DNA from: Clostridia bacterium
GTDB taxonomy: Bacteria; Bacillota; Peptococcia; DRI-13; DTU073
Length of the DNA stretch: 64,000 nt
Reading direction: 5' to 3'
NCBI GenBank assembly: GCA_028684195.1
Contig: JAQUGH010000001.1
Location: forward strand, 19,771 to 83,770
The position numbers were made by a program, and so were the translations under genes. The notes under the pieces were generated by a model, which ran no database searches, had not been told where the DNA came from, and was given only the letters and a program-made list of their open reading frames with translations. Numbering within the stretch: the first letter of the stretch is position 1; each line of letters opens with the position of its first letter. Of this stretch, positions 1 to 64,000 are shown piece after piece.

Positions 1-485
1 AGTTCAGGTGCCTCAGGAGTTGTGTGACGTACAGGAATAATTTCTTTACCAATCCTATTATGTATAGTGCCTATCAGCCCTACTATATGACCATTATCTT
101 CTAAGATTCGTGCGATTAAATTAGTCGTTGTTGTTTTCCCATTTGTTCCCGTAACCCCAATTATATTTAAAGATTGACTGGGTTGTCCGTAAATAATATT
201 ACTTAAATCGCCAAGTGCTTTACGACTGCTTTTGACCTGAATCCATGTATAAGTATCCGACTGAAAAGCACTATTTTCTATTATAACAGCAACCGCTCCA
301 CCTTTTAAAGCATCAACAATAAAGTGATGTCCATCTGTCTTGTAACCACTTACAGCTACAAAAACAGCATTTGACAATACTTCCTTTGAATCATTAGAAA
401 TTGCCATAACTTCTTTATTTAAATTTCCCCCAACAGCAACAACTTCAGTATAGCTAATTAATTCTCTCAGGTTCAAACAAACCAT
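1..485 (-). CDS. murE: MurE-type Mur ligase (UDP-MurNAc-tripeptide synthetase), N-terminal part; gene runs off the window start
   Basis: Own translation from ATG at 485 gives MVCLNLRELISYTEV...NIIGVTGTNGKTTTTNLIARILE, which carries the Mur-ligase P-loop. It lies directly downstream of the PBP gene, as in dcw clusters. It is absent from the ORF track because the window edge truncates it. Confidence 0.8.
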   Translation of the reverse strand, partial: MVCLNLRELISYTEVVAVGGNLNKEVMAISNDSKEVLSNAVFVAVSGYKTDGHHFIVDALKGGAVAVIIENSAFQSDTYTWIQVKSSRKALGDLSNIIYGQPSQSLNIIGVTGTNGKTTTTNLIARILEDNGHIVGLIGTIHNRIGKEIIPVRHTTPEAPE

Positions 486-561
486 TCCTTTCTAAAAAAT
501 TATGCAAATTTATTATTACCAACACTAAAGTACTCCAACCATGATCCTTCATTTTGAAAAG

Positions 562-2724
562 CTAAGGTCCTAGTTGTTGCACCGAATTTTCAAGTTTAGG
601 TCCCATAAAAACCATCAGCTCACCGCCTACCTGAACGCGTTCCCCAGGTTCAGGTTCCTGTCTGATAACAATGCCACTTCCTCGTATTTTGAAATTTAAA
701 TTAAGCATTTTGGTCAGTTCCTTAACCTCGCCTACATTTTTTCCTGTTAAATCCGGAATTACAATAAGCTCCGGTTCACCATCTCCTGCTGGTACACTGG
801 TATAAAGCACAACCTTGCTTCCTTCCAATACCTTCGTATTAGCTAGAGGCAACTGCATCTTTACAGTTGTACCATCCCCCAAGACATCAACTTTTATTTT
901 ATTATTAGCGAGCGTATTTACTGCATCCTTAATATTACTTCCCACTAAGTTAGGTAAATATAAACTTTCCTTATTATTACCAGAAATCTTATCAGGTTCC
1001 ACCTGGGCGGGGACTTGCAAATATCGTAAAGAATCACGAATAATATTTCTAAAAGCAGGTGCTGCCACTGTCCCTCCGTAATATATCCCTTCAGGAGTAT
1101 CTACAACAACTAGACAAACTAACTTAGGATCATTTACTGGGGCTACTCCTAGAAAAGACCCCACATACTCAGTTTTTGAGTAACCACCACCAGGAATTAT
1201 TTTCTGAGCCGTCCCTGTTTTCCCCCCAACACGATACCCTTCTACATAAGCATTTTTCCCTGTACCATTACTTACCACTAACTCCAAAATATCCATCACT
1301 TGATGTGCCGTCTCAGGAGCTATTACTTGACGAACAACCTCTGGTTCTACGGTTTTTACTATGTTTCCCTTGTTATCTTGAATTTTCTCAACAATCTGAG
1401 GTTTCATTAATTTCCCATCATTAGCCATTGCTGCACAAGCAGTCACAAGCTGTATAGGCGTCACTGCATTCGCCTGACCTATAGACATAGTCGCTAAATC
1501 AATTTCCTTGCATCTTTTTTTACCTACCAATATTCCTATTGCTTCTCCCGGAAGTTCAATTCCAGTTTTCTTTCCAAATCCAAAACCATACAGGTAACGA
1601 TAAAAAACATCTACTCCTTCACGCAACCCTAAAGTCACAAAAACAGGATTACAAGAATTTTGAACTCCCTCTACAAAAGTTTGGCTGCCATGCCCAGGCG
1701 ATAATTTCCAACATTTTATTTTTTCTTTACCTACTTTAATAAAACCTCCACAATAAAACCTATCATTAAGTTTCACAACACCCTCATCAAGAGCTCCTGA
1801 CATTGTCACTGTTTTAAAGGTGGAACCAGGTTCATAAGCATCTGAAATTAAAAAATTTCTCCACAATGACTGATCATAATTTTGATAATCATTAGAACTA
1901 AAGGTAGGTCTCATGGCCATCGCTAATATCCGCCCTGTTTTAGGATCCATAACTATAGCTCCAGCCTTCTTCGGATTACTTACTTTGACGATTTCATCCA
2001 ATTCACGCTCCACTATGTATTGAATAGTTTCATCAATTGTTAGATAAATACTATTTCCATCCTGTGGTGCTACATATTTTTGTAACGCATCCGGTATTTC
2101 CTGACCTTTAGCATCATATTCAACCATAATCGTCCCTGATATACCTCGCAAAACCTTATCATAACTTATTTCTACCCCATTTAAGCCTTGATTATCTATA
2201 CCAGAAAATCCAAGCACATTAGCAAGAAGCTTATCTTTAGGATAAAAACGTTCCGGTTCCTCCACAAAACTAATTCCCGGCAATTCCAAAGACTTAAGCT
2301 TTTGTGCCTTTTCTTCAGGAACATGCCTTTGAATCCAAACGAAAGCCTGACTCTTCGTTATCTTGTTAAGTACATCGTTCTCATCAATATCTAACGCTCC
2401 TGCTATCTTATTGGCAATATCCTTTTCCTTCTTTGATTTTTTAACCTGAGCAGGTATAGCATAAAAAGAGTCTGTACTAATACTAATTGCCAACGATCTT
2501 CCCTTAGTATCATAAATAATTCCACGTTTCGCTTTTACTTCTACATTACGGAACCGAACCGCAAATGCCTTTTGTCGTAATTCTTCTCCCATAACAAACT
2601 GTACCCAAAACAACCGAATAACTAAAGCAATAAGCATTATCACAATGGTAAGAAAGATATATCCTATTTGTTTTTTCATTTTTATAGAATTAGACAATCT
2701 TCCAACCTCAATTCTTACTGACAT
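562..2724 (-). CDS. Class B penicillin-binding protein (FtsI/SpoVD/PBP2B type) with C-terminal PASTA repeats
   Basis: 720 aa with an N-terminal TM helix. Transpeptidase motifs are GSTFK (SxxK), NSCN (SxN) and KTGT. Two PASTA-like repeats sit at the C-terminus. Position in the dcw cluster fits. Confidence 0.9.
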   Translation of the reverse strand: MSVRIEVGRLSNSIKMKKQIGYIFLTIVIMLIALVIRLFWVQFVMGEELRQKAFAVRFRNVEVKAKRGIIYDTKGRSLAISISTDSFYAIPAQVKKSKKEKDIANKIAGALDIDENDVLNKITKSQAFVWIQRHVPEEKAQKLKSLELPGISFVEEPERFYPKDKLLANVLGFSGIDNQGLNGVEISYDKVLRGISGTIMVEYDAKGQEIPDALQKYVAPQDGNSIYLTIDETIQYIVERELDEIVKVSNPKKAGAIVMDPKTGRILAMAMRPTFSSNDYQNYDQSLWRNFLISDAYEPGSTFKTVTMSGALDEGVVKLNDRFYCGGFIKVGKEKIKCWKLSPGHGSQTFVEGVQNSCNPVFVTLGLREGVDVFYRYLYGFGFGKKTGIELPGEAIGILVGKKRCKEIDLATMSIGQANAVTPIQLVTACAAMANDGKLMKPQIVEKIQDNKGNIVKTVEPEVVRQVIAPETAHQVMDILELVVSNGTGKNAYVEGYRVGGKTGTAQKIIPGGGYSKTEYVGSFLGVAPVNDPKLVCLVVVDTPEGIYYGGTVAAPAFRNIIRDSLRYLQVPAQVEPDKISGNNKESLYLPNLVGSNIKDAVNTLANNKIKVDVLGDGTTVKMQLPLANTKVLEGSKVVLYTSVPAGDGEPELIVIPDLTGKNVGEVKELTKMLNLNFKIRGSGIVIRQEPEPGERVQVGGELMVFMGPKLENSVQQLGP

Positions 2725-2735
2725 CCCTTTTTATT

Positions 2736-3230
2736 TTAATTGATATTTTTCAAAATTGCTTCGCATACTACTTTTATTAATTTTTCGTTTTTTGCATCAC
2801 TTACAGATTGACTATTTGTATTATTTTCATCCAAATTATTTTCATTGGAAAAATTGTCGATATCTAAATATTCAATACTGGGGTTTTTTACCATTCCTAA
2901 ATCAGTAACAGCTAAATACTCTATTTTATCAAGGGCTCCCACACTTGCAACTTCTGATTTTAATTTCTCTATTTCAGAACATATCATTTCATTATTACGT
3001 ATAATCTGATTCATCTCCCAATTCGAACGGGCAACTTTAGCTTTTATATAAATACAACTCAACCCCACTAAAAACAAACATGAAATAGCCAAAGTACCAG
3101 CTACCATTCTAATAAAAGATAATGCCTTGACTTTTTTTCTAATAACCCTTTGACGCTTTCCTTGTGGCAAACTATATTGTTCTTCATACATAAATTCTGT
3201 TGAATCAACGCTTTCCCTTGCTAATATCAA
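2736..3230 (-). CDS. ftsL: FtsL-like cell division membrane protein
   Basis: 164 aa with a single TM helix followed by a coiled-coil-like segment. It occupies the canonical slot between rsmH and the PBP gene. The call rests mainly on position. Confidence 0.6.
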   Translation of the reverse strand: MILARESVDSTEFMYEEQYSLPQGKRQRVIRKKVKALSFIRMVAGTLAISCLFLVGLSCIYIKAKVARSNWEMNQIIRNNEMICSEIEKLKSEVASVGALDKIEYLAVTDLGMVKNPSIEYLDIDNFSNENNLDENNTNSQSVSDAKNEKLIKVVCEAILKNIN

Positions 3231-3263
3231 AAGTATTCACCCTGCCTCTCCTTTAGAACTTAA

Positions 3264-4202
3264 TTATAATTTTTCTACAACACGCAATTTAGCACTACGA
3301 GCCCTCGGATTTTCAGCCTTTTCATTTTCCGTAGGAATTACGGGTTTTCTCGTAAGTATCTTAACTTTAGGTTTATTATTGCAAACACATATTGGTAAGT
3401 CAGGTGGACAAGTACATCCTTGTGCCATTTCTTTGTACACTTGTTTCGTAATCCGATCTTCTAATGAATGAAAAGTAATTACTGCTAATTTCCCACCTTT
3501 TTTCAGAACCTTAATACCTTGCTTTAATGCTGGAGCTAATACATCAAGTTCCTTGTTAACTGCAATTCTTAGAGCCTGAAAAGTACGTTTTGCAGGATGT
3601 CCCCCTTCCTGACGAGCACCTGCTGGAATAGCCTTTTTTATAATATTAACAAGCTCACCCGTAGTTTTAATCGGAGCTTCGATTCGCTTGTTTTCAATAA
3701 ATATAGCTATTCGCTTCGCCCATTTTTCTTCACCATAATCACGAATAATATCAGTTAATTCTTCTATTGAGCTCTTATTCACTAAATCAAAGGCAGTTTC
3801 TTTTCTATCCCTATCCATTCGCATATCCAACATAGCATCATGCCGATAACTAAACCCTCTTTCAGGTTCATCCAATTGATATGAAGAAACCCCAAGATCA
3901 TATATAATACCATCTACCTTTTCAAACGGTGTTTTCTTTATAACCTCTTCCAGATCTTTGAAATTACTATGAAAAATCATGTAATTTTCTTTTCCTAACG
4001 GTCTTAACACTTTCTCCGCAGCATTAATAGCATCAAGGTCTTGATCTAACGCAATTAATTTACCAGTAGGTAAAATTCTTTCTAAAAGTGCTTTACTGTG
4101 TCCTCCTCCTCCTAAAGTACAGTCCACTATCACCATACCCGATGAAGGATTAAGGTAATCTAATGTCTCCTTAAGAAAAATAGGTTTATGCTGAAAATCC
4201 AT
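3264..4202 (-). CDS. rsmH: 16S rRNA (cytosine1402-N4)-methyltransferase RsmH (MraW)
   Basis: 312 aa beginning HKPIFLKETLDYL..., with DCTLGGGGHS and FHSLEDR motifs typical of RsmH. It follows mraZ. Confidence 0.95.
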   Translation of the reverse strand: MDFQHKPIFLKETLDYLNPSSGMVIVDCTLGGGGHSKALLERILPTGKLIALDQDLDAINAAEKVLRPLGKENYMIFHSNFKDLEEVIKKTPFEKVDGIIYDLGVSSYQLDEPERGFSYRHDAMLDMRMDRDRKETAFDLVNKSSIEELTDIIRDYGEEKWAKRIAIFIENKRIEAPIKTTGELVNIIKKAIPAGARQEGGHPAKRTFQALRIAVNKELDVLAPALKQGIKVLKKGGKLAVITFHSLEDRITKQVYKEMAQGCTCPPDLPICVCNNKPKVKILTRKPVIPTENEKAENPRARSAKLRVVEKL

Positions 4203-4214
4203 TTTTAAGTCACC

Positions 4215-4652
4215 TCAAAATCCTAAATCTAATTCCACCATTTTCTCTGCTAATTCCTCATAACTTTCTTCAGCCTTTCGACTATAAATATTCCAACTTT
4301 CCTTATTCCATATCTCAACACGTGTCCCAACTCCAACAAGTACAATTTCCTTACTAATATTTGCGTACTCCCTTAAATGGGTAGTTAGTAAGACACGTCC
4401 TTGCTTATCTAACTCATATTCCACTGCTCCGCCAAAAATATATCGTGCGAATGCCCTCGCATGACTATTCGTAAAAGGAAGCTTCTTTAATTTTTCTTCA
4501 AGTACTGACCACTCATTTCTTGTATAAACAAAGAGACAACCATCTAGTCCTTTGGTTATCATAAGCCAATCGCCCAATGCTTCCCGAAATTTGGCAGGCA
4601 TAATAAACCTACCTTTATCGTCTATAGTATGTTGATATTCACCAATAAACAT
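4215..4652 (-). CDS. mraZ: Transcriptional regulator MraZ
   Basis: 145 aa starting MFIGEYQHTIDDKGRFIMPAKFR. This is the duplicated SpoVT/AbrB-like MraZ signature, and it is the first gene of the dcw cluster. Confidence 0.95.
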   Translation of the reverse strand: MFIGEYQHTIDDKGRFIMPAKFREALGDWLMITKGLDGCLFVYTRNEWSVLEEKLKKLPFTNSHARAFARYIFGGAVEYELDKQGRVLLTTHLREYANISKEIVLVGVGTRVEIWNKESWNIYSRKAEESYEELAEKMVELDLGF

Positions 4653-4693
4653 GCTACTTCATCCCGTTTCTATCACAGCGGAAAAATCCAATA

Positions 4694-4739
4694 CCACTTT
4701 ACTCCACTTGATACCACTTCACTCCACTTGATACCACTT
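4694..4739 (-). promoter_or_regulatory. Array of five direct AAGTGG repeats with exact 10-bp spacing (putative MraZ operator boxes)
   Basis: On the plus strand CCACTT occurs at 4694, 4704, 4714, 4724 and 4734, which is AAGTGG on the mraZ strand. The array lies 42-90 bp upstream of the mraZ start. Confidence 0.7.
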
Positions 4740-5001
4740 ATATTCTACTTAAATTCAATATTTCCTCCTAAATTAATATTTTTTTTATTATAATAGCTAA
4801 ACATTACAATGTGCGGCTTTCCTCAGCAGTGTTTACTGATATGTAAAGGTTTAACTTTTTATATAATTTGCAGTTTAATTAGCAAAAAAAATATTAATTT
4901 TTTTTATATAAATAATGCACAATTTATCTCAAAGTTTGTTAAAATAGTAAAGGAAGATTGTTTTGTTTCTTATTTTTTAATATAAAGGAGTTTTAACTAA
5001 T

Positions 5002-5808
5002 ATGAATGTTTTTCTGTTTACTTCAATACTGGGGTTTGTTGTAATTTGTTTAACGCTTCCAACTTTTTTAAAAGTTTATTTTAATTCTCTTCTTTTATCG
5101 AGCCAATTATTGTACATCCTGACAACCATTATTGCGTTTGTTTGGTATTATTTTTGCTATATCAAAACCATTAGTACATACAAAGAAAAGGAAATTAACA
5201 CACTCATTACTCAAAATAAACTTCAAGGAGAAAAAGCCTTACTCAAGCAGCATCTTGACATAATGGAAAATTTGATTTCTTCAGACTCCCTCACTGGAGT
5301 TTGGAATAAAAGCTATTGTTTTACTAGGCTCGACGAAGAATTTCGCCGCATCAGCCGTAACAAAGGAACTTTTTCTGCTATTATGGTTGATGTCGATAAC
5401 TTTAAAACAATTAATGATACTTACGGACATCTTGTGGGCGACGATTATTTAATATCCTGTGCAAAATTGTTAAGTGATAACACCCGCTTATCGGATGTTG
5501 TATGCCGTTACGGCGGAGATGAGTTTTTTATTATACTACCCGACTCAACTCCTCAAGGAGCTCAAATTGTAGCTGAAAAGCTTCTTGAAAAAGCAAAAGA
5601 AATTAAACTAAAGGAACATGATTTTTCTATAAGTGTTGGTCTTTGTAATAACTGTGAAACATTTAACGATTGTGAGTCAATTATCAACGCTGCTGACTAT
5701 GCCCTTTATCAAGCTAAAAGAGAAGGGCGTAACCGTATTGCATTATACAACCACTCACAAAAACAAGAAAACCTTGCTAAGCAAGGTTTTGAAATTTCAG
5801 ATTTGTAG
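5002..5808 (+). CDS. Membrane-anchored diguanylate cyclase (GGDEF domain)
   Basis: 268 aa with two N-terminal TM helices and a coiled linker, then a GGDEF domain with an intact RYGGDEFFIILP active site. Confidence 0.9.
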   Translation: MNVFLFTSILGFVVICLTLPTFLKVYFNSLLLSSQLLYILTTIIAFVWYYFCYIKTISTYKEKEINTLITQNKLQGEKALLKQHLDIMENLISSDSLTGVWNKSYCFTRLDEEFRRISRNKGTFSAIMVDVDNFKTINDTYGHLVGDDYLISCAKLLSDNTRLSDVVCRYGGDEFFIILPDSTPQGAQIVAEKLLEKAKEIKLKEHDFSISVGLCNNCETFNDCESIINAADYALYQAKREGRNRIALYNHSQKQENLAKQGFEISDL

Positions 5809-5852
5809 TTTTCTATAATGCTTTTAGACTAGTGCTAAGTTTTTGGAACAAT

Positions 5853-6386
5853 TTAGCTTCTTTTTTTTCTATAAACTTTGTATATCAATATCAACACTAC
5901 TAAAATTAATAAAAAACACTCTAGCCCATATAAGGAAGCCATTTTTAATAAACCCAAACTAGTCAAAGTCACAATGACCCCTGCCACCATAACTCCTATG
6001 CTTATGGCTAAAAATGCTTTGATACAGGAAACTCCTAAAAGCCACGCCAATATTGCTCCTGTCCACGCTCCTGTCCCCGGCAATGGTACTGATACAAAAA
6101 AGATCAAACCTAAAATTCCATATTTTTTTATTAATTCTCCCTTAGTCCTCGTCTTCCACAGCAAATTTTGAAAAGTAACTCCAAAAGAAGTGAATTTGCT
6201 TATTAGCTTTTCAAGAGGTTCTAAAAATAATAATATTGGAATAACAGGGAGCAAATTGCCTATTACGGCTAACACAAAAGCCCGCAATGGATCCATACCC
6301 AAAGTTATCGCCAATGGTATGCTTGCTCTTAATTCAGTAATAGGGAGAATTGATAATATTAAAATGCGCCAATCTATTAGGGACAT
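5853..6386 (-). CDS. Small multidrug-export-like integral membrane protein (COG2426 / Sm_multidrug_ex type)
   Basis: 177 aa polytopic membrane protein. The N-terminal PITELRASIPLAI motif is recalled from that family. Confidence 0.6.
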   Translation of the reverse strand: MSLIDWRILILSILPITELRASIPLAITLGMDPLRAFVLAVIGNLLPVIPILLFLEPLEKLISKFTSFGVTFQNLLWKTRTKGELIKKYGILGLIFFVSVPLPGTGAWTGAILAWLLGVSCIKAFLAISIGVMVAGVIVTLTSLGLLKMASLYGLECFLLILVVLILIYKVYRKKRS

Positions 6387-6466
6387 AATTTAACTCCATC
6401 TATCTAATATTAGCAATACATATGTATATCATAACCATATGTATTACTTAGCCAAGATATTTTACT

Positions 6467-7426
6467 TTATTTAGACGACTTCATGGATATCGCCTTCAAT
6501 TGACGTATGCTTTGCCCAGTAAATTTCAATATTTTCGATGTTCCCATAATTCTGTCACTCAATCTATCTTCATACGTTTTTCCTATTTCATTCGGCATAA
6601 GATTAGTACTGATTACCCAAGGTAGTTGATAATTAATTCTCTCATCAAATAAATAAAATAATTGTTCACGTACAAAATCCGTAGCCACTTCTGTTCCTAA
6701 ATCATCAATAATTAATAAATCTACCCTAAAAAGTGATTTTAACTCATTATGAAATGACTTTTCAAATTTATCAAGATTAAACTTATACTCTCGAAGCATC
6801 TCTAATATTTTTCCGCTCTTAAGATAAACAACATTTACCCCTGCCTTTAATACATAATTTGCTATAGCACTACATAAATGTGTCTTACCTATTCCTATCG
6901 GCCCACAAACGAAAAGATTCTCTGCTTTTTTCCTTTCACATATCTCTTCTGCAAAATTTATGCTTTGCTGTAATATAAGACGATACCGTTCTTTATCCTC
7001 ATACCAATCCAAGGAAAATGTATTAAAAGTTTGTTGCTTTTGCTCCGGTCCCAACCCACTACATTTCAATCGTGTTTGTATCTCTTCTTGAAGAAGGCAA
7101 CTGCATTTTTCCCCTATCCCTATAAATCCTGTGTCCTGGCATTTCTCACAATCCCACCAAACGTTATACATGTTATTAGGTAGATTATATTGCTTCATTA
7201 ATGCACTCTTCTCAGCCTGAAGTGTTTCTTGTCCTTTAAGCAATTCCTCATGCGACATCCCCATTTTGCCTTTACCCATTCCCATCAAGGCGATTTCTAA
7301 TGACATTTGAGCAAACAGCCGTGATATTTCCTCTAATCGAGGATATTTTTTATGTAGTGCTTCTATTCTAACTACCCATTCAGCTATTTTCTTTTTTCTT
7401 TTCAATGCACGTCCTGATAAAGACAT
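6467..7426 (-). CDS. dnaI: DnaI/DnaC-like helicase loader ATPase (IstB-like AAA+)
   Basis: Walker A is GPIGIGKTHL and Walker B is LLIIDDLG, with an N-terminal Cys-rich zinc-like region (CEKCQDTG...CSC). The start was moved to the ATG at 7426, which is preceded by GGTGGGTGG. The track ORF extends to 7468. Confidence 0.8.
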   Translation of the reverse strand: MSLSGRALKRKKKIAEWVVRIEALHKKYPRLEEISRLFAQMSLEIALMGMGKGKMGMSHEELLKGQETLQAEKSALMKQYNLPNNMYNVWWDCEKCQDTGFIGIGEKCSCLLQEEIQTRLKCSGLGPEQKQQTFNTFSLDWYEDKERYRLILQQSINFAEEICERKKAENLFVCGPIGIGKTHLCSAIANYVLKAGVNVVYLKSGKILEMLREYKFNLDKFEKSFHNELKSLFRVDLLIIDDLGTEVATDFVREQLFYLFDERINYQLPWVISTNLMPNEIGKTYEDRLSDRIMGTSKILKFTGQSIRQLKAISMKSSK

Positions 7427-7440
7427 TAATTTCCACCCAC

Positions 7441-8388
7441 CTAATTTACATCTAGCATTTTTTCCCAATCTCTGCTGTCAGCATGACTAATCCGTTTCTT
7501 CTTATTCCCCTGCTTTTGAGTCTTTTCTTCCTTATTATCATGTTCATATAAAGCTTTCCCGGCATCCTCTATATTTTTCACTCCTTGACTATACCAATTT
7601 TCGAGAATACTATCAATATATTTAAAGCTTGGACTATTGGTACGTACCGTTTCCTCAGCCGCTTTCATAATAACTTCATGCCCAAATTTCCACTGACCAC
7701 ACCACTTCATGTACATTTCCCGTTGCGGTCTAGTTATACCTCCGTACTGACCTACACATTTTTTTACTTCTCCGACCTTATACTGTATCCAATCTAAATT
7801 ATCAATAAAGGATATCAATCCGTCCACTGTATTTATTCCGTTTTCATACACTCTTTTGGCTACAGGCTTGTATACTTGTATATTTGTTTGTCCTCTCTCA
7901 AAACACAATTGAAGAAATATTAAAATAAATTCCGTAGACCAACCATATTTTATATTAAATTCTTGCAGTAATTGTTTTTCTCTGAGCGTTATAGATAAGG
8001 TTCCTCTTGCTTGATCAAGCCATTTAAGAATTTGATTATAATCGAATTTGCCTTTTTCATTTGCAGAAACCGACTTACACTCATCTTTAGCTTTATCTAT
8101 CTTTTGTAAAACATAATACAACCTTCTCCAAAGAGGCGAAAAAGAAATCGTTTTAGCTTCTCCCTCCAAATTCCAAGTACACCATCCTTCTGCTAAGGCC
8201 CATTTTATCCAATAATCCTTCGCATATTCTTCTGGAGAAGATATTATTTTACTTCTTGCCATAGCTAAAAGTAGATATCCTAAATTTTCCGAAGAAATAT
8301 CCAAACTTTGTATGTTTTCAATTAAAATAAGAGGTATATTAATATGTCCTCTTTCCATCACACAATCAATATATTCGTAATCCTGCAA
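7441..8388 (-). CDS. DnaD-domain replication initiation / membrane attachment protein (DnaB/DnaD family)
   Basis: 315 aa. It pairs with, and overlaps, the downstream DnaI-like gene as in Firmicute dnaB-dnaI operons. The DnaD-like repeat region includes YENGINTVDGL and IDSILENWYSQGV. Confidence 0.7.
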   Translation of the reverse strand: MQDYEYIDCVMERGHINIPLILIENIQSLDISSENLGYLLLAMARSKIISSPEEYAKDYWIKWALAEGWCTWNLEGEAKTISFSPLWRRLYYVLQKIDKAKDECKSVSANEKGKFDYNQILKWLDQARGTLSITLREKQLLQEFNIKYGWSTEFILIFLQLCFERGQTNIQVYKPVAKRVYENGINTVDGLISFIDNLDWIQYKVGEVKKCVGQYGGITRPQREMYMKWCGQWKFGHEVIMKAAEETVRTNSPSFKYIDSILENWYSQGVKNIEDAGKALYEHDNKEEKTQKQGNKKKRISHADSRDWEKMLDVN

Positions 8389-8399
8389 ATAAAACCCTC

Positions 8400-9254
8400 C
8401 TAAAAAGTCAATGATTTAAAAATAATATGAACCCCATAAACTATTAAGCCAGTCAGTCCCTCCAATTCTTGGCAAACAACCTTCCGAACTTCTTTGGCTA
8501 TATCAGGAAGATAGTATCCATAAAGAGCTGTGATCTCAATTCGTACTGTTACCCCCTCTTCCTGCATATTTACCAATACTTTGTTAACCTGAGATACGCC
8601 GGGATTTTGAATAACAACATACGTTACAATTTGAGATACAACATTTTCTGAAATGAGTAATTTCCCTATATAACTAAATTTCGGTCTAATAATTGACTTC
8701 TCTCCAATTTTATGTCTACTCTCATTCTTCTTTTTAAAAAAGTATTTCAAAGGATCAACTAAATATCCTGGGAAATCTTTTTTTACCTCTATGGTAGGAA
8801 CAGGTATTACGTGCATTCCATGATTATTACGATATTCTAATGCTAATTTTATTTCTTTTTCAGTTGCAACATCTTCAATATGTATCACTTCAGTAGGTTC
8901 CGGGAGTTCCAGTGTCTTTGTAATTCTTAATACCATCCGCAAAGATGTTCCCAAAACCAAAATTTTAGATGCATTAATTTCTTTAAGACTTTTCTGTACA
9001 TCACGAGCATGCTCATGATCAAGGAAAATAGCCCTTTTCACAGCTTTAAGTGTTGTAGCTTCCCTTTTTGCTGATTTACCAGTCACCTTGTATCCATCTT
9101 TAATTAAAAGGCCATCATCAATTACCGTATCTATTCCATGCTTATAGGCTATAGTCATGGCTCGATGACTCTTTCCCGTACCACTTGAGCCAACCAAAGC
9201 ATATACCTCCATCACCATCACCACCATCACTAAGGTTTCTATCCCTTTATCCAC
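8400..9254 (-). CDS. Fusion protein: N-terminal P-loop NTPase domain plus C-terminal Asp23/Gls24 (alkaline shock protein) domain
   Basis: Walker A is GSSGTGKSHRA, followed by HGIDTVIDDGLLI. The C-terminal ~110 aa (ISENVVSQIVTYVV...VTVRIEITALYGYYLPDIAKEVRKVV) looks like Asp23. The start codon is uncertain because of an M/V-rich N-terminus. Confidence 0.6.
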   Translation of the reverse strand: MDKGIETLVMVVMVMEVYALVGSSGTGKSHRAMTIAYKHGIDTVIDDGLLIKDGYKVTGKSAKREATTLKAVKRAIFLDHEHARDVQKSLKEINASKILVLGTSLRMVLRITKTLELPEPTEVIHIEDVATEKEIKLALEYRNNHGMHVIPVPTIEVKKDFPGYLVDPLKYFFKKKNESRHKIGEKSIIRPKFSYIGKLLISENVVSQIVTYVVIQNPGVSQVNKVLVNMQEEGVTVRIEITALYGYYLPDIAKEVRKVVCQELEGLTGLIVYGVHIIFKSLTF

Positions 9255-9405
9255 ATTAACTATTCCCCTACGATTTCTAATTATATCACATATATACAGA
9301 CACAGATATGAATAAGAGTTATTATTATTGTGCTAATATTTCACTTTTGAGATATAATATTTATAGGGTTGATTTTATATTTTAATAAAACATAGGGGGT
9401 ATTTT

Positions 9406-10479
9406 ATGGAACACCTGAACATACTTAAAGAAATGACTATGGCTCACGGTCCATCGGGTTTTGAAGGAAATATAAGAGAGCTTATAAAAGATTACCTAAC
9501 TGGAAAAGCGGAATTTACTCAAGATAATTTAGGTAGTTTGATCTGCAAAAAAGAAGGAACAAGTTCATTTCCCAAAATTATGATACCCGGTCATATGGAC
9601 GAAGTCGGTTTTATGGTAAGTGCAATTACTAAGAATGGCTTTATTAAGTTCATCCCCCTTGGAGGATGGCGAGATCAAGTTCTTCTTGCTCAAAAGGTTA
9701 TTATTAAAACCAGAAAAGGTGATAGAACTGGTATAATCGGTTCTGTACCTCCTCATCTTCTTTCAGCTAAAGATAAAAACACAATAGTTGAAAAAAAAGC
9801 AATGTTTATTGACGTTGGTGCTAAAGATCGAGAAGAAGCACAAGAAATAATGGGTATTCTACCCGGAGATCCTATCGTTCCCGATAGCACTTTCCACATT
9901 CTTGGAGAAAAGATGATTATGGCAAAAGCTATAGATAATAGAGTTGGTTGTTGCCTTTTTATGAACTTGATTAAGGAACTTTGGAATACAACTCATCCTA
10001 ATACGATATATGGTGTTGGTACGGTTCAAGAAGAGGTCGGTTTGCGGGGAGCTACCACGTCCGCTAACGTTATAAAACCAGATATATGCTTTACCGTAGA
10101 TGTTACCATTGCCACTGATATGCCTGGTCTGGAAAAAGAAGATTCAGAGGTTAAATTAGGTAAGGGTCCTGTTCTAACACTAGCAGATTCTTCTGTAATC
10201 GGAAACAGAAATCTTCGGAATTTCGTCATTGATACAGCAAAGGAAAATCGTATTCCACTTCAATACAATACCATGATGGGTGGAGGTACAGATGGAGGCG
10301 CCATTCATAAATCCGGTTTTGGTGTACCAACTGTAGTCATCAGCATACCTACTCGTTATATTCACAGCCATTACAGCATTTTTCACTATGATGATTATGA
10401 TAATTGTCTGGAATTACTTATTAAGCTTGTGAAGGGGTTAGATGAAAAAACAGCAAATAATATTTTGAATAGTAATTGA
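9406..10479 (+). CDS. M42 family metallo-aminopeptidase (glutamyl aminopeptidase / CelM-like)
   Basis: 357 aa. The N-terminus LKEMTMAHGPSGFEGNIRE, plus GHMDEVGF and VQEEVGLRGA, are M42 hallmarks. Confidence 0.85.
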   Translation: MEHLNILKEMTMAHGPSGFEGNIRELIKDYLTGKAEFTQDNLGSLICKKEGTSSFPKIMIPGHMDEVGFMVSAITKNGFIKFIPLGGWRDQVLLAQKVIIKTRKGDRTGIIGSVPPHLLSAKDKNTIVEKKAMFIDVGAKDREEAQEIMGILPGDPIVPDSTFHILGEKMIMAKAIDNRVGCCLFMNLIKELWNTTHPNTIYGVGTVQEEVGLRGATTSANVIKPDICFTVDVTIATDMPGLEKEDSEVKLGKGPVLTLADSSVIGNRNLRNFVIDTAKENRIPLQYNTMMGGGTDGGAIHKSGFGVPTVVISIPTRYIHSHYSIFHYDDYDNCLELLIKLVKGLDEKTANNILNSN

Positions 10480-10493
10480 CAACAACTATCTAC

Positions 10494-10522
10494 TTGCATT
10501 AAAATGTTTTTAATTCTACAAT
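10494..10522 (+). promoter_or_regulatory. Sigma-A type promoter of the metF leader
   Basis: TTGCAT (10494-10499), a 17-nt spacer, then TACAAT (10517-10522). Confidence 0.5.
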
Positions 10523-10536
10523 AGCATATGAGAGTG

Positions 10537-10598
10537 TTCTTATCATGAGTGGTGGGAATTGTGTCATTTCCTGCAGATTTTATTCTGAGAGATAAGAA
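10537..10598 (+). promoter_or_regulatory. Riboswitch-like leader element: truncated S-box (SAM-I)-like aptamer
   Basis: The P1 helix pairs UUCUUAUC (10537-44) with GAUAAGAA (10591-98). The 5' segment AUGAGUGGUGG and the 3' segment AUUUCCUGCAGA..UCUGAGAGAUAAG resemble the S-box core. The central ~40 nt (distal P2 plus P3) is replaced by a short hairpin, GGGAAU-UGUGUC-AUUUCC. Confidence 0.5.
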
Positions 10599-10607
10599 GC
10601 AGATAGT

Positions 10608-10640
10608 AAAAAGCTGTTTCTCTTTAGAAACAGCTTTTTT
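10608..10640 (+). terminator. Intrinsic terminator of the metF leader (expression platform)
   Basis: Hairpin GCUGUUUCU-CUUU-AGAAACAGC flanked by an A-run and a U-run (ends UUUUUU at 10640). AGAAGCAG (10595-10602) can alternatively pair with CUGUUUCU (10614-10621) as an antiterminator. Confidence 0.75.
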
Positions 10641-10661
10641 ATAAATATAAAATTAGGAGGT

Positions 10662-11555
10662 ATGTCCGTGTTTATCCATAATATTTTTGCTACCAAAAAA
10701 CGAGCCGTTCTGTCCTTTGAAATATTTCCACCTAAAAAAGATAGCCCTATTGACACCATCTTTTCTACAATAGATGGTTTGAAAGACCTGAATCCCGATT
10801 TTATCAGCGTTACATATGGTGCCGGTGGAAGTAGCAAAGGGAAAACCATTGAAATTGCTTCCCTAATTAAGCATAAATATGGTATTGAATCCTTAGCACA
10901 CTTAACCTGTATCTCGTCAACGAAAGATGAAGTAGAAGATATCCTGACCACGCTTAAAAATAATAAAATCGAAAATGTTTTAGCTCTAAGGGGAGACCTT
11001 CCGCAAGATAAAAACTTTAAATTTCCTACGCCACTCCATTACAACTACGCTAGTGACTTGGTTTTTCAAATTCAACAAAAAGGTGATTTTAGTATTGGCG
11101 GCGCTTGTTATCCTGAGGGTCATATTGAATCTGACTGTATTGAAACTGATGTGTATTATATAAAAAGAAAAGTTGAGGCAGGAGTAGACTTCTTGATTAC
11201 CCAATTGTTTTTCGATAATGAACATTTATATGACTACATAAATAAAATCCGGCAAGCTGGAATCAATATTCCAATAACAGCAGGCATCATGCCTATGCTA
11301 AGCAAAAAACAAATCGAGCGTTGTCTGTCCTTCAGTAAGGCTGCACTTCCTAAGAAGTTTACAAGAATATTAGAAAAATACGGTCACAATAGTGCTGCTC
11401 TCCAAGAAGCAGGAATAATATACGCTACGGATCAAATCATTGATCTTCTCTCTTGGGGAGTGGATGGAATCCACTTATATAGTATGAATCGTCCGGAGGT
11501 AACTAAAAAAATAGTTGAAAATATCTCTGATTTCCGTAATCTAATTCAGGAATAA
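10662..11555 (+). CDS. metF: 5,10-methylenetetrahydrofolate reductase
   Basis: 297 aa with SFEIFPPK..., HLTCI, ALRGD and FITQLFFD motifs. AGGAGG ends at 10660, so GTG at 10668 is an equally or more likely start. Confidence 0.9.
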   Translation: MSVFIHNIFATKKRAVLSFEIFPPKKDSPIDTIFSTIDGLKDLNPDFISVTYGAGGSSKGKTIEIASLIKHKYGIESLAHLTCISSTKDEVEDILTTLKNNKIENVLALRGDLPQDKNFKFPTPLHYNYASDLVFQIQQKGDFSIGGACYPEGHIESDCIETDVYYIKRKVEAGVDFLITQLFFDNEHLYDYINKIRQAGINIPITAGIMPMLSKKQIERCLSFSKAALPKKFTRILEKYGHNSAALQEAGIIYATDQIIDLLSWGVDGIHLYSMNRPEVTKKIVENISDFRNLIQE

Positions 11556-11572
11556 TTCTCAAGATAAACTTA

Positions 11573-12622
11573 CTACCTAGCCAAAAATAACTTACTCAAT
11601 AATTTCCATTTTGTAAAAATACAACTCGCTACATATGAAAAAACGACTGTGAATAAAAGTCCGGTTAAATAAAGAAAATCATTCGTTGAAAACCCAATCG
11701 CATGCCATAAAGTATTCCATATTCCAAGAAACAAAGGATGTATAAGGTACATCGGGAACGATTGTGTTCCAAAAATATTGAAAAAGCTACTTTGGTTTTC
11801 TACGAAAAAAAGCCAAATGCTAAGGGATGAAAACAAGGCAAACAAATGATATGCACCATAATATACAATCAAACCGACAGGTTCATTCATCCTAAGCTTT
11901 ATATTAATAATGACATAACAAATTACAACCAATAAACTTAAGCTCCACAAATGTACCTTATACTTAAGAAATACTGCTTTTACCTTCTGATAATTTGCAC
12001 CAATCCAACACCCCACGACAAAAACCGAAAGGTAGCTACCCAATAAATTAGCCGGATGTGGGTAAATTTCATAAATCCAAGCTTTATTTAAAATATAAAA
12101 CAACACTTGTAAAAACAAAGTCAGTACAATCATATGTAATGACTTCATTTTTTTTATAAAAGTACAAACTAACGGAATAAATAAGTAAAGCTGAATAACT
12201 ATTAGTAAAAAGTACAGATGATAATACGCTGTCCCATTTACTAATTCCCGTCCAATAAAATTCAATGATAAAGCTGTGCTACCCCTAAAGCATACAGTTT
12301 TAAGTATAAAATAAAAGGTACTCCAAACTAAGTACGGAACTATTACTGTCTTTAATCTTTTTGTGTAAAATTTAGATAATGGAACTTCTTCCTTTGTCTG
12401 TTTCCAAGTTAATACAACACTGCTGATAAAAAGAAATACAGGAACAGCAAACTGTGCAAGGCTATTTATTATATTATAACTAATAAATCTAGTGGTATCT
12501 GAAGGATATGCTATTGTAGCTTCCGCAGTAACATGAATAATAATCACTGCTAAAATAGCCAAACCTCTCATGCTTTCAAATTCCTGTAACTTTTTCAATG
12601 TCTTTTCCTCATCTCTTACCAA
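11573..12622 (-). CDS. Acyltransferase family 3 integral membrane protein
   Basis: 349 aa with about 10 TM helices. The N-terminal RGLAILAVIIIHV motif is typical of acyltransferase_3. Confidence 0.75.
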   Translation of the reverse strand: MVRDEEKTLKKLQEFESMRGLAILAVIIIHVTAEATIAYPSDTTRFISYNIINSLAQFAVPVFLFISSVVLTWKQTKEEVPLSKFYTKRLKTVIVPYLVWSTFYFILKTVCFRGSTALSLNFIGRELVNGTAYYHLYFLLIVIQLYLFIPLVCTFIKKMKSLHMIVLTLFLQVLFYILNKAWIYEIYPHPANLLGSYLSVFVVGCWIGANYQKVKAVFLKYKVHLWSLSLLVVICYVIINIKLRMNEPVGLIVYYGAYHLFALFSSLSIWLFFVENQSSFFNIFGTQSFPMYLIHPLFLGIWNTLWHAIGFSTNDFLYLTGLLFTVVFSYVASCIFTKWKLLSKLFLAR

Positions 12623-12685
12623 CTACGCTTTATATAATTCTAAGTAAACAAAAAAGCTCCTAATATCTCTTACACACTATCAAAT

Positions 12686-13201
12686 TCACTGCATCCCAAA
12701 TGCCTTTAACTTGTTACGACACTCTACATAATTAGGACAAGCCTTACTAACAAGTTCCCAAAAGCAGCTATTATGAGAAGGTTCCGCTAAATGGCATAAT
12801 TCATGAGTTACTACATACCATAAAAGCTCCATGGGAGCACCTATCAACCTTGTTGATATATATATCTGCTTTGTTTTTAAACTACAAGTTCCCCAAGAGC
12901 TTTTTTGCTCATGGAAAGTAGCATTCTCTAGAAATACTTTGTAGTATGACTTATTAATGGTTTCAGCAAGGTATAAAAGATCACTATCATTTTTAACAGG
13001 GCTCTCTTGCCCATCAAAATCATAACGTTGCGCCCAATTCATCTTATTAACTAGCTTATCAGTCAGCTTATTAATATGTTCTTCTTGTCTATGTGGAAGT
13101 AACCTGCTTGAAATTGACAAACAAATAACTCCATTTACAATTTTCCCTGAAGAATTTTTTTTATCTTTATACTCAACTTTAATTCGTGGCAAATCTTCCA
13201 T
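12686..13201 (-). CDS. YgjP/DUF45-type (M48-like) zinc metallohydrolase
   Basis: 171 aa. The HExxH motif sits in YVVTHELCHLAEPSHNSCFW, characteristic of the SprT/DUF45 family. Confidence 0.7.
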   Translation of the reverse strand: MEDLPRIKVEYKDKKNSSGKIVNGVICLSISSRLLPHRQEEHINKLTDKLVNKMNWAQRYDFDGQESPVKNDSDLLYLAETINKSYYKVFLENATFHEQKSSWGTCSLKTKQIYISTRLIGAPMELLWYVVTHELCHLAEPSHNSCFWELVSKACPNYVECRNKLKAFGMQ

Positions 13202-13282
13202 AACAACACTCCGCTTTTTAATAATTCCTTAAAAAATGAAAGTCACTACTCAATTAGCGTCTTTCACTTAGCTGTATGCCCC

Positions 13283-13864
13283 TTACTTTGCAAGACACTT
13301 TTTCTTCCATTTTGGTACAATCGGTAATGCTTCATATTCCCCTTTAAGCAACCCCAATATCCACAAATCAATATACTTTCCTTCCATAAAAACCTGTCTT
13401 CTCATCTTACCCTCTGAAATAAAACCAAAGCTAACGGCACTTCGTATTCCCAAATCATTGTTACCATAAATTCTTAAGTAAGCCTTTTCTAATCCAAGTT
13501 GATAATATGCAATATCCAACAAAACGATAAGAATATCCACTCCATAACCAGCTAAGCGCATATCTTTTTCACCTATCCCAAGAACTAACTCCACATTACC
13601 ATTTATTCTATCAATATTACGCAAACCCGCTACGCCTATAGGACGCAAATCACTTTTCCTCTGAACAAGATATACGACCTTCTCGACCTTTGGATCCTTT
13701 GTATCTCCGCAAAACGAAGCTATTTCCTTTTTAATAGATTCAATATCTACGCTAGCATATTCGTTATATGCTAAACGAAATTCTTTGTCAACGTACCACT
13801 TTTGCAAAACCTCTGCGTCCCCTTCCATCAACGGTCGCAACACTATTTTCCTACCATTCCACAT
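13283..13864 (-). CDS. GNAT family N-acetyltransferase (RimJ/RimL-like)
   Basis: 193 aa. The pattern LRPLMEGDAEVLQKW...GYG...LEKAYLRIYGNN...FGF is typical of GNAT acetyltransferases. Confidence 0.7.
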   Translation of the reverse strand: MWNGRKIVLRPLMEGDAEVLQKWYVDKEFRLAYNEYASVDIESIKKEIASFCGDTKDPKVEKVVYLVQRKSDLRPIGVAGLRNIDRINGNVELVLGIGEKDMRLAGYGVDILIVLLDIAYYQLGLEKAYLRIYGNNDLGIRSAVSFGFISEGKMRRQVFMEGKYIDLWILGLLKGEYEALPIVPKWKKKCLAK

Positions 13865-13938
13865 ATCCTCACCTCACAATAAAATATCTACATGTTAATT
13901 ATTACAAGTTGAAATTTGTTCAGCTATTCAAGCAAACC

Positions 13939-15099
13939 TCAAGCATTAATATGTTTATAAATAAATATCCCTGAAAGAATTTTAGGAGCAAAAAAAGTAG
14001 ACTTTTCTGGCATCACAATATCATTGTTAACTATCCCGGCATCCGCTACCTCCATTAATTCTTGAATAGAAACAGGATGCAAAGCTAAGGCCAGATTATA
14101 CTTATCTAAATTAACACATTCCTTCATCTTTTCCAAATCATCCTCAGAATAATAATCAAAGTAGCGTGAATCAGTAATCATATCATGATTAAGACCAAGC
14201 TGTGGATATAATTCTCTTTCTAAGATGCTACAATCTAATTTGCCAACCACGTCATTGGGTATATTGCATGCCTTTATAATATAAGTCCCTCTTTTGGTGT
14301 AAATAGTGAAGCTATGCTTTTCTGGAGTAACAAATTTTTCAGTTGAGATCAATGACAATTTATCTTTTACCTTTTCAAAATCTACAACCCCGTTAATAAC
14401 CCTGTTATAAGCCAAAATACGAGCATCAGTACATTCACAAATATAGGCTAAGCAATGAGTCTGTCGATTAAGCAAAGCCGCATGATATCGATGGTGTCCA
14501 TCAGCAATATACAGTGGTTCAGAAGATATAATCTCTTTTATAATCTTTCCTTCTCTACTTTCTTCTTCCACTCTATAAATCCTATTACTTATACCGTGTA
14601 ATTCTGAGACTTCATTAAAATCAGAAACGAACTCATATTCCACATCATACTTATCAATTACTTCGTCCAATACAGATCTTAAATGTGCTTTGGTAAGAAG
14701 AAACACTGGTTCAAACGTATATCCTGTTTTTCCTCTTAACTCCAACCTGCCTTTAACCTTATTGTCAAAAGTCTTTTCATGTCTGATTACTTCCCCTTCC
14801 TTGTAATCAGTAACTTCTGTAGCTGTCAGTATACCTCTTCTGACACTTTCCCCATACATTTGCTCATATACGTAGAAACAAGGTACGTTATCTTTTTTTA
14901 GGTATCCTTTACTAATTAACTTCTCCAAAGCCTGTTGTGGATTGCTTCCCAAAGTAATATGATATAAAGAATCATCATTTTGTTTTAAAACTGATTCTAT
15001 CTCTGAACCAGGTTTAATTACATCATAGGGAGGACAGGTTATTTTTTTAATATTGTTCCCTTCGGGTCTTAAACCTATCAAGCCTTTAATTTCTGCCAT
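13939..15099 (-). CDS. DUF1015 family protein
   Basis: ADGHHRY is the signature motif of DUF1015. The start was placed at the third ATG (15099, MAEIKGL...), about 9 nt after GGTAGG. The track ORF extends to 15156. Confidence 0.7.
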   Translation of the reverse strand: MAEIKGLIGLRPEGNNIKKITCPPYDVIKPGSEIESVLKQNDDSLYHITLGSNPQQALEKLISKGYLKKDNVPCFYVYEQMYGESVRRGILTATEVTDYKEGEVIRHEKTFDNKVKGRLELRGKTGYTFEPVFLLTKAHLRSVLDEVIDKYDVEYEFVSDFNEVSELHGISNRIYRVEEESREGKIIKEIISSEPLYIADGHHRYHAALLNRQTHCLAYICECTDARILAYNRVINGVVDFEKVKDKLSLISTEKFVTPEKHSFTIYTKRGTYIIKACNIPNDVVGKLDCSILERELYPQLGLNHDMITDSRYFDYYSEDDLEKMKECVNLDKYNLALALHPVSIQELMEVADAGIVNNDIVMPEKSTFFAPKILSGIFIYKHINA

Positions 15100-15214
15100 A
15101 TCCATCATCCTACCTTCATAATAAAGTGAAATTACATTTGAAACTAATTTACACACAATTTATGATTCTATCACACTAATTTATTATATCAAAGATAAAA
15201 AATAATTTCATTTA

Positions 15215-16273
15215 TTATTCTACTTTAACCCAATATTTTATAGTTTTGTCTTGCAGCTTGCTGATATCCAATAATTCCTTGTTTTCTTCAGGTATAGCAA
15301 TAGTTTTTGGATTACCGTCACTTATATAACGCTGATCAGGATTATTTTTAAAATATTCCAACCACTTAAAAAGTTCACCTGTACTAGCTTGAACCCGTGG
15401 TAATTTTGTTGGATCAAAGCCTTTAACTACAGGACTAAGAGCAGGTCTTGCCCCTACTTTAAGCACAGCCTTATTCTCATATGAATATCCATCATATGAA
15501 CCCTGCAATGCAAAATTGTATTCTTTTGGTGAAAGCCCATATGGTAAAGCCAAGGAATTAACTTTATAATTAGGAACCGTTTCTTCAACAATTTTAGCTA
15601 ACCCTGCTAACTCTTTTTGTACGCTATCCGAAGTAAGTTTACTTAACTTTGCATGTGTCATAGTATGATTGCCCACATCAAAACCAAGAGCAACCAATTT
15701 TTGCAATTTTTCTTTCCAATAATTTCCTTGACCAAAAGGCGGATCATTATTTACATAAAAAGTCGCCGTATGTCCAAACTCTAAATGACTTTTTTCAAAT
15801 TCTAACAAAATTCCTACAGCACATTGGGAATCAATCTTTTTTGTACCATCCTCATCTATAATATACCTAAAATGTCCTACTGATCCATCATCAAAAGTCA
15901 TAATGATCGGAGTTTTCCCTGCAGGAGTCTGAATATTATTATCCAGATAATCATTGAGACTGATAAGAGAATATCCTTGCTCATACAACGTTTCCAAATC
16001 TCGTTTAAAATTTTCTGCTGTCTGAGCCCAATCTGACTCTTTAGAAGCTCCAATAACATGATACATGAGAATCATTATTTTCCCTGCTTCATTAGCTTTA
16101 ATCTCTGAAAGTTCTTTCTCTGGTTGAATTTCTTCTACTACTTGAGAAATATTATTGGACTCATTATTGATAATATTAGTATCAGTAATTTTAGAAGTAC
16201 AACCGCACGATGAAAATAATATTCCAAAGCAGAAAACTACAAGTACTACTATCTTCCTTTTGATAATACTCAC
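15215..16273 (-). CDS. Polysaccharide deacetylase family lipoprotein
   Basis: Signal peptide with the lipobox-like FSSCGC. NodB-type motifs are TFDDG and HTMTH. Confidence 0.8.
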   Translation of the reverse strand: MSIIKRKIVVLVVFCFGILFSSCGCTSKITDTNIINNESNNISQVVEEIQPEKELSEIKANEAGKIMILMYHVIGASKESDWAQTAENFKRDLETLYEQGYSLISLNDYLDNNIQTPAGKTPIIMTFDDGSVGHFRYIIDEDGTKKIDSQCAVGILLEFEKSHLEFGHTATFYVNNDPPFGQGNYWKEKLQKLVALGFDVGNHTMTHAKLSKLTSDSVQKELAGLAKIVEETVPNYKVNSLALPYGLSPKEYNFALQGSYDGYSYENKAVLKVGARPALSPVVKGFDPTKLPRVQASTGELFKWLEYFKNNPDQRYISDGNPKTIAIPEENKELLDISKLQDKTIKYWVKVE

Positions 16274-16457
16274 TTCCCTTATATTTTTTTATTATAAATA
16301 AATGTTGCATCATCTCTATTTTAGGTTATAATAACACTGTTACATTAATATATCACATATACAGTAAGGGGTACATCATAATAAATTATCGAACTACTAT
16401 TTTAAAGTTTGCAAGCAATAATTTGCATAAAAATATTACTTCATAAGGAGGTCACAA

Positions 16458-16658
16458 ATGAACATTACAAAAGAAATGTCTATTACTGAAATTGTCCAAA
16501 AGTATCCTCAAAGTGCTGAGATACTGATGAATCATGGAATGGGCTGTGTAGGCTGTGCTGCTTCACATTTTGAAACCCTAGCTCAAGGTGCTAGTGCTCA
16601 TAACATTGATATCGATAGTCTTCTCACTGACCTAAACAATGCAGCTAACGAAGAATAA
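16458..16658 (+). CDS. DUF1858 / hybrid-cluster-protein-associated redox disulfide domain protein
   Basis: 66 aa. The MSITEIVQKYPQSAEILMNHGMGCVGC pattern matches my recollection of the small CxxC DUF1858 proteins. Confidence 0.6.
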   Translation: MNITKEMSITEIVQKYPQSAEILMNHGMGCVGCAASHFETLAQGASAHNIDIDSLLTDLNNAANEE

Positions 16659-16691
16659 TCCTCTTGCAAACATTTAAACTTCCGAAAAGAA

Positions 16692-16724
16692 CCTCGACAC
16701 ATTAAATTGTCGGGGCTCTTTTTT
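16692..16724 (+). terminator. Intrinsic terminator after the DUF1858 gene
   Basis: CCUCGACA-loop-UGUCGGGG hairpin followed by CUCUUUUUU. It lies between convergent genes. Confidence 0.7.
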
Positions 16725-16762
16725 AATTCCTAAGCTTTAACTAATTACAATTGATATGACTA

Positions 16763-18676
16763 TTATTTTAATTCTTCAAGTTTTATAAATACATTTTTCA
16801 TCTGTTCCTCTAATTTTTCTACAGAATCGTTCATCGTTTCTGTAACCTGCACAGTTTCTTCCGATAATTTTTTGACCTTCACCGCTTCCTTATTCTGCAC
16901 ATTTGTTTTATCAATAATATCTTCCACAAATGGCTTAATCTTCTTTAATTCCTCATTCGTCTTATCCGCAAGTTTTCTTATCTCCTCTGCCACAACAGCA
17001 AATCCTCTTCCCTTTTCCCCCGCTCTGGCAGCTTCAATTGCTGCATTGAGGGCAAGAAGATTTGTCTGATCAGCGACCTCACCAATTGTATTCACAATAG
17101 GAACAAGATTCTTTGTTTTAGTAACAACCTCACTAGATAATTGTTGAAATTTACATATATTGTCAATTATTACAGAATACTTTTCGAACGTAGCATCGGA
17201 GCTAGAAGATATTTCCTTAACATTATATGTTATTTCTGAAAAAATATCTGACACTTGACAAAGCATTTTTTTGATTTTATCGCCATTTTTCTCTGCTTCA
17301 ATGCTTTTTTCCTCATAAAGAATTTTATTATTTTCCGCTCTCATCATGGAATCTTGTATTATCTTACTCTCCCGCAACATCTCTTTTTCCCTATAAAGAT
17401 GACAATTGTTGGGCTTATTTAAACCATTAAAAATTGCCACAGCCATTTCATAACAACTGTTATATCCACATGAACCGCAGTTTCGCATATCTATTTCTGA
17501 TTCTTTATTCATATCAGAATATACCTTTTCTAATTCTGCAGGTGAAGGCCTTTGTATTTTGAAATTATCCGTAAGATCCTGATAATGTTTATAACTAAAA
17601 TCGCACTCTTTTATTACATTATTTATAAATTTACTTAATATTTTATTGTTCTTATTATTCTTTTCGTTGTTGTCTACACGTTCAGCTATCATGCCCTCAA
17701 TCTGATCTATAGACTTATTATGATTAATACATCCAGGCCCCATATTACATCCTTTTTCACAATTCAATATGTCAACCACTACAGGCAAATAAGGCTTATC
17801 TTCCTTAATACCTTTTTCCAAATCACTTAAATACTTATAAAAAACCAATGGTCCTTCTATTTTGGTTATTACCCTCTTTTTTGTTTGAGGATACCTATAT
17901 ATGTACGATTCTTTAAGACCACCTGGTGTTGAAAAGTTAGCCGCAACCTCAGCTTCCACTGGTCCATCGAACCTACCTTTCTCCAATTCATCAACATTAA
18001 TATTTTTTTCTCTGAACAGCTTCTCAATAGACTTATATGTAACATTAAATTTAATTATTTGACTATCTGCAAATTCACGTCTTTTTGCCAAACAAGGTGA
18101 AATAAAAGCCAAGGTATACTGCGGATACTTTGATTTTACATAAACCGCTATATCATGTACCGGGCTTCCACTGGGTGCTAAATGACCAATTAATTCAGGA
18201 TGTTTCAGCTCAATATATTTTACTATAGCCGGACAAGGTTGTGATATGACTGGTGTTTTAACTTTTCCAGATGCAATAGCTTCATGATAACAAGCAACAG
18301 TTATCTCTGCTCCCAAAGAAACGTCAAAGACTGCTTTTACCCCCACCTTTTTTAGTGCTGTAATAAGTTGCGGCAATTCAAAGTTACTATATGCAGAAGG
18401 TGCAACCAATGCTGCTACTTTCTCCCCTGATGATAAAGCCCTTTTAAATGCTTCTAAATCATCAATAGGGTACCTAGCACTTTTCTCTTCATTACCATCA
18501 TGAACAGTAATACAAGCCTCTATACAAGCTCCACAACCAATACATAATGAATCATTCAGCTTAACATATTCTCCACTTCCATCATTACAAAGCTTAACAG
18601 GACAAACCGTTATACATCTGTGACAATTGATGCAATTTTCTTCTCTAATACCAACTACTTTCACTAATTCTTTCAA
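16763..18676 (-). CDS. Soluble chemoreceptor: ferredoxin plus [FeFe]-hydrogenase-like sensory domain fused to a methyl-accepting chemotaxis signalling domain
   Basis: N-terminal CxxCxxCxxxCP motifs are present. The hydrogenase large-subunit-like motifs are [16 protein letters not shown] and [11 protein letters not shown], plus the [16 protein letters not shown] Fe-S motif. The C-terminal MCP hairpin tip reads [35 protein letters not shown]. No TM helix is seen. Confidence 0.8.
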
Positions 18677-18777
18677 TTTTTATTCTCCCCTTCCATCTAT
18701 AATTGATATACTTACTTATTTTTTTATTTATTCATTTTGAAATTTACGGATCCTTTGTTACCTAACACCGTACATAA

Positions 18778-20085
18778 TCACTTGTCTTTCTTTCTAATAG
18801 ATGGGGGCATCTTTTGTGATATTTCCAACATTCCTTCTGCCATCTCTGTTACTTTCTCTCTTAATTTAAATATGCAATCAACCTCATCTGCTTGTCCCCT
18901 TACAATATCTTCTGCCAAAGCTCGACAAGTAGGTGCACCACACGACCCACAATCTAACCCGGGCAAAAATTTTTCAATCACCTCAAGATTCTCCATTTTC
19001 TGCATAGCAATAGCAATATTATCATCCAGTTTTAAAACTTCAATTGGCTTTATTTTTTCCGTAAACATAAGCTCCTGCCAATCAGGATGCTTCGCTAATT
19101 CTTGCTGCTTGTCCACTTTATTTCGTGCCAACCAATCTATGCGAGCTTTTGCCATAAAAGGATTTTCTACAGTAAGCGGTCCGCCAACACAACCTCCTAC
19201 ACATGACAACGCTTCAATAAAATCTACTTCTTTTAACTTACCCATTACTACTTCTTCCAAAACCTTAGTCACATTTTCAACACCATCAACAGCAAGATAT
19301 CGAAGTCCTGAAATGAATCTGCTTTCTCCACCGCTAATTGCCCATCCCACACCTGCTCCAGAGGATTTTTGCAAATCAGGTGCCTTTTTAATATCTTTTA
19401 TTTTACTTAAAAGTAGTCCATATATTTCGGATATCCCAATGACACCATCAACAGCAGAGTTTTTCATACCAACCGGATTTTTTACCCCTGTTACCTTGGC
19501 AGCACAAGGTGAAATGAAAAATACGCCAACTTTTTCCGAAGGATATCCTGCCTTACTCATCTCTTCCTTAGCTATCTTAGCTGCCGTTTCCATAGGTGAC
19601 TTAATTGGAACTATATTATTTATAAGTTCAGGGAATTTTACCTGAATTAATTTTACTACTGCCGGACAAGCCGAAGAAATAACCGGTCTGGGAAAATCCT
19701 TATTACTAAGAAAATCATTTACTGCACGAGTAACCAGTTCCGCACCCAATGCTACTTCCCATACCTTATAAAACCCCAATTCTAACAAACCTGCAATAAT
19801 ATGATTCACTGTAAATTTAGTTCCAAACTGACTATACAAACTCGGAGCTGGAAGAGCAATCGGATATTCATATCCCTTGATTTTTTCCAAAGGATCAGTT
19901 ATGGCTAATTTTGCATGATATGGACAGATCCTTATACACTCGCCACAATCAATACACCGTTCATCGATTATTTTAGCCTTCCCATCACGAACACGAATAG
20001 CCTCCGTAGGACAATGTTTTATACAATTTGTACAACCCCTGCATAACTCTTCATCAAGAGTAACCGAGTGAAAATATGAATCCAC
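18778..20085 (-). CDS. Sensory-type [FeFe]-hydrogenase-like protein (HydS/HfsB-like, no PAS domain seen)
   Basis: Two ferredoxin motifs are CRGCTNCIKHCP and CIDCGECIRICP. H-cluster-like motifs are SSACPAVV, FISPCAAK and LSCVGGCVGGP. A C-terminal CGSCGAPTCRALAEDI Fe-S motif is also present. Confidence 0.8.
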   Translation of the reverse strand: MDSYFHSVTLDEELCRGCTNCIKHCPTEAIRVRDGKAKIIDERCIDCGECIRICPYHAKLAITDPLEKIKGYEYPIALPAPSLYSQFGTKFTVNHIIAGLLELGFYKVWEVALGAELVTRAVNDFLSNKDFPRPVISSACPAVVKLIQVKFPELINNIVPIKSPMETAAKIAKEEMSKAGYPSEKVGVFFISPCAAKVTGVKNPVGMKNSAVDGVIGISEIYGLLLSKIKDIKKAPDLQKSSGAGVGWAISGGESRFISGLRYLAVDGVENVTKVLEEVVMGKLKEVDFIEALSCVGGCVGGPLTVENPFMAKARIDWLARNKVDKQQELAKHPDWQELMFTEKIKPIEVLKLDDNIAIAMQKMENLEVIEKFLPGLDCGSCGAPTCRALAEDIVRGQADEVDCIFKLREKVTEMAEGMLEISQKMPPSIRKKDK

Positions 20086-20104
20086 CTAATTTCACCCCTT
20101 CATT

Positions 20105-20148
20105 AACAATAGTTTAACAATAGTTTAACAATGGTTCAACAATCGTTC
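20105..20148. repeat. Four tandem 11-bp units AACAAT(A/G/C)GTT(T/C)
   Basis: The units are AACAATAGTTT, AACAATAGTTT, AACAATGGTTC and AACAATCGTTC, read directly. They fill the 64-bp spacer between the kinase-like gene and the hydrogenase-like gene. The same motif array recurs at 49430-49487. Confidence 0.9.
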
Positions 20149-20149
20149 C

Positions 20150-20581
20150 CTACCTAATAATCATCTTAATAGTAGTACCCTTCCCTTTTTGAGATTCTAT
20201 ATTAAATGTATCAGCACAATTTCGCATATTAGGTAACCCCATTCCGGCGCCAAACCCCATTTCCCTAATGCTCTCTGGTGCTGTAGAATATCCTTCTTGC
20301 ATAGCCTTATCTATATTTGGTATACCAGGTCCTGTATCAGTTATTGAGATGCACACTACATCTGGTTTGATTTCAGCTTTTATCACTCCTCCCCAGGAGT
20401 GAATAACCAAATTCATTTCTGCTTCATAAGTAGCAATCGCTACACGCCTTATAAGACTTGAGGGAAACCCTAGCTTCATTAACTTATTTTTTATCTTTGA
20501 ACTAGCCTCTCCAGCGCAGGTGAAATTACCCTTCTCCACAAAATAACTCATGACCATTGGTTTAACTATATTATCTCTCAT
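20150..20581 (-). CDS. RsbW/SpoIIAB-like anti-sigma-type serine kinase (GHKL ATPase domain only)
   Basis: 143 aa. HATPase_c motifs are EAEMNLVIHS (N box), TDTGPGIPN (G1) and GFGAGMGLPN (G2). There is no HisKA domain. Confidence 0.75.
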   Translation of the reverse strand: MRDNIVKPMVMSYFVEKGNFTCAGEASSKIKNKLMKLGFPSSLIRRVAIATYEAEMNLVIHSWGGVIKAEIKPDVVCISITDTGPGIPNIDKAMQEGYSTAPESIREMGFGAGMGLPNMRNCADTFNIESQKGKGTTIKMIIR

Positions 20582-20730
20582 AATTTTAAATCACCATTTT
20601 ATCAAAATTTCCTAATTATTATTTTCAACAACTATTCTCAATAGCATTAACTTAATAACTATCCATACTTATTAAGTCAATAATTTTATTATATATATCT
20701 TTTTGGAGAAATACAAACCTAATCCGTTAT

Positions 20731-21432
20731 TTAACTGCACTTTACATTTTTGATCATGTACCCAACGCCACTACAAGTTACAATATATTCAGGATTTCCA
20801 GCATCACGCTCAATTTTTTGTCTTAATCTTCCCACACTCACTCTTAAATAATGGGTACAATCCTTATATTCACTTCCCCAAATTTCTTCCAATAGTTCAT
20901 CGTGATGTACTACTTTACCTGCATTATTAGCTAAATAAGTTAAAAGTTTAAATTCAGTAGGAGTTAAATGTGCTACATGTCCATCAACCGATACCTGTCT
21001 TTGTGCTAGATCAATTAAAAGACTGCCCAGTTTAATTCTATCAGAAGAATTTTGCGAAAGGTTGTTTTTAACCCTTCGCAAAACAGCATTAACTCGTGCC
21101 AATAATTCTTCTACTGCAAAAGGTTTTGAAACATAATCGTCAGCCCCTGCATTCAAACCTTCTACAGCATCCTGCATATCACCTTTTGCCGTAATCATAA
21201 TGATAGGTACATCTGATTTCTTTCTAATACGTCTACACACCTCTAATCCATCTAATTCCGGAAGCATAATGTCCAGAATTATTACATCCAGTTTTGATGT
21301 TTCAAATTTAGACAAAGCTTCTAAACCTGTCATAGCAGATACCACTTCATATCCACTAGCCCTGAGATTTGCTCTTATAAAGCGTAAAATATTTGACTCA
21401 TCATCTACTACTAAAGCTACTAGCTTGTTCAT
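20731..21432 (-). CDS. OmpR-family DNA-binding response regulator
   Basis: 233 aa. The receiver domain has VVDDE...DVIILDIMLP...ITAKG. The C-terminal winged helix has LTPTEFKLLTYLA...GVGY. There is a 4-bp overlap with the upstream kinase gene. Confidence 0.9.
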   Translation of the reverse strand: MNKLVALVVDDESNILRFIRANLRASGYEVVSAMTGLEALSKFETSKLDVIILDIMLPELDGLEVCRRIRKKSDVPIIMITAKGDMQDAVEGLNAGADDYVSKPFAVEELLARVNAVLRRVKNNLSQNSSDRIKLGSLLIDLAQRQVSVDGHVAHLTPTEFKLLTYLANNAGKVVHHDELLEEIWGSEYKDCTHYLRVSVGRLRQKIERDAGNPEYIVTCSGVGYMIKNVKCS

Positions 21433-24161
21433 TTTTCTTCCCCCTCCACATTTTTACATGGTAAAGTAAAATAAAATTCACTGCCTTTGCCTAAACTACT
21501 TTCAACCCAAATAGAACCCCCATGATTCTTTATTATCCATTTTGTAATAGCAAGCCCGACGCCACTACCATTAATGCGTAATGCCATTTTATTTTCAACA
21601 CGATAAAATCTTTTAAAAATATCTTTATGATATTGAGGTGCTATCCCTATGCCTTGATCTATTACTCCCACCTTTATCATATTTTCTTTTTTTAAATATC
21701 CTAATTTTACATAAATAACCTTCTCTGCGGAAGAATATTTTACTGCATTTTCCAATAGGTTATTAAGAACATGTTCTATCCTCTGTTCATCCATCACAAT
21801 AATAGGTAGATCCCCTCTATCATCTACCTTGAAAATATTTTTAGGATACCTATCCCTTAAACGTTTTAAAACCCTAGCCGTAATTTTACTAATGTTAGCA
21901 TTATGTAGATTTAGTTTAAAAACTCCAGCCTCTATCTTAGAAATATCCATAATATTATCTATTAAATATTCTAATCTTTTACTTTCCTCAATAATAGCTT
22001 TAATAAAATCCGTCTTTTCATCCTCAGTCCAAGTTACACCCTGTCTTAAAAGAGAGTCCGCACTCCCATAGATCGTAGTCAATGGAGAACGAAATTCATG
22101 CGATACAGTAGATAATATAGAATCCTTTAAAATATTCACTTGTCTTTCTCGTGTTACATCACGCATAACATATCCATAACCAATAAAAGTCTTACCCGTC
22201 ATTACAGGAAACCCCTGTACCTTATAATAATTAGTATTATCCTTATATGTGACTGAACCCTTCCCATATTCATATGCCTGTTGCTCTTTATAACATTTTT
22301 TCATCTCATCCCAAGGTAGCTCTATTAATGTTTCAGGATCTATATAGTTACGAAATTCTGATATGTATAAATCCGCAGTCCATTCTGATTCTTTCAAATG
22401 AAATATTTTTAGTAATAATGGATTTACATATATTATTTTCCCCCTCGTATCAAGTATAATAATCCCCTCATGCATACCATTAATCACAGCAAGCAATGTA
22501 TGATGTTCCTCATTTACTACATTAAAAAGAGCCAAATTGCTTATAACTACCCCAAGCTGATTAGCAACAGCTTGCAATACAATAATCTCTTGATCTTTAA
22601 AACGATTTGCGACACGACTCGTTAAAGTCACCGCACCTAATACAACATCTTGGTATCTAATAGGCACACTAACAAGAGATCTCATATCACTCCAACAAAG
22701 CGCAAGTGGAACATTTTTTTCATTTTTCTGCAAATCATCAATTACAACAATATCTCTTTTTTCCATAGCCAATTTACTGTACCAGCCAGTACATTCCGTA
22801 TAAATTATCTTCTCAGTCCGTGGATAGTTTGCACCCCAAATCGTATGTACAAGTTTTTCATTATCTGTCCTATGAAGATAGATATTAGCTAATTCTACTT
22901 CAAACAACTTCATTACTTCATTTAAAACTAAATTTATAACATCGGTTAAATTACAAGTCTCATTTACAGAAGAAACAACAGCATATAATGTAGCCATCTC
23001 TTTATCTTTCATAACAAGTTCCCTTGTTCGCTCTCTAACTCGCCTTTCAAGATTATTTCCATGCTTTTTAAGCATGGAATCTACTTTTTCTAGATTATCT
23101 GCCATAGAATTAAATCCTTCACCCAACTTATTTATTTCCGGAAGTATATTATTTCTTGCAAATTCAACCCGATACGCTAAATTTCCTATTGCCAATTCTG
23201 AATTAGCCTTATTAATCTGAGACAAAGGAATAACTATTTTATTAATTAACGATTTTTTAATAGAGAATATAACAAATACTCCTAGCAACAATATCCCAAA
23301 AGATATACCCATTGCCTTATACAAAGGTAGCAACACCTCGTAACGCGGTGCAGTCACCCACATTGTCCAACCTAAATTATTTAATTTTAAATAACAAGCT
23401 GTTTCACCAAGTTTAGATAACGGAGAAAAATAATTTAATGAACCTTCCGATGATTTCTTTAAAGCATTTAAAATTGGATAATTCTCAGGAAAAGAATCTA
23501 CCTTTCTATCATAAGAATAGATCACTCGATTATTGCCATCTACTAAAACAAAATGTCCTAAAGATGCCATATCCCCTTTCTTTAATAATCTATATATTTC
23601 ATCCATATCTAAAGTACCTATAACATACCCACAATACCTTCCTTCCTTAGTTTTTATCGGTTTAGCTACAAAAATTATTTCATTTCCGTTATGCTCTCGT
23701 ATAACCTGACTTACTATAGATGTCTCTGCTCTTTTAAATTTACTTGTAACATTATTCCATAGACATCTATCCTTTTCTAAAATATAATACGCCGTTATTT
23801 CATCATATTTAGAGCTAAACTGACAAGCTTCACAATTTAAAAATATATCAACAAAGCCCTCATAATGCTCCGCATATTTTTCAATCATATCCTTCAGTTT
23901 TGTACCTTTTAAATTACATTGAGAATTATAAAACTGTCCTGCCTGTTCACTTATATTATTCACAGCAAAAATATACTTGTTAATATAACGTGTTAATTCT
24001 TCTGCTTGTTCTACAACAGCAGAAGAATAATTTGCTTTTAGCTCTTTCTCTTTTTCTATTAAATCAAAAGTAACATAAATACCCAGTATAGCAAGCGGTA
24101 TTATGGCTAATGCTACTATAATCTTCGTATAAAAAGAAAGCGTCAATTTTTTTTTCAGCAT
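21429..24161 (-). CDS. Multi-domain sensor histidine kinase (periplasmic Cache-like, HAMP, GAF, PAS, HisKA, HATPase)
   Basis: 910 aa with two TM helices flanking a ~250-aa extracytoplasmic domain. The HAMP region includes LAIGNLAYRVE and the H-box is VSHEFRSPLTTI. The N/G boxes are LENAVKYS, DQGIGI and GSGVGLAI. Confidence 0.85.
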   Translation of the reverse strand: MLKKKLTLSFYTKIIVALAIIPLAILGIYVTFDLIEKEKELKANYSSAVVEQAEELTRYINKYIFAVNNISEQAGQFYNSQCNLKGTKLKDMIEKYAEHYEGFVDIFLNCEACQFSSKYDEITAYYILEKDRCLWNNVTSKFKRAETSIVSQVIREHNGNEIIFVAKPIKTKEGRYCGYVIGTLDMDEIYRLLKKGDMASLGHFVLVDGNNRVIYSYDRKVDSFPENYPILNALKKSSEGSLNYFSPLSKLGETACYLKLNNLGWTMWVTAPRYEVLLPLYKAMGISFGILLLGVFVIFSIKKSLINKIVIPLSQINKANSELAIGNLAYRVEFARNNILPEINKLGEGFNSMADNLEKVDSMLKKHGNNLERRVRERTRELVMKDKEMATLYAVVSSVNETCNLTDVINLVLNEVMKLFEVELANIYLHRTDNEKLVHTIWGANYPRTEKIIYTECTGWYSKLAMEKRDIVVIDDLQKNEKNVPLALCWSDMRSLVSVPIRYQDVVLGAVTLTSRVANRFKDQEIIVLQAVANQLGVVISNLALFNVVNEEHHTLLAVINGMHEGIIILDTRGKIIYVNPLLLKIFHLKESEWTADLYISEFRNYIDPETLIELPWDEMKKCYKEQQAYEYGKGSVTYKDNTNYYKVQGFPVMTGKTFIGYGYVMRDVTRERQVNILKDSILSTVSHEFRSPLTTIYGSADSLLRQGVTWTEDEKTDFIKAIIEESKRLEYLIDNIMDISKIEAGVFKLNLHNANISKITARVLKRLRDRYPKNIFKVDDRGDLPIIVMDEQRIEHVLNNLLENAVKYSSAEKVIYVKLGYLKKENMIKVGVIDQGIGIAPQYHKDIFKRFYRVENKMALRINGSGVGLAITKWIIKNHGGSIWVESSLGKGSEFYFTLPCKNVEGEEK

Positions 24162-24184
24162 AAAAGCCTCCTGAAACTACTATC

Positions 24185-25807
24185 TCATTTTCCCCATTTT
24201 CTTAAAAACGACCCTCTTGCTCTTTCAACTACTATGCTCTTATCAGTATCCATTTCTTTTAGTATTATCATCGCTTTATCTGAACCTATGGTACCAAGAG
24301 CTTTTACAGCACGAAACCGTACCTTTGCCAACCGATCTTTTAACATTGGAATTAAATATGGCAGTGCCGGTTCTCCTATCATTTGTAAAGCATCGCAAAC
24401 AACAGTCGCTTTTTTTACACTTTTCTTCAATTCAACTATCAAAAGAGGTATGCTCGAGGTACTCTCAATTAATCCTAATCCAATTATTCCAGCTTCCCAC
24501 AAATTATTAGATGAATTATGCAATAAAGAGATAAACCAAGGCTCCATTTTTTTCTTGTATCTTTTACTTAAAACATAAATATATTCATCAAGTGAACTTT
24601 CTTCTAATTGTTCAATATTGCTAATAATAATTGGTATATCTTCTTCAGTTCCCCATTTTACTAAATTTGTAATTTCATTAGAAGTCAATTCTCTTTTAGA
24701 AATTTCCCCTTTTTCTTTCCTTTTCTTAACCAAAGAATACACATTACTTTCTGAACCTGCAGATCTTTTATGTTTTAATATTTTATTATAAAAGCTAACA
24801 TATTTTTCATGGGGAAGGTAATTCTTTTGAAACAGCACGTTACATACGCAATAAAATTTATCGTCTAAATTTAAACGACAAGCTTTTCCACCACTAATAG
24901 CTAAAAGCGGTACCCCTTCCTCTTTTAATGGAGATACCCATAAAGTTTGACGAAACTCTGGTATTTCTTTCAAAACATCTTGCATGATTTTTTTTACAGA
25001 ATCATGTTCTACTCCATTAATTAAATCACCTGAAAGATATATACTATAACACTCAATTGGTACATCATCTAACTCAAGAACAACTTTTCTTCCTATCCAT
25101 ACAATAATGAAATCATTCACAATTTCAGAGCATTTGCTATTTTGAATACGAGCTACCGCATCCAAAATATGTCTTGATACTACTTCTTCTGACTCCTCCA
25201 CGTTACCTATTCTTTTTAAGATTGCTGTATAATCCAAATAAAAACCCCAAGCCTTTTGGAGAAGTTGTCTTTCTGTAATATTATCATCATTTATACTATT
25301 TTTATGGAATTTAGGCAAAAGCAACTGCCTTTCTCTTTTTAAATATCTTTCAACATTATATAATAAAGTTTGAGAAAGTGAAGAAACTTTATATCCACCG
25401 CATACGTATTCTCCTTCAAAAGAATAAATAAAATATATATTTACCTGCTTATTTTCTATCAACCTGCTTAAAATATAAAATTCCATAGGCTTAGCTACAT
25501 TAAAATTCAAAGAATAAACCATATCTTTATTTCCGTAATAAGAAAATTTTAGATCTAAACAACCATTTTTACTTAACTTCATATCGCAATGCTCCTGAGC
25601 TCCTAAAAGATTCTCTATGCTCTCCTCTGAAAATAATAAAAAATAAAAATCAATTTCCCCTAACCAATTTATATTAAAGCAAGCCTTTGCCCCTTTTTTA
25701 AAAGCATTAATAATATCGCAATGTCCTAACGAGTTAAGATAAGGTTCTTCTTGGTTAGGTGGCACAGTAAATGTATAGATTTTAAACTTATTATTACGCT
25801 GATTCAT
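24185..25807 (-). CDS. Hypothetical protein with C-terminal HEAT/PBS-lyase-like repeats, first gene of the kinase-regulator operon
   Basis: 540 aa. No motif was recognised in the first ~400 aa. The C-terminus (EPALPYLIPMLKDRLAKVRFRAVKALGTIGSDKA) looks like HEAT_2/PBS lyase repeats. A 23-bp gap separates it from the kinase start. Confidence 0.5.
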   Translation of the reverse strand: MNQRNNKFKIYTFTVPPNQEEPYLNSLGHCDIINAFKKGAKACFNINWLGEIDFYFLLFSEESIENLLGAQEHCDMKLSKNGCLDLKFSYYGNKDMVYSLNFNVAKPMEFYILSRLIENKQVNIYFIYSFEGEYVCGGYKVSSLSQTLLYNVERYLKRERQLLLPKFHKNSINDDNITERQLLQKAWGFYLDYTAILKRIGNVEESEEVVSRHILDAVARIQNSKCSEIVNDFIIVWIGRKVVLELDDVPIECYSIYLSGDLINGVEHDSVKKIMQDVLKEIPEFRQTLWVSPLKEEGVPLLAISGGKACRLNLDDKFYCVCNVLFQKNYLPHEKYVSFYNKILKHKRSAGSESNVYSLVKKRKEKGEISKRELTSNEITNLVKWGTEEDIPIIISNIEQLEESSLDEYIYVLSKRYKKKMEPWFISLLHNSSNNLWEAGIIGLGLIESTSSIPLLIVELKKSVKKATVVCDALQMIGEPALPYLIPMLKDRLAKVRFRAVKALGTIGSDKAMIILKEMDTDKSIVVERARGSFLRKWGK

Positions 25808-25972
25808 TAAATCCTCCGTAGGTCTATAATTTTAGATTTTAGTTACATATATTATATTAGTTTTCTACAAAACAATCTATTTTCCCTTTATTTTTGATAT
25901 ATTAACTGATATATTTGCTTTTTTTATTTAACCATTCTCACTTTTAGTAAAATTCTTTTTCTCTAAATACGA

Positions 25973-26005
25973 CAAAAAATCTTTCATCCTTTTCCAATGA
26001 AAGAT
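25973..26005 (-). terminator. Intrinsic terminator after the 316-aa membrane protein gene
   Basis: On the minus strand, AUCUUUCAU-loop-AUGAAAGAU is followed by UUUUUUG. Confidence 0.7.
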
Positions 26006-26027
26006 AGGGTTAAAAATAAATAATATT

Positions 26028-26978
26028 TTATAGTCCCTCTTTTTCAAAATATGTTTCACTCTCCTGGATTTTTAACTCCTTTATTATTAACGCAAAAGCT
26101 AAACTCAACAAACTAATACCAGCCAAAATATTTAAATAAACAACACCTATGCGATACCACGACATCAATAAAAGAATAACACTGTACATAATATAGCTTC
26201 CAAAATGCTTTCTTTCTAAAATTTCTCTTTTTATTAAATTCAACCTTTTTTGTCTCTTCGCTTTTTTGTGATTAATTATATCTTCCACTTCTGATAAAGA
26301 CGGAAAAAGAAAAGTGTTCTTTAATAAATATATCAATTTATCACTATTATATAATCTAAGATCTATATCATATCTTTGTTTCAAATTCATCGCATTATCT
26401 CCAAATTCTCCATTTGTAAAAACCCGTACTTGCTGTATTCCTTCTTGAATACATCTTCTAATAACACTCATCAAGTCTTTTGTTGCTACCATATCTTCCC
26501 CTGTTACCTCTAAGTAGATAACCGCTAATTTTTTGTAATTTAATATTCCTTCTAACATCCCCTCATTTGTTTTTATATGGGTCGCTAACTTTTTTTTCTC
26601 AATTTCTTTTCCTAGTAACATTAATATTTTATCGTCTTGAACTTTTTCTACTCTCTTCCAAAATTCTTTTTCTGCGATTTTTTTATAGCAATTTTTTTTA
26701 AGTTGCTTATTTTCTTTTTTTTGTTCAAAATATCTGAATATGATAATTACAATAGCAATGATAAGAACTCCCCACAAAGCTACTCGCATTGTAGAGGACT
26801 TCCACACTATTACTAACGATAAAAAAGTAAACAATACAGTATTTTGAAATAAACAACTTGCTGAGGAAACACAGGTACTCTGTCTTCTATAATATTCCTT
26901 TAATAGCTTTTGTTCTTGCCTTTTACCCCAACTGGTTTTTATCTTTTTAACAATATCTGTATATGGCACAGTGATCAC
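26028..26978 (-). CDS. Membrane protein with a central Mrr_cat-like (restriction-endonuclease-fold) domain
   Basis: 316 aa with TM helices near both ends. The central segment LAVIYLEVTGEDMVATKDLMSVIRRCIQEGIQQVRVFTNGEFGDNAMNL...LYNSDKLIYLL resembles the Mrr catalytic-fold layout. The assignment is tentative. Confidence 0.4.
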   Translation of the reverse strand: MITVPYTDIVKKIKTSWGKRQEQKLLKEYYRRQSTCVSSASCLFQNTVLFTFLSLVIVWKSSTMRVALWGVLIIAIVIIIFRYFEQKKENKQLKKNCYKKIAEKEFWKRVEKVQDDKILMLLGKEIEKKKLATHIKTNEGMLEGILNYKKLAVIYLEVTGEDMVATKDLMSVIRRCIQEGIQQVRVFTNGEFGDNAMNLKQRYDIDLRLYNSDKLIYLLKNTFLFPSLSEVEDIINHKKAKRQKRLNLIKREILERKHFGSYIMYSVILLLMSWYRIGVVYLNILAGISLLSLAFALIIKELKIQESETYFEKEGL

Positions 26979-27172
26979 CCCTACCTAAAGTCTTACCAGA
27001 AAATTGATTTCTAAACATTAGGTTGATACAGCAAAGGATAAAGTGATACTTCGCAATTTCAATAATATAACTAAAGACAATAATGATTATAGCACGTTAC
27101 TGTATATGTAATAACAGGTATTTTTTAGGAGCTGTTTTAATGATATTTTTATTTGCTTTTACATAACTTTTT

Positions 27173-27214
27173 TCAAAAAAATGAACTCCCAAATTAAAGG
27201 AGTTCATTTTTTTG
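27173..27214. terminator. Bidirectional intrinsic terminator
   Basis: AUGAACUCC-loop-GGAGUUCAU flanked by an A-run and a U-run, just downstream of the CoADR-like gene. Confidence 0.75.
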
Positions 27215-27254
27215 TATTTTATACTAAAGTTTACCTAATCTTTTGTTGAAATTT

Positions 27255-28895
27255 TTACACCGACATAATGTAAGCAGCATATCCACCACTTAATACATAT
27301 ACATTATATCCTTTTTGTATAAGAACCCTATACGCAAAATAAGCACGTTTCCCAGCACTACTGTATAGCACAATTTTTTTATCTTTATCTAATTCCTGAT
27401 AACGAGTTCTTAACTCATCCTCGGGAATCAGGACTGAGCCTTCAATGGCTCCTGCTTCATTTTCTCCACGTGTACGACAATCCACAACTTGGATATCTTC
27501 ATTTACTCTAATTTCTTTTAAATGAGCTGGGGTAATATGTCTTGCCTCACCCCTAATAATATTAGCTGCAACCATACCCGTAACATTAATAGGATCTTTG
27601 GGTGATGCAAAAGGAGGTGCATAGGCAAGGTCTAAATTTTCAAGATCAAAAACAGTAAGATGTGCAAATATTGCTGTTGCCATTACATCAATTCTCTTAT
27701 CCACACCTTTCCAACTCCACCCAACAATCTGTGCTCCTAAAATCCTTCCCGTATGTTTTTCGGCAATAATTTTAATTATCATTTTTTTAGCGCCAGGATA
27801 ATAAGTAGAATGATTAAATGTTGGTATATACGCTACATAATAATTCATGTTAGAATTTTTTGCCTCTTTTTCTCCAATACCAGTACGAGCTACCGCAAAA
27901 TTTCCCACTTTAAGAATAGATGTACCTAACACACCCTTAAAAAGGAGTTTCCCTCCTGCTGCATTAGCTCCTGCTACCCTTCCCTGCTTACTTGCACTCC
28001 CAGCCAAAGGAATCCTTACAACATCACCAGAAACAAGATGAACAGATTCTACAATATCACCAGCAGCGTAAATATCAGGCTCACTTGTTTGCATTGTTGC
28101 GTCTACCACTACCCCACCTACTGTACCTACCTTTAATCCTGCTTTATGAGCCAATTCTAATTGTGGTCTTACTCCTGCAGACATAATCACCATTTCTGCC
28201 TTTATTGGTGTTCCATCATCCAAGATTACTCCCTCAACTTTTTTCTTGCCCTGAATCGAAATTAAACTCCTACCTAACGCAATTTGTGCCCCTCTTTCTT
28301 TCAGATGTGCTTCCAAAGGAAGAGAAAACTCAGGATCAAAGCTTGTAATTAATTGAGGATTTCTGTCAACAACTGTAGTCTTAATACCTTTTTTTATTAA
28401 TGCTTCAGCTGTTTCCAAGCCAATGAAACCGCCACCTAAAATGACCGCTGATGAAATACCTCCATTTAAGTTCTCTGCAATTGCTTCCACATCATTTACT
28501 GTAAAAACGGTATGAACTCCCTCTAAATCTATCCCTTCAATAGGAAGTTTTACCGGTTTGCCACCTGTTGCAAGAATTAATTTATCATAAGTTTCTTTAA
28601 CAACCCCACTCGGAGATTTCACAGTTACTACTTTAGCCTTATTATCAATATCTATTACTTCATTATTAATTCGCACATCAATATTATAGCGTTTACGAAA
28701 AAGCTCTGGAGCTATTATAAGTAAACTACTTTTTTCAAGAATATCTCCGCCTACATAATACGGTAATCCACAGTTAGCAAATGATACATAATTCCCCTTT
28801 TCAAAAATAATAATTTCTGCATCTTCATTAACTCTACGAGCCTTTGTCGCAGCTGATGCACCCGCTGCTACTCCTCCAACAACAACGATTTTCAA
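27255..28895 (-). CDS. CoA-disulfide reductase / NADH oxidase family flavoprotein with C-terminal rhodanese domain
   Basis: 546 aa. The FAD motif is VVVGGVAAGASAA and the redox Cys sits in SFANCGLPYY. A second dinucleotide fold is ILGGGFIGLE. The C-terminal rhodanese-like segment reads QVVDCRTRGENEAGAIEGSVLIP. Confidence 0.85.
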   Translation of the reverse strand: MKIVVVGGVAAGASAATKARRVNEDAEIIIFEKGNYVSFANCGLPYYVGGDILEKSSLLIIAPELFRKRYNIDVRINNEVIDIDNKAKVVTVKSPSGVVKETYDKLILATGGKPVKLPIEGIDLEGVHTVFTVNDVEAIAENLNGGISSAVILGGGFIGLETAEALIKKGIKTTVVDRNPQLITSFDPEFSLPLEAHLKERGAQIALGRSLISIQGKKKVEGVILDDGTPIKAEMVIMSAGVRPQLELAHKAGLKVGTVGGVVVDATMQTSEPDIYAAGDIVESVHLVSGDVVRIPLAGSASKQGRVAGANAAGGKLLFKGVLGTSILKVGNFAVARTGIGEKEAKNSNMNYYVAYIPTFNHSTYYPGAKKMIIKIIAEKHTGRILGAQIVGWSWKGVDKRIDVMATAIFAHLTVFDLENLDLAYAPPFASPKDPINVTGMVAANIIRGEARHITPAHLKEIRVNEDIQVVDCRTRGENEAGAIEGSVLIPEDELRTRYQELDKDKKIVLYSSAGKRAYFAYRVLIQKGYNVYVLSGGYAAYIMSV

Positions 28896-29104
28896 ATCAC
28901 TACATCCTTTCTCAATTTGTTGATTTTGTTAATAATTATTCGTTTATTTTAGAAATTTTTTGCCAATAAAAAACATTCGCAAGCTGCTTTTATCGACCTG
29001 TCTATTTTTATTCTACTTATTTTAAATGTTTCCTTCTTTGTGAATTTATTATCTTAATAAAAATACATTTAATGTATTTTGGAAATTTCATATTTCTATT
29101 TTCT

Positions 29105-29129
29105 AAAAAAAAGAACTCTTTCGAGTTCC
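29105..29129 (-). terminator. Intrinsic terminator after obg
   Basis: On the minus strand, GGAACUC-GAAA-GAGUUC is followed by UUUUUUUU, immediately after the stop codon. Confidence 0.8.
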
Positions 29130-29130
29130 A

Positions 29131-30468
<1,338 letters not shown>

Positions 30469-31005
30469 CTATTTTTTTATTATAAATTTTATTTCATCAT
30501 TTGTATAGCTTTCTATACATACCACAAAAATTTTTGAATCTAACTTGAAATCTTTTAAGCCTTTAATTATTTTCTCTGACCCCTTGCAAAGCAATATTAT
30601 ATTTGGAGTATTATTATCAAATTTAAGTACAGAAAACATTTCACTGCTTATTAAACCTTTACGTACAAAGTATAATAACTGCATTAATACTTTTGTTAAC
30701 TCTTCATCTTCTTCTTCCCAAATATCCCAATTCTCATCTATATGGACTTCAAAACTATTTTGTTCAAAACCAAGAGAAGATATATACCAAATCAAAAAAC
30801 TATGTAAATATGGTAACCTGATTCTTTCCATAGCGCTAACGCGTTGGAAACCTTCCACTGCTTTAACCGAATGTTCTTCAGCTTTTTTGACGTTCCCCAT
30901 TTGCAAATACCCATATATAATCTGAATGTGGTTCGTAAAATCATGTCTCATCACTTTTTGACAATCCAACATTTTTTTTATCAAATCATCTTGCATGTTA
31001 TTCAC
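30469..31005 (-). CDS. Spo0B-type phosphotransfer-domain protein (SPOB_a-like helical hairpin)
   Basis: 178 aa. MRHDFTNHIQIIYGYLQMG matches the His-containing helix of Spo0B/SpoOB-type sensor domains. It occupies the spo0B slot between rpmA and obg. Confidence 0.6.
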   Translation of the reverse strand: MNNMQDDLIKKMLDCQKVMRHDFTNHIQIIYGYLQMGNVKKAEEHSVKAVEGFQRVSAMERIRLPYLHSFLIWYISSLGFEQNSFEVHIDENWDIWEEEDEELTKVLMQLLYFVRKGLISSEMFSVLKFDNNTPNIILLCKGSEKIIKGLKDFKLDSKIFVVCIESYTNDEIKFIIKK

Positions 31006-31154
31006 ATCCCTAATACAACAACATTATGTACATAAAATTACTCTTTGTAAAATAATGATTCTTGGTAAAAAATAGTTGCGTATATGTCTAATATGTACAA
31101 TGATTTCTACTTGTATATTCAAATATCCTTCTACAAAATAAAAGTTAGTTGGAT

Positions 31155-31184
31155 AAAAGAAAAACCCCGGAAAATTGCCGGGGT
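31155..31184 (-). terminator. Intrinsic terminator after rpmA
   Basis: On the minus strand, ACCCCGG-CAAUUUU-CCGGGGU is followed by UUUUCUUUU. Confidence 0.8.
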
Positions 31185-31191
31185 CTAATTA

Positions 31192-31482
31192 CTACATAGC
31201 TATCTGAGAATAAACACTAACTTTCTTCTTATCCTTACCTTTTCGTTCATATTTCACATATCCATCAATAAGGGCAAATAATGTATCATCTTTACCTAAG
31301 CCAACATTATTACCAGGATGAATTTTCGTGCCCCTTTGTCTCACTAATATACTACCAGCATTAACCATTTGACCACCAAACCGCTTTACTCCAAGACGCT
31401 GAGCCGCACTATCCCTACCATTACGAGAACTACCTACACCCTTTTTATGTGCAAATAATTGTAAATTTATCTTGAGCAGCAT
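31192..31482 (-). CDS. rpmA: 50S ribosomal protein L27 with cleavable N-terminal extension
   Basis: The sequence begins [25 protein letters not shown]. The LQLFA/HKKG pro-sequence is typical of Prp-processed Firmicute L27. The start is at 31482, 9 nt after GGAGG. The track ORF starts 9 nt upstream at a GTG. Confidence 0.95.
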
Positions 31483-31817
31483 TAAACACACCTCCTCCTG
31501 CCAACTTTTAGATACTGTTCATAACTCTCTTCTATATTTTTAAGTCCTATTTCCATAGTACCTATGATTACCTGAGCATTCTGCATATCTTTAGGTGACA
31601 CAATATCAGGCAACCAACACTCCAAATAGCCATCTTCATTTATCTTCCATAAAGGCTTAACTGTCATAAAAGCATCCAATCCAAGAATCGCAGTTTGAGA
31701 CAACGCAGAAACGCTAGCACAAACCAAATCCTCACCTTTAGGTGCAAATTTCGCATGACCCTTTACTACAAATCCTCTAACATTATCATCGTCATAGAAT
31801 AGCTCTACATTTATCAT
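31482..31817 (-). CDS. prp: Ribosomal-processing cysteine protease Prp (YsxB/DUF464)
   Basis: 111 aa with the GHA...VCASVSAL catalytic His/Cys pattern, located between rplU and rpmA. Confidence 0.9.
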
Positions 31818-31823
31818 TCCAAA

Positions 31824-32141
31824 TTATCCGTTAACAGCTATTGTTTCTACTGATACCTTTGTGAAGGGTTGACGATGACCACGCATTTTACGATACTTTT
31901 TTTTAGGCTTATACTTAAAAATCAAAACCTTTTTATCTTTACCATGCTCTAAAACCTTCAATACAACTTTAGCACCTTCAAGAAAAGGTTTCCCAATAGA
32001 AACTTTTTCTTCATCCACGATAGCTAAAACTTCAGTAACTTCTGCCGTTTCGCCTTCCTGAATATTCAACTTCTCAATGTTGAGAATATCCCCTTCTTGA
32101 ACCTTGTATTGTTTTCCGCCTGTTTCAATCACTGCATACAT
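31824..32141 (-). CDS. rplU: 50S ribosomal protein L21
   Basis: 105 aa. [18 protein letters not shown] is the canonical L21 N-terminus. Confidence 0.97.
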
Positions 32142-32240
32142 TTTTCTACACCTCCCTGACCTATTCTCGCCATCCCAAGGCAGCTATCAGCTTTTATTTA
32201 GCCCGAGTTGAGCGGTTTGGCAGGCACACAACGCCTACAA
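32142..32240 (-). ncRNA. Structured 5' leader of rplU (candidate L21 ribosomal-protein leader)
   Basis: A ~100-nt untranslated leader lies between the predicted promoter and rplU, with several GC-rich hairpins (for example GGCGUUGUGUGCC and AGCUGAUAGCU). Firmicutes carry a known L21 leader at this position. No covariance-model check was possible. Confidence 0.45.
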
Positions 32241-32246
32241 TAAAGG

Positions 32247-32275
32247 AGATTACCACACAATCCGTATGTTGTCAA
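32247..32275 (-). promoter_or_regulatory. Sigma-A type promoter of the rplU-prp-rpmA operon
   Basis: On the minus strand: TTGACA (32275-32270), a 17-nt spacer, then TAATCT (32252-32247). Confidence 0.55.
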
Positions 32276-32280
32276 GAAGG

Positions 32281-33143
32281 AAAATCACGGGGACAGAAAA
32301 TCACGGGGACAGGTACCTTGATTTACGCTTTTAACGCTAAACTATAATTAACACCTGTAATCCTTGCTATTTGCCTTATTGATACGCCCTTAATACCTTT
32401 TATCTTCTTTACTATTTCGTCTCTTTTCTCTTTTTCAAAGCCTTGTATCTCACTGACTCTTTTTACTCCCGTAATACTTTTAATCAGCTTTCTTGCTTCA
32501 GTATCATTAATTTTTTTGCTTACTTCGTATTCTAAGCATTTATCTTCATTTTTTTCGTTGCTAAAAACAATAAATCTTGGGATAGCAACCATTTTATCTT
32601 CCGAAAAAATTTCTAGTGCTAAGTCAACATCAACTATTTTACCTGCATTTAAATATTCGTTATAGCTACTCCATTTGTATTCTTCAAGCTTTTTTATCAT
32701 ATTTGCTTTTCTCGGATTTTGATGTATATACCTTAATACTGTTAAAAAATAGCTATCATCTTCAACTGTTTCACTTTTAAATCTCTCTTGAAAAAGATGT
32801 CCATATCTACAATACTTCCTATTATAGTAATACACATAGCTTGAACTTATCCTTTTTATAATTTGCGAAATATCTTCTTGTACTTCTTTCATTAATAGGT
32901 GGACATGGTTACTCATTAAGCAATATGCATAAATTTTACATCCACTTTTTTCTTTATATATCGCAAGTGTTTTAATGAACTTTTGTCGATCTTGATCATC
33001 TTCAAATAAGTCTTGTTGATTGATTCCTCTAAACATTACATGGTATATTCCGCTCTCGCTTTTTTCTCTTGCTGTTCTAGCCATTTTCTCACCCCAAAAG
33101 CATTATACCATATTTTCATTAAGAATCAAGGTACCTGTCCCCG
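32281..33143 (-). mobile_element. HUH-transposase (IS200/RAYT-like) element bounded by 17-bp perfect inverted repeats
   Basis: CGGGGACAGGTACCTTG (32304-32320) and its exact reverse complement CAAGGTACCTGTCCCCG (33127-33143) flank the transposase gene. The left end also carries a tandem 16-mer, AAAATCACGGGGACAG x2 (32281-32312). Confidence 0.7.
32323..33084 (-). CDS. IS200/IS605-family Y1 (HUH) transposase, REP-associated tyrosine transposase-like, with C-terminal HTH
   Basis: 253 aa. It has the GIYHVMFRG start, the HUH motif SNHVHLL and the catalytic Tyr region LRYIHQNP. The C-terminal segment GVSIRQIARITGVNYSLALKA is HTH-like. Confidence 0.85.
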   Translation of the reverse strand: MARTAREKSESGIYHVMFRGINQQDLFEDDQDRQKFIKTLAIYKEKSGCKIYAYCLMSNHVHLLMKEVQEDISQIIKRISSSYVYYYNRKYCRYGHLFQERFKSETVEDDSYFLTVLRYIHQNPRKANMIKKLEEYKWSSYNEYLNAGKIVDVDLALEIFSEDKMVAIPRFIVFSNEKNEDKCLEYEVSKKINDTEARKLIKSITGVKRVSEIQGFEKEKRDEIVKKIKGIKGVSIRQIARITGVNYSLALKA

Positions 33144-34653
33144 TTTTTTCGTTTTTTCCCTCGTTTTTGGGTTTAATATCGTACTCCCAAATATGATTCT
33201 TTTCTTTTTCTATTATAGTTATTTTTTTGCCTATTTTTGTTTCCAATTTGCTTTGTTCACTACCCCCTACCCCAATAATTAATGCAACTACCTGGGGACT
33301 TGCTTCTATCACAATGGTATCAGCCGCGGTACGAGCAGCTACCTTCTCTAACTGCTTTTTTAGACTAATATAAACAGTTTGTTCCGATACTACCCTGCCT
33401 TTACCTTCACAATAAGGACAAATTCTTTCTAACGTATTAGAAAGAGACTGTCTCACTTTTTTTCTAGTCATCTCTACTAAGCCGAGAGAAGTAATACCTA
33501 AAATATTAGCCTTGATTTTATCCTTTCTTAACTCTTCCTCTAAAACAGCTAACACCTTATCCCTATGTTCTCCCTCCATCATATCAATAAAATCTATAAT
33601 AATAATTCCGCCTATATTTCTTAATCTCAACTGCCTAGCAATTTCCTTAGCAGCTTCACAATTAGTAAACACAACTGTTTCCTCTAAATTGTTTTTGCCC
33701 ACAAATTTGCCTGTATTTACATCAATGGCAGTCAAGGCTTCTGTTTCGTCTATTATTACATAGCCCCCGCTTTTGAGCCAAACTTTTCTTTTTAAGGCCT
33801 TAGCCAACTCCTGATCTACAGAATGTTTTTCAAAAAGATTTGTATTGTCATTTAAAAAAACTTTGCTCTTTAAATCGCTATTGGTCACATCTAAATAATC
33901 TATTACTTTTTCCATAGTGTTACGAGAATTAACACTTAATTTTTTAACATCCTCGCTAAATAAATCTCTTAATATCCTTTGAACAAGCTCGACGTCCTTA
34001 TATACAAGAACTGAACCTGAAGTATTCTTCACACGTTGCATTATTCTAATCCACATTTTTTGGAGATTCTCTATATCTTCTTTAATATCATTTTCCAGTA
34101 CATTTTCCGCAACTGTTCGCACAATTATTCCCATCTCTTTGGGTTTCAATTGTTCTGCTATTTCTTTCAAGCGTTCCCTTTCTATATCACCCTGTATACG
34201 CCTAGAAATTCCGATATAATCAACATTAGGCATAAGCACAACATATCTTCCGGGTAAAGTAATTTTCGTAGTGACACGAGCCCCTTTTGTTCCAACCGGC
34301 TCTTTTGCTATTTGCACTAAAATTTCTTGTCCTTCTTTCACAATGTCACTAATATTCAGCTGATCATTCTCTTGATTGTTTAAAAATGAATTTCCTCTTT
34401 GACATAATACATTAACAAGTGCATCCCCAGCATATAAAAAAGCGTTCTTTTCCAGTCCAATATCTACAAAAGCTGCCTGCATTCCAGGAAGAACGTTTCT
34501 TATAACACCTTTATATATATTACCTACTAGCCTTTCGTTCAAATCACGTTCTACATAAATTTCTACTAAATTTCCATCTTCTAAAACAGCAACTTTTGTT
34601 TCATCGTCAGCTTCTTGTACCAATATTTCCTTATTCATAATGTCACTCCTCAC
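33103..34653 (-). CDS. rng: Ribonuclease G/E family endoribonuclease
   Basis: 516 aa. The S1 domain includes GNIYKGVIRNVLPGMQAAFVDIG. The catalytic region includes GGIIIIDFIDM and a zinc-link-like CPYCEGKG. The last ~14 codons are encoded by the right end of the transposase element. Confidence 0.9.
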   Translation of the reverse strand: MRSDIMNKEILVQEADDETKVAVLEDGNLVEIYVERDLNERLVGNIYKGVIRNVLPGMQAAFVDIGLEKNAFLYAGDALVNVLCQRGNSFLNNQENDQLNISDIVKEGQEILVQIAKEPVGTKGARVTTKITLPGRYVVLMPNVDYIGISRRIQGDIERERLKEIAEQLKPKEMGIIVRTVAENVLENDIKEDIENLQKMWIRIMQRVKNTSGSVLVYKDVELVQRILRDLFSEDVKKLSVNSRNTMEKVIDYLDVTNSDLKSKVFLNDNTNLFEKHSVDQELAKALKRKVWLKSGGYVIIDETEALTAIDVNTGKFVGKNNLEETVVFTNCEAAKEIARQLRLRNIGGIIIIDFIDMMEGEHRDKVLAVLEEELRKDKIKANILGITSLGLVEMTRKKVRQSLSNTLERICPYCEGKGRVVSEQTVYISLKKQLEKVAARTAADTIVIEASPQVVALIIGVGGSEQSKLETKIGKKITIIEKEKNHIWEYDIKPKNEGKNEKTGTGTLILNENMV

Positions 34654-34721
34654 ACATACCTATCCCGAAAACATGATACATATTTCAGTTCCTTTATAGT
34701 ATCTCCCAAATAACACTATCC

Positions 34722-35420
34722 TTAAGATATTTCCAAAGGATTTTTGATTTCATTATTATTAAGTATATACAAACCTAACCTATGTATATTTAAATTATCC
34801 CCTAAAATAGCTGGGCTTAATTCCCTTTGCATTTTTACCACTTCTGTTGGCTTCACATTTCCTTGACTTCCTGCCTGAACATCCATTTCCAAATATAATT
34901 TATCATCTTTAACCGTACCTTCTAAACGAAAAAGACCCGGTCTAATATCAACTTGACGTTCCCCTCTTTTGCTTCTACGAAAAACACAATAAGATGTCTG
35001 AGAAATTACCCGGGAAATGATAAAATCCACTTCTTTTTGGGAAACTAACTCTACCAGAGATATAGCCACTCTATACCGAGCCATATTTATCAATGCCATC
35101 AAACTATCTTTTCTCTTTGTGATAGCAATACTCTCTAATATCTTTATTCCCGACGGAAGTGCCATATTTAAACGTTTCTGCACTTCTTGTATCGGAATAT
35201 TTTCCCTAAGTTGCACATCAAGATATTCTCCTTCACTTGTAACCCCTACAGCGAGAGCAGACGCAAATGATACACGAGGATGAGGATTAAATCCCTCTGA
35301 AAAAGCCAATGGCAAATTAGCACGACGAAATGCTCTTTCCATTAACCTCATTAGATCTAAATGCGACAGAAAACATCCTTCTTCCTCCAAACTATATTTT
35401 AAACATAACCGCATATCCAT
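34722..35420 (-). CDS. Radical-SAM-linked protein, TIGR03936/DUF2344 family
   Basis: 232 aa. The sequence FLSHLDLMRLMERAFRRANLPLAFSEGFNPHPR is characteristic. It overlaps by 1 nt, and is co-oriented with, the TIGR03960-type radical SAM gene. Confidence 0.8.
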   Translation of the reverse strand: MDMRLCLKYSLEEEGCFLSHLDLMRLMERAFRRANLPLAFSEGFNPHPRVSFASALAVGVTSEGEYLDVQLRENIPIQEVQKRLNMALPSGIKILESIAITKRKDSLMALINMARYRVAISLVELVSQKEVDFIISRVISQTSYCVFRRSKRGERQVDIRPGLFRLEGTVKDDKLYLEMDVQAGSQGNVKPTEVVKMQRELSPAILGDNLNIHRLGLYILNNNEIKNPLEIS

Positions 35421-37297
35421 TACTCACCTTTCCTTAAAACCAACGAAACATCTAAATCCTGACAAACGCCACAACTTGAACAAGAATCGAACCTACAATC
35501 ACCAGTAGTTACTCCGCTATAGGCTTTATTCCTTTCACTCCATAGGAATCCTTTTTTTACTCCAGCATCAATATGATCCCAGGGAAGAGCATCTTCATAG
35601 TTTAAGGGAACATTAGCAATGTCCTCAGGTACAATGCCTACAGCTTCAAAAGCCTCTCGCCAAATATTATAGTGAAAATACTCCGACCAACTGTCAAAAC
35701 GACAGCCACGCTTCCATGCCTCCAATAGTACTTGACCTAAGCTACGACCTCCCTTGGCAAAAACAGCCTCCAAAAAACTCAAATTGGACTCATGATACTT
35801 AAAAGAGATTCTTCTATCTTTTATTTTATTCCGCAAATATAACTGTTTATCCCTTAAAACTTCCATCGTATCTTGCGCCTCCCACTGAAATGGCGTATGT
35901 GGTTTAGGAACAAAAGAAGAAACACTTACCGTCAGAGTTGGTCTTCTGTTACTACCCTTTTCCTTTAAAATTTTTGTACCCCTACTTAATACTTTATGGG
36001 CAAGTTCTACAATACCATCCAAATCCTCATAAGTTTCTGTAGGAAGCCCCAGCATAAAATACAATTTGATCTGTATCCAACCTTCTCCAAAAACTGCTTC
36101 TGCAACCTCCATCAAATTTTCTTCTGTTACGTTCTTGTTAATCACATCCCGTAATCGCTGAGTTCCAGCCTCAGGGGCAAAAGTAAGCCCTGTTTTTCTA
36201 ACCTTCTGTACTTCTTTCGCTAAATCAACTGAGAAAGAATCTACACGTAAAGAAGGTAATGACACACCAATATTTTTCTTTTCAAAGCTACCCAATATCT
36301 CCTTTACCAAAGATTCCACACAAGTATAATCACCCGTACTTAGTGAAGTTAATGATATTTCATTATGTCCAGTATTTTCACTTAGCTTTTCACCCTGTTC
36401 TAATAATACTTTGGGACTTCGTTCCCTAACCGGTCTATAAATCATCCCTGCCTGACAAAAGCGGCACCCTCTTGTACACCCTCTTAGAACTTCCACCATC
36501 ATTCTATCATGAACAATTTCTATGTAAGGAACAATAGGCTTCAGAGGAAAATAAGCCTTGTCAATATCCTGAACTACTCTTTTTACTATCTTCGAAGGTA
36601 TACTAGGCATTTTCGCTTTTATTCCTTTGTATTTACCCTTTTCATCATATAACGCTTCATAACATGACGGTACATATACTCCCTTAATTTGTGCTAGCTC
36701 TTTCAGCAACTCCTTCTTCTCTTGTCTACCTTGCCTTTGCTCCCGATGTTTTACCATAACATCGAATATTTCCAAAGTAACTTCTTCTCCTTCTCCGATG
36801 ACAAAAAAATCTATAAAATCCACTAGTGGTTCAGGATTACACGTACAAGGTCCTCCTGCCATAATAAGAGGATACTCATCCCCCCTCTCCGACGCTTTTA
36901 GAGGAATCCCTCCCAAATCTAAAATATTAAGGATATTGGTATAACTCATCTCATACTGCAAAGTAAAACCAATACAATCGAAATCTGCTATTGGTCTTAG
37001 AGACTCTAAACTAAAGAGTGGTATCCCCCTACTTCTTAGTTCTTCTTCCATATCTGTCCACGGAGAAAATACTCGTTCCATCAAATAATCAGGTTCCTCA
37101 TTAACAACCCCATAAATTATTTTTAGACCTAAATGTGACATCCCTATTTCATATACATCAGGGAACGCAAAAAGGGTACGCAGCTTAACCTTGTCCCAAT
37201 CTTTTTTTACCGCATTATACTCATTTCCCAAATAACGAAGGGGCTTTGTAACCTTTAATAAAATATCTTCTTCCAACACTTGCTTTAATTGCTTCAA
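35420..37297 (-). CDS. B12-binding-domain radical SAM protein, TIGR03960 family
   Basis: 625 aa. The radical SAM motif is CTRGCRFCQAG, preceded by a B12-binding-like N-terminal domain. It pairs with DUF2344 upstream of rng as in many Firmicutes. Confidence 0.85.
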   Translation of the reverse strand: MKQLKQVLEEDILLKVTKPLRYLGNEYNAVKKDWDKVKLRTLFAFPDVYEIGMSHLGLKIIYGVVNEEPDYLMERVFSPWTDMEEELRSRGIPLFSLESLRPIADFDCIGFTLQYEMSYTNILNILDLGGIPLKASERGDEYPLIMAGGPCTCNPEPLVDFIDFFVIGEGEEVTLEIFDVMVKHREQRQGRQEKKELLKELAQIKGVYVPSCYEALYDEKGKYKGIKAKMPSIPSKIVKRVVQDIDKAYFPLKPIVPYIEIVHDRMMVEVLRGCTRGCRFCQAGMIYRPVRERSPKVLLEQGEKLSENTGHNEISLTSLSTGDYTCVESLVKEILGSFEKKNIGVSLPSLRVDSFSVDLAKEVQKVRKTGLTFAPEAGTQRLRDVINKNVTEENLMEVAEAVFGEGWIQIKLYFMLGLPTETYEDLDGIVELAHKVLSRGTKILKEKGSNRRPTLTVSVSSFVPKPHTPFQWEAQDTMEVLRDKQLYLRNKIKDRRISFKYHESNLSFLEAVFAKGGRSLGQVLLEAWKRGCRFDSWSEYFHYNIWREAFEAVGIVPEDIANVPLNYEDALPWDHIDAGVKKGFLWSERNKAYSGVTTGDCRFDSCSSCGVCQDLDVSLVLRKGE

Positions 37298-37406
37298 TTA
37301 ATGATTCCTCCTAATTTTAAACACGACTACATCGTCTAATATACATTATTTTCATCAAACTAAGCAAGAATTCCTTTATAATATTTGATTATTTTAATTT
37401 AGATAA

Positions 37407-38132
37407 TCATATCTTATTTTCTTTTGGTATAAAATATTTTGTTGGATCTGTAGACTGTCCTTTTATTAAAATACTGAAAAATAACTGGTTGAACTCACTT
37501 TCCCCTGTTTTACCAACTTTAGCGATAACCTGTCCTGTGCTTATTTCATCGTTAAGATTAACGAGTATCTCTTTGCAATAAGCATATCTTGTAACTATTT
37601 CCTCTTCGCTGCTAATATCTATTACCCTGCCCAATTTCTCTTCATTCGCTATACGACTCACTATTCCAGCCAAAGTAGCTCTCACTGGAGTTCCCTCCCG
37701 GGCAATTATTGTTATTCCTTCGTGGAAAACACGAGACTGATCAGGTTTTACTATCCATCCATATGGTATTCCAATCTGTCCTGAAACAGGTATTATCAAG
37801 GGCTCCGAAATAGTTGGCATTTCAACAGCTTTAAATGCAGCTCTTTCTAAAGTGTCACCCCAAATACCTACACTTGTAAAGAAATTTATTACCGGTTCTA
37901 TGTCATAATCAGATGTAAACCAATTTCTAATATTATCTTGTGTCTTCACCATCGTTGGTGGTTCAAACTGGAAAATACCCCACACCATAAAAAATACAAA
38001 CAAAGATGCAATACATTGGCACAGTATTTTGCTTAGAAAACTCCTTTTTTTACGTTCTTTCCCTAATGAAATCAATTTATGTGTATTACCCCAAGAAAGA
38101 TTCTTTCCCACTGGTTTCCATAAAATTCCCAT
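37407..38132 (-). CDS. M23/LytM-domain membrane protein (possibly SpoIVFA-like, degenerate active site)
   Basis: 241 aa with one TM helix. The C-terminal LytM-like fold includes HEGITIIAREGTPVRATLAGIV and VIAKVGKTG. The HxxxD motif is not canonical. Confidence 0.6.
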   Translation of the reverse strand: MGILWKPVGKNLSWGNTHKLISLGKERKKRSFLSKILCQCIASLFVFFMVWGIFQFEPPTMVKTQDNIRNWFTSDYDIEPVINFFTSVGIWGDTLERAAFKAVEMPTISEPLIIPVSGQIGIPYGWIVKPDQSRVFHEGITIIAREGTPVRATLAGIVSRIANEEKLGRVIDISSEEEIVTRYAYCKEILVNLNDEISTGQVIAKVGKTGESEFNQLFFSILIKGQSTDPTKYFIPKENKI

Positions 38133-38268
38133 GTGCTTTTCCCCTACCTTATCCTTATTGTTTACTAAAATATATTGTCCACACGAGAAAAATATGACAA
38201 GACAACGAACTTATATTGACTTACTAACACATTTTCAGCTAAAATTAGTTGAATTGGAGGTGCTACTC

Positions 38269-40689
38269 GTGTCTAAATTTTTGACTGCAATAAAAGAGAC
38301 AATACTTTTGGGTGATGGAGCTATGGGAACTATGCTTGTGAAGGAAGGGTTACCAGCGGGATATAATCCAGAACTTTGGATGCTTTCTAATCCCGAAAAA
38401 GTTAAAAATATACATAAGGCATACCTTAATGCCGGTTCTCAAATAATCCAAACCAATACTTTTGGTGCTAATCGTCTAAAACTCAAAGAATATAACGCTA
38501 CCACTAAAGTAAAAGAGCTTAATATAACCGCTACACGTTTAGTCAAAGAAGTTGTCGGTAATAATGCCTTTATTGCTGGGATTGTGGGGCCTACAGGACA
38601 TTTCCCTGCCCCTTTGGGCGAATACACTTGGTTACAACTTGTTGATATTTTTCGTGAGCAAGTTGAAGCTCTTCAAGAGGGAGGCGCCGATTTTATCTTT
38701 CTTGAAACCTTTTCTGACTTAGGAGAAGCTCGTGCTGCCCTTTTCGCTGCCAAGAATTATACCTCCCTGCCTGTAGCCTGCTCGCTCACCTATACCGATG
38801 GGCATACCTTAACAGGTACAGCACCAAAAACCGCTTCTGTCGTCCTTGAAGCTATGGGCGCAGATATTATTGGAGCCAATTGTTCTACTGGTGCCAAAGA
38901 ATTGTTACCAATCATGGAAGCATACAGAAATACCACCAATCTCCCTCTATTAGTTGAGCCTAACGCCGGAATGCCTGAATTAGTCAATGGCAAAACAGTT
39001 TATCATGAAACCCCTCAAGCTATGTCCAATTATATAAACTCTTTTGTCCATTTAGGGGTAAAGCTAATAGGGGCTTGTTGCGGCAGTACTCCGGATCATA
39101 TTCGAGCAATGGCTGAAAAACTCCAAGAAGAGGAATTCCCTTTTATTAAAAAAATTGTTTTTCCCACACGACTAGCGAGCAGAACAAAAACTGTATCTCT
39201 CGGAATAGGTGAACTACCCCAACTTATAGGAGAACGAATTAATCCCACCGCCAGAAAAATAATTTCTCGTGCTTTTCATGAAAATAATTGGGATACAATA
39301 CTTCAAGAAGGCTATGCTCAAGTGGAAAAAGGAGCTCATCTCTTGGATTTAAATGTTGGTGTACCAGGACTTGATGAGGGCAAGCTTCTTGCACAAGGTG
39401 TTCGACAACTACAAATGTCCTTGGATGTACCTCTTGTTTTAGACTGTACAAACCCTGAAGCCTTAGAAAAAGGTCTTCAAGAATACCAAGGAAAAGCACT
39501 TATTAACTCCGTGAATGGCGAAAGCAAGAGTCTTGAAAACATTTTGCCTCTAGCGAAAAAGTATGGTGCAGCAGTCTTAGGACTTACTTTAGATGATCAA
39601 GGTATCCCTGAAAAAGCAGAAGATAGATTGAAAATTGCTGAAAGAATAGTCAATCGAGCCTTAGAAGCAGGACTTTCTAAAAAGGATGTCATTATAGACT
39701 GCTTAGTTATGGCTGCTGCCACCAATCCAATCCTCTCTCTGGAAACTATTCGTGCTATTGAGCTAGTAAAAAAGCAATTGGGAGTGTGTTGTGTTTTAGG
39801 TCTAAGTAATGTTTCTCACGGTTTACCACAACGTTCTTGGCTTAATAACACCTTCTTATCCTTAGCATTAGGCGCCGGACTTGACGCTGCTATTGCAAAC
39901 CCTAACGACTCACGAATAAGTGAAACGATGGCCTCCTGTGCATTTCTAACAGGTCGTGATCCAAGTGCACAAAATTATCTGCAAGCAACCGGTAAAATTC
40001 TTGTTACATCAACTAATACAAACCGTCCAGATCATAATAAACCAGTTTCCTTTCAAACTCTCCATGAATATATTTTACAAGGTCAAAAAGAACCTCTCGT
40101 ACCTCTTCTTGAAAAACTTCTTAAGAAGGAAGAACCTCTTGCAATCATTAACCAAGGCATCATCCCCTCTTTAGAAAAGGTTGGAGATTTATTTGCACAA
40201 GGTAATGTTTTTTTGCCCCAACTAATGTTATCCGGTGAAGCTGTGAAAATTGCCTTTGCTTACCTTAAAAAATTCATTCCTGCCTCTACCACGGAGGAAA
40301 AAGGCACTATTGTTGTAGGTACCGTCAAAGGAGATGTTCACGATATTGGAAAAAACATTGTCAAAGCCTTATTAGAAAATCATGGATACAACGTTGTCGA
40401 TTTAGGAAAGAATGTACCAGCAGCAACTTTCGTAGAAACAGCAAAAAAAGAACATGCTCAAATAATTGGTTTAAGTGCCCTTATGACTACTACCATGGTG
40501 GAAATGGATACCATTATCAAACAGGTTCGGAAGGAAAATTTACCGCTGAAAATCATTGTCGGTGGTGCCGTTGTCACAGAAGATTATGCTAAGCAAATCG
40601 GAGCTGACGGCTATGGTAAGGATGCTGTCGCCGCAGTGAAAATTGTTCAAAAACTATTAAATAGCTCTAAGCTATTAAGGAATGATTGA
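38269..40689 (+). CDS. metH: Cobalamin-dependent methionine synthase lacking the reactivation domain (Hcy-binding, pterin-binding and B12-binding modules)
   Basis: The Hcy S-methyltransferase start is LLGDGAMGTML, with GANCS and GACCGSTP. The pterin domain includes INPTARK. The B12 motif is GDVHDIGKN. The start was set at GTG 38269, after GGAGGTG. The upstream 80 codons of the track ORF overlap the M23 gene and look non-coding. Confidence 0.9.
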   Translation: MSKFLTAIKETILLGDGAMGTMLVKEGLPAGYNPELWMLSNPEKVKNIHKAYLNAGSQIIQTNTFGANRLKLKEYNATTKVKELNITATRLVKEVVGNNAFIAGIVGPTGHFPAPLGEYTWLQLVDIFREQVEALQEGGADFIFLETFSDLGEARAALFAAKNYTSLPVACSLTYTDGHTLTGTAPKTASVVLEAMGADIIGANCSTGAKELLPIMEAYRNTTNLPLLVEPNAGMPELVNGKTVYHETPQAMSNYINSFVHLGVKLIGACCGSTPDHIRAMAEKLQEEEFPFIKKIVFPTRLASRTKTVSLGIGELPQLIGERINPTARKIISRAFHENNWDTILQEGYAQVEKGAHLLDLNVGVPGLDEGKLLAQGVRQLQMSLDVPLVLDCTNPEALEKGLQEYQGKALINSVNGESKSLENILPLAKKYGAAVLGLTLDDQGIPEKAEDRLKIAERIVNRALEAGLSKKDVIIDCLVMAAATNPILSLETIRAIELVKKQLGVCCVLGLSNVSHGLPQRSWLNNTFLSLALGAGLDAAIANPNDSRISETMASCAFLTGRDPSAQNYLQATGKILVTSTNTNRPDHNKPVSFQTLHEYILQGQKEPLVPLLEKLLKKEEPLAIINQGIIPSLEKVGDLFAQGNVFLPQLMLSGEAVKIAFAYLKKFIPASTTEEKGTIVVGTVKGDVHDIGKNIVKALLENHGYNVVDLGKNVPAATFVETAKKEHAQIIGLSALMTTTMVEMDTIIKQVRKENLPLKIIVGGAVVTEDYAKQIGADGYGKDAVAAVKIVQKLLNSSKLLRND

Positions 40690-40690
40690 A

Positions 40691-41398
40691 ATGCCATTTT
40701 TTAAAATTCCATTACACATAAAAAAACAAGATGTCTTGCCTTTTTTGGGTATTACTACAGCTCCTTCACCACAGGAAGAAAATTTGATTGATATTTGCCT
40801 ACATGAAATCAAGCAAAAGGCTCATCCCGTTGGCATCTGGAAAACATATGAAATAAAAAAATTTGAACCAAATAAAATCATATTGGAAAATTGCTCCCTT
40901 ATTTTAGAAGGTGACAACGCATCTGAACATTTCAAAACATGTGAAAAGATTACCCTACTAGCATCAACGCTTGGTAATGAAATAGATATATTTCTTCAAT
41001 CTTTGGGTCAAGAAAATCCTGCACATGCACTTGTCTTTGATGGTATTGCCTCAGCTGCTATTGAAACCTTTACAGAACAAATGGATACTTACCTCTCCAG
41101 TGACATAAGGCATAAAGGATATTTCCCAACCGCACGTTTCAGCCCAGGCTACGGTGATTGGCCACTTAAATGGCAAAAAGAATTTTTGGAAAACATAGGT
41201 GGAGCAGAAATCAATCTCACAACTACCCCCCATTTCTTACTGCAACCCATTAAATCTGTCACAGCTGCCCTAGGGTGGAGTAAAATACCAGTTGAAAGAA
41301 GCTATACATCAACAAATCAAGCCACTAAGCCTTGCCGAAATTCGAAGGCTTGTAAGTATTGCAAACTAGCTCCTTTTTGTTCTTCTAAAAAACACTAA
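40691..41398 (+). CDS. Stand-alone methionine synthase reactivation-domain-like protein (Met_synt_B12 family) with C-terminal Cys cluster
   Basis: The sequence RFSPGYGDWPLKWQKEFL is typical of the vitamin-B12-dependent methionine synthase activation region. The C-terminal tail is CRNSKACKYCKLAPFC. The start was placed at ATG 40691, 9 nt after AAGGA. Confidence 0.75.
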   Translation: MPFFKIPLHIKKQDVLPFLGITTAPSPQEENLIDICLHEIKQKAHPVGIWKTYEIKKFEPNKIILENCSLILEGDNASEHFKTCEKITLLASTLGNEIDIFLQSLGQENPAHALVFDGIASAAIETFTEQMDTYLSSDIRHKGYFPTARFSPGYGDWPLKWQKEFLENIGGAEINLTTTPHFLLQPIKSVTAALGWSKIPVERSYTSTNQATKPCRNSKACKYCKLAPFCSSKKH

Positions 41399-41597
41399 TA
41401 CATGCTCAAAAGAGGTCTTTGCAACAATATATAGAAAAACCTGTCTGAGACTGTTTTACTTAAAAATGAACTTAAAACTTCCTAGCTAACACAAATGTTG
41501 AAACATTTTATATACAAATTAATAAACGATTTATGTAAAAGATAACCTTGCATTCATGGTTAAATTACTGCTAAAATAAAGTGAAAGTTAGTTGAAC

Positions 41598-41634
41598 CAT
41601 TCTAGAAGCTTAGTGAAAATTAGCTTCTAGAATG
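41598..41634 (+). promoter_or_regulatory. Perfect 13-bp-stem hairpin/palindrome in the glnA leader
   Basis: CATTCTAGAAGCT, an 11-nt spacer, then AGCTTCTAGAATG. It lies downstream of a candidate promoter (TTGCAT 41548-53, 18 nt, TAAAAT 41572-77) and 60 nt upstream of glnA. Confidence 0.5.
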
Positions 41635-41693
41635 AATTTGGTTAAATATAGAAAATATACTGTTTAGTAAACTTAAAAAAGGAGTTGTTGTTT

Positions 41694-43028
41694 TTGTCAA
41701 ATTTTTCTAAAGCAGATATTATGCGTCTCATATCTGAGAATAATGTTAGATTTATTAGACTTCAATTTACAGACATCATGGGAATACCAAAAAATGTTTC
41801 CATTACAGTGGATCAACTGGAAAAAGCACTAAATAACGAAGTTATGTTTGATGGATCCTCAATTGAAGGATTTGTGAGAATTGAAGAATCGGACATGTAT
41901 CTCCATCCCGATCCCAATACTTTTGTTATTTATCCTTGGCGTTCATCCGAAGAGGGAGCTATTGCACGACTTATTTGCGATATATATAAATCAGATGGAA
42001 CCCCTTTTGAAGGAGATCCTCGCTATGTATTGCGTAGAGCTTTGAAAGTTGCTTCCGATATGGGATATTCTTTCAATGTAGGTCCTGAGGCTGAATTTTT
42101 TTTATTTCATACTGCACCTGACGGATCTCCCACAACTAATACTCATGATAAAGCCGGATATTTTGATCTTTCCCCCATTGACTTAGGAGAAAACGCACGA
42201 AGAGATATGGTTTTAACCTTAGAAAAATTCGGATTTGAAATTGAAGCTTCTCACCATGAAGTTGCTCCTGGTCAACATGAAATAGATTTTAAATACTCTG
42301 ATGCTTTAGATATTGCAGATAAAATTATTACATTTAAGATGGTCGTAAAAATTGTTGCCCAACGTCATGGGCTTCATGCCACCTTTATGGCAAAGCCTAT
42401 TTTTGGAGAAGCCGGTAACGGTATGCATATGAATCAATCTCTTTTTAAAAATGATGAAAATGCTTTTTGTGATCCTAGTAGCCCTGATGGTCTAAGTCAA
42501 GAAGCATTATACTATGTGGCTGGAATTTTAAAGCATGCCAAAGCTTTAACAGCTATCACAAATCCTACCGTAAATTCATATAAACGTCTTGTCCCAGGTT
42601 ATGAGGCTCCTGTTTATATGGCATGGTCTGCTCAAAACAGAAGCCCTCTTGTCCGCATTCCAGCCAAAAGAGGACTTTCCACAAGAATAGAATTAAGAGA
42701 TCCTGATCCAACTTGCAACCCATACTTTGCCCTTGCTTGTGCCTTAATGGCAGGACTTGATGGCATTAAAAACAAAATTCAGCCACCTGCTCCCTGTAAC
42801 CGTAATATCTTTGAAATGACAGCACTTGAAAGAAAAGAATTAGGAATAGATACATTACCCGGTACTCTTCAGGAATCACTTAATGCCCTAAAAGCAGACA
42901 AGCTCGTAAAAGATGCTTTAGGTTCTCACGTTTTGAATTGCTATCTAGAAGCAAAACAACACGAATGGAATGAATATAGCACTATCGTTCATCAATGGGA
43001 AATAGATAGATATTTATCTGTGTACTAA
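41694..43028 (+). CDS. glnA: Glutamine synthetase, type I
   Basis: The sequence has [13 protein letters not shown]..., GPEAEFFLF and the [13 protein letters not shown] motif. The start was taken as TTG 41694, 9 nt after GGAG. The track ORF begins at 41685. Confidence 0.93.
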
Positions 43029-43145
43029 CACAACATTCCACCATAATAAAACAATATATACCGAATTTACGAAGGAACGCCCCGGCTTTATGAAGAAGTT
43101 TTGTTATATATAACGAAACTAAAAAATAAAGGGGCGTTTTTAATT

Positions 43146-43916
43146 ATGAAATTTGAATTGAACTTTACTAATAAAATTGTATGCGTGACAGGTGCAGGGC
43201 GAGGTATTGGAAAAAGCATAGCCTTAGGATTCGGGTCATTAGGAGCACATGTTTTTTTAGTAAGCCGTAATATGAACCAGCTTCAAGAAACAGCACAAGA
43301 AATTATTCAAGCAGGTGGAGAGGCGAGCCCCCTTGTCTGTGATTTATCTAAAGTTGATGAAATAAATAAATTAGTAACTGGGATCAAAAAAATATCCCCT
43401 AAATTAGATATTTTAGTTAACAACCACGGTGCTAATATTAAACTACCCAGTGAAACATATAATGAAGAAGATTGGGATCTAACTCTCGATACAAATTTGA
43501 AATCATATTTCTTTTTAGCAACTGCTGTCGCCAGAGAATTCATGATCCCCCAACAATCTGGTAAAATAATTAGCCTGGCGTCCATAGGCGGACTTACTGC
43601 CATCGTAAAATCTGCTGCCTACTGTTCTAGCAAAGGCGGTGTTATCCAAATGACAAAAGTTCTTGCCTGTGAATGGGCTAAACACAATATACAAGTAAAC
43701 GCTGTTGGCCCTGCTTACATCAAAACACAACTAGTTAAAGAAACCTTGAAAAACAAAGATTTTGTCAAGAGTCTTATGTCTAGGATACCCGCCGGTCGTT
43801 GTGGTGAACCATCAGAAGTTGCAGGAGGTGTGCTTTTCCTCGCCTCAGATTTAGCCAACTACATTACAGGACATACCCTTATGATTGATGGAGGTTTTTC
43901 CTCTTTTGGTATTTAA
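43146..43916 (+). CDS. Short-chain dehydrogenase/reductase (gluconate 5-dehydrogenase / FabG-like)
   Basis: SDR motifs are TGAGRGIG (cofactor), NNHG and YCSSK (catalytic YxxxK). The start is at ATG 43146. Confidence 0.85.
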   Translation: MKFELNFTNKIVCVTGAGRGIGKSIALGFGSLGAHVFLVSRNMNQLQETAQEIIQAGGEASPLVCDLSKVDEINKLVTGIKKISPKLDILVNNHGANIKLPSETYNEEDWDLTLDTNLKSYFFLATAVAREFMIPQQSGKIISLASIGGLTAIVKSAAYCSSKGGVIQMTKVLACEWAKHNIQVNAVGPAYIKTQLVKETLKNKDFVKSLMSRIPAGRCGEPSEVAGGVLFLASDLANYITGHTLMIDGGFSSFGI

Positions 43917-43936
43917 AATTAAGTACTATACCTTTG

Positions 43937-43976
43937 AAAATCAGGTGCGAGCTTCTGCTCATACCTGATTTTTTTC
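43937..43976. terminator. Bidirectional intrinsic terminator between convergent genes
   Basis: AAAAUCAGGU...ACCUGAUUUUUUU, with an inner GAGC-UUCU-GCUC helix. Confidence 0.8.
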
Positions 43977-44005
43977 TTATCGGCATAGGATTTTTATATA
44001 GTAAA

Positions 44006-45133
44006 CTACTCCACAGGGAGCATATCAGCAATTACCAGTATTTTTGCTAATATTTCTTCTCCCCTCTTATTTACCGCCGCAAAATCCATTGCCTTAATAT
44101 ATTTTTTTTCCAAATCATCATGTGATTCCTTAGCTGATTTTAATCTGCTCCATGCCAGTTCTCTCAAATGGGATATGCGTTTTTTACAATCTTTTATTTC
44201 TCGTTTATATTTTTTAATAATATCTGTATAAACAAATTCATCACAGTTAAATTCTTGATAAATTTCTAATCCAACAACACTAGTAGCTTCAAATTCCAGC
44301 GGCTCATTTATTCTTAAAAAAGCAACCTCTATATCCGGAAAACAAACAAGCTCAATTTTATTTGGATCAAAAGGGCAATGGTATAATTCACAATTCAAAC
44401 CTCTATCCGTTCCAAAGTGATAGATGCTTCTCAAGATTTTTTCCTTGCAGGCTCCTTGTTGACCTTTCAATAAATAAAGTTTTTTTACCTTTTGAAGTAT
44501 TGTATCAAGATGATTCACATATCCACCTGGAGTATTTGCACTAGCAAAAAGATTGCGTACCTCTGGCTTTCTGTTAAATTGCGGACTACTGCTTCTGAAT
44601 AAAGTATTAATTATTTCATAAATTAATTTATTAACCTTAGCCCAATCAGTAGCTTCTTTAAAGTAACCTTCTAACTCATCACTAGCTACTTTAGCCTCTT
44701 TTAAGTAGCTGTACACCATTTTATACTTACTTGAAATATTATTAATATAATCTTCTATCTCATCCTTAGCCTCGACCAAGATTTTTTCGTCCCAATATTC
44801 ACCAAGATTTATTATCTCATCAACAGCACCAGGAATTTTGGGATCCACTACATGCGGAGCTGTCCCATCTACAACAGCGACACCCAATGTGGGAATAGCA
44901 ACTCCATCCAAAGAATCATTATCCGATGAACAACAATGATATTCCACATCAAATCCTTTTTCTACGAGTACCATTCCTGTTTTTTTCATTAACCTTGACT
45001 TCCCTACCCCAGGTCCTCCTTTTAAAATAAATATTTTATTTGCTTTTCCTTGAATAATATTGTCATAAAATGAATAAAAACCATAGCAGGTATTATTACC
45101 TGGAAACACTTTTTTGATCTTTCCTTTTGTCAT
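44006..45133 (-). CDS. Conserved P-loop ATPase of unknown function (PRK06851-like, recalled)
   Basis: 375 aa. Walker A is GGPGVGKS and the Walker B-like segment is GVAVVDGTAPH. The family name is from memory only. Confidence 0.55.
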   Translation of the reverse strand: MTKGKIKKVFPGNNTCYGFYSFYDNIIQGKANKIFILKGGPGVGKSRLMKKTGMVLVEKGFDVEYHCCSSDNDSLDGVAIPTLGVAVVDGTAPHVVDPKIPGAVDEIINLGEYWDEKILVEAKDEIEDYINNISSKYKMVYSYLKEAKVASDELEGYFKEATDWAKVNKLIYEIINTLFRSSSPQFNRKPEVRNLFASANTPGGYVNHLDTILQKVKKLYLLKGQQGACKEKILRSIYHFGTDRGLNCELYHCPFDPNKIELVCFPDIEVAFLRINEPLEFEATSVVGLEIYQEFNCDEFVYTDIIKKYKREIKDCKKRISHLRELAWSRLKSAKESHDDLEKKYIKAMDFAAVNKRGEEILAKILVIADMLPVE

Positions 45134-45233
45134 AATTAATCACCCTTTTTTTAACTTCATTCAACTGGAATCTGAATGTTCCTTTACACCATGATACATA
45201 CTTTTATATTTATGTATTTTAATATGCTTTTGT

Positions 45234-45267
45234 GACGGAATCAGACGGGGTCAAGACGGGGTCAGAC
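45234..45267. repeat. Tandem GACGG(AA/GG)TCA repeats (x3), REP-like
   Basis: GACGGAATCA, GACGGGGTCA, then A, GACGGGGTCA and GAC. The reverse complement TGACCCCGT differs by one base from the TGTCCCCGT core of the repeats flanking the transposase at 32281-33143. Confidence 0.8.
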
Positions 45268-45347
45268 TTTTATAATTTTATAACTCAATATTCTGAAACA
45301 TAAGTTCATATCTTCCCAAATATCCCTCTCTAAGTCTGTTATATACA

Positions 45348-45923
45348 TCATATAAACAAATTATCAGAACGTCTATACCATACAACTAATAAAAATATAG
45401 GCAAGATTAAAGCAATAACCAAAGTTAATTTCCACTGAATAGTAACTAAGATACTTAGTGATCCTATTATTGTCAAGGTGGATATAAAAACATCTTCAGG
45501 ACCATGATGAGCAAGCTCAGTTATATCAAATAAATCTGCTGTCAATCTACTCATTAGTTGACCTGTACGGTTTTTATCAAAGTATCCATAAGACAATTCC
45601 TGCATATGTTGAAATAAATCGCTTCTTATATCTGCTTCTACTAATACACCAAAAGAGTGACCATAGTAGGTTATTATATAGTAGAAAAAAGCTCTTAATG
45701 TATAGGCAATTAGCATAATCACCATAATAGTTATAAAAGTTTTATAAGCATTAATGGGTAGTAGCTCATATAGAGAATAACGAGTTATTGCTGGAAATGA
45801 TAAGTCAATAACTGCAATTAAGAATGCACATGACATATCTAACATAAATAAATTTTTGTGTGGTTTAAAATATGAGAAGAATATTGAAACTAGAGATCTT
45901 TTTTGAAATTCTTTTGTATCCAT
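45348..45923 (-). pseudogene. Truncated ABC exporter (transmembrane-domain half only, no ATPase domain)
   Basis: The 191-aa ORF matches the N-terminal ABC_membrane region of MsbA-type exporters (RTGQLMSRLTADL...). It stops after about 4 TM helices, and no nucleotide-binding domain follows. Confidence 0.7.
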
Positions 45924-46419
45924 TTTTGGTATTTTCCTTTCTTTTATGCGTCTTAGTTTGAGATATTTAGCCTTTGTGATTAAAAAAGCTCTTTTTTTTA
46001 TTTTTAAGAATAATTACTTCCCTGTCTATATTGTTCAAAGTCCACTACTAGCTTAGCTCCTACATTCCCAACTGTAGATAAAACTACACTGCTACGATGA
46101 TTTCCATATTCATTTTTAGTGCTTTTTATAACTGCAAAACAATTTTCACATTTTTCCTTATCACTATTAAATTAATAAATTATTCTTATTCCTTGATTTA
46201 TTTAGCTCATTTAACCCTTTGATTAATATATTTCCATTCCTTTTCAAAGCGCTTAATTGTTCGTTTTTTTTTGCCCTGTTTTTTCATATGTTACTTTATA
46301 CTATCATTTGATTAATTAATCTCTAAAAATTATACCCCAATACAGCATCTAAAAAGAATATAAAAAAAGCACAGTAGCCAAAACCACTGTGAATAAACTT
46401 CACAAACAGGTACTGTTCT

Positions 46420-46620
46420 TTAGTCACTAGGGTTTATTACTTTTGTTAATTTACCCTTCAATATCCCTTTGCTTTTCCCAATTACTTCAACTAGAACATC
46501 TTCCCCTTTTAAAGTTTCTGATACAAAAACTACTTGTCCATCTATCCTGCCAACACCTGCTCCATCGTGAGCATATCCTGTAATTGTCACTTTATAAGTC
46601 TTTTTATTATCTCCTATCAC
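46420..46620 (-). pseudogene. Relic of a RumA/RlmD-type 23S rRNA (uracil-C5)-methyltransferase: TRAM domain only
   Basis: The 66 aa contain GYAHDGAGVGRIDGQVVFVSETLKGEDVLVEV, a TRAM domain, ending in ...INPSD-stop. The codons after the stop still read RTVPVCEVYSQ, resembling the Fe-S Cys region of RumA. Similarity then ends at a terminator-like hairpin. Confidence 0.6.
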
Positions 46621-46810
46621 GTTGCTTTTCCCCTTTACTATTTTACTATTTACTCTATTTACTCTATTTACTTAAAATAGTTAACCTAAGCTATAAATTT
46701 TCACAATCCAATTACACCAACAAATAAACTGTTTATAAGATTAACTATCAAGAGAGAGCACAGAAGAACCGTCCCTTTGTGTCTCCTTCATTATTGTACT
46801 CAAAAGATTA

Positions 46811-46950
46811 CTACATGAGGAGCTGTCCCATCTACAACAGCGACACCCAATGTGGAAATAGCAACTCCATCTAAAAAATCATTACTTGATGAATATCATT
46901 CTTACTCTTATTCAGAAAAAGTGAAACTTCATTCAGCTTGAATCTGAATA
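46811..46950 (-). pseudogene. Degenerate duplicate of the 5' end and upstream region of the P-loop ATPase gene at 44006-45133
   Basis: 46811-46895 aligns by eye, with few mismatches, to 44849-44945 (CTACATG.GGAGCTGTCCCATCTACAACAGCGACACCCAATGTGG.AATAGCAACTCCATC...). 46926-46950 aligns to 45153-45178 (CTTCATTCA.C..GAATCTGAAT). About 200 bp is deleted in between. Confidence 0.75.
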
Positions 46951-46978
46951 ACTGACCAACATAAGCCACTAAAATAGT

Positions 46979-47602
46979 TCAACTACCTTTTATTTTATAA
47001 TTGTATTCCCTCCCATAATGTTTCAGCAAAGCCGAGACAACTTTAACATCATAACCAGGTCTATCTAATTCCGCAACTATATCTTTCTTAGAAAGAGCTC
47101 CCCTATACGGTCTACTACTATTCATAGCATCAAACACATCTGCTACAGCTACCATTCTAGGAATCAATGGTATTTCTTCTCCGCATAAGCTATAAGGATA
47201 CCCCCTTCCATTCAATCTTTCATGATGAAAAGTTATACCTTCAGCCACTTGACTGGGAAAAGTCCCACAGAATATTGAAATAAAGCGTTCACCCAATAAC
47301 GGATGATAAAAAACTAAATTCTTTTCTCTTTCTGCTAATTTGCCTGGATAATTCACAGTATTAGTCATAAAAGTCTTTCCTATATCATGAAATAAGCCAG
47401 CCAAAGTGGCAAAATTTATTTGTTTACTATTTAATCCAAGTCCCTCTGCAATTACTTTACACAGCTCACTTACCCTAACGGAATGTTCCCATGTTGCCTT
47501 ATCGCTTTTTTCTAAAACGCATTGCAAACTACTGTACCACGAATTCATAGATTCATCATCACTATGCATACAAAAAAACCTCCCATTATTTTCGAACATC
47601 AT
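46979..47602 (-). CDS. HD-GYP domain protein (putative c-di-GMP phosphodiesterase)
   Basis: 207 aa with the HD motif (LFHDIGK) and HHERLNGRGYP. Confidence 0.85.
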   Translation of the reverse strand: MMFENNGRFFCMHSDDESMNSWYSSLQCVLEKSDKATWEHSVRVSELCKVIAEGLGLNSKQINFATLAGLFHDIGKTFMTNTVNYPGKLAEREKNLVFYHPLLGERFISIFCGTFPSQVAEGITFHHERLNGRGYPYSLCGEEIPLIPRMVAVADVFDAMNSSRPYRGALSKKDIVAELDRPGYDVKVVSALLKHYGREYNYKIKGS

Positions 47603-47862
47603 TTGTATGAATTTTTTTCTAGTTCACAAATTTTTCTATTCTCGTTCTTATATAATAATCCTGCTTATCTTTATATATTTTTTATCTTTTTAAATAACTC
47701 TAACATGATTTTTGTCATATTGAAACTCTTTTGGTCTTTTTTACAATTATCGACACTAATATATATTAATATTTGCTTTTTTATTTAAATCTTGTCTTTA
47801 CTTGTTCCAAGTAAATGATAAAATATATATATATTAAATATATTTTATCTTAGGGAGGGCTT

Positions 47863-49440
47863 ATGTCACTAGAAAGTTGTATCAACAACATTTTACAAAG
47901 GTCTGAGGTGAAATCTAATTTATCCATTCCTGCACTAATGGAAGCAGCCATACGCCGAGGGGAGGGTATTCTCACAAATAAAGGCTCACTACGCGTAACT
48001 ACAGGAAAATATACAGGTCGATCCCCCGATGACAAATTCTTTGTTCGGGACAAAATGAGTGAAAACGTCATAAATTGGTGCAACATAAACAGACCAATGT
48101 CCCCGCAAAATTATCAATTGCTATTTGAAGATATCACGAATTATTTAATGAATCAAGAGGTTTTTGTTTTTGATGGGTATGCAGGTGCAGATTCACATCA
48201 TCGTTTGAAACTTCGTATTATTAATGACCAAGCATGGCAAAATATGTTTTGTCATCAACTTTTTATTCGACCAACTGCTGAAGAACTTGTTGATTTTTTC
48301 CCAGACTACCATATCATCGCAGCACCAGGATTTAAGGCAAATCCGCAAAAACATGGTACTAACTCGGAGGCTGCTATAGTTGTCAACCTAACAGAAAAAA
48401 CTATTCTTATCGCAGGTGCATCTTATGCCGGAGAAATTAAAAAGTCCGTGTTCTCTCTTGTCAATTATGTACTACCTATTAAGAACGTTCTGTCAATGCA
48501 CTGTTCTGCTAACGTAGATTCCGCAGGTAATTCCGCACTGTTTTTTGGACTATCCGGAACTGGTAAGACTACACTTTCAGCCGATCCTAAAAGGCAACTA
48601 ATAGGCGATGATGAACATGGATGGTCTAATGCTGGTATATTTAACATCGAAGGGGGTTGTTATGCCAAGAGTATTGGTCTTAGCGCACTCGATGAACCTC
48701 AAATTTATGGGGCTATTCGCTTTGGTACAGTTCTTGAGAACGTTTCTATAAATAAGAATACTCGTGAAGTTGATTTTTCTAATGGAGATATTACTGAAAA
48801 CACCAGGGCAGCTTACCCTCTTAATTACATACCTAATGCTTTAATACCCAGCATAGCCGGTCACCCAAAAGTGATATTTTTCTTAACGGCTGACGCCTTT
48901 GGTGTACTTCCTCCTATTGCTTCACTTAACATAGAACAAGCAATGTATCATTTTCTTTCCGGATATACAAGTAAATTGGCAGGAACTGAGAGAGGAATAA
49001 AAGAACCACAGGCTACTTTTTCTGAATGCTTTGGTTCTCCATTTCTTCCTTTACCTCCAATCAAATATGCAAATTTATTAGGTGAAAAAATAAGTGAGTT
49101 TGGAACGCAAGTGTATTTGTTAAATACCGGTTGGACTGGAGGTTCTTACGGAGTTGGTCACAGATTTAAAATACCACATACTCGCACTATTCTCACGGCA
49201 GCCTTAGAAGGAACTTTGAAAAATATTCCAACTCATAAAGATCCTATATTTGGTTTTGAAGTTCCAGAATTTTGTCCCGGTGTACCAAAAGAAATCTTTA
49301 CTCCCCAAAAAACTTGGTTACATCCAGAAGATTATCCGGTTCAAGCATTAAAGTTAGCTACCCTATTTAGAAAGAACTTTACAAAATTCAAGGATATTCC
49401 TGAAGGAATTTCAAATGCTTCACCCATCATTAAACAATAG
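47863..49440 (+). CDS. pckA: Phosphoenolpyruvate carboxykinase (ATP)
   Basis: 525 aa. It has the kinase-1a motif GLSGTGKTTLS, plus GDDEHGW and NIEGGCYAK. Confidence 0.95.
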   Translation: MSLESCINNILQRSEVKSNLSIPALMEAAIRRGEGILTNKGSLRVTTGKYTGRSPDDKFFVRDKMSENVINWCNINRPMSPQNYQLLFEDITNYLMNQEVFVFDGYAGADSHHRLKLRIINDQAWQNMFCHQLFIRPTAEELVDFFPDYHIIAAPGFKANPQKHGTNSEAAIVVNLTEKTILIAGASYAGEIKKSVFSLVNYVLPIKNVLSMHCSANVDSAGNSALFFGLSGTGKTTLSADPKRQLIGDDEHGWSNAGIFNIEGGCYAKSIGLSALDEPQIYGAIRFGTVLENVSINKNTREVDFSNGDITENTRAAYPLNYIPNALIPSIAGHPKVIFFLTADAFGVLPPIASLNIEQAMYHFLSGYTSKLAGTERGIKEPQATFSECFGSPFLPLPPIKYANLLGEKISEFGTQVYLLNTGWTGGSYGVGHRFKIPHTRTILTAALEGTLKNIPTHKDPIFGFEVPEFCPGVPKEIFTPQKTWLHPEDYPVQALKLATLFRKNFTKFKDIPEGISNASPIIKQ

Positions 49441-49487
49441 TTAAACGATCGTTAAACAATTGTTAAACAGTGGTTAAACAATCGTTT
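49430..49487. repeat. Five tandem 11-bp units (TT)AAACAATNGTT-type; same motif as 20105-20148
   Basis: The units are AACAATAGTTA, AACGATCGTTA, AACAATTGTTA, AACAGTGGTTA and AACAATCGTTT. The array starts in the last codons of pckA and ends 3 bp before the -35 box of the tRNA promoter. Confidence 0.9.
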
Positions 49488-49489
49488 AC

Positions 49490-49518
49490 TTGACATTTAG
49501 TTTCACCCGTGTTAAGAT
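49490..49518 (+). promoter_or_regulatory. Sigma-A type promoter of tRNA-Leu
   Basis: TTGACA (49490-95), a 17-nt spacer, then TAAGAT (49513-18), about 30 nt upstream of the tRNA. Confidence 0.55.
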
Positions 49519-49548
49519 TTTTATTGCTTAGTGATTGATATTCCTAAT

Positions 49549-49633
49549 GCGGAAGTGCTGGAATTGGCAGACAGGCACGTTTGAGGGGCGTGTGGCGTAA
49601 GTCGTGCGGGTTCAAGTCCCGCCTTCCGCACCA
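49549..49633 (+). tRNA. tRNA-Leu, anticodon GAG, with encoded CCA
   Basis: Folded by hand. The acceptor stem pairs GCGGAAG with CTTCCGC. The anticodon stem pairs CACGT with GCGTG around the loop TTGAGGG. A long variable arm marks it as class II. The T-arm is GCGGGTTCAAGTCCCGC and the 3' end is CCA. Confidence 0.9.
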
Positions 49634-49674
49634 TGAAAAAAATTCCACTTGAAAATCAGTGGCTTTTTACTTAT

Positions 49675-49734
49675 AAAAAAGCAAAGAATTGAAAGATGCC
49701 ATATAATATAGCCTCTTTCAATTCTTCTTTTTTT
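49675..49734. terminator. Bidirectional intrinsic terminator
   Basis: A 12-bp stem AAGAAUUGAAAG...CUUUCAAUUCUU is flanked by an A-run and a U-run. It serves the tRNA on the plus strand and the small ORF on the minus strand. Confidence 0.8.
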
Positions 49735-49813
49735 ATGATATTTATACAAACTAAATTTTAAGCAACTAGGAAACAAATGATTCTTATCACAATTTTTTTC
49801 GGTATGATTGTAA

Positions 49814-49921
49814 TTATTTGGGTTTGTTCGCTGTCTCTGTTGACAAAGGTACTGAAGAAACAACTTTTTTTTCAGCTTTCTTCTTCTTTTTTTCCCTGTT
49901 TTTAGGACTTTTATCACCCAT
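49814..49921 (-). CDS. Unannotated small basic protein, 35 aa (MGDKSPKNREKKKKKAEKKVVSSVPLSTETANKPK)
   Basis: Own translation: ATG at 49921, 7 nt after GGAGG, and TAA at 49816-49814, followed by the strong terminator. It is too short for the ORF track. The 101-aa track ORF 49612-49917 is a different frame of the same lysine-codon-rich stretch. Confidence 0.5.
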   Translation of the reverse strand: MGDKSPKNREKKKKKAEKKVVSSVPLSTETANKPK

Positions 49922-50676
49922 CGTAACTACCTCCAATCGATCAAATATTCTCTACTTGTTAAGTATACTCCCTTACTAAGATTTCCGCCATCATCCATAT
50001 AAGCTAAAAAAGTTTGTTAACAGCTTAACAAGCACCCTAATGTTTCTTACACAACCCAATCTCATTTTTACTCGCTAAAGAAACATATTCCAACCATATA
50101 CAACCAAGTATACAAAAACATTTCACCTATTACTCAAATCTCAGAAGTATCATAGCTCCTTTTTACAATATAGCATACCAACAGTTGCCATACAAGCCGT
50201 ATGCACAAAATTTCATTATCTGGAAATTACTGTCTGAAATAATTTTCTGTTTATTATTTTCTTTATAATTATCATTTTGACTATTGAAATTATTTTTATT
50301 ATAACATAACCCCTCTTGAATACGTTATAATGTAATAGGTTTTATGTTTGATTTATCCAAATAGCTAACTGTCGCTATCTTTTCACACAGTAAGCATCAT
50401 TCCTTTGGCTACGTTTAAAACACAAACTAACACTAACGAACAATTTCGTAAGTATTACTAACGTATAATGGTTTAACTAACCTTTTGTGGTAGATAAAAC
50501 CCCACTGGATGACGAATTACTCTAATATTTTACTTGTTCGTTCGTTAGTTAATCCACAACGATGTTAGTTCAACGTGTTTTGGACAACAAATATTTTATT
50601 TTAACTAGTATTATAGTATACTGGTAGGTGCGGTTCAAACATGTAGATATACATCTATCTATATGTATTTAATTAA

Positions 50677-54213
<3,537 letters not shown>

Positions 54214-54225
54214 TCTGCTATTTTT

Positions 54226-54268
54226 AAAAGAGGGCTTTGCTGTTTATAAACAGCAAAGCCCTCTTTCT
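54226..54268. terminator. Bidirectional intrinsic terminator between nifJ and the fumarase genes
   Basis: A long perfect hairpin, AAGAGGGCUUUGCUGUUU-loop-AAACAGCAAAGCCCUCUU, flanked by A/U runs. Confidence 0.85.
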
Positions 54269-54300
54269 TGGAAATACAGCTAATCTAAGTTACATTAGTT

Positions 54301-54861
54301 TTATACCTTCTCTTTATATCTTTCCACGCCTACTTTATATAAATCATTCCCTTCACTATCAATAGCTACAATACAAGGGAAATCTTTTACTTCCAAACGA
54401 TATATCGCTTCCGGACCCAAATCGGGATAAGCCACAACCTCCGCCCGTTTTACAGAATCAGCAATTATTGCAGCAGTTCCACCAATTGCAGCAAAATATA
54501 CAGACTTATTCTTTTTTATTGAATCAATTACTTCCTGAGAACGAGCTCCCTTGCCTATCATTCCCTTCATACCCATATCTAACAATCGTGGAGTATATAG
54601 ATCCATCCTTCCACTTGTCGTTGGACCACAAGGTCCTATAACCTTACCTGGTTTAGCAGGACAAGGTCCTACATAATAGATTATCTGTCCCTTTAAATCA
54701 ATAGGAAGAGACTTTCCTTCATCTAATGCTTGTACAAATCTTTTATGAGCTGCATCCCGTCCCGTATAGATAACTCCTGTTATTTCAACCTTATCTCCGA
54801 TCTTAAGCTTTGAAAATATTTCTTGCATATAAGCTGTTGATACTTTTTTTATTTCACCCAT
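54301..54861 (-). CDS. Class I (Fe-S) fumarate hydratase, beta subunit (C-terminal domain type)
   Basis: 186 aa. It has GVIYTGRDAAHKR, GPCPAKPG and GPTTSGRMD. Confidence 0.85.
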   Translation of the reverse strand: MGEIKKVSTAYMQEIFSKLKIGDKVEITGVIYTGRDAAHKRFVQALDEGKSLPIDLKGQIIYYVGPCPAKPGKVIGPCGPTTSGRMDLYTPRLLDMGMKGMIGKGARSQEVIDSIKKNKSVYFAAIGGTAAIIADSVKRAEVVAYPDLGPEAIYRLEVKDFPCIVAIDSEGNDLYKVGVERYKEKV

Positions 54862-54893
54862 ATTTATCGCTCCTAAAAAACTAAAGTTAAACT

Positions 54894-55745
54894 TTATCCA
54901 AACAAAATAATTTCAGCATGTCGTGAAGCATGACAATTCAAATTTACTGCTACAGGAAGAGTTGCCATGTGCGTAGGGCAAGCTTCTATATGAACTGCTA
55001 ATGCAGTTACCTTTCCTCCCAGTCCTTGAGGACCTATCCCTAAATGATTAATTTCTTCCAATAAATCACACTCTAATTTTTCATAATTAGAATCCTTATG
55101 ATGTTGTCCAGCCTTTCTTGTCAGTGCTTTTTTAGCCAAGATAGCAGCTTTTTCCATTGTTCCTCCTATACCTACTCCAACAATTATTGGAGGGCAAGGA
55201 TTTCCACCTGCTTCCATTACTGTTTTTACAACGAATTTTTTAACTCCTTCTAGTCCTTCGGCAGGTTTCAACATCTTTAGAGCACCCATATTTTCACTTC
55301 CTGCTCCCTTTGGCACTACCATTATCTTTAACCGTTCCCCTTGAACAACATCTATATGAATTACAGCAGGTGTATTGTCTCCAGTGTTTTTTCTCTTAAA
55401 CACTGGATCATCAACCACTGATTTACGAAGATACCCATCCTGATATCCCCTACGAACGCCCTCGTTAATTGCATCTTGAAAGCTTCCCCCAACTATATGA
55501 ACATCCTGTCCCAATTCCACAAAAATTACTGCCACTCCTGTGTCCTGACACATGGCTATTGATTCTGTACGAGATAACTCTACATTATCAAGTATTTGTT
55601 GAATTATATACTGTCCAAACTCTGATTCTTCCTTTTGTAACCCTTTTTTAAGCAGTCCTTCCACATCTTCACCCAAATAACACGCCGCTTGCATACATAA
55701 ATTTTTAACAGCTTCCTCAACTTTGGTTACATGTATCTCTTTCAT
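54894..55745 (-). CDS. Class I (Fe-S) fumarate hydratase, alpha subunit (N-terminal domain type)
   Basis: 283 aa. It has CQDTG and the Cys ligand pattern, plus GVGIGGT. Confidence 0.85.
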   Translation of the reverse strand: MKEIHVTKVEEAVKNLCMQAACYLGEDVEGLLKKGLQKEESEFGQYIIQQILDNVELSRTESIAMCQDTGVAVIFVELGQDVHIVGGSFQDAINEGVRRGYQDGYLRKSVVDDPVFKRKNTGDNTPAVIHIDVVQGERLKIMVVPKGAGSENMGALKMLKPAEGLEGVKKFVVKTVMEAGGNPCPPIIVGVGIGGTMEKAAILAKKALTRKAGQHHKDSNYEKLECDLLEEINHLGIGPQGLGGKVTALAVHIEACPTHMATLPVAVNLNCHASRHAEIILFG

Positions 55746-55782
55746 CTCTTATTCTCCCTTTAAATAAAACAGTTGATTTTAA

Positions 55783-56703
55783 TCACTTCAAAAAGCCTTT
55801 CAAAATAGTCTCTTCGGCTTCTTTTTCAGAAAGTCCTAATGTCATTAACTTTACTATTTGTTCTCCAGCAATTTTACCTATAGCAGCTTCATGAATAAGC
55901 TGTGCATCCGCATGATAAGCAGTAATTTCAGGAATTGCTCTTACCATAGCATTGTCCATTATTATGGCATCACACTGTACGTGCCCACGGCATTTCGTTA
56001 ATCCTGATAACCTGGGATAAAATATTTGTTTTGACTTTCCTCGAGCAATAGACCGAGATATAATTTGAATTGACGCATCTTCACCCTTTAATTCCATATC
56101 CATTTCAGACTCCGCTGACTGTTGATCATGCGTCAATATTTTTTCAGTTATTTTAAGGTAGGCATTCTTACCCACCTGTGCCTTAGTATATCTTTTGGTA
56201 GAGTCAACTCCCCTAATCTGTACCATTTCTAACTCTACACGAGCCCCTTCTTGCAATTCCAACAAAGTTTGGGGATTTAATATTCTTTCCCCTGTACCTT
56301 CTCCTTCACCGTAATGTTTTTCAACATAACGCACTCTTGCCCCTTTACCTACAATAAAATCATGTATTCCATCATGTTGCGATTTTTTATTTCCATCATT
56401 ATGAATACCACACCCGGCAACTATTAATACATCAGAATTTTCCCCAATATAGAATGTATTATAAACCATATCCTCCAAACCTTCAGCGGTTATTATAACA
56501 GGAATATGCACGCTTTCTCCCCGTGTCCCAGGTTTAACTATAATATCAATACCAGGTTTGTCCAATTTTTGCTTAATCTCGATATTCGCTGTAGACCGTC
56601 TCCCAATTCCTACACCATTTTTCCTAATGTTATATGCTCCTTGGGGAATACCATGTAAATCAGCCACTTGTGCAATTAAATTATCATCCAATAAATTATT
56701 CAT
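55783..56703 (-). CDS. Short SufB/SufD-family Fe-S cluster assembly protein (minimal SUF / SmsB-like)
   Basis: 306 aa. A beta-helix-type SufBD core is suggested by ...GARVELEMVQIRG...HEAAIGKIAGEQIVKLMTLGLSEKEAEETILKGFL. It overlaps the SufC-like gene by 8 bp. Confidence 0.7.
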   Translation of the reverse strand: MNNLLDDNLIAQVADLHGIPQGAYNIRKNGVGIGRRSTANIEIKQKLDKPGIDIIVKPGTRGESVHIPVIITAEGLEDMVYNTFYIGENSDVLIVAGCGIHNDGNKKSQHDGIHDFIVGKGARVRYVEKHYGEGEGTGERILNPQTLLELQEGARVELEMVQIRGVDSTKRYTKAQVGKNAYLKITEKILTHDQQSAESEMDMELKGEDASIQIISRSIARGKSKQIFYPRLSGLTKCRGHVQCDAIIMDNAMVRAIPEITAYHADAQLIHEAAIGKIAGEQIVKLMTLGLSEKEAEETILKGFLK

Positions 56704-57439
56704 TTTTCTCTACCCTTCCCAGACAATCTTTTTTGAAATTATTTTTGCCTTTCATGATTTTACCGAGAAGCACTATTTTTTCTCCTTTTTCTTTTATTAC
56801 TCCTTCTTGCATAAGTATTATCTCATCTGCAAGTTTAAGTATTCTCTCTTGATGGGAAATTACTACTGTGGTTACATCTCTTCCTTTATGAATTTTTTCA
56901 AAGATATCCGTAAGCTTACTAAAACTCCACATATCTATTCCTGCCTCCGGCTCGTCAAAGACAGTGATTTTACAATTTCTGCTTAGTAAAGTAGCTATTT
57001 CAATTCGTTTAAGTTCCCCTCCAGAAAGACTGCTATTTACTTCCCTATTTGCATAATCCTTAGGACATAATCCGACATCGAAAAGATAATTGCACCCTGA
57101 TCCCACACACTTTTTACTCCTTGCCAAACTAAGAAGCTCTCCTACTGTAATACCTTTGAAACGGGGTGGTTGTTGAAAAGCATAACCGATCCCTAACTTA
57201 GCTCTCTCCGAAATGCTCAAATTAGTAATATCATCACCATTTAAAATAATTTTTCCTGAAGTTGGTTTGTAAATCCCCATAATTATTTTAGCTAAGGTTG
57301 ATTTTCCTCCTCCATTTGGTCCGGTAATTACATAAAAACGGTCATCCTCCAAAGTACAACTAACATCCTTAAGTATTGCTACTGATTCAGTCGTTTCTTC
57401 AGGCGAATACCATATGTTCTTTAACTCTAGCAACACCAT
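56696..57439 (-). CDS. sufC: SufC-like ABC ATPase (minimal SUF / SmsC-like)
   Basis: 247 aa. Walker A is GPNGGGKST, the signature is LSGGELKR, and Walker B is TVFDEPEAGID. Confidence 0.8.
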   Translation of the reverse strand: MVLLELKNIWYSPEETTESVAILKDVSCTLEDDRFYVITGPNGGGKSTLAKIIMGIYKPTSGKIILNGDDITNLSISERAKLGIGYAFQQPPRFKGITVGELLSLARSKKCVGSGCNYLFDVGLCPKDYANREVNSSLSGGELKRIEIATLLSRNCKITVFDEPEAGIDMWSFSKLTDIFEKIHKGRDVTTVVISHQERILKLADEIILMQEGVIKEKGEKIVLLGKIMKGKNNFKKDCLGRVEKNE

Positions 57440-57541
57440 TTCCTCCTTTAATTTTCATCTAGTTGTTCACCTTTTTTTAACTTATTTAAAACTTTCTATA
57501 ATTTTTTCAACAAATATTTGCCATTTTATCTATTTTGTTTT

Positions 57542-57566
57542 ATTATATCTTATATAAAGATATAAT
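57542..57566. promoter_or_regulatory. Perfect 10-5-10 inverted repeat, candidate ArsR-type operator overlapping a TATAAT box
   Basis: ATTATATCTT-ATATA-AAGATATAAT lies in the divergent sufC / arsR-like intergenic region, 25 bp upstream of the regulator start. Confidence 0.55.
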
Positions 57567-57590
57567 AAAACTGTGGGAGATGAATCAAAT

Positions 57591-57902
57591 ATGAGTCTAT
57601 GTATGGCTGGAAAACAAAAAAGATTATTAGAAAACAAAGCTGAAATCCTCAAAGCAATGGCACACCCCGTTCGCCTTTGTATTGTGAGAAATCTGATTGA
57701 AATAGGTGGATGTAATGTTTCTAGTATGCAAAGTTGTCTTCTGCAACCACAATCGACAATCTCACAACATTTAAGCAAATTAAAAGCTGCTGGAATTATT
57801 TCGGGGAAAAGAAAAGGAACAGAAATAACCTATACCGTGATTAATGATGAAGCAAAAAACTTGGCTAATTTATTAATACCAGATGCTTCCGCTGCTGTTT
57901 AA
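57591..57902 (+). CDS. ArsR/SmtB-family transcriptional regulator
   Basis: The wHTH signature is EILKAMAHPVRLCIVRNL...QSTISQHLSKLKAAGII. The start is at ATG 57591, after GGGAGA. Confidence 0.85.
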   Translation: MSLCMAGKQKRLLENKAEILKAMAHPVRLCIVRNLIEIGGCNVSSMQSCLLQPQSTISQHLSKLKAAGIISGKRKGTEITYTVINDEAKNLANLLIPDASAAV

Positions 57903-58261
57903 ACTAACCCTTATTTATCTAATCAACCTATATTATATCATGTATTGTATAAGTAATGATACTTAGTTTTTTGTAAGTAAATAAACTTTTTTTGTTTTAA
58001 ATGTTTGCAATATATGCGCATTACCCAATCTTGTAGTTTGAACACTAATTATCTATTTACTATCATTACTGATGGTTTATTATAATAACTAATCCTTGCT
58101 AATATTTTGAAATAGATTGATTAATTGTCAGTAGGAAATAAAAAGTCAAGCGATCTCGCTTGGCTTTTTATAGGATAACCAACTTCATTACAACTTTAAC
58201 TTTTTTTACAAAAATTACACAACACTTACTTTTAAAATAATTTTCCTTATATTAATACTCG

Positions 58262-58765
58262 TTAATCTACTGATGGAACTACTCTACGCCCAATTTCATT
58301 TAGTTCGTTGACAAAACCGGTTATGGGCTTTCCGTTTGCAATATCATTAGCAATATTTTTTAAACGAGAAAAGGTATCCGCATCGGCTGTCACATACACC
58401 GTATCTACTTTAGCATCCTCCATCTTCACAAGCTTAGTAATTTCATTCTTTGTTTTGTCTGTAAGTTTATCCTCAACATTTGCAGCCATATCTACACCAA
58501 CCCAAGCCTTATTTCCTGAAAATACAACTGTAGCCGAATTAATACCCTCCATATTACTGATCTTTCTAGCTGTTTTTTCCGCCATCGCATCATCTTTAAC
58601 CGGAGCATTGGGTGTCGGAGCTGTTGGTGAAGGTGTCGGTACATTGGGAGCTGGTTGCACAGGTTCCGGTCTCCTAGCAGGACTACATGCCACTACACTT
58701 AATGCACTTACCAATACAATCACAGCAAACACAACAAATATAATCTTCTTTTTATTATTCATCAA
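58262..58765 (-). CDS. YhcN/YlaJ-family sporulation lipoprotein
   Basis: 167 aa. The lipobox is SVVACS, followed by a Pro-rich linker and then GINSATVVFSGNKAWVGVDM...VDTVYVTADADTFSRL, typical of the family. Confidence 0.75.
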   Translation of the reverse strand: MMNNKKKIIFVVFAVIVLVSALSVVACSPARRPEPVQPAPNVPTPSPTAPTPNAPVKDDAMAEKTARKISNMEGINSATVVFSGNKAWVGVDMAANVEDKLTDKTKNEITKLVKMEDAKVDTVYVTADADTFSRLKNIANDIANGKPITGFVNELNEIGRRVVPSVD

Positions 58766-58903
58766 TGAACCCCCTATAATAAATTATAATACTACACAAC
58801 TAGTATTATCAAAAAAACAAAATTTATGTAGTTAGTTCATGTTACAATAATAAAAATAAATCTCAGCTTTTATAAAAAGACTATCTCACAGTATTTTTGT
58901 CAA

Positions 58904-59578
58904 TTATACAATTAATCGTTTGTAAATACTAAATATCTCTTCATGAATTTCATCAACTGTTCTTATGTTATTCCCACTCACACAATTCACCTTAACCCAA
59001 TTATACTTATCTGCTATTCGACACGCATTTATATACGATTCGATCAAATATTTCTTGCTTTTTTCATGAATATCTTTTTTTTGTTTCCCAGTAAATTTGT
59101 TTTTTCTATCACTAATTAATTTTGTACTATATTCAGGAGGCATATTAAGAAAAAATACTACATCGGGAATTGGTAAAGCAAAAAGGTTAAATTCAAAATC
59201 CCATAACCAATCAAGATACTTATTTTTCTCATCTGCATCCACATATTTTGCTGCTTGATGAACCATATTTGAAGTTGTATACCTATCTGCTAAAATAATT
59301 CCCCCCTCTTCATAGAAACTCTGCCATTCCTTTTTATAAGTCGCAAAGCGATCAACTGCATAAAAAGCAGATGCCGCATAAGGATTTATCTCATCAGGAT
59401 TTGTTCCAAATTCGCCATTTAAATACATTTTAACCAAAGCCGAAGAATCACTGCTATAATTGGGAAATTCTACTTTTTTTACGTTATGACCCTCTTCTAA
59501 CATTCTATAATAAAGCTTATCCGTTTGTGTTTTTTTTCCGCTTCCATCCGGAGCTTCAATTACAATCAATTTCCCCAA
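58904..59578 (-). CDS. Thymidylate kinase-family (dTMP/dNMP kinase-like) protein
   Basis: The P-loop is IEAPDGSGKKTQ, with a DRY-like DRYTTSN. The start was taken as TTG 59578, 8 nt after GGGGAG. The track ORF starts at GTG 59587. Confidence 0.7.
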   Translation of the reverse strand: MGKLIVIEAPDGSGKKTQTDKLYYRMLEEGHNVKKVEFPNYSSDSSALVKMYLNGEFGTNPDEINPYAASAFYAVDRFATYKKEWQSFYEEGGIILADRYTTSNMVHQAAKYVDADEKNKYLDWLWDFEFNLFALPIPDVVFFLNMPPEYSTKLISDRKNKFTGKQKKDIHEKSKKYLIESYINACRIADKYNWVKVNCVSGNNIRTVDEIHEEIFSIYKRLIV

Positions 59579-59686
59579 AATAGTCACTCCCCTATTTGCT
59601 CTTTATCTTTATCTTTATCTTTAATATACTTTTATTATTCTCCATGAAACTTCTCTAACCTTTTTAATAACTCATTAATATACACA

Positions 59687-59725
59687 CAAAAAATATGCAG
59701 TGTGTACAAACACTGCATATTTTTT
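59687..59725. terminator. Bidirectional intrinsic terminator
   Basis: AUAUGCAGUGU-loop-ACACUGCAUAU flanked by an A-run and a U-run. Confidence 0.8.
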
Positions 59726-59796
59726 GTACTATAAAGTAAGCAATAATTATATTATAAGATTAGGATTGAAGCTACTTATTAACTAATAATGCCTTA

Positions 59797-60372
59797 CTAT
59801 TCCCTTTCTGGTTCTATCCGCTTCTTCTCATGTACATCTCGTTGTTTATTCCTATCACACCTTGGTATTAAATAGCAGCTTTTGCATATTTCCGTGAGTG
59901 CTTCTATATTTGCTTTATCAAAAAGAGTTGGCCTTTTTTTATCCTTTAATTCCTGTAACCTATCCAATATATTTTCTTCTCCATATTTATCTACTATTTT
60001 TTGCTGGCTATCCGTATCTAATACTTCATTATTAGCTTTACAACGTTCAATCAATAGTTTTCTTTCATTTTTACGCCACTTAACAATCGGTTCCAACTTA
60101 GCCTTTATTCCTATCCCAAATCTATCATCAATTTTTAATATTTGTTCTGCTAACTTTGTTTCTTTTGCAAATATTTTTTCACACCCTCTATGAATTTCTT
60201 CTTGCATTAAATTTTTGTATACCATTTTTCTTATCGCTAGCATTGCCGCAAAATTAACATTTGTTAAATTACTTTTTTTTGAAACTATTTGACTATTTTC
60301 TTGTACCTTTGGTTTTCCCCGTCCACTTAAAGGCATTTTTACTCTATTTCCTTTGCAAATTTCCGTACTCAC
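59797..60372 (-). CDS. Hypothetical charged (K/E-rich) protein, paralog of 60487-61152
   Basis: It shares the blocks NVNF..ML, DKYGEENIL.R..ELK.KKR, LTEIC.SC and a C-terminal IEPER with the neighbouring gene. The start was set at GTG 60372, homologous to the neighbour's RBS-start region. Confidence 0.55.
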   Translation of the reverse strand: MSTEICKGNRVKMPLSGRGKPKVQENSQIVSKKSNLTNVNFAAMLAIRKMVYKNLMQEEIHRGCEKIFAKETKLAEQILKIDDRFGIGIKAKLEPIVKWRKNERKLLIERCKANNEVLDTDSQQKIVDKYGEENILDRLQELKDKKRPTLFDKANIEALTEICKSCYLIPRCDRNKQRDVHEKKRIEPERE

Positions 60373-60486
60373 TTTATTTTTATCCCCCCATTCATTACCA
60401 TATTTTTTTATATTATTGTTTGCTTCTTTCACTGATATATCTTATATTTATATTTTTACTTTAAATATCTATACTTAAATAACACA

Positions 60487-61152
60487 CTATAAACCTCTTT
60501 CTGGTTCTATCCACTTCTTCTCATTTCTATCTTTATTCACATGATTTTCGTCTCTATCAGGCTCTTGCCTTTTCTTGCAACTTTCACATATCTCGGTAAG
60601 TGTTTTTAAATCATCTCTTTCTGCACGAGTAAGTGCAGATCTCCCTTCTGTTCTCTTTTTTTCTTTTAATTCCTCTATCCTAGCCAATATGTTCTCTTCT
60701 CCATATTTATCCATTATACCTTTTTGACTTCTTAAATCCCATTCTCTCTTCTTTTCATTACACTGATCCAGTAGTTTTTTTCTTTCGATTTTAAACTTTT
60801 CCCTATTATCTTTAAGTTCAGAATCCAACCCAGCATCCAATTTCCATGTGGAGTGTTTTTCTAATATACACTCCGCATTTGCATCATGTTTATCAATTAA
60901 TTTTCCTGCTTCCTCACTAAATTCCTTTTTTATTTTAGCTTGATTAGCTCTTTTCATACCTTTTAACATTTCTGTAAAATTTACGTTATCTATATTTAGT
61001 ATTTCTCCCTTTTCAGCTGCCTCTAAACCAACTTCTTCATTATTTTCTTCCACAATTTCTGTAATCCTGTTTCTTTGTTCTTTTTCTCTTTGTTCACGTA
61101 GCAACACTTCTCTATTTTCCTCATTTACCCCATTTTCTATTTCTGCACTCAT
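60487..61152 (-). CDS. Hypothetical charged (K/E-rich) protein, paralog of 59797-60372
   Basis: The start is at ATG 61152, 7 nt after AGGGGGAG. The conserved blocks are as for the paralog. Confidence 0.55.
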   Translation of the reverse strand: MSAEIENGVNEENREVLLREQREKEQRNRITEIVEENNEEVGLEAAEKGEILNIDNVNFTEMLKGMKRANQAKIKKEFSEEAGKLIDKHDANAECILEKHSTWKLDAGLDSELKDNREKFKIERKKLLDQCNEKKREWDLRSQKGIMDKYGEENILARIEELKEKKRTEGRSALTRAERDDLKTLTEICESCKKRQEPDRDENHVNKDRNEKKWIEPERGL

Positions 61153-61350
61153 TTTTTCACTCCCCCTTTTTTGATTTATTATTTTATTCACATAATTCAT
61201 CATTTTGCTTTTTAAAACTATATGCTGTCTTTTATATAATTCAATATATTTGTCTTTTCCCCTGCAAACTATTTTATAAATGTTTACATCTCTATCAAAA
61301 GTTGTTTATACTGCCCCCTTTTGATAGAGATGCTCTTTTTATTTTAATTC

Positions 61351-62547
61351 TTATTTTTTCTCTCCAATTGTTGCCGTGAGATATAAGGTCTTATTCTGTC
61401 TATACACCAATATAATTGCTTTCTCACCTATCTTCATCTTTTTAACAATCTCCTGAATATTCTCTGGCTTATTAATCTGTTCTTTATTAAACTCAAGGAT
61501 TACATCTCCTCTTTGCAAACCAGCATTTTCAGCAGGTGAATCACCCTGCACCGAACTAATAAGAACACCTTCATTCTTTTTAAGTCCAAAATACTCCGCA
61601 ATTTCTTCTGTTACTGGTTGCATATATATACCTAACCAAGGTCTTATTATTTTCCCTTTTTCCATTAATTCATCAATAACCTGTTGTACTGTAGAACTAG
61701 AAATAGCAAAACCAATACCTTGTGCCTGTGCATTAATAGCAGTATTTATCCCCACAACTTCACCATCTAAATTCAAAAGAGGGCCACCACTATTACCTGG
61801 ATTAATGGAAGCATCAGTCTGAATGAAATTTTTAAATTCCTTTCCTTCAATGGTTATTGGTCTTCCTTTCGCACTTATAACACCTACCGTAACTGTATGA
61901 TCCAAGCCATAAGGATTGCCTATAGCAATTACCCAATTCCCAACTTTCATGGTATCTGAATTACCTAATTTAAGTATCGGCAAATCCTTACCTGCCTCAA
62001 TTTTTATTATTGCCAAATCCAATTCATCATCAGACCCTACAATCTTAGCTTCATAAGGTTCCTGACGACTCGACAGAGCTACCGTAATTTTTTCAGCTCC
62101 CTCTACTACATGATTATTAGTAAGTATGTAACCGTCCTTCGATATAATAAATCCGGAACCTAAACCTTCTGTTGTTCGAGGTGTAGAATCCCCTCCAGAA
62201 CCGTTTCCAAAAAATTCTCTAAAAAACGGATCATCAAAAGGATCTGCAAAATAATCATTCGAGCGTCCATTAACTTTTGTTTCAGTTTCAATTTTTACTA
62301 CAGCAGGTCCTGATTTTTCAACTATTTTTTCAATAGTATCGGTTCCAAACACCAAGTTTGATGTATTGCCCCCTGCATTTGAATTATTTTGACTAGCTAA
62401 TTGATACTCCGCTCTAACTGGTCTAAGAACACTCCAAGGGACATCATAACCCTTTGCTGTAAGATAAAAACCAGCACTAAACACGCCTCCAATAAAAATA
62501 AGCAACGTATAAAGTACCAACAGTTTATTAACTTTTAAACGATTCAT
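61351..62547 (-). CDS. htrA: HtrA/DegP-family serine protease with PDZ domain
   Basis: 398 aa with an N-terminal TM anchor. The catalytic triad context is TNNHVV, DLAIIK and GNSGGPL. The C-terminal PDZ domain includes GDSPAENAGLQRGDVIL. Confidence 0.9.
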   Translation of the reverse strand: MNRLKVNKLLVLYTLLIFIGGVFSAGFYLTAKGYDVPWSVLRPVRAEYQLASQNNSNAGGNTSNLVFGTDTIEKIVEKSGPAVVKIETETKVNGRSNDYFADPFDDPFFREFFGNGSGGDSTPRTTEGLGSGFIISKDGYILTNNHVVEGAEKITVALSSRQEPYEAKIVGSDDELDLAIIKIEAGKDLPILKLGNSDTMKVGNWVIAIGNPYGLDHTVTVGVISAKGRPITIEGKEFKNFIQTDASINPGNSGGPLLNLDGEVVGINTAINAQAQGIGFAISSSTVQQVIDELMEKGKIIRPWLGIYMQPVTEEIAEYFGLKKNEGVLISSVQGDSPAENAGLQRGDVILEFNKEQINKPENIQEIVKKMKIGEKAIILVYRQNKTLYLTATIGEKK

Positions 62548-62917
62548 ATCTATTCCTCCTAGATAAACATAACCTTAATGTTTTATAATAATTTTCTACT
62601 ATTTTTCCCTGTCTCGCCATTTACATCAATTTCACCTCCATATTCTCCACTAATTCACTAATAATAGATAATCCTTGGTCAATACCTTCTCCTAGTTTTA
62701 GAAAATTCTTCACGATAAAATAATGATTCTTTCACAAACAATCTCCATCCTATTAAACCACCCCTTGTAAAGAAGTTATCATCATATAGTTTGATTTTAC
62801 CACATTATTTATTAAAAATGAATATGGAATTCACCTATATATTTTCACCCAATAAACAAAAACCTTGACACAAACATAATGTTCGCACCAAGGTCTATGA
62901 TTATTTTCTGTGTGCTA

Positions 62918-64000
62918 CTAAGCTTTAACTTCCGCCAAGAAAATACCATCCTGAGCTATTTGTAATTCACGTGTAGCTAAATAGTAATCATAAAGAGCTT
63001 TTAAGTACTCTGACTTAGCTTTTTTCATAAGAAGCTCACTGCCCTCAAGCTGAACCTGCAAACCCATTTCTTGCTTACACAAAACCTTTGCCTGTTCATA
63101 TTCTACCTTAGTCGTCCCATATTTGTTTGTCTTATTCACTACCATCTTTTGAGCATTCCTATACTGATACCGGAGCCCTTCCAATGTATTTTGAATGTTA
63201 TATTTTGTCTGCTCTAGCTTTAATTCAGTATCTTGAATTTGTAATTTTATTTTATTGACAACATCTGAATGACGCTTGTTTTTTATTATATCATGTTCTT
63301 TATCATGAATAGTCCTATTATACTGCTCTACTTCTAACGATGCTTCCAGTGCCTTCTCATAAACCTCCTCTATATCACCAATTTCAACTGGATCAAATAC
63401 AGTAGGCGCTAATACCAGCGGTGCATCCCACTCACGTCCAATATTCCTATTCATCTGATATGTTAAAAGTACATACGTATTCTTCAAATCATTAAGTCGT
63501 TCTTCTTCGTCCCTTACCTTTTGTGAAGCCTTTGCTACATCTACCGCCGTACTCAATCCATTTTGATATTTAATTTCCTCAATTTCTCTTAATCTTTGTT
63601 GCAATGAAACATTATCTTTTTGCACAACTATAAAATCCTGAAGAGATAACATCGAAAGATATAACTTTTCTACTCCAAAACTAATCTTTTTATCCGCATC
63701 CTTCCTAATTCTGAGTGCATCATCATAACCATCTTCAAACCCCTCTTTTACATCTTCGATATCGTCTCGAGCATCCTTTAAAATATCTAAACCACTAAGT
63801 GAATAGGTAATAGCCTGCTTTTGAACCTCCAAAGCTGTTAACTCAGGAGTCAAAAGACGAAGCGACTCTGGATTTCCCCCAGTTTGAGCTACAAGATACG
63901 CTTGTTTAGCTTCAGTTGCCTTAAGCTGTTGCTTTAAATTTCCAATTCCTCCTCTAACCCCTGTATCTACATTCCTATACAGGTTTTTACTATCAATCTT
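62918..64000 (-). CDS. TolC-like outer-membrane-efflux-protein (OEP) family protein; reading frame open to the window end
   Basis: Coiled, repeat-rich sequence carries OEP-type motifs (YQNGLSTAVDVAKA..., EYLKALYDYYLATRELQIAQ). My translation of 63854-64000 shows 49 more in-frame codons with no stop, so the true start is beyond 64000. Confidence 0.6.
   Translation of the reverse strand, partial: KIDSKNLYRNVDTGVRGGIGNLKQQLKATEAKQAYLVAQTGGNPESLRLLTPELTALEVQKQAITYSLSGLDILKDARDDIEDVKEGFEDGYDDALRIRKDADKKISFGVEKLYLSMLSLQDFIVVQKDNVSLQQRLREIEEIKYQNGLSTAVDVAKASQKVRDEEERLNDLKNTYVLLTYQMNRNIGREWDAPLVLAPTVFDPVEIGDIEEVYEKALEASLEVEQYNRTIHDKEHDIIKNKRHSDVVNKIKLQIQDTELKLEQTKYNIQNTLEGLRYQYRNAQKMVVNKTNKYGTTKVEYEQAKVLCKQEMGLQVQLEGSELLMKKAKSEYLKALYDYYLATRELQIAQDGIFLAEVKA

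Follow-up and report, generated by a model that had tools for sequence, protein, structure and literature searches.

The gene metF, which encodes a methylenetetrahydrofolate reductase of 295 aa (TIGR00676, 326 bits against a cut-off of 293.7), occupies positions 10668-11555 on the forward strand of the window, the 64-kb stretch of DNA analyzed here. It is the sole methionine-pathway gene identified near the element that is the subject of this report. Its upstream neighbor, at 9406-10479, encodes an M42-family aminopeptidase, and the spacer between the two genes is 182 nt long. The earlier note had credited metF with a good promoter, and a promoter scan agrees: a strong σ70-type promoter spans 10476-10505 (TTGACA at 10476-10481, an 18-nt spacer and TAAAAT at 10500-10505; 11 of 12 matches). 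The peptidase gene extends into this promoter, its stop codon overlapping the −35 hexamer, and on a reading of the sequence it has no hairpin of its own between it and metF. A ribosome-binding site, AGGAGG, is found at 10655-10660, 7 nt 5' of GTG 10668. This GTG, rather than ATG 10662, is probably the start of translation, because position 10664 is A in another strain of the species (L026), turning ATG 10662 into ATA, because the distance to the ribosome-binding site fits, and because the MetF proteins of relatives are 294-295 aa long. Comparison of the metF codons of the window with those of L026 gave 13 synonymous and 2 non-synonymous differences, which argues that metF is in use and under purifying selection, and hence that the terminator in its leader must be read through.

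Two further features of the leader were considered and rejected. The sole upstream open reading frame, ATG AGA GTG TTC TTA TCA TGA (10528-10548), has neither a ribosome-binding site nor Met or Cys codons past its start, and a leader-peptide attenuation mechanism was discarded on this reading. A second candidate promoter, located 3' of the terminator (TAGAAA, 17-nt spacer, TAAAAT; 10625-10653; 9 of 12 matches), is unlikely to drive metF, because transcription from it would begin at or inside the ribosome-binding site.

Downstream of the promoter lies a 62-nt element (10537-10598) identified as a SAM-I (S-box) aptamer remnant by its alignment to RF00162 and by MAFFT alignment with six canonical S-boxes; it and all of its parts are on the forward strand. 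Its outer strands form a perfect 8-bp P1, in which UUCUUAUC (10537-10544) pairs with GAUAAGAA (10591-10598). The 5' S-box block, CUUAUCAUGAGUGGUGG (10539-10555), takes in J1/2 (AUGAG, 10545-10549) and what is left of the P2 5' strand (UGGUGG, 10550-10555), and the deletion junction falls at about 10555/10556. On the other side of the junction are the leftover of the P3 3' strand (UGUGUC, 10560-10565), J3/4 (AUUUCCUG, 10566-10573), P4 (10574-10587, with CAGA at 10574-10577 and UCUG at 10584-10587) and J4/1 (AGA, 10588-10590). The 3' S-box block thus reads AUUUCCUGCAG (10566-10576), then the P4 hairpin, then GAGAGAUAAG. As a whole, the element is laid out as UUCUUAUCAUGAGUGGUGG followed by GAAUUGUGUCAUUUCCUGCAG-P4-GAGAGAUAAGAA.

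The alignment to RF00162 runs end to end over model positions 1-108. It matches P1, J1/2, the first P2 residues, J3/4, P4 and J4/1, with 3 nt left of the 19-nt distal P2 block and 1 nt of the 28-nt P3 block, and its 22.9 bits fall short of the 44.4 needed at the gathering level. The corresponding E-value is 0.0053 in the 251-nt leader and 1.3 for the same match across the 64-kb window, the latter meaning that the score is not significant by itself. The homology to S-boxes is nevertheless convincing because the match lies on the right strand between the promoter and the terminator of metF, because the 3' strand of P1 overlaps the antiterminator, and because the element aligns block by block with canonical S-boxes. 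The P1 helix and the S-box-like 5' and 3' blocks that the earlier note had described are all recovered in this alignment, and a score of about half the gathering value, where an intact aptamer would give a normal one, indicates that the deletion was rightly judged.

No Rfam family of any kind reaches its gathering level in the window. Within clan CL00012, SAM-I is the listed best match for the leader, at the same 22.9 bits, and neither SAM-IV (RF00634) nor SAM-I/IV (RF01725) gives a gathering-level match, the P3 binding core being absent. It had been suggested that the ligand might be a folate or SAH; a sensitive search of the 251-nt leader with the THF, THF-II, SAH, SAM/SAH, SAM-II, SAM-III, SAM-V and SAM-VI models lends this no support, returning nothing at E ≤ 10.

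When the element is set against the six canonical S-boxes, which were a by-product of the genome pattern scan described below, MAFFT introduces one contiguous gap, and the absence of distal P2, pseudoknot and P3 reported earlier is thereby accounted for. The window segment GAAUUGUGUCAUUUCCUGCAG is aligned opposite canonical AAAAGGUGCCAAAUCCUGCAG, and the gap measures 41 nt relative to the shortest canonical S-box (L013) and up to 57 nt relative to the others. Lost within it are AGGGACUGGCCC (P2b and L2, the pseudoknot strand), the k-turn GAUGAA, the P2 3' strand, GGCAACC (the P3 5' strand) and the P3 loop. An example of a canonical S-box segment matching the deleted 41 nt is AGGGACUGGCCCAAUGAAGCCCGGCAACC plus a loop.

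Beyond the gap, four substitutions are found at positions that are invariant in the eight canonical S-boxes compared here: A10 of J1/2 is U, two changes convert GGUGC to UGUGU, and the second A of J3/4 is U. All four fall in the ligand/pseudoknot core, and the pairing of P1 and P4 is kept. Apart from them, the remaining S-box consensus positions are remarkably intact, a pattern that fits a very recent deletion and, equally, continued selection on the remnant. The sequence UGUGUC, previously taken for the loop of a new hairpin, is in fact what remains of the P3 3' strand, which is GGUGCC in canonical S-boxes and is changed here at two positions. The 6-bp hairpin proposed around it (GGGAAU at 10554-10559 with AUUUCC at 10566-10571) can be paired as described, but it does not replace P2 and P3, since it is built from retained P2 5' residues and J3/4. 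An origin from a repeat or mobile element was also considered, and rejected on finding no further copy of any leader segment within the 64-kb window. We regard the derivation of the element from an S-box by deletion as almost certain.

Of the features by which SAM-I riboswitches are known, the platform is present, with metF downstream, a terminator, and an antiterminator that competes with P1. In the P1 and J1/2 region (UAUC/GAUA, AGAG), the helix is a perfect 8 bp and GAG is kept, but U stands in place of the invariant A10 and, in context, P1 is predicted with a probability of 0.02. The four-way junction P1-P2-P3-P4 is broken, as the P2 3' strand and the P3 5' strand are missing; the k-turn in P2 and the pseudoknot between L2 and J3/4 have gone with the deleted GGGACUGGCCC...GAUGAA segment; and of the P3 bulge (GCAACC / GGUGC), GCAACC is deleted and GGUGC has become UGUGU and is unpaired. 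Because it falls short of the gathering score and lacks the four-way junction, the k-turn and pseudoknot, and the P3 bulge, the element should not carry a SAM-I riboswitch annotation. In bona fide members, SAM sits in a pocket between P1 and P3, where it forms specific hydrogen bonds with P3 and J1/2, the L2-J3/4 pseudoknot depends on the k-turn, and the loss of single functional groups already harms the ligand-bound fold (PMC3064774). Having lost P3, the pseudoknot and the k-turn, the RNA should be unable to bind SAM in the manner of the family, and from the published structure-function knowledge of SAM-I we consider it very probable that the element is blind to SAM.

The expression platform of the leader is complete. 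A predicted intrinsic terminator at 10608-10640, in which AAAAAGCUGUUUCU pairs with AGAAACAGCUUUUU over 14 bp around a CUUU loop and is followed by a U run at 10635-10640, has a free energy of −16.2 kcal/mol. Its stem (10608-10639) comprises a 9-bp core, GCUGUUUCU/AGAAACAGC, extended to 14 bp and then UUUUUU, as the definition of an intrinsic terminator demands. A simple consensus terminator scan found none, leaving 10608-10640 unflagged, possibly because the maximal A-U-extended stem consumes the U run. The predicted antiterminator (10595-10621) joins AGAAGCAG (10595-10602) to CUGUUUCU (10614-10621) through 8 bp and an 11-nt loop, at −7.6 kcal/mol, and its 5' strand overlaps the last 4 nt of P1. 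The strong terminator and the antiterminator overlapping the 3' strand of P1 that had been proposed from inspection of the sequence are thus both upheld.

The folding of the nascent transcript was predicted from an assumed start near 10512 by nearest-neighbor secondary-structure thermodynamics, and all of the values given here accordingly ignore tertiary contacts, kinetics and pausing. The predicted minimum free energy (MFE) structure contains a hairpin that is incompatible with P1, hereafter anti-P1 (10536-10559), in which GUUCUUAUCA (10536-10545) pairs with UGGUGGGAAU (10550-10559) over 10 bp, including 4 G-U pairs. In this hairpin, the orphaned P2 5' strand, GGUGGGAAU, is predicted to sequester the 5' strand of P1, and in the ensemble it has a probability of 0.84-0.91 before the 3' strand of P1 is transcribed. 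For a transcript ending at 10598, the predicted probability of P1 is 0.33; by 10621, it has fallen to 0.02 and that of the antiterminator stands at 0.87, with P1-containing states lying 2.9-3.9 kcal/mol above the antiterminator state. In the full-length leader, the terminator is predicted with a probability of 0.93-0.96 and is favored over the antiterminator state by 10 kcal/mol. The candidate hairpin with the UGUGUC loop has a predicted probability of ≤0.02 at every nascent-transcript stage. A 62-nt three-way junction had been put forward as the fold of the element; the length is correct, and in the isolated RNA this junction (−13.2 kcal/mol) is 1.1 kcal/mol above the MFE structure (−14.3 kcal/mol), but the probability of its hairpin does not sustain it as the fold in context. 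The intact S-box leader of Crassaminicella profunda served as a control, and its MFE structure retains P1, P3 and P4 at all tested lengths.

The deletion leaves the 5' strand of P1 to pair with the orphaned P2 strand, and the predictions accordingly move away from the aptamer fold and towards the antiterminator, which would result in ligand-independent read-through. The advantage of 10 kcal/mol that the terminator holds in the full-length transcript means that substantial constitutive termination is also possible. On nearest-neighbor thermodynamics, default antitermination seems somewhat the better prediction than default termination.

Further examples of the truncated element were sought among the genomes of 185,579 species, one genome per species, with the pattern TTATCANGAGNGGNGGN{4,26}CCNGCN{8,30}AGATAA, which describes the 5' core of the S-box, a gap of 4-26 nt to the CCNGC of J3/4, and the 3' strand of P1. 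There were 16 matches, none of them truncated likewise; all were canonical full-length S-boxes or chance occurrences, and the canonical ones owed their match to AGATAA inside the P3 loop or to a P4-less aptamer. A stricter pattern with TCCTGC gave 0 matches in a metagenome collection, and a pattern relaxed by one base at each end of P1 gave 0 in viral contigs. These counts come from scans of limited power, as the patterns specified a fixed P1 sequence and neither the genome nor the metagenome collection includes the source species. The window itself holds no second copy of the leader, with the 17-nt core word occurring once at 0 mismatches. The recurrence that would mark a new class of compact aptamer is not seen: only three assemblies, all of the same species, carry the element.

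The two assemblies other than that of the window are L026 (an ENA metagenome) and L112 (NCBI MAG GCA_028700825.1), in both of which the leader is 100% identical. With three independent assemblies in agreement, the truncation is real and not an assembly artefact. Identity among the three strains (0 differences in 156 nt, where 0.8-2.8 would be expected) is uninformative on selection. Outside the species, the nearest MetF proteins are 68-76% identical. Six related species were examined (L001, L004, L007, L107, L108 and L110), all six of which share the metF promoter TTGACA-N17/18-TAAAAT(G), with synteny in most. Their metF leaders measure 37-67 nt from promoter to start codon and contain no aptamer, no terminator and no Rfam match; in L004 and L108, there is a hairpin 3' of the peptidase gene. 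Another relative, at 69% (L114), has nothing upstream of metF. In Crassaminicella profunda (L113, MetF 62%), a full SAM-I aptamer (963-1066, 93.6 bits) and a terminator precede a metF-x-metH operon. There was no Rfam match in the leaders of 14 more distant metF loci, and an S-box core regular expression matched none of 80 metF loci from a metagenome protein scan, which at 49-55% identity were too distant to be informative.

The window species and seven relatives form a clade with 100% bootstrap support. In the neighbor-joining tree, the window species is nested among leaderless relatives; among the bootstraps, 25% place it as sister to the whole leaderless group, the topology that needs a single loss of the cassette, and the others nest it within that group. 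An outgroup has a full S-box. The cassette was either gained in the lineage of the window or lost in its relatives and, either way, the present copy is a singleton.

We therefore propose, with a probability of roughly 0.7, that the metF leader is an S-box that was disabled by one internal deletion, is blind to SAM, and probably allows constitutive read-through. In this scheme, a canonical S-box leader operating by transcription attenuation would have suffered a single internal deletion of about 41-57 nt, which would have taken the P3 residues that hydrogen-bond SAM in the family and spared P1, J1/2, the P3 3' strand (later mutated), J3/4, P4, J4/1, the antiterminator and the terminator. The orphaned nucleotides of the core would then have decayed slightly. 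With the orphaned P2 5' strand capturing the 5' strand of P1, P1 would seldom form, and its free 3' strand would be available to pair, as antiterminator, with the 5' half of the terminator stem. Polymerase would enter metF at a roughly constant, ligand-independent rate, an outcome equal to that in the related species, whose metF genes have no leader element.

Other readings of the leader share much of this evidence. One of them accepts that the aptamer is dead and holds that P1, anti-P1, the antiterminator and the terminator have been kept as a ligand-independent attenuator that fixes metF transcription at a reduced level. In a variant of this idea, the module may also stop transcripts arriving from the M42 peptidase gene, which is without its own terminator here. 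The overlap of the peptidase stop codon with the −35 hexamer and the absence of an intervening hairpin are in keeping with it, as is the hairpin that follows the peptidase gene in L004 and L108. A terminator of −16.2 kcal/mol that dominates the full-length ensemble (p = 0.93) also speaks for an attenuator, as do a P1, a P4 and a retained S-box consensus that are intact apart from the four core changes. We nonetheless think it unlikely: conservation does not extend past one species, so that selection cannot be shown, the relatives do without such a module, and the arrangement is hard to tell from neutral persistence after a recent deletion. Another view, that an AT-rich leader with an ordinary terminator has come by its S-box-like words by accident, can appeal to the window-wide E of 1.3 and a score half of the gathering threshold. 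It is scarcely credible in light of the E of 0.0053 within the leader, of three consensus blocks in the right order, spacing and strand with a perfect 8-bp P1 between a metF promoter and terminator, of a P1 3' strand that overlaps the antiterminator exactly as in S-box leaders, and of a core word of 17 nt that is found once with 0 mismatches in the window and a block-wise alignment that amounts to a single gap.

The earlier note had left the choice between a decayed relic and a compact aptamer variant. In the latter case, the 62-nt remnant would still bind SAM, or else SAH, methionine or a folate, and so stabilize P1 against the antiterminator; the residues used might be the P1 pairs that remain, G11, and counterparts of U57 and G58 in the hairpin loop. 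Among other natural SAM aptamers, some measure no more than 45-55 nt. Nothing is missing from the expression platform, which is in the correct register with P1; residues that help to form the SAM pocket of SAM-I are kept in P1 (the A-U and U-A pairs) and in J1/2 (G11); the counterparts of U57 and G58 may survive within UGUGUC; and the three-way junction of the isolated RNA is merely 1.1 kcal/mol above the MFE. Set against this, the P3 5' strand and the pseudoknot elements are all missing, A10 and the P3 3' strand are mutated, and the predicted probabilities of the candidate hairpin (≤0.02) and, once the antiterminator is available, of P1 (0.02) are low. The searched collections yielded no second example, so that no covariation is available; the nearest relatives are without a leader element; and no other riboswitch family is detected in the leader at E ≤ 10. 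A functional compact riboswitch is accordingly improbable and without positive evidence, and it is the relic that the single deletion, the loss of the binding determinants, the core changes and the restriction to one species support.

Comparison with known systems places the disabled S-box in context. It shares with SAM-I (RF00162), as exemplified by the Crassaminicella leader (L113), a P1 of the UUCUUAUC / GAUAAGAA type, J1/2 of the form xGAG, GGUGG in the P2 5' strand, UUCCUGC in J3/4, a P4 hairpin, and GAGAGAU at J4/1. The surroundings are likewise those of SAM-I leaders, with a σ70-type promoter 5', an intrinsic terminator 3', an antiterminator that shares the 3' strand of P1, and a gene of the methionine pathway. 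Unlike SAM-I, it is without the k-turn, the L2 pseudoknot strand, the P2 3' strand, and the 5' strand and loop of P3; its predicted fold no longer contains P1, and four invariant core positions are changed. SAM-IV (RF00634) and SAM-I/IV (RF01725) are relatives of SAM-I in which peripheral elements, such as P4 and the pseudoknot arrangement, are altered or dropped. Both keep the P1/P3 ligand core and are conserved, with covariation, in many species, whereas the window element has lost P3 and is a singleton.

The closest conceptual precedent is the "ghost aptamer" of singleton glycine riboswitches, a leftover of one of the two aptamers of a tandem riboswitch, in which the ligand-binding part is degraded and a residual helix stands beside a working expression platform (PMC6944388). 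The analogy has its limits, because the glycine ghost aptamer, conserved at hundreds of loci, acts as a scaffold for a second aptamer that is still intact (PMC6944388), whereas the element described here has no intact aptamer to support and occurs in one species.

If the metF leader is indeed a disabled S-box, it provides a cleanly dated snapshot of the death of a riboswitch, in which the sensor has been deleted and the expression platform remains, and in which the entire cassette is missing from sister species, whether through earlier loss or because it was never there. Records of such intermediates in riboswitch loss are rare. The element could serve in the calibration of annotation pipelines, as an illustration that sub-threshold "half" matches beside the right gene can be real but non-functional homologues, in understanding the gain and loss of attenuator leaders, and as a natural negative control for structure-function work on S-boxes. 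It opens no new regulatory principle, and would be of wide interest only if the 62-nt derivative were functional, in which case it would be a natural example of one aptamer re-invented from the wreck of another.

How much of its structure the SAM-I family can dispense with is illustrated by natural P4-less aptamers, which we came across in L011 (2215-2291) and L022 (1947-2011). Here, the loss of a whole peripheral helix is tolerated, and P2, the pseudoknot and P3 are kept. The metF leader of the window is their opposite, in that it keeps P4 and loses the binding core.

S-box control of metF is present in the wider group, as is shown by Crassaminicella profunda, where a full-length SAM-I riboswitch (L113, 963-1066, + strand; 93.6 bits) and a terminator at about 1079-1109 precede an operon made up of metF, a 227-amino acid ORF, and metH. 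Two further S-box aptamers, both from uncultured Clostridia and collected by a genome pattern scan, lack the P4 hairpin: in L011 (2215-2291, - strand) and L022 (1947-2011, + strand), J3/4 (AAUUCCUG and AAAUCCUG, respectively) runs directly into the 3' strand of P1. Judged by their sequences, these are natural SAM-I variants without P4. The long spacer 5' of metF in L114, a Bacillota metagenome-assembled genome, contains a lysine riboswitch (735-913, - strand; 129 bits), which lies upstream of a divergent ornithine/DAP decarboxylase (lysA-like) gene; metF has no RNA element of its own in that spacer.

In the window, the M42 aminopeptidase gene runs into the metF promoter: at 10470-10485, its stop codon overlaps the -35 hexamer, and there is no terminator between the two genes. 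A hairpin lies 3' of the peptidase gene in the related species L004 (1874-1897) and L108 (about 1340-1365). Transcripts reading through from the peptidase gene of the window would run into the leader terminator (10608-10640, + strand).

The ATG at 10662, selected as the start of metF by the ORF caller, is probably not the true one. Comparison of 10662-10670 with L026, a second assembly of the same species, revealed ATA at this position, and the GTG at 10668 is located 7 nucleotides 3' of an AGGAGG motif and gives a protein of 295 amino acids, the length found in relatives. Differences between these two assemblies are spread very unevenly along 7668-12616: a single SNP falls in the 3 kb preceding 10664, against 25 in the 1.4 kb of 10664-12053, an interval that takes in metF and the first part of the acyltransferase gene. 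Such a distribution suggests a recombination boundary exactly at the junction of leader and metF. The gene 3' of metF also varies, encoding an Acyl_transf_3 membrane protein in the window (11573-12622, - strand) and in L110 but a member of the Com_YlbF family in L004, L007, and L107. From gene order, both flanks of the metF locus appear to be rearranged among relatives.

The sole RNA of the window to reach its Rfam gathering score is a tRNA-Leu (anticodon GAG) at 49549-49633 (+ strand). At 28708-28876 (+ strand), the Rfam model of the Vibrio antisense RNA AS7 gives a sub-threshold match of 48.9 bits (E = 3e-6), its gathering score being 90. This match lies opposite a 546-amino acid pyridine-nucleotide-disulfide oxidoreductase/rhodanese-like ORF (27255-28895, - strand), in antisense orientation to the part encoding the N-terminal FAD-binding region, and most likely reflects protein-coding conservation. 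Several miRNA-precursor models match, on both strands, a near-perfect palindrome of ~20 bp (AAAGAGGGCUUUGCUGUUUAU / AUAAACAGCAAAGCCCUCUUU) at 54226-54268, which is probably a bidirectional intrinsic terminator.

Follow-up and report, generated by a model that had tools for sequence, protein, structure and literature searches.

Two distinct putative H2 sensors on the [FeFe]-hydrogenase fold, one of them fused to a chemotaxis signalling domain, in an uncultured Clostridia bacterium

Introduction

The characterised relatives of the sensors described here are two hydrogenases with low activity. TamHydS, a putative sensory group D (M2e) protein of Thermoanaerobacter mathranii, binds the H-cluster, combines a low turnover with a high affinity for H2 and is encoded by a gene adjoining that of a histidine-kinase-like ATPase (PMC8163306), and its C-terminal cluster is not reduced by H2 (PMC13104023). 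TmHydS from Thermotoga maritima, a group C (M2f) protein, also has a bound H-cluster and a slow turnover (PMC10055695, PMC8163306); it carries Ala, Gly and Ser at the positions of C299, M353 and M497, respectively, and a PAS output. A PAS domain following the C-terminal cluster is treated by reviews as a hallmark of group C (PMC11216029), and a proline at the proton-relay position is found in about 10% of the sensory sequences in HydDB (PMC10055695). Two further types join the hydrogenase fold to signalling domains. HydDB lists a "Chemotactic (putative)" group C2, in which a sensory-type H-domain is linked to a methyl-accepting chemotaxis (MCP) domain and for which H2 sensing via MCPs has been proposed (PMC5037454), while Swol_1040 of S. 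wolfei, a histidine kinase that also contains Fe-only-hydrogenase-like and ferredoxin-like domains, may control H2 production and was detected only in butyrate-grown syntrophic cells (PMC4324140).

Here we analyse a locus within a 64-kb stretch of DNA, referred to below as the window, from an uncultured anaerobic Clostridia bacterium. It probably codes for two putative H2 sensors that both use the [FeFe]-hydrogenase fold, are independent of each other and have separate evolutionary histories. Both kinds of sensor are already known and biochemically under-studied, and the two proteins add members to them; as both types have been catalogued, the locus is a clear but ordinary example.

Results

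Organization of the locus

The core of the locus consists of three minus-strand genes, which are flanked by a convergent small gene on one side and a two-component system on the other:

16458..16658, plus strand: gene of a DUF1858 protein (66 aa, GCVGC motif), convergent to the gene of protein (iii) and found in the same position in relatives
16692..16715, no strand assigned: bidirectional terminator-like hairpin closing the (i)-(ii)-(iii) unit and the DUF1858 gene
16763..18676, minus strand: gene of protein (iii), 637 aa, characterised by Pfam, PDB matches, orthologues, conservation and a structure model
18778..20085, minus strand: gene of protein (ii), 435 aa, characterised by Pfam, alignment to the Desulfovibrio [FeFe]-hydrogenase (DdH), identity to the Thermoanaerobacter protein P0191 and the TamHydS residues
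20086..20149, minus strand: (i)-(ii) spacer, in which an 11-bp unit, GTTAAACnATn, occurs four times in tandem and which also contains the ribosome-binding site of (ii)
20150..20581, minus strand: gene of protein (i), 143 aa, characterised by Pfam, NCBIfam, identity to the Thermoanaerobacter neighbour kinase and conserved pairing
20731..24161, minus strand: two-component system beside (i), syntenic with the cassette in relatives
20731-21432, minus strand: its OmpR-type regulator, overlapping the kinase gene
21429-24161, minus strand: its dCache-GAF-PAS-HisKA-HATPase_c kinase, overlapping the regulator gene

The open reading frames and Pfam matches bear out the first-pass annotation of this DNA, which had described three minus-strand genes of these lengths and domain contents, and all the peptide motifs that it quoted are found in the three translations. 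Gene (i) lies 64 bp upstream of gene (ii), and since no terminator-like site was seen in the gaps between the three genes, they could be co-transcribed. It is uncertain whether the DUF1858 gene is functionally part of the sensor system.

Protein (ii) resembles TamHydS

Protein (ii) has two Fer4 matches, an Fe_hyd_lg_C domain (8.9e-42) and an FeS domain (3.4e-13) in Pfam, with the C-terminal motif DCGSCGAPTC-x16-C at residues 378-404 and no Pfam match to a PAS domain. It resembles TamHydS in several respects. First, both proteins are 435 aa long and have the same domain order. Next, relative to CpI, both replace C299 by Ala, M353 by Ser and M497 by Leu, which corresponds to the published description of group D (C299 replaced, M353 to Ser/Thr, M497 to Leu; PMC8163306); among 120 group D homologues the relay position is Ala in 97%, the M353 position Ser/Thr in 100% and the M497 position Leu in 92%. 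Finally, both share a Cx2Cx4Cx16C motif with an Asp preceding the first and the last Cys, as well as the residues of the alternative proton path and of the interdomain salt bridges. Protein (ii) retains 18 of the 19 published TamHydS residues (S249/E252/D265/E289, R30/R32/R42, E392/D393 and D378/D403 among them), the exception being S384, which is replaced by Ala (PMC8163306, PMC13104023). With P0191 of Thermoanaerobacter it shares 55% identity, and P0191 agrees with TamHydS at all 19 of these positions in the same numbering. Protein (ii) is thus a putative group D (M2e) sensory [FeFe]-hydrogenase, orthologous to the TamHydS-type protein of Thermoanaerobacter.

Both window sensors share with TmHydS the 2x[4Fe-4S] domain, the H-domain, the C-terminal four-Cys cluster and the loss of the relay Cys. 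They differ from it in the pocket and the output: at the C299, M353 and M497 positions (ii) has Ala, Ser and Leu and no fused output, while (iii) has Pro, Ser and Leu and an MCP output. The earlier assignment to the sensory type stands for both proteins, but that to group C, in the manner of Thermotoga HydS or hfsB, does not hold for (ii), a group D/M2e protein without PAS.

H-cluster ligands and the surrounding pocket

When (ii) is aligned to the Desulfovibrio enzyme, SSACP falls over TSCCP, ISPCAAK over IMPCIAK and ALSCVGGC over YMACPGGC, and (iii) is in register with (ii) at all three H-cluster motifs and at the C-terminal Cx2Cx4Cx16C. The cluster-ligating cysteines are therefore retained in homologous positions, while the proton-relay Cys is replaced by Ala in (ii) and Pro in (iii), both as originally proposed. 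As Nar1-type proteins likewise keep the four cysteines, the presence of these residues does not by itself decide the matter.

An alignment of 240 sequences extends the comparison to the rest of the pocket. In complete sequences the eight ferredoxin-domain and four H-cluster cysteines are 100% conserved, and the four C-terminal ones 97-100%. The Lys matching K358 of CpI is also 100% conserved, the AP(S/T) and SP motifs, which in CpI hydrogen-bond the [2Fe] ligands, are retained, and the M353 and M497 positions hold Ser/Thr and Leu, respectively. At the relay position, Pro accounts for 81-97% in the clade of (iii). The signatures of (ii) and (iii) are distinct and fixed within each clade, and the pocket residues are under clade-specific purifying selection. 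The best NCBIfam models for the hydrogenase-like proteins are likewise [FeFe]-hydrogenase families.

Protein (i) is the conserved partner of the group D protein

Protein (i) matches HATPase_c and HATPase_c_2 (6.7e-09) in Pfam, and its ATP-binding boxes are intact (N box EAEMN, G1 box DTGPG, G2 box GFGAGMG). It is 52% identical to the kinase beside the gene of P0191, and the kinase/group D pairing is found in Thermoanaerobacter and Caldicoprobacter as well as in five relatives with the same cassette. Protein (i) is therefore a conserved partner of the group D HydS, and domain matches and adjacency agree with the proposal that one sensor has a small GHKL kinase from the HATPase_c_2 (anti-sigma kinase) family as its partner. 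The further proposal of partner-switching phosphorylation finds no such backing: no STAS antagonist, PP2C phosphatase or sigma-factor gene is present in the 64-kb window or the related loci, and the kinase scores below the cut-offs of both SpoIIAB, its best NCBIfam match (spIIAB, 61.9 bits against 135), and RsbW (18.3 bits against 145).

The surroundings of the pair differ between lineages. In Thermoanaerobacter and Caldicoprobacter the order is DRTGG-kinase-HydS-DRTGG-PHP, with the genes of the bifurcating HydABC immediately downstream, whereas here it lies between the OmpR-type regulator and the MCP-fused sensor. The window contains no DRTGG, PHP or HydABC genes, and no other Fe_hyd_lg_C, Complex1_51K or 2Fe-2S_thioredx gene that would indicate a bifurcating group A HydABC downstream of (ii); a position upstream of HydABC is the typical group D context, not a strict criterion.

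Protein (iii) joins a hydrogenase-like sensor to an MCP hairpin

Protein (iii) is cytoplasmic, has no transmembrane segment and is read from a TTG start following AAGGGGAG, a start consistent with the N-termini of 20 orthologues; its orthologues are 61-74% identical. The chain runs from a 2x[4Fe-4S] ferredoxin domain (two Fer4 matches) through the H-domain (Fe_hyd_lg_C, residues 86-314, 1.2e-31) and the Cx2Cx4Cx16C motif (C400, C403, C408 and C425; FeS PF04060, 398-425) to a helical linker of about 40 residues and a short MCP hairpin (MCPsignal, 513-635, 2e-30). The presence of Fe_hyd_lg_C and MCPsignal in a single polypeptide confirms the annotated fusion. Pfam detects neither a HAMP nor a PAS domain.

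A PDB search matched both Tsr and [FeFe]-hydrogenases, with 31cj Aer and 3g67 also listed; the hairpin scores 74 bits against Tsr, and its signalling tip (548-553) aligns to the Tsr tip. This tip, the part of an MCP that binds CheA/CheW, is invariant across 21 orthologues. The strict methylation consensus [ASTG][ASTG]xx[EQ][EQ]xx[ASTG][ASTG] is absent throughout the protein, and a relaxed pattern has no match in the MCP part. In a fold search of the PDB with the AlphaFold model the top matches are only [FeFe]-hydrogenases (DdH, TM 0.66, rmsd 3.6 A). A helix spanning 426-491 begins directly after C425 in the model, and the C-terminal arm of the hairpin comprises only about 12 heptads, the MCP part being modelled at low confidence (pLDDT 50-68).

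Among soluble chemoreceptors, Aer2, HemAT and the minimal Thermotoga receptor Tm14 are likewise cytoplasmic, lack a transmembrane segment and have a helical MCP hairpin with a canonical tip, and in Aer2 and HemAT a cofactor-binding sensor similarly precedes the hairpin. While that sensor is a PAS or globin haem domain in Aer2 and HemAT, in (iii) it is a multi-cluster hydrogenase module of about 425 residues; (iii) further differs from the three receptors in having no HAMP domain and no detected methylation-site consensus.

The two sensors are not tandem duplicates

The sensor module of (iii) belongs to a large family; at E<=1e-30 it heads 566 clusters. Within the family this N-terminal module is joined to MCP, histidine-kinase, sigma-54-activator, PP2C or cyclase outputs, and is thus reused modularly with many outputs. 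In 50 sampled clusters MCP is the commonest output (24), followed by HATPase_c (16), HisKA (14), PP2C (3) and cyclase (1), and PAS is present in 12 of the 50 sampled members. In Syntrophomonadaceae, the modules of hydrogenase-like histidine kinases and sigma-54 activators are 55-60% identical to that of (iii) and share its signature motifs, including NCxxCGYNSC...NGLNK..NC, but their output is HisKA/HATPase_c or PAS with sigma-54 AAA+ instead of the MCP hairpin. One such histidine kinase, P0067 of S. wolfei, is 59% identical, and an RR-HD-GYP gene follows it.

Judged from its domain architecture and relatives, protein (iii) with its family matches the putative "chemotactic" group C2 of HydDB, a placement that rests on the family census; the absence of a PAS domain sets (iii) apart from the group C hallmark. 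The view that chemoreceptor-fused forms are predicted but uncharacterised agrees with this group, which is catalogued and lacks biochemistry (PMC5037454).

Proteins (ii) and (iii) are only 26% identical. This value and the clade-fixed pocket signatures are at odds with the initial reading of the two genes as tandem paralogues from a local duplication, as is the membership of (iii) in a different, large sensor-module family. The two proteins represent two old and distinct sensor lineages.

Genomic context

In five related MAGs the genes follow the arrangement RR–CheW–kinase–group D–MCP fusion, and in six related loci the cassette includes a cheW gene, which indirectly strengthens the chemotaxis link of the fusion. 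The window itself has no cheW, nor cheA, cheY, cheR or cheB, and no hydE, hydF or hydG gene. Locus L004 and the HGW-12 lineage have the MCP fusion but not the kinase/group D pair. Flanking housekeeping genes (DUF1015, GNAT, DnaB/DnaI, MraZ) are also collinear among relatives. Functional coupling of the sensors to the neighbouring two-component system (dCache-GAF-PAS kinase, OmpR regulator) had been suggested; it is not upheld here, as the evidence for it is synteny, which the housekeeping flanks show equally.

Discussion

We read protein (iii) as a putative chemoreceptor for H2 (or redox state) that belongs to the C2 type of HydDB. In the model that follows, several elements are inferred: that the H-cluster is occupied, that H2 is the signal, which way and by what route the signal travels, and what the kinase acts on. 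By homology to TamHydS, protein (ii) would hold a complete H-cluster, show slow turnover of H2 via the alternative Glu/Ser/Asp proton path and change conformation upon exposure to H2, a state presumably read by the dedicated small GHKL kinase (i). [quoted passage not shown] In (iii) the sensor module is predicted to be coupled to the short MCP hairpin via the continuous helix from the last Fe-S cysteine, such that H2 would alter the redox state or conformation at the H-cluster or at the C-terminal one, shift the linker helix and thereby modulate the CheW/CheA array, allowing taxis along H2 gradients. H-cluster binding by (iii) is an extrapolation, because the MCP-fused class has no biochemically studied member.

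A more elaborate scheme, which we regard as speculative and distinctly improbable, is that the group D HydS and its kinase were recruited in this Clostridia/Peptococcia lineage from the control of hydrogenase operons into the chemosensory cassette (RR-CheW-kinase-HydS-MCP fusion) and act there on the MCP-fused sensor or CheW, for example by phosphorylating Ser/Thr residues in response to H2, in place of the adaptation by methylation that is missing. If true, the locus would encode a two-sensor H2-taxis device with separate channels for detection and for gain or adaptation.

Among the alternatives to two H2 sensors, the one that survives best, though we consider it unlikely, is that one or both proteins sense the cellular redox state, the N-terminal 2x[4Fe-4S] domain reading the reduction of the ferredoxin pool for energy taxis, or else O2, CO or NO, with the H-domain holding an H-cluster or only its [4Fe-4S] part. 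Each protein has four predicted Fe-S sites with the ferredoxin-like domain at a surface-exposed N-terminus, small redox proteins (DUF1858 with CxxC, or thioredoxin) are conserved convergent to the fusion gene, TamHydS shows an unusual reactivity with CO and O2 (PMC8163306), and the literature still describes a sensory function of groups C and D as putative (PMC8924675). However, residues that in CpI contact only the [2Fe] subcluster (K358, AP(S/T) and SP) are 89-100% conserved in all clades, although a simple redox sensor with Fe-S clusters would have no use for them, and the characterised TmHydS and TamHydS both bind the H-cluster and react with H2 (PMC8163306, PMC10055695).

It is improbable that (ii) is instead a slow catalytic hydrogenase and (i) an unrelated ATPase, with the adjacency of (ii) and (iii) an inherited synteny without coupling. 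TamHydS does catalyse H+/H2 interconversion (PMC8163306), but at a turnover about a thousand-fold below that of group A enzymes (PMC11803613). The adjacency need not mean coupling, as the whole region including the housekeeping genes is collinear among relatives, and the fusion also occurs on its own in L004 and the HGW-12 lineage; the kinase/group D pair, however, is retained in distantly related Firmicutes, where both members have diverged to a similar extent (52% and 55% identity), which argues for a functional pair.

A Nar1/NARF-like role as a scaffold or in the handling of Fe-S clusters, with only [4Fe-4S] clusters in the H-domain and no [2Fe] subcluster, would suit the four retained cysteines and the lack of maturase genes in the window but is very improbable given the conserved pocket residues, the orthology of (ii), at 55% identity, to the TamHydS-type protein, uptake of the [2Fe] cofactor having been shown for TamHydS (PMC8163306), and the bacterial hydrogenases and [FeFe]-hydrogenase families that are the nearest structural matches and best NCBIfam models, respectively.

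Gene organization and domain composition

The three consecutive minus-strand genes described in the first-pass annotation are present in the window with matching coordinates and lengths, and all of the peptide motifs quoted for them are found in the translations:

20150-20581, minus strand: (i), small GHKL kinase, 143 aa; Pfam HATPase_c and HATPase_c_2
18778-20085, minus strand: (ii), hydrogenase-like protein, 435 aa; Pfam two Fer4, Fe_hyd_lg_C (8.9e-42) and PF04060
16763-18676, minus strand: (iii), sensor-MCP fusion, 637 aa; Pfam two Fer4, Fe_hyd_lg_C (1.2e-31), the PF04060 Fe-S motif and MCPsignal (2e-30)

Among NCBIfam models, (ii) and (iii) match [FeFe]-hydrogenase families best and (i) matches SpoIIAB best, with every score below the curated cut-off; both the description and the central reading of the locus, as sensory-type hydrogenase homologues of which one is fused to an MCP domain and one accompanied by a small GHKL kinase, are right. 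The gaps between the three genes are devoid of terminator-like sites and a bidirectional hairpin follows (iii), while Rfam and tRNA scans returned nothing relevant at the locus. The exact protein is also encoded on the MAG GCA_028700825.1, contig JAQVRX010000038 (17.8 kb).

The group D protein and its kinase

Protein (ii) had previously been placed in group C, an assignment that is corrected here to group D. Group D (M2e) as described by Land et al. is characterized by two N-terminal clusters, an H-domain, a C-terminal Cx2Cx4Cx16C motif, the lack of a PAS domain and the loss of C299 (PMC8163306), and every one of these features is present in (ii) as judged from Pfam, the DdH alignment and a 240-sequence alignment. 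[quoted passage not shown] A TamHydS-type homologue from Thermoanaerobacter (P0191, 435 aa) is 55% identical to (ii) and matches the TamHydS papers at all 19 of the residues they name, with the published numbering; (ii) keeps 18 of these (PMC13104023). Those kept include S249, E252, D265 and E289 of the alternative proton path, the salt bridges between domains, and the Asp residues that flank the C-terminal cluster. In kinase (i) the N, G1 and G2 boxes are intact, and the protein is 52% identical to the kinase preceding P0191; together with the 55% identity of (ii) to P0191 and the 18 shared residues, this makes the pair orthologous to the TamHydS-type pair. The genomic context is nevertheless different: Thermoanaerobacter and Caldicoprobacter have the pair inside a DRTGG-kinase-HydS-DRTGG-PHP arrangement that directly precedes the genes for the bifurcating HydABC enzyme, whereas no DRTGG, PHP or HydABC genes are present here within 64 kb.

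Partner switching, which had been suggested as the output of the kinase, is unsupported, since no STAS, PP2C or sigma-factor gene is found in the 64-kb window (Pfam on every ORF of 100 aa or more) and (i) scores below both the SpoIIAB and the RsbW cut-offs. The same search detected neither cheW nor hydEFG, and no experimental study of the kinase partner of group D proteins emerged from literature searches.

Conservation of the H-cluster site

The expected homologous placement of the H-cluster cysteines was borne out by alignments of both proteins. First, the motifs of (ii) align with those of the Desulfovibrio enzyme as SSACP/TSCCP, ISPCAAK/IMPCIAK and ALSCVGGC/YMACPGGC, and (iii) is in register with (ii) at the three H-cluster motifs as well as at the C-terminal four-cysteine motif. 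Next, (iii) was modelled with AlphaFold at a mean pLDDT of 74.8, with values of about 75-95 over most of the sensor part, and a PDB fold search with the model gave solely [FeFe]-hydrogenases as top matches. Finally, in the 240-sequence alignment the eight ferredoxin-domain cysteines and the four H-cluster cysteines are 100% conserved among complete sequences, the four C-terminal cysteines are 97-100% conserved, the lysine equivalent to K358 of CpI is invariant (100%), and conservation extends to the AP(S/T) and SP motifs. In the CpI structure, the lysine and the two motifs contact the [2Fe] ligands. The retained cysteines alone would also be compatible with a Nar1-like protein that binds no H-cluster, but two findings argue against such a reading: the [2Fe]-pocket residues are conserved, and (ii) is 55% identical to a TamHydS-type protein. 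H-cluster binding by (iii) is inferred.

The two clades differ at the relay position (C299), which is Ala in 97% of the group D sequences, whereas 81-97% of the MCP-, histidine kinase- and EBP-fused groups have Pro; both clades have Ser or Thr at the M353 position and Leu at the M497 position. Of the sensory sequences in HydDB, about 10% are already on record with Pro at the relay position (PMC10055695). The notion that the two genes are tandem paralogs does not hold, and a tandem duplication is rejected, since (ii) and (iii) are 26% identical, their clade-fixed signatures are distinct, and the group-D-specific residues are missing from (iii).

The sensor module and its outputs

The closest relatives of (iii) are about 20 full-length MCP fusions from metagenomes (61-74% identity), followed by histidine kinases of about 700 aa and PAS/sigma-54 activators of about 900 aa from Syntrophomonadaceae, which share 55-60% identity with the sensor module of (iii) over their first ~440 residues; Spirochaetia MAGs hold MCP fusions with 37% identity to (iii) over the full length. 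An exhaustive HMMER search with the sensor module alone as the query found 566 clusters (50% identity, E<=1e-30), and in the best 150 of them the module is present throughout, nearly always at the very N-terminus of proteins with total lengths of 446-1629 aa. Output domains were counted by Pfam on 50 evenly spaced representatives of these 150 clusters, and comprise MCPsignal (24), HATPase_c (16), HisKA (14), Response_reg (12) and PAS_9 (12), with Hpt (6), SpoIIE/PP2C (3), nucleotide cyclase (1) and CheX (1) being rarer. The module is thus a widely reused input, with MCP as the commonest output in the 50-cluster sample, and the range of outputs corresponds to the putative sensors of HydDB, which are histidine-kinase-linked (C1), chemotactic (C2) and phosphatase-linked (C3) (PMC5037454).

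A published relative of the module is Swol_1040 of Syntrophomonas wolfei, which is described as a histidine kinase that has domains resembling Fe-only hydrogenase and ferredoxin, and which was detected solely in cells grown syntrophically on butyrate (PMC4324140). The histidine-kinase homologue retrieved here from S. wolfei (P0067), which is not equated with Swol_1040, has an RR-HD-GYP gene after it. At the S. wolfei locus (L012; CP000448, ~1.18 Mb) the response regulator following the kinase-fused relative carries an HD-GYP (HD_5) domain, which suggests c-di-GMP turnover as the output.

In (iii) itself, the hairpin tip is a near residue-for-residue match to Tsr and is invariant in 21 orthologues. 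In the model, a continuous helix (426-491) starts directly after the last Fe-S ligand, C425, and leads into the hairpin, with its tip at about 551-553 and a C-terminal arm of about 12 heptads; the low confidence of this part is to be expected when a dimeric coiled coil is modelled as a monomer. The protein lacks HAMP and PAS domains in Pfam as well as transmembrane segments, and nothing in it matches the methylation-site consensus.

Genomic neighbourhood

The gene order HK-RR-CheW-kinase-group D-MCP fusion-DUF1858 (convergent)-DUF1015 is found in five different relatives (L003, L013, L014, L015 and L017), all of which have cheW between the genes for the OmpR-type regulator and the kinase (7579-8037 in L003). 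In the window, the corresponding position is a 149-bp gap (20582-20730) from which cheW is cleanly absent, and a CheW tblastn across the whole window was negative. The recurrent cheW supports a chemosensory role for the MCP fusion. Two further loci (L004 and L005) have the fusion and CheW without the kinase/group D pair, and the HGW-12 lineage has the fusion by itself, with thioredoxin and CsoR genes as neighbours; the two sensors thus form units that can occur apart. The proposed hub with the adjacent two-component system found no support, as the synteny extends to flanking housekeeping genes, which are collinear too, and conserved adjacency, that of the two-component system included, is thus no proof of functional coupling.

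Several smaller genes adjoin these loci. A DUF1858 protein of 66 aa that carries a GCVGC motif (16458-16658, plus strand) is convergent to the MCP fusion, with a bidirectional terminator common to both; its gene is kept at the same position in six related loci, and the HGW-12 lineage has a thioredoxin gene in its place. A 158-161-aa protein without a Pfam match is encoded upstream of the fusion in L004 (9418-9894), replacing the kinase/group D pair, and in L014 (7254-7736), between the group D gene and the fusion, and is missing from the window. The 158-aa L004 protein was considered as a diverged kinase and rejected, having no similarity to the kinase and no Pfam match.

Implications for H2 signalling

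To our knowledge, only TmHydS and TamHydS have been studied, both solely as isolated enzymes. The question at stake is whether [FeFe]-hydrogenase-like proteins signal H2 and how the signal exits the H-domain, and the MCP-fused forms offer the most direct signalling read-out, via control of the CheA kinase or behaviour. Both proteins belong to catalogued kinds and no new principle emerges beyond what HydDB and studies of group D already predict; as a test case for H2 signalling the locus is well suited. It and its cheW-bearing versions in relatives provide compact candidates, with sensor plus output in one polypeptide, and a second candidate is the two-gene sensor-kinase pair, here detached from any hydrogenase operon. 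The MCP-fused kind, already catalogued, is experimentally uncharacterised as far as our literature searches found, these having returned no experimental study of MCP-fused hydrogenase-like receptors and not having covered Ballor et al. 2012, which PMC12483993 cites on treponeme H2 sensors. H2 taxis would count ecologically for syntrophic and fermentative anaerobes.

Other features of the window

Two sites carry the same tandem unit of 11 bp, GTTAAACnATn: four copies at 20103-20147 between the kinase and group D genes, and about five copies at 49430-49485 directly upstream of a TTGACA/TAAGAT promoter-like pair followed by tRNA-Leu(GAG). The helical-turn phasing of the repeats suggests a protein-binding array. 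The repeat is absent from the loci of relatives and is accordingly not accepted as part of the sensor system.

A 540-aa protein with C-terminal HEAT repeats (24185-25807, minus strand), partly conserved in relatives at 39-43% identity, is encoded directly upstream of the sensor kinase, and its gene is adjoined by a 316-aa ORF with no Pfam match (26028-26978, minus strand). An IS200-type Y1 transposase gene (32323-33084, minus strand) is inserted between an RNase E/G gene and rplU. The region 45348-46978 comprises a 191-aa ORF with a partial ABC_membrane domain and then about 1 kb without an ORF of at least 100 aa, and may be a truncated transporter pseudogene.

Follow-up and report, generated by a model that had tools for sequence, protein, structure and literature searches.

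PF05635 proteins have been reported in the intervening sequences of 16S and 23S rRNA and as insertions within cas operons, and they are homologues of Avd; the papers searched call this large family functionally uncharacterised. [quoted passage not shown] The intervening sequences of 23S rRNA form a stem that is removed by RNase III. In cyanobacteria, the STRR sequences of Mazel et al. 1990 are reportedly short tandemly repeated repetitive heptamers. Integron attC sites have a core GTTRRRY and an inverse core RYYYAAC within a single imperfect hairpin of 57-141 bp, with R and L boxes and extrahelical bases, and lie beside or downstream of intI. In B. subtilis, the PhoP box TT(A/T/C)ACA-N5 and the WalR box TGTWAH-N5 place their hexamers every 11 bp.

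Here we analysed two 11-bp tandem arrays, called array 1 and array 2, in a 64-kb stretch of clostridial DNA; "the window" means this whole stretch. Both arrays are real and non-random, and a role as a local regulator is not supported.

Two 11-bp arrays in the window

Array 1 lies between two minus-strand genes, with the following surroundings:

20105..20148, no strand: array 1, four 11-bp units (AACAATAGTTT twice, AACAATGGTTC and AACAATCGTTC)
20150..20581, minus strand: RsbW-like kinase gene (HATPase_c_2), which ends in a TAG at 20150-20152, 1-2 nt away from array 1
20093..20099, minus strand: ribosome-binding site of the hydrogenase-like gene, AGGGGTG on the minus strand, 5 nt past array 1
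18778..20085, minus strand: gene for a Fe-hydrogenase-like / FeS sensory protein of 435 aa with a GTG start (20085), downstream of array 1
20731-21432, minus strand: OmpR-family response regulator, outside the element; considered as a binder of the array and rejected
21429-24161, minus strand: dCache-GAF-PAS histidine kinase, outside the element

The four units that the initial annotation had placed at 20105-20148 were confirmed by Tandem Repeats Finder (20103-20147, period 11, 4.1 copies, 91% matches) and by reading of the sequence. They take up the space that separates the kinase stop codon from the ribosome-binding site of the hydrogenase-like gene, within a probable operon. Terminator prediction gives none at this place, and array 1 shows no convincing promoter and no visible target-site duplication.

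Array 2 lies between pckA and a tRNA gene:

47863..49440, plus strand: pckA, whose last codons (ATT AAA CAA) and TAG stop form the first unit of array 2
49433..49487, no strand: array 2, five 11-bp units (AACAATAGTTA, AACGATCGTTA, AACAATTGTTA, AACAGTGGTTA and AACAATCGTTT), with the lattice running from about 49430
49490..49518, plus strand: tRNA-Leu promoter, TTGACA-17-TAAGAT with a TG extension, kept in relatives without the array
49549..49633, plus strand: tRNA-Leu(GAG)

Tandem Repeats Finder reports this array at 49426-49486, with period 11, 5.5 copies and 80% matches. It covers about -38 to -98 relative to the sigma-70-type tRNA-Leu promoter, and the -35 TTGACA starts 2 nt after the array ends. 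A second array 29 kb from the first, with the same period and orientation, was part of the initial annotation. Its presence and its period of 11 hold, and recurrence at this distance excludes slippage at a single locus, as had been argued. The shared orientation is true on the plus strand, but it means little because the unit is nearly symmetric.

That near self-complementarity, also recognised from the start, is best described as a symmetric lattice, GTT-N-AAC-N-AT-N, whose 11-bp unit GTTNAACNATN is repeated in tandem. In the nine window units the AAC, the T and the GTT are invariant, while the base preceding GTT takes all four identities. The lattice has two alternating dyads and so reads alike on either strand. 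Across 650 units from 135 arrays outside the window, the consensus is G(.94) T(.95) T(.96) N A(.98) A(.94) C(.96) N A(.84) T(.81) N, where conservation of GTT and AAC is partly imposed by the search pattern and the array finder and that of the A and T positions mostly is not. The linker N in these units is fully degenerate, with A, C, G and T evenly used. Because the lattice is symmetric, a fixed orientation of the arrays relative to downstream genes could not be assigned. A single fixed orientation just upstream of the ribosome-binding site was considered and rejected, with 18 sense against 11 antisense cases and many ambiguous.

The suspicion that the arrays are not due to chance proved sound. 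All exact matches to AACAATNGTT in the 64 kb fall within arrays 1 and 2. Under a weight matrix derived from the nine units, every adjacent unit pair reaches at least 28.7, compared with 11.4 for the best pair elsewhere in the window. Two GTTNAAC cores spaced 11 bp apart form five runs in the window, all inside the arrays, and none occurred in 100 Markov-1 random 64-kb sequences. Weaker or two-unit sites upstream of other genes were likewise absent from the 64 kb. Among independent assemblies of the same organism, the sequence of array 1 is identical base for base in two others and that of array 2 is identical in one other, so neither is an assembly artefact.

We then compared both loci with their orthologous sites. 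Four relatives (69-74% protein identity to the hydrogenase-like protein) keep the order response regulator, kinase, hydrogenase-like gene, and the histidine kinase gene upstream is also present at three of the four places. In all four, the kinase/hydrogenase-like spacer is only 17-20 nt and contains no array: (T/C)GAAGGAGTGAAG comes immediately after the kinase stop and leads into the start codon. The ribosome-binding site, TGAAGGAGTGAAG in these relatives, is ancestral. Relative to these spacers, the window has about 46 extra bases (GG, the four units and an A), inserted precisely at the junction of stop codon and ribosome-binding site. At the second locus, three relatives labelled Peptococcia (PckA 69-73% identity) keep pckA, the TTGACA-17-TAAGAT promoter and tRNA-Leu(GAG) without the array. 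Their pckA stop and -35 are separated by 35-38 nt of unrelated AT-rich sequence. No lattice run was found in 42 kb of the relatives' DNA. Since the arrays are missing at the orthologous sites, this comparison shows arrays 1 and 2 to be recent, lineage-specific additions rather than ancestral control sites.

The dispersed lattice family and PF05635 genes

The lattice was searched for in one genome per species and in viral contigs, using a three-unit pattern that requires the GTT/AAC cores; since it demands these cores, the family statistics are biased towards the GTT-N-AAC-N-AT-N unit. A more degenerate two-unit pattern was swamped by chance matches on the viral contigs. The three-unit pattern yielded at least 102 genome loci, none of those listed overlapping the window, and 11 viral contigs. 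Carriers include assemblies of Clostridia, Thermotogae, Synergistetes and Bacteroidota as well as phages, with taxonomy taken from the record titles of metagenome-assembled genomes, which may be imperfect. Seven assemblies have 5-8 separate loci each among the matches listed: three anaerobic-digester Clostridiales, a Tissierellaceae, Clostridia SMAG_U10216, a Thermotogaceae and Flavisolibacter SMAG_U1804. Further carriers are Serpentinicella, Proteiniborus, Alkaliphilus, Syntrophomonas, Synergistaceae, Chitinophagaceae and Bacteroides. Carrier genomes that are complete or nearly so include a 2.39-Mb Clostridia genome (CAXXDC010000001.1), Serpentinicella sp. ANB-PHB4 and Syntrophomonas wolfei subsp. 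methylbutyratica JCM 14075. In the window organism, two lattice arrays are documented, within the 64-kb window. The initial annotation had made its reading depend on non-random occurrence across the genome, on positional bias and on conservation in related genomes; dispersal elsewhere is strongly non-random, whereas the sites themselves are not conserved in relatives.

The arrays are overwhelmingly intergenic. By crude ORF calls, 126 of 135 arrays lie outside ORFs, compared with 20% of bases. Many start a few bases from a stop codon or run up to a ribosome-binding site, and the genes that flank them are co-directional in 46 cases, convergent in 11 and divergent in 2 (n=59). CCCCTT motifs that resemble ribosome-binding sites recur directly beside the arrays. 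Arrays have a median of four units and at most 19 (135 arrays). Arrays are found in phages and in polysaccharide or accessory-gene regions. One phage (L047/L132), which encodes a terminase, a Mu-F-like protein and a replisome organiser, has at least four arrays with units as in array 1. Its two near-identical contigs differ at one of these junctions by exactly 66 bp, or 6 units, which indicates that arrays grow and shrink by whole units. At locus L143, arrays separate small accessory-gene cassettes that encode RhuM, a YhcG-type nuclease and a PF05635 protein. A literature search on the repeat sequence and on 11-bp tandem repeats found no description in the searchable literature, and this dispersed intergenic family is apparently undescribed.

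When 191 array-flanking proteins were clustered, the notable recurrent groups were only sugar-nucleotide epimerases/dehydratases and a PF05635 protein of 116-133 aa. A Pfam census of 150 flanking proteins agrees: PF05635 is the only recurrent small-gene family among the best 25 of 186 matched families, and no transposase or recombinase family is among those 25. The lattice stands on both sides of a PF05635 gene at seven loci, five in genomes from Clostridia and Bacteroidota (L143, L208, L232, L165 and L231) and two in metagenomes (L243 and L244). Among the matches listed, lattice arrays adjoin a PF05635 gene at 5 of about 100 genome loci. Three genomes, Flavisolibacter SMAG_U1804, Serpentinicella ANB-PHB4 and Clostridia CSMAG_113, contain both a lattice-flanked PF05635 gene and solo arrays. 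The window arrays are solo, with no PF05635 match among window ORFs of at least 60 aa.

We also examined 80 metagenome PF05635 loci, which are relatives of the array-flanked proteins and not a random sample of the family. The two closest relatives (92% and 79% identity) have the 11-mer lattice on both sides, and most of the other loci are bordered by tandem arrays built on different units (period 7, 8, 10, 11 or 22). Array coverage reaches 18-33% in the first 100 bp on each side and falls to 0.2-2.5% beyond 300 bp. Arrays are present on at least one side in 54 of 67 loci and on both sides in 30 of 67. Array type tracks PF05635 clade, and the clade of the lattice-flanked genes is closest to the window unit. 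Insertion sites known for PF05635 genes include rRNA genes, cas operons and polysaccharide clusters.

The two flanks of a PF05635 gene are related as inverted repeats: the inverted-repeat score exceeds the direct-repeat score in 54 loci, the reverse holding in 12, and the predicted RNA duplex between the flanks is stronger than in shuffles (z < -3) at 34 of 70 loci. On the coding strand, GTT[GT]A occurs at 18.8 per kb in the 5' flank, compared with 4.5 for its complement, and T[AC]AAC at 18.6 per kb in the 3' flank, compared with 5.0, with a background of about 3 per kb for either motif. Counted by locus, this strand polarity is 61 vs 8 on the 5' side and 59 vs 7 on the 3' side. The coding-strand architecture is thus (GTTKA)n, gene, (TMAAC)n, with flanking arrays that are mutually complementary and able to form a long stem. 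No paper tying PF05635 to flanking tandem arrays or to strand polarity was found in the searchable literature.

Origin of the arrays and alternative readings

We think it probable that arrays 1 and 2 are gene-less ("solo") copies of a dispersed intergenic tandem-repeat family that is linked to PF05635 cassettes. Their relation to these cassettes would then be that of MITEs, REPs or solo LTRs to autonomous elements. A solo array could have arisen by recombination between the two arrays flanking a gene. Because the lattice repeats itself in direct as well as inverted orientation, recombination of one array with the other would remove the gene, with a solo array left in its place. Alternatively, array copies may have been seeded independently. 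Since a minority of arrays adjoin PF05635, the cassettes could instead land preferentially in pre-existing arrays, and the data are compatible with both directions. In either case, arrays may be selfish or near-neutral DNA that spreads and is retained at any site tolerating an insertion.

The cassette arrays probably pair in a read-through transcript, with the resulting stem setting the small gene apart, in parallel with the stem of rRNA intervening sequences on which RNase III acts. Their strand polarity suggests a role as single strands, that is, as RNA. An Avd-like pentamer may also bind the cassette arrays, as homology to Avd makes nucleic-acid binding by a PF05635 pentamer plausible. A stem-based role does not apply to array 1, because its RNA lacks significant self-structure. 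Effects at the two window loci would be by-products. With array 1 in place, stop and start are about 64 rather than about 18 nt apart, and translational coupling is probably weaker for it. Array 2 stands where the tRNA-Leu promoter would have its AT-rich -40 to -100 region, and it appears to set the last residues of PckA.

A locus-specific regulatory device, as the initial annotation had proposed, does not fit the orthologous loci, which keep the genes, the response regulator and the tRNA promoter and have no array. One version would be an operator at which head-to-tail dimers of an OmpR/PhoB-family regulator, such as the one encoded 600 bp away, control both the hydrogenase-like gene and tRNA-Leu. 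One strand of the units does read TTAACA and the opposite one TGTTAA/TGTTTA, spaced exactly 11 bp apart and in at least four copies; a response regulator and histidine kinase pair is encoded just upstream of array 1, and array 2 covers about -38 to -98 of a sigma-70-type promoter. Even so, we consider such an operator very improbable and reject it, because orthologous loci lack the array and the dispersed lattice is shared by several phyla. The four relatives retain the regulator and its supposed targets, and the histidine kinase gene at three of four places, with no array. Elsewhere the family lies mostly after stop codons, in phages as well as in several phyla, and array 1 itself, with no convincing promoter, separates a stop codon from a ribosome-binding site. 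A symmetric unit whose linker is fully degenerate also speaks against an operator, unit number differs between near-identical phages, and the 64 kb hold no weaker or two-unit sites upstream of other genes. Two further operators were considered by their consensus. The Rex operator is TTGTTAA-N4-TTAACAA, and hydrogenase and pckA/PFOR genes are typical Rex targets, but the half-sites here are direct rather than inverted (judged by eye), and the absence of the array in relatives also argues against Rex. The Gram-positive LexA box is GAAC-N4-GTTC, which the unit resembles only in part. Curvature offers as little. Units phased with the helix could in principle form intrinsically bent DNA or an UP-element-like promoter enhancer, given a period near the helical repeat and the position of array 2 directly upstream of a strong tRNA promoter. 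We give this hardly any credence: a wedge model predicts an ordinary 30 and 44 degrees for the two arrays, compared with 28 +/- 15 for genomic 64-bp windows (95th percentile 55) and 88-108 degrees for A-tract controls. The units have no A-tracts, and array 1 has no convincing promoter, so the bend put forward in the initial annotation is not borne out.

Two further functional readings are less easily set aside. The lattice may be selected genome-wide for binding another protein along one helical face, for instance to organise the chromosome or to silence acquired DNA; candidates are the Avd-like PF05635 pentamer and proteins that are nucleoid-associated or act in silencing. Seven conserved and three free positions per unit resemble contact and non-contact positions, the 11-bp period is near the helical repeat, the arrays occur in phages and polysaccharide or accessory-gene regions, and array type tracks PF05635 clade. 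We nevertheless regard this as unlikely, as array position is not conserved between relatives, copy number is unstable, and the strand polarity of the cassette arrays favours a single-strand or RNA role over binding of duplex DNA. If a protein-binding lattice exists, it belongs to the genome-wide, cross-phylum family rather than to the hydrogenase-like operon. A locally selected RNA element would act on processing, stability or coupling of the cistrons at array 1, or on the 3' end of the pckA mRNA at array 2. Array 1 does lie inside a probable operon with no predicted terminator, the folding of array 2 is modestly better than that of shuffles for either strand (z = -2.8 and -3.3), and members of the family typically sit in transcribed spacers after stop codons. 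Such an element seems decidedly unlikely, however. The RNA of array 1 shows no gain in stability over shuffles (z = -0.6 and -0.1), which speaks against the coupling or processing motif suggested earlier. Rfam gives no match at array 1 and only chance-level miRNA hits far below gathering scores at array 2, the arrays are missing from the orthologous operons, array 2 also precedes a promoter, and convergent genes, too, can have family members between them.

Reading arrays 1 and 2 as solo copies of a PF05635-linked repeat has several consequences. They are a warning against taking such sequences for an operator of the hydrogenase-sensing operon or of the tRNA promoter. More generally, lattice arrays cause assemblies to fragment and can pass for regulatory sites or CRISPR-like repeats. 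The link between PF05635 and arrays may account for intergenic short tandem repeats of obscure origin, and the strand-polar repeats together with the many gene-less arrays give testable hypotheses: an RNA stem, processing by RNase III, and binding by the pentamer. Tentatively, PF05635 and its strand-polar arrays might form a widespread, unrecognised class of selfish cassette that is set apart at the RNA level, with gene-less arrays as an abundant non-autonomous form seeding Clostridia, Thermotogae, Synergistetes, Bacteroidota and phages.

Comparison with known systems

The arrays share with PhoP/WalR operators a head-to-tail series of hexamer-like motifs, every 11 bp and in at least four copies. 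Unlike OmpR/PhoB operator arrays, the lattice is not conserved with a regulator, is mostly off promoters, is symmetric, and extends across phyla and into phages.

The conserved GTT and AAC triplets are reminiscent of integron attC sites, in that GTT[AG]AAC fits GTTRRRY and GTT[TC]AAC fits RYYYAAC. In addition, the arrays separate accessory-gene cassettes in L143 and have polarity relative to the gene. However, the lattice consists of tandem 11-mers on both sides of the gene with no apparent attC architecture, we take the likeness as no more than a resemblance, and no integrase appears near the arrays in the best 25 of 186 matched families. Like STRR, the lattice is a family of short tandem repeats scattered intergenically, and some of the PF05635 genes examined here are flanked by 7-bp arrays. 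The lattice itself differs from STRR in its period (11 rather than 7), its unit sequence and its host taxa.

The genomic distribution of the arrays, extragenic and with few divergent neighbours, resembles that of REP elements and not that of operators. As with REP/BIME sequences and their RAYT proteins, the repeats are short, dispersed, palindromic and extragenic, are concentrated after stop codons, and lie between co-transcribed or convergent genes and rarely between divergent ones (2/59 here). Presence is lineage-specific in both, and in both a protein gene is bracketed by repeats. The repeat itself is a tandem 11-bp lattice rather than a single hairpin of 20-40 nt, with no GTAG/CGTC head. 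The bracketed gene also differs, encoding the four-helix-bundle PF05635 protein rather than a Y1 (HUH) transposase, a class that is absent from the best 25 of 186 families.

Stem pairing connects the lattice to the PF05635-ORF intervening sequences of 23S rRNA. The flanks of the cassettes are complementary, and solo array 2 pairs with itself (z about -3), while array 1 does not. Although the window arrays have no ORF and lie outside rRNA, the lattice elsewhere brackets PF05635 genes and, as in these intervening sequences, does so with complementary flanks that are capable of forming a stem.

Array junctions and neighbouring genes in the window

Similar sequence lies directly before both window arrays, that is, before the four 11-bp units between the kinase and hydrogenase-like genes (array 1) and the five units between pckA and the tRNA-Leu promoter (array 2).

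Sequence at the array starts; the slash marks the junction.
20090-20104, +, array 1 junction: TTCACCCCTTCATT/AAC
49420-49432, +, array 2 junction: TTCACCC-ATCATT/AAAC

At both sites this pre-array stretch is ancestral. It is the complement of a ribosome-binding site at array 1, and at array 2 it comprises the pckA codons for Ala-Ser-Pro. CCCCTT or CTCCTT also adjoins many arrays in other genomes. The shared sequence could reflect a target preference, or it could merely reflect selection on the places where insertion is tolerated. In P0121, the window species' public metagenome-assembled genome at NCBI, the annotation gives a partial pckA (447 of 525 aa), located on a 4-kb contig, and an assembly break close to array 2 may be the cause.

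Three further short tandem repeats are present in the window, none of which is related to the lattice, the tandem of symmetric 11-bp units.

Other tandem repeats and the fusion gene near array 1.
4691-4739: 20-bp unit, 2.5 copies
32280-32312: 16-bp unit, 2.1 copies, 100% matches
46634-46672: 9-bp unit CTATTTACT, 3-4.7 copies
16763-18676, -: Fe-hydrogenase-like/chemotaxis fusion protein gene, 637 aa

In the 637-aa protein, a methyl-accepting chemotaxis signalling domain is fused to an Fe-hydrogenase-like one (Fe_hyd_lg_C plus FeS); the protein's gene adjoins the kinase and hydrogenase-like gene pair. In relatives, the corresponding cluster includes a CheW gene (L236, L237, L239). Together, the domain fusion, its neighbours and the CheW gene suggest a hydrogen- or redox-sensing chemoreceptor module.

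Arrays in viral and phage contigs

The viral contig L056 carries a seven-unit AGTTAAACAGT array immediately 5' of a ribosome-binding site and ATG. Further arrays of 11-bp period, these with phased A-runs (AAAAAAGCCTG, AAAAAGGGGTA), form a cluster on the same contig that is likely curved DNA. The L056 array regions span 503-584 and 7739-7957. The array-rich phage contig L047 also contains 31/57-bp and 82-bp tandem repeats (7363-7572 and 8506-8822). At most of its gene junctions a motif, CGGTGTTTTATCGGTGGC, is repeated next to hairpins, and this may be a phage-specific promoter or terminator module.

Larger architectures in other genomes

In some genomes the arrays are enclosed by longer flanking sequence that is itself conserved, as in ...cacaggcaaaaacattcatcttttgc[array]tatcgttcccaaggaggcacggcg..., and here the array is a component of a bigger multi-copy element.

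Loci with conserved long flanks.
Thermotogaceae CAYZNB01: L141, L162, L200, L213, L222, L224
Mostly Clostridia SMAG_U10216: L138, L196, L215, L221, L227, L228 (the exception, L227, is a Clostridiales AS21ysBPME_83 contig)

Roughly 52 copies of an 8-bp unit (TTCCACAG) stand in tandem after a gene of PF05635, the family of 23S rRNA intervening-sequence proteins, at L321 1918-2332, so arrays flanking PF05635 genes are able to reach great length. On a Chitinophagaceae contig (L202 1567-2001), five lattice arrays are spaced by approximately 100 bp with a conserved spacer of approximately 60 bp, a higher-order repeat that might be taken wrongly for a CRISPR array. In a Clostridia genome (L143 2341-7926), lattice arrays set apart a row of accessory genes encoding a sugar transferase, a PF05635 protein, a RhuM-family protein, a YhcG/DUF1016 PDDEXK nuclease and a TPR protein. 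This arrangement looks cassette-like. The lattice core, GTT[AG]AAC / GTT[TC]AAC, also matches the integron core and inverse-core consensus.

Follow-up and report, generated by a model that had tools for sequence, protein, structure and literature searches.

An 11-bp tandem repeat array between pckA and a tRNA-Leu promoter in a Clostridia bacterium as a probable member of a dispersed intergenic repeat family

Genes and features at the pckA and tRNA-Leu locus

The window, meaning the whole 64-kb stretch of DNA analysed, carries on its plus strand the gene pckA encoding an ATP-dependent PEP carboxykinase (47863-49440; open reading frame, PF01293), followed by a tRNA-Leu with anticodon GAG (49549-49633), which was confirmed, and by a terminator-like hairpin and T-run 3' of the tRNA (49645-49671). 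The tRNA-Leu promoter (49490-49518, plus strand) that had been proposed directly downstream of the repeats is genuine, strong and conserved and consists of the -35 box TTGACA (49490-49495), a 17-nt spacer, a TG extension (49510-49511) and the -10 box TAAGAT (49513-49518), with transcription estimated to start near 49525. No terminator-like signal was found in the gap between pckA and the tRNA.

Array 2 occupies 49433-49487, is unstranded and comprises the five tandem 11-bp units AACAATAGTTA AACGATCGTTA AACAATTGTTA AACAGTGGTTA AACAATCGTTT in register. Tandem Repeats Finder returned a period of 11, 5.5 copies and a score of 80 for this array, and the five in-register units described in a sequence-only reading of the locus were borne out. 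The boundaries were drawn slightly differently in that reading, which had the array begin at 49430 in the last three sense codons of pckA and end 3 bp before TTGACA. The array starts at 49433 in the last two sense codons (AAA CAA), and 2 nt (AC) follow the last 11-mer before the -35 box, the gap being 3 nt only with a 10-bp unit; the array end falls one base short of a conserved C at 49489. The central unit, unit 3, is a perfect palindrome as had been noted, although it is not the sole one since unit 2 (AACGATCGTT) is also perfect.

Unit 1 supplies the final two sense codons and the TAG stop (49438-49440) of pckA, and the PckA C-terminus reads NASPIIKQ* here compared to NASPK* or different endings in relatives. 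Stop codons are present in all six frames of both array 2 and the second array of the window, array 1. The array 2 sequence was unchanged in an independent metagenome assembly (L001), and no copy-number difference was observed at either array among three assemblies of the same organism. Exact AACAATNGTT matches in the 64-kb window all lie inside array 1 or array 2, and the eight two-unit windows with at least 14 of 16 consensus positions were likewise all within the arrays, compared to 0.05 in shuffled sequence. Both arrays consist of head-to-tail units within the 1-11 nt range of LSSR-type repeats and are beyond chance expectation.

An inverted pair, TTGTTAA-CAGC-TTAACAA (50014-50031), had been associated with the arrays through its TTAACAA half-site. 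Its position and sequence are as described but it is unrelated to the arrays, being an exact match, and the only one in the window, to the clostridial Rex operator consensus TTGTTAA-N4-TTAACAA (quoted in PMC5367854). Rex was rejected as an explanation of the arrays, which have only a TTAACAA-like word in common with its operator and whose half-sites are direct rather than inverted and without the N4 spacing.

Array 1 and a third array of the same organism

Array 1 (20105-20148, unstranded) is located within a minus-strand operon and comprises the four units AACAATAGTTT AACAATAGTTT AACAATGGTTC AACAATCGTTC, for which Tandem Repeats Finder reported 20103-20147, a period of 11, 4.1 copies and a score of 69. 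It agrees with array 2 in unit, period and strand, as the sequence-only reading had held. Array 1 begins 2 nt past the stop codon (TAG, 20150-20152) of a HATPase gene and is followed by a Shine-Dalgarno block, which is conserved, and by the start codon (GTG, 20083-20085) of a Fe-hydrogenase-like gene. These two genes are 64 nt apart here compared to 17-20 nt in three relatives, such that array 1 forms a clean addition of approximately 47 bp (four 11-bp units and a few bases) to a conserved operon spacer, with the conserved TGAAGGAGTGAAG block retained immediately after it. An OmpR-type regulator gene is located two genes upstream, and the operon is common to relatives without array 1.

A third array of the same organism, located outside the window (L319, 5237-5330), overlaps the 3' end of a TetR gene, namely its final codons and TAA stop, which gives a density of three arrays in approximately 81 kb. 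The only shared flank of arrays 1 and 2 is TTCACCC-n-T-CATT on one side, with the flanks otherwise not alignable, and as an extended similarity of the arrays this was rejected as chance, the stretch being ancestral Ser-Pro coding sequence in the case of array 2.

Comparison with relatives

Four relatives (L107, L109, L111 and L112), whose PckA proteins are 69-73% identical, share the order pckA, promoter core and tRNA-Leu(GAG). The promoter core was kept in all four as cTTGACA-17-TGnTAAGAT or TGnTAATAT, while an array was absent from the orthologous tRNA-Leu promoter in every one of them and the upstream DNA there was without conservation. The pckA stop of L109 carries AACGAATAGATTAAAC, which resembles one array unit. 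Array 2 is specific to the source lineage, as relatives with equal gene order and promoter core are without it. A gain in this lineage is more parsimonious than three or four independent losses, although the relatives compared are distant at approximately 70% protein identity.

Unit consensus and constraint

The family consensus, AAC-n-AT-n-GTT-n, was drawn from units flanking the search seeds and hence was not pattern-selected, and arrays found via protein homology or genome adjacency alone gave the same consensus. Positions 4, 7 and 11 were near uniform in the seed-flanking units, and in the arrays found via homology or adjacency the information content was 0.6-1.2 bits at eight positions versus 0.05-0.19 bits at these three. 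Nine or more differences between units were counted in the two window arrays, all at positions 4, 5, 7 and 11, and the chance of such confinement was calculated by us as (4/11)^9, or approximately 1e-4. The positions under conservation show two-fold symmetry and return with each helical turn. Positions 4 and 7 were complementary less often than expected (64 observed versus 115 expected), indicating that base pairing is not what is conserved. With eight of the eleven positions fixed two-fold symmetrically while positions 4, 7 and 11 drift, the units are presumably recognised by some two-fold-symmetric factor. By eye, the unit junction GTTNAAC fits the integron attC core GTTRRRY/RYYYAAC, which we take to be a resemblance only; integrons are not known in Firmicutes.

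Distribution of the repeat family across genomes

A three-unit pattern was found at more than 105 loci in species-representative genomes, where approximately 0.3 were expected by chance (our own calculation with uniform base composition). Among the matches listed, the hosts were mostly Clostridia MAGs but also included Thermotogaceae, Synergistaceae and Bacteroidota, several contigs per MAG carried arrays, and 126 of the 135 arrays (>90%) were intergenic, lying outside long open frames. Genomes rich in arrays included CAXXDC010000001.1 (2.39 Mb) and that of the culturable isolate Serpentinicella sp. ANB-PHB4. Genes downstream of the arrays were unrelated and housekeeping in nature, including metK, nth, mnmE, uvrB, recF and argR. 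No protein family other than PF05635 recurred beside the array loci listed, and neither a DNA-binding nor a transposase gene did so; in particular, no RAYT (IS200/IS605-like) transposase was seen at these loci. Arrays were not near tRNAs in the 105 loci listed from other genomes.

Array orientation relative to the flanking genes showed no clear preference (approximately 35 versus 26 in a rough hand tally), and arrays were equally frequent between divergent and convergent genes (12 versus 14). In co-directional spacers the upstream stop was within 15 nt of the array in 22 of 69 cases, compared to 5 of 69 for the downstream start. Eight arrays overlapped a stop codon, and the preference for stops gave p = 0.03 in a sign test. 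Many arrays end approximately 17-20 nt before a start codon and adjoin the Shine-Dalgarno sequence.

Two contigs that are 86% identical, L042 and L094, carry an array at the orthologous site with three and seven units, respectively, the indel being exactly 44 bp with aligned flanks; an array at this site thus persists across approximately 14% nucleotide divergence. Runs of identical units and 33-bp super-repeats were present in L025, L059 and L132, and a switch from purine- to pyrimidine-type units within some arrays of other genomes would create long hairpins. The family resembles LSSR-type repeats in having several mostly non-coding loci per genome, length steps of whole units and no common neighbour function.

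In Clostridia and Bacteroidota, and on numerous metagenome contigs, genes of the Avd-like PF05635 family were flanked on both sides by tandem arrays of such units in inverted orientation, an arrangement reminiscent of the stem of a 23S rRNA intervening sequence.

In viral contigs a loose pattern gave at least 120 matches, mostly of a GC-richer AACGGTCGTTG type with 121 of 147 inside long open frames, and the strict pattern was present in only six viral contigs. The AACGGTCGTTG-type matches were set aside as a different phenomenon. When a 121-bp array was compared by BLAST to annotated plasmids and phages no match was obtained, which is uninformative as the low-complexity filter may be responsible. 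Rfam searches of the 44-51 kb region at E values of up to 1, and of five loci rich in arrays at the gathering threshold, gave no match over the arrays, only tRNA and one T-box being recovered overall. No published description of the 11-bp unit or of an undecamer or 11-nt tandem repeat family was found in the literature, and the family is apparently undescribed.

Interpretation of array 2

On balance, we favour reading array 2 as a lineage-specific copy, one of at least three in this organism, of a dispersed intergenic 11-bp tandem-repeat family, with its adjacency to the tRNA-Leu promoter being incidental. An array would arrive or be seeded at a gene end, either by insertion or by in situ amplification of a proto-unit, where it would be tolerated because every unit has stop codons and simply supplies a new stop. 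It may then grow and shrink by slipped-strand mispairing until selected sequence is met; the limits of array 2 would be set by the pckA reading frame and, at the opposite end, the -35 box. The putative reader of the units would most simply be a dimeric protein that binds double-stranded DNA once in each helical turn and on one face, and could be either a component of the spreading process or a host protein. Any effect on the tRNA-Leu promoter would be a by-product and not the reason for the existence of the array.

This repeat-family call replaces the annotation of a regulatory array for a tRNA promoter and also covers the array at 20105-20148. The helical-turn unit, the two-fold-symmetric constraint and the single consensus in several phyla set the arrays beyond ordinary slippage debris, and something sequence-specific must make or read them. 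Gene ends are rewritten by the arrays, with new stops and C-terminal residues, and spacing is altered in 11-bp steps, which matters for gene calling in MAGs.

A more specific form of the proposal, which we put forward tentatively, is that the arrays are cis-sites of a horizontally spreading system in which the symmetric factor reads one unit per turn and gene 3' ends receive the arrays as the termini of small mobile cassettes or as solo remnants of these. The four-helix-bundle family PF05635 would be the one recurrent cargo so far. If true, the link would provide a first handle on a very common family whose role outside diversity-generating retroelements is obscure.

A host-selected DNA platform is unlikely, although several observations are consistent with one. 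A chromosomal dimeric DNA-binding protein, for example of the ribbon-helix-helix type, would coat one helix face with one dimer per 11 bp and act as a roadblock or insulator between transcription units, here parting pckA read-through from the tRNA promoter, or would repress or activate the promoter. The two-fold-symmetric constraint with its 11-bp period fits such a protein, as do the placement of arrays between genes and often just past stop codons, the retention of the L042/L094 array and the terminator-free gap that separates pckA from the tRNA promoter. Relatives with equal gene order are without the array at both window sites, however, the arrays are unlinked to gene function, promoters or orientation and patchy across phyla, and no candidate protein gene recurs nearby. 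The helically phased protein-binding platform suggested earlier stands as a reasonable generic mechanism, given symmetric positions once per turn, but not in a dedicated promoter role.

The arrays could also act once transcribed, in the pckA 3' UTR or, for array 1, between cistrons, as a hairpin for transcript stabilisation or termination, as a processing site or as the repeated site of a post-transcriptional regulator, whose binding has been proposed for TAACTGA heptamer repeats (MacGregor 2015, PMC4679880). Array 2 RNA was predicted to fold to -14 kcal/mol (z = -2.7), the hairpins expected from purine-to-pyrimidine switches would be long, the inverted arrays around PF05635 genes could pair in RNA, and the frequent array ends shortly before start codons would suit such a role. 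Array 1 RNA was not unusually stable (z = -1.1), however, no U-run follows array 2, and the unclear orientation preference, the depleted 4/7 complementarity and the lack of an Rfam match also argue against an RNA-level element, which we regard as improbable.

A still less probable role is the one originally proposed, in which array 2 activates the tRNA-Leu promoter from upstream as an element that is UP-like, activator-bound or intrinsically bent. Relative to this strong promoter with its extended -10 box, the array spans approximately -37 to -92 and so covers the location of UP elements (approximately -38 to -60 or further upstream), and its A+T content is 73% versus 65% for the window. The UP-element consensus is NNAAAWWTWTTTTNNNAAANNN, and in the canonical register only 4 of its 14 specified positions match array 2. 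Fis is a gammaproteobacterial protein, which counts against a Fis-like model. The four orthologous promoters keep their core without an array, and the sister arrays lie inside an operon or over a TetR stop rather than at promoters. Enrichment of arrays at promoters, the lack of which the earlier reading had named as evidence against itself, was checked in other genomes, where among the matches listed 9 of 265 array ends had a promoter-like site beside them compared to 6.8 expected; the family is enriched at neither promoters nor tRNAs. Intrinsic bending was likewise not supported. Under a wedge model, the predicted bend of array 2 was approximately 52 degrees, near the 90th percentile of window segments, but array 1 was at the median and idealised arrays bent no more than shuffled 11-mers. 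Array 2 is unlikely to serve as a dedicated control site of the tRNA promoter since it is a member of a scattered intergenic family and is missing at the same promoter in relatives. It may nonetheless have acquired an effect on tRNA-Leu transcription as its position fits the zone in which upstream elements act.

An operator for a regulator binding 11-bp direct repeats, either an OmpR/PhoB-family response regulator or a CarH-type repressor, is highly improbable despite the OmpR-type gene near array 1, as relatives have that regulator operon without the array, family position 11 (the second T of TTAACA) is unconstrained, array 2 shows TAAACA or TAAACG instead, the neighbour genes form no regulon and arrays are located past stop codons and not over -35 regions. 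Bacillus PhoP boxes consist of TTAACA and 5 nt (Pho hexamer TT(A/T/C)ACA) and the CarH-type consensus is nAnnTnnACAn; array 1 has TTAACA-N5 three times followed by TCAACA, and two units fit the latter consensus. The period of approximately 11 bp expected of OmpR/PhoB-type sites is present, while a conserved hexamer and the promoters of a coherent regulon are not, and PhoP, ArcA or CarH operators were rejected on the hexamer mismatch, the lack of a regulon and the lack of promoter enrichment.

Comparison with known systems

Array 2 resembles UP elements and upstream activator sites in being A+T-rich and in immediately preceding the -35 box of a tRNA promoter. It differs from UP elements in its poor sequence match, the lack of orthologous conservation and a family that is not promoter-associated. 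Pho boxes of the OmpR/PhoB type and CarH operators have the 11-bp periodicity in common with the arrays, and array 1 fits TTAACA-N5 by eye, but the arrays are unlike them in family consensus, position relative to genes and lack of a regulon.

The parC site of plasmid R1 consists of 11-bp iterons bound by the ribbon-helix-helix protein ParR, and MetJ binds arrays of metboxes. In both, as in the arrays, tandem units of approximately one helical turn each form a symmetric-dimer site and vary in number, and parC also adjoins a promoter. They differ in occupying a single dedicated locus next to the genes for the binder or its regulon, while the arrays are scattered among unrelated neighbours and no partner gene was found at the loci listed.

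REP and BIME elements are, like the arrays, dispersed, extragenic, palindromic, variable among relatives and located at gene 3' ends or in operons. They form imperfect hairpins of 20-40 nt, alone or in pairs, that are tied to RAYT transposases, and are not in-register tandem repeats; the variable positions of the arrays show no preference for base pairing, and the arrays use divergent and convergent gaps equally.

Cyanobacterial STRR heptamers are further dispersed intergenic short tandem repeats. The closest parallels are the LSSR concept (Mrazek et al. 2007, in the outline given in PMC4679880) and the TAACTGA heptamer repeats of Beggiatoaceae, Cyanobacteria and Bacteroidetes (MacGregor 2015, PMC4679880). 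Like the arrays, these have tandem units of 1-11 nt at many mostly intergenic loci with unrelated neighbours, whole-unit indels between relatives, an equally obscure function and a patchy spread across phyla that suggests horizontal transfer (PMC4679880). These repeats and the arrays both overlap gene ends because their units contain stop codons. The arrays are distinguished from the fixed TAACTGA heptamer by an 11-bp, quasi-palindromic unit of one helical turn with three free positions, by the absence of a clear orientation towards start codons and by hosts that are mainly uncultured Clostridia.

Tandem 11-bp arrays and their surroundings in the window

The five units of array 2, at 49433-49487, read in order AACAATAGTTA, AACGATCGTTA, AACAATTGTTA, AACAGTGGTTA and AACAATCGTTT, and Tandem Repeats Finder returned a period of 11, 5.5 copies and a score of 80. 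Scanning the window with two consensus units (AAC-n-AT-n-GTT-n) gave eight hits, all inside array 2 or the four-unit array 1 (20105-20148), against 0.05 in shuffled sequence, and exact matches to AACAATNGTT were confined to the same two arrays when the whole window was searched. The sequence-only reading, which had described five tandem units upstream of a tRNA-Leu promoter and a motif in common with 20105-20148, was confirmed on both points by these results and by direct reading. Array 2 was identical in an independent metagenome assembly (L001). The purine-type strand is the plus strand in both arrays, and the window itself has a very strongly negative GC skew (about -0.3 in most 4-kb bins) with the majority of genes on the minus strand.

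The pckA gene (PF01293; ORF 47863..49440, plus strand) ends at 49440 and its last two sense codons and TAG stop therefore come from unit 1 of array 2. The tRNA-Leu promoter (TTGACA-17-TAAGAT with a TG extension) starts two bases past the array and is followed by tRNA-Leu(GAG) at 49549-49633, with a hairpin and T-run 3' of the tRNA, while no terminator was found in the window sequence between pckA and this promoter. The ~1-kb non-coding stretch from tRNA-Leu to a pyruvate:ferredoxin oxidoreductase gene (50689..54213) contains, upstream of the latter, TTGTTAACAGCTTAACAA at 50014-50031. This pair had been noted as sharing the TTAACAA half-site, but it is a separate feature that matches exactly the clostridial Rex-box consensus TTGTTAANNNNTTAACAA (as quoted in PMC5367854), with no second match in the window, which suggests that a neighbouring transcription unit may be under redox (NADH/NAD+) control. 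A small minus-strand ORF, read by eye at ~49800-49904 in the interval from the tRNA to the Rex box, has a good Shine-Dalgarno sequence and encodes a lysine-rich peptide (MGDKSPKNREKKKKKAEKK...).

Elsewhere in the window, a 98-nt direct repeat (44847-44944 and 46810-46907, 87% identical) and a 25-nt repeat (45153-45177 and 46925-46949) bracket a 1.96-kb segment with an ABC-membrane fragment and a small TRAM-domain gene, possibly the scar of a duplication or insertion. The ENA assembly of the same organism (L001) has 26 extra bases near position 46793.

Comparison with related genomes

The window comes from an uncultured Clostridia bacterium whose closest PckA homologues are 69-73% identical, some of them labelled Peptococcia. 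Presence of the arrays is lineage-specific. Four relatives, distant at this PckA identity, keep pckA, the promoter core (cTTGACA, a 17-nt spacer and TGnTAAGAT or TGnTAATAT) and tRNA-Leu(GAG), and the 28-47 nt between their pckA stop and -35 box are non-repetitive and unrelated from one relative to another. No array was found anywhere in these four pckA loci of 10-21 kb each. Array 2 stops one base short of the first conserved promoter base.

Array 1 is flanked by a HATPase gene and an Fe-hydrogenase-like gene, both on the minus strand. In three relatives (69-74% identical) the spacer between these genes is 17-20 nt long and consists of a TGA stop, (T/C)GAAGGAGTGAAG and the start codon, while the 64-nt window counterpart reads TAG, GG and four units, with the relatives' TGAAGGGGTGAAA block after them. 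The difference in length and the retained block indicate that at array 1 four units, a few bases and a new stop were added right where the HATPase gene ends, a cleaner case than array 2. In the relatives (L314-L316, compared with window 20731..24161) cheW is located between the OmpR-type response-regulator and HATPase genes, where the window organism has only ~150 nt. A further ~17 kb of the window organism's DNA contains a third array (L319, 5237-5330), ~2.5 kb past the right end of the window. It consists of two blocks, the first of which supplies a TetR-family gene with its last ~11 codons and its TAA stop. In all three arrays of this organism the upstream stop codon is overlapped or at most 3 nt away.

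A dispersed family with a tendency to lie at gene ends

A species-representative genome collection was searched with AACNNTNGTTN repeated three times, and more than 105 loci matched where ~0.3 were expected by our own calculation under uniform base composition. Perfect repeats of unrelated 11-mers and Bacteroides or Pedobacter variants among the matches listed were set aside, and the majority of the remainder have the window's unit. The main carriers among the matches listed were Clostridia MAGs, which often matched on several contigs each, and one isolate (Serpentinicella), with further arrays in MAGs of Thermotogaceae, Synergistaceae and Chitinophagaceae/Flavisolibacter and 3 to 23 units per array.

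The following counts cover the matches listed and rest on our own mechanical ORF calls. Arrays lay outside long open frames in 126 of 135 cases, in settings that were co-directional (69), convergent (14) or divergent (12), and by a rough tally their orientation showed no clear bias with respect to genes or GC skew. The adjoining genes were unrelated housekeeping genes. Placement tends to be against the upstream stop codon, with 22 of the 69 co-directional arrays at most 15 nt from the upstream stop and five at most 15 nt from the downstream start; eight overlap the upstream stop. Both window arrays carry stop codons in all six frames and can thus overrun a gene end harmlessly. Length changes by whole units: an orthologous site in two related genomes (86% nucleotide identity) has three units in one and seven in the other, the indel being exactly 44 bp, and other arrays of the family contain runs of identical units and 33-bp super-repeats.

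Several other repeat contexts were observed. One Thermotogaceae MAG has four copies of a ~230-bp dispersed element (L015 3660-3980, L045 1-300, L026 1-300, L071 2660-2905) with a conserved ~80-bp left part containing a hairpin, so that the array there travels inside a larger repeat. Arrays are often found beside GGGCAA hexamers, GGTTTAAA-type octamers and TTTAGGG-like heptamers in composite intergenic repeat islands of Synergistaceae (L019, L043), Bacteroides (L002, L008, L029, L055) and Chitinophagaceae (L024, L039, L078, L098). Phage contig L132 has four Clostridia-type arrays bracketing single genes. Many of the viral contigs L114-L233 have a GC-richer 11-bp periodic motif (AACGGTCGTTG / AACGACCGTTC), often twice ~200 bp apart and within long open frames in 121 of 147, which seems a different phenomenon and is probably coding.

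Constraint on the unit and proposed mechanism

Constraint on the unit is position-specific. Units adjoining the search seeds, which were not chosen by the pattern, read AAC at positions 1-3, AT at 5-6 and GTT at 8-10, with positions 4, 7 and 11 near background. Arrays reached without any DNA pattern, through protein homology or adjacency in the window organism's genome, hold 0.6-1.2 bits at the eight positions versus 0.05-0.19 bits at 4, 7 and 11, and all between-unit differences within arrays 1 and 2 fall at positions 4, 5, 7 or 11. Two-fold symmetry relates the conserved positions, both around the centre of the unit and around position 11. Positions 4 and 7 are complementary less often than expected (64 observed, 115 expected), and base pairing is therefore not what is conserved. 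This speaks against selection for a hairpin or cruciform and in favour of a symmetric partner that recognises the duplex.

We propose that arrays would be seeded at gene ends, either by insertion or from a proto-unit, and would expand and contract by slippage until selected sequence is met, with the consensus kept because a symmetric factor, of the copying process or of the host, reads the units. At pckA the array would have taken over all unconstrained DNA between the reading frame and the -35 box. The phased protein platform of the sequence-only reading is kept as part of this mechanism, though not as a promoter-specific device.

A roadblock or insulator platform selected by the host, which symmetric duplex recognition would also fit, is a tentative possibility. 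An element acting at the RNA level is unlikely given the depleted complementarity. That array 2 is a UP or activator element of the tRNA-Leu promoter agrees with its position, but it matches the UP consensus at only 4 of 14 positions and is absent from the orthologous promoters, and we consider this model very unlikely. The family has no link to promoters, stable RNA genes or gene function: only one array among the matches listed, of Pedobacter type, lies within 400 nt of a tRNA, and promoter-like sites abut 9 of 265 array ends versus 6.8 expected, which is no enrichment. A suggested intrinsic bend finds weak support at best in a wedge model, which predicts ~52 degrees over 77 bp for array 2 (close to the 90th percentile for segments of the window) but 28 degrees, the median, for array 1, and no more bending in idealised arrays than in shuffled 11-mers (136 degrees for a phased A-tract control). 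An operator for a response regulator is hardly credible for a family whose neighbouring genes are unrelated.

Possible cassettes with PF05635

The sole gene family recurring beside arrays at loci among the matches listed was PF05635, the 23S rRNA intervening-sequence protein, an Avd-like four-helix bundle. The gene has arrays on both sides in L017 (Clostridia; 2968-3535), L049 (Flavisolibacter; 1-600 and 1750-2200, taking in both of its copies) and L102 (4900-5560), mutually inverted in the latter two, and on the one available flank in L056 (7520-8000), where the gene runs off the locus end. A second L049 copy is bracketed by inverted GGTTGA hexamer arrays. Among 80 metagenome homologues collected by protein similarity (L234-L313), the closest have AAC...GTT 11-mers on both flanks and more distant ones other short units; the bracketing unit varies by lineage (AAC..GTT 11-mers, GGTTGA hexamers, GTTTA-type units, 20-mers). 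When the left flank was compared with the right one in reverse complement, 37 of 73 loci had five or more 7-mers in common, against 5 of 55 for control flanks 300 nt further out. Such a layout resembles a cassette whose inverted ends are built of repeats. No PF05635 gene was found in the window and its link to the window arrays is thus indirect.

Relation to known repeats

No description of the 11-bp quasi-palindromic unit or its hosts was found in the literature searched, and the family appears to be undescribed. The closest described kin are long simple sequence repeats, above all the TAACTGA heptamers, which are abundant and intergenic in Beggiatoaceae, Cyanobacteria and Bacteroidetes (PMC4679880). 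Like the 11-bp arrays, these have an intergenic bias, overlap stop codons, change by unit-step indels, adjoin unrelated genes and are spread patchily across phyla (PMC4679880).
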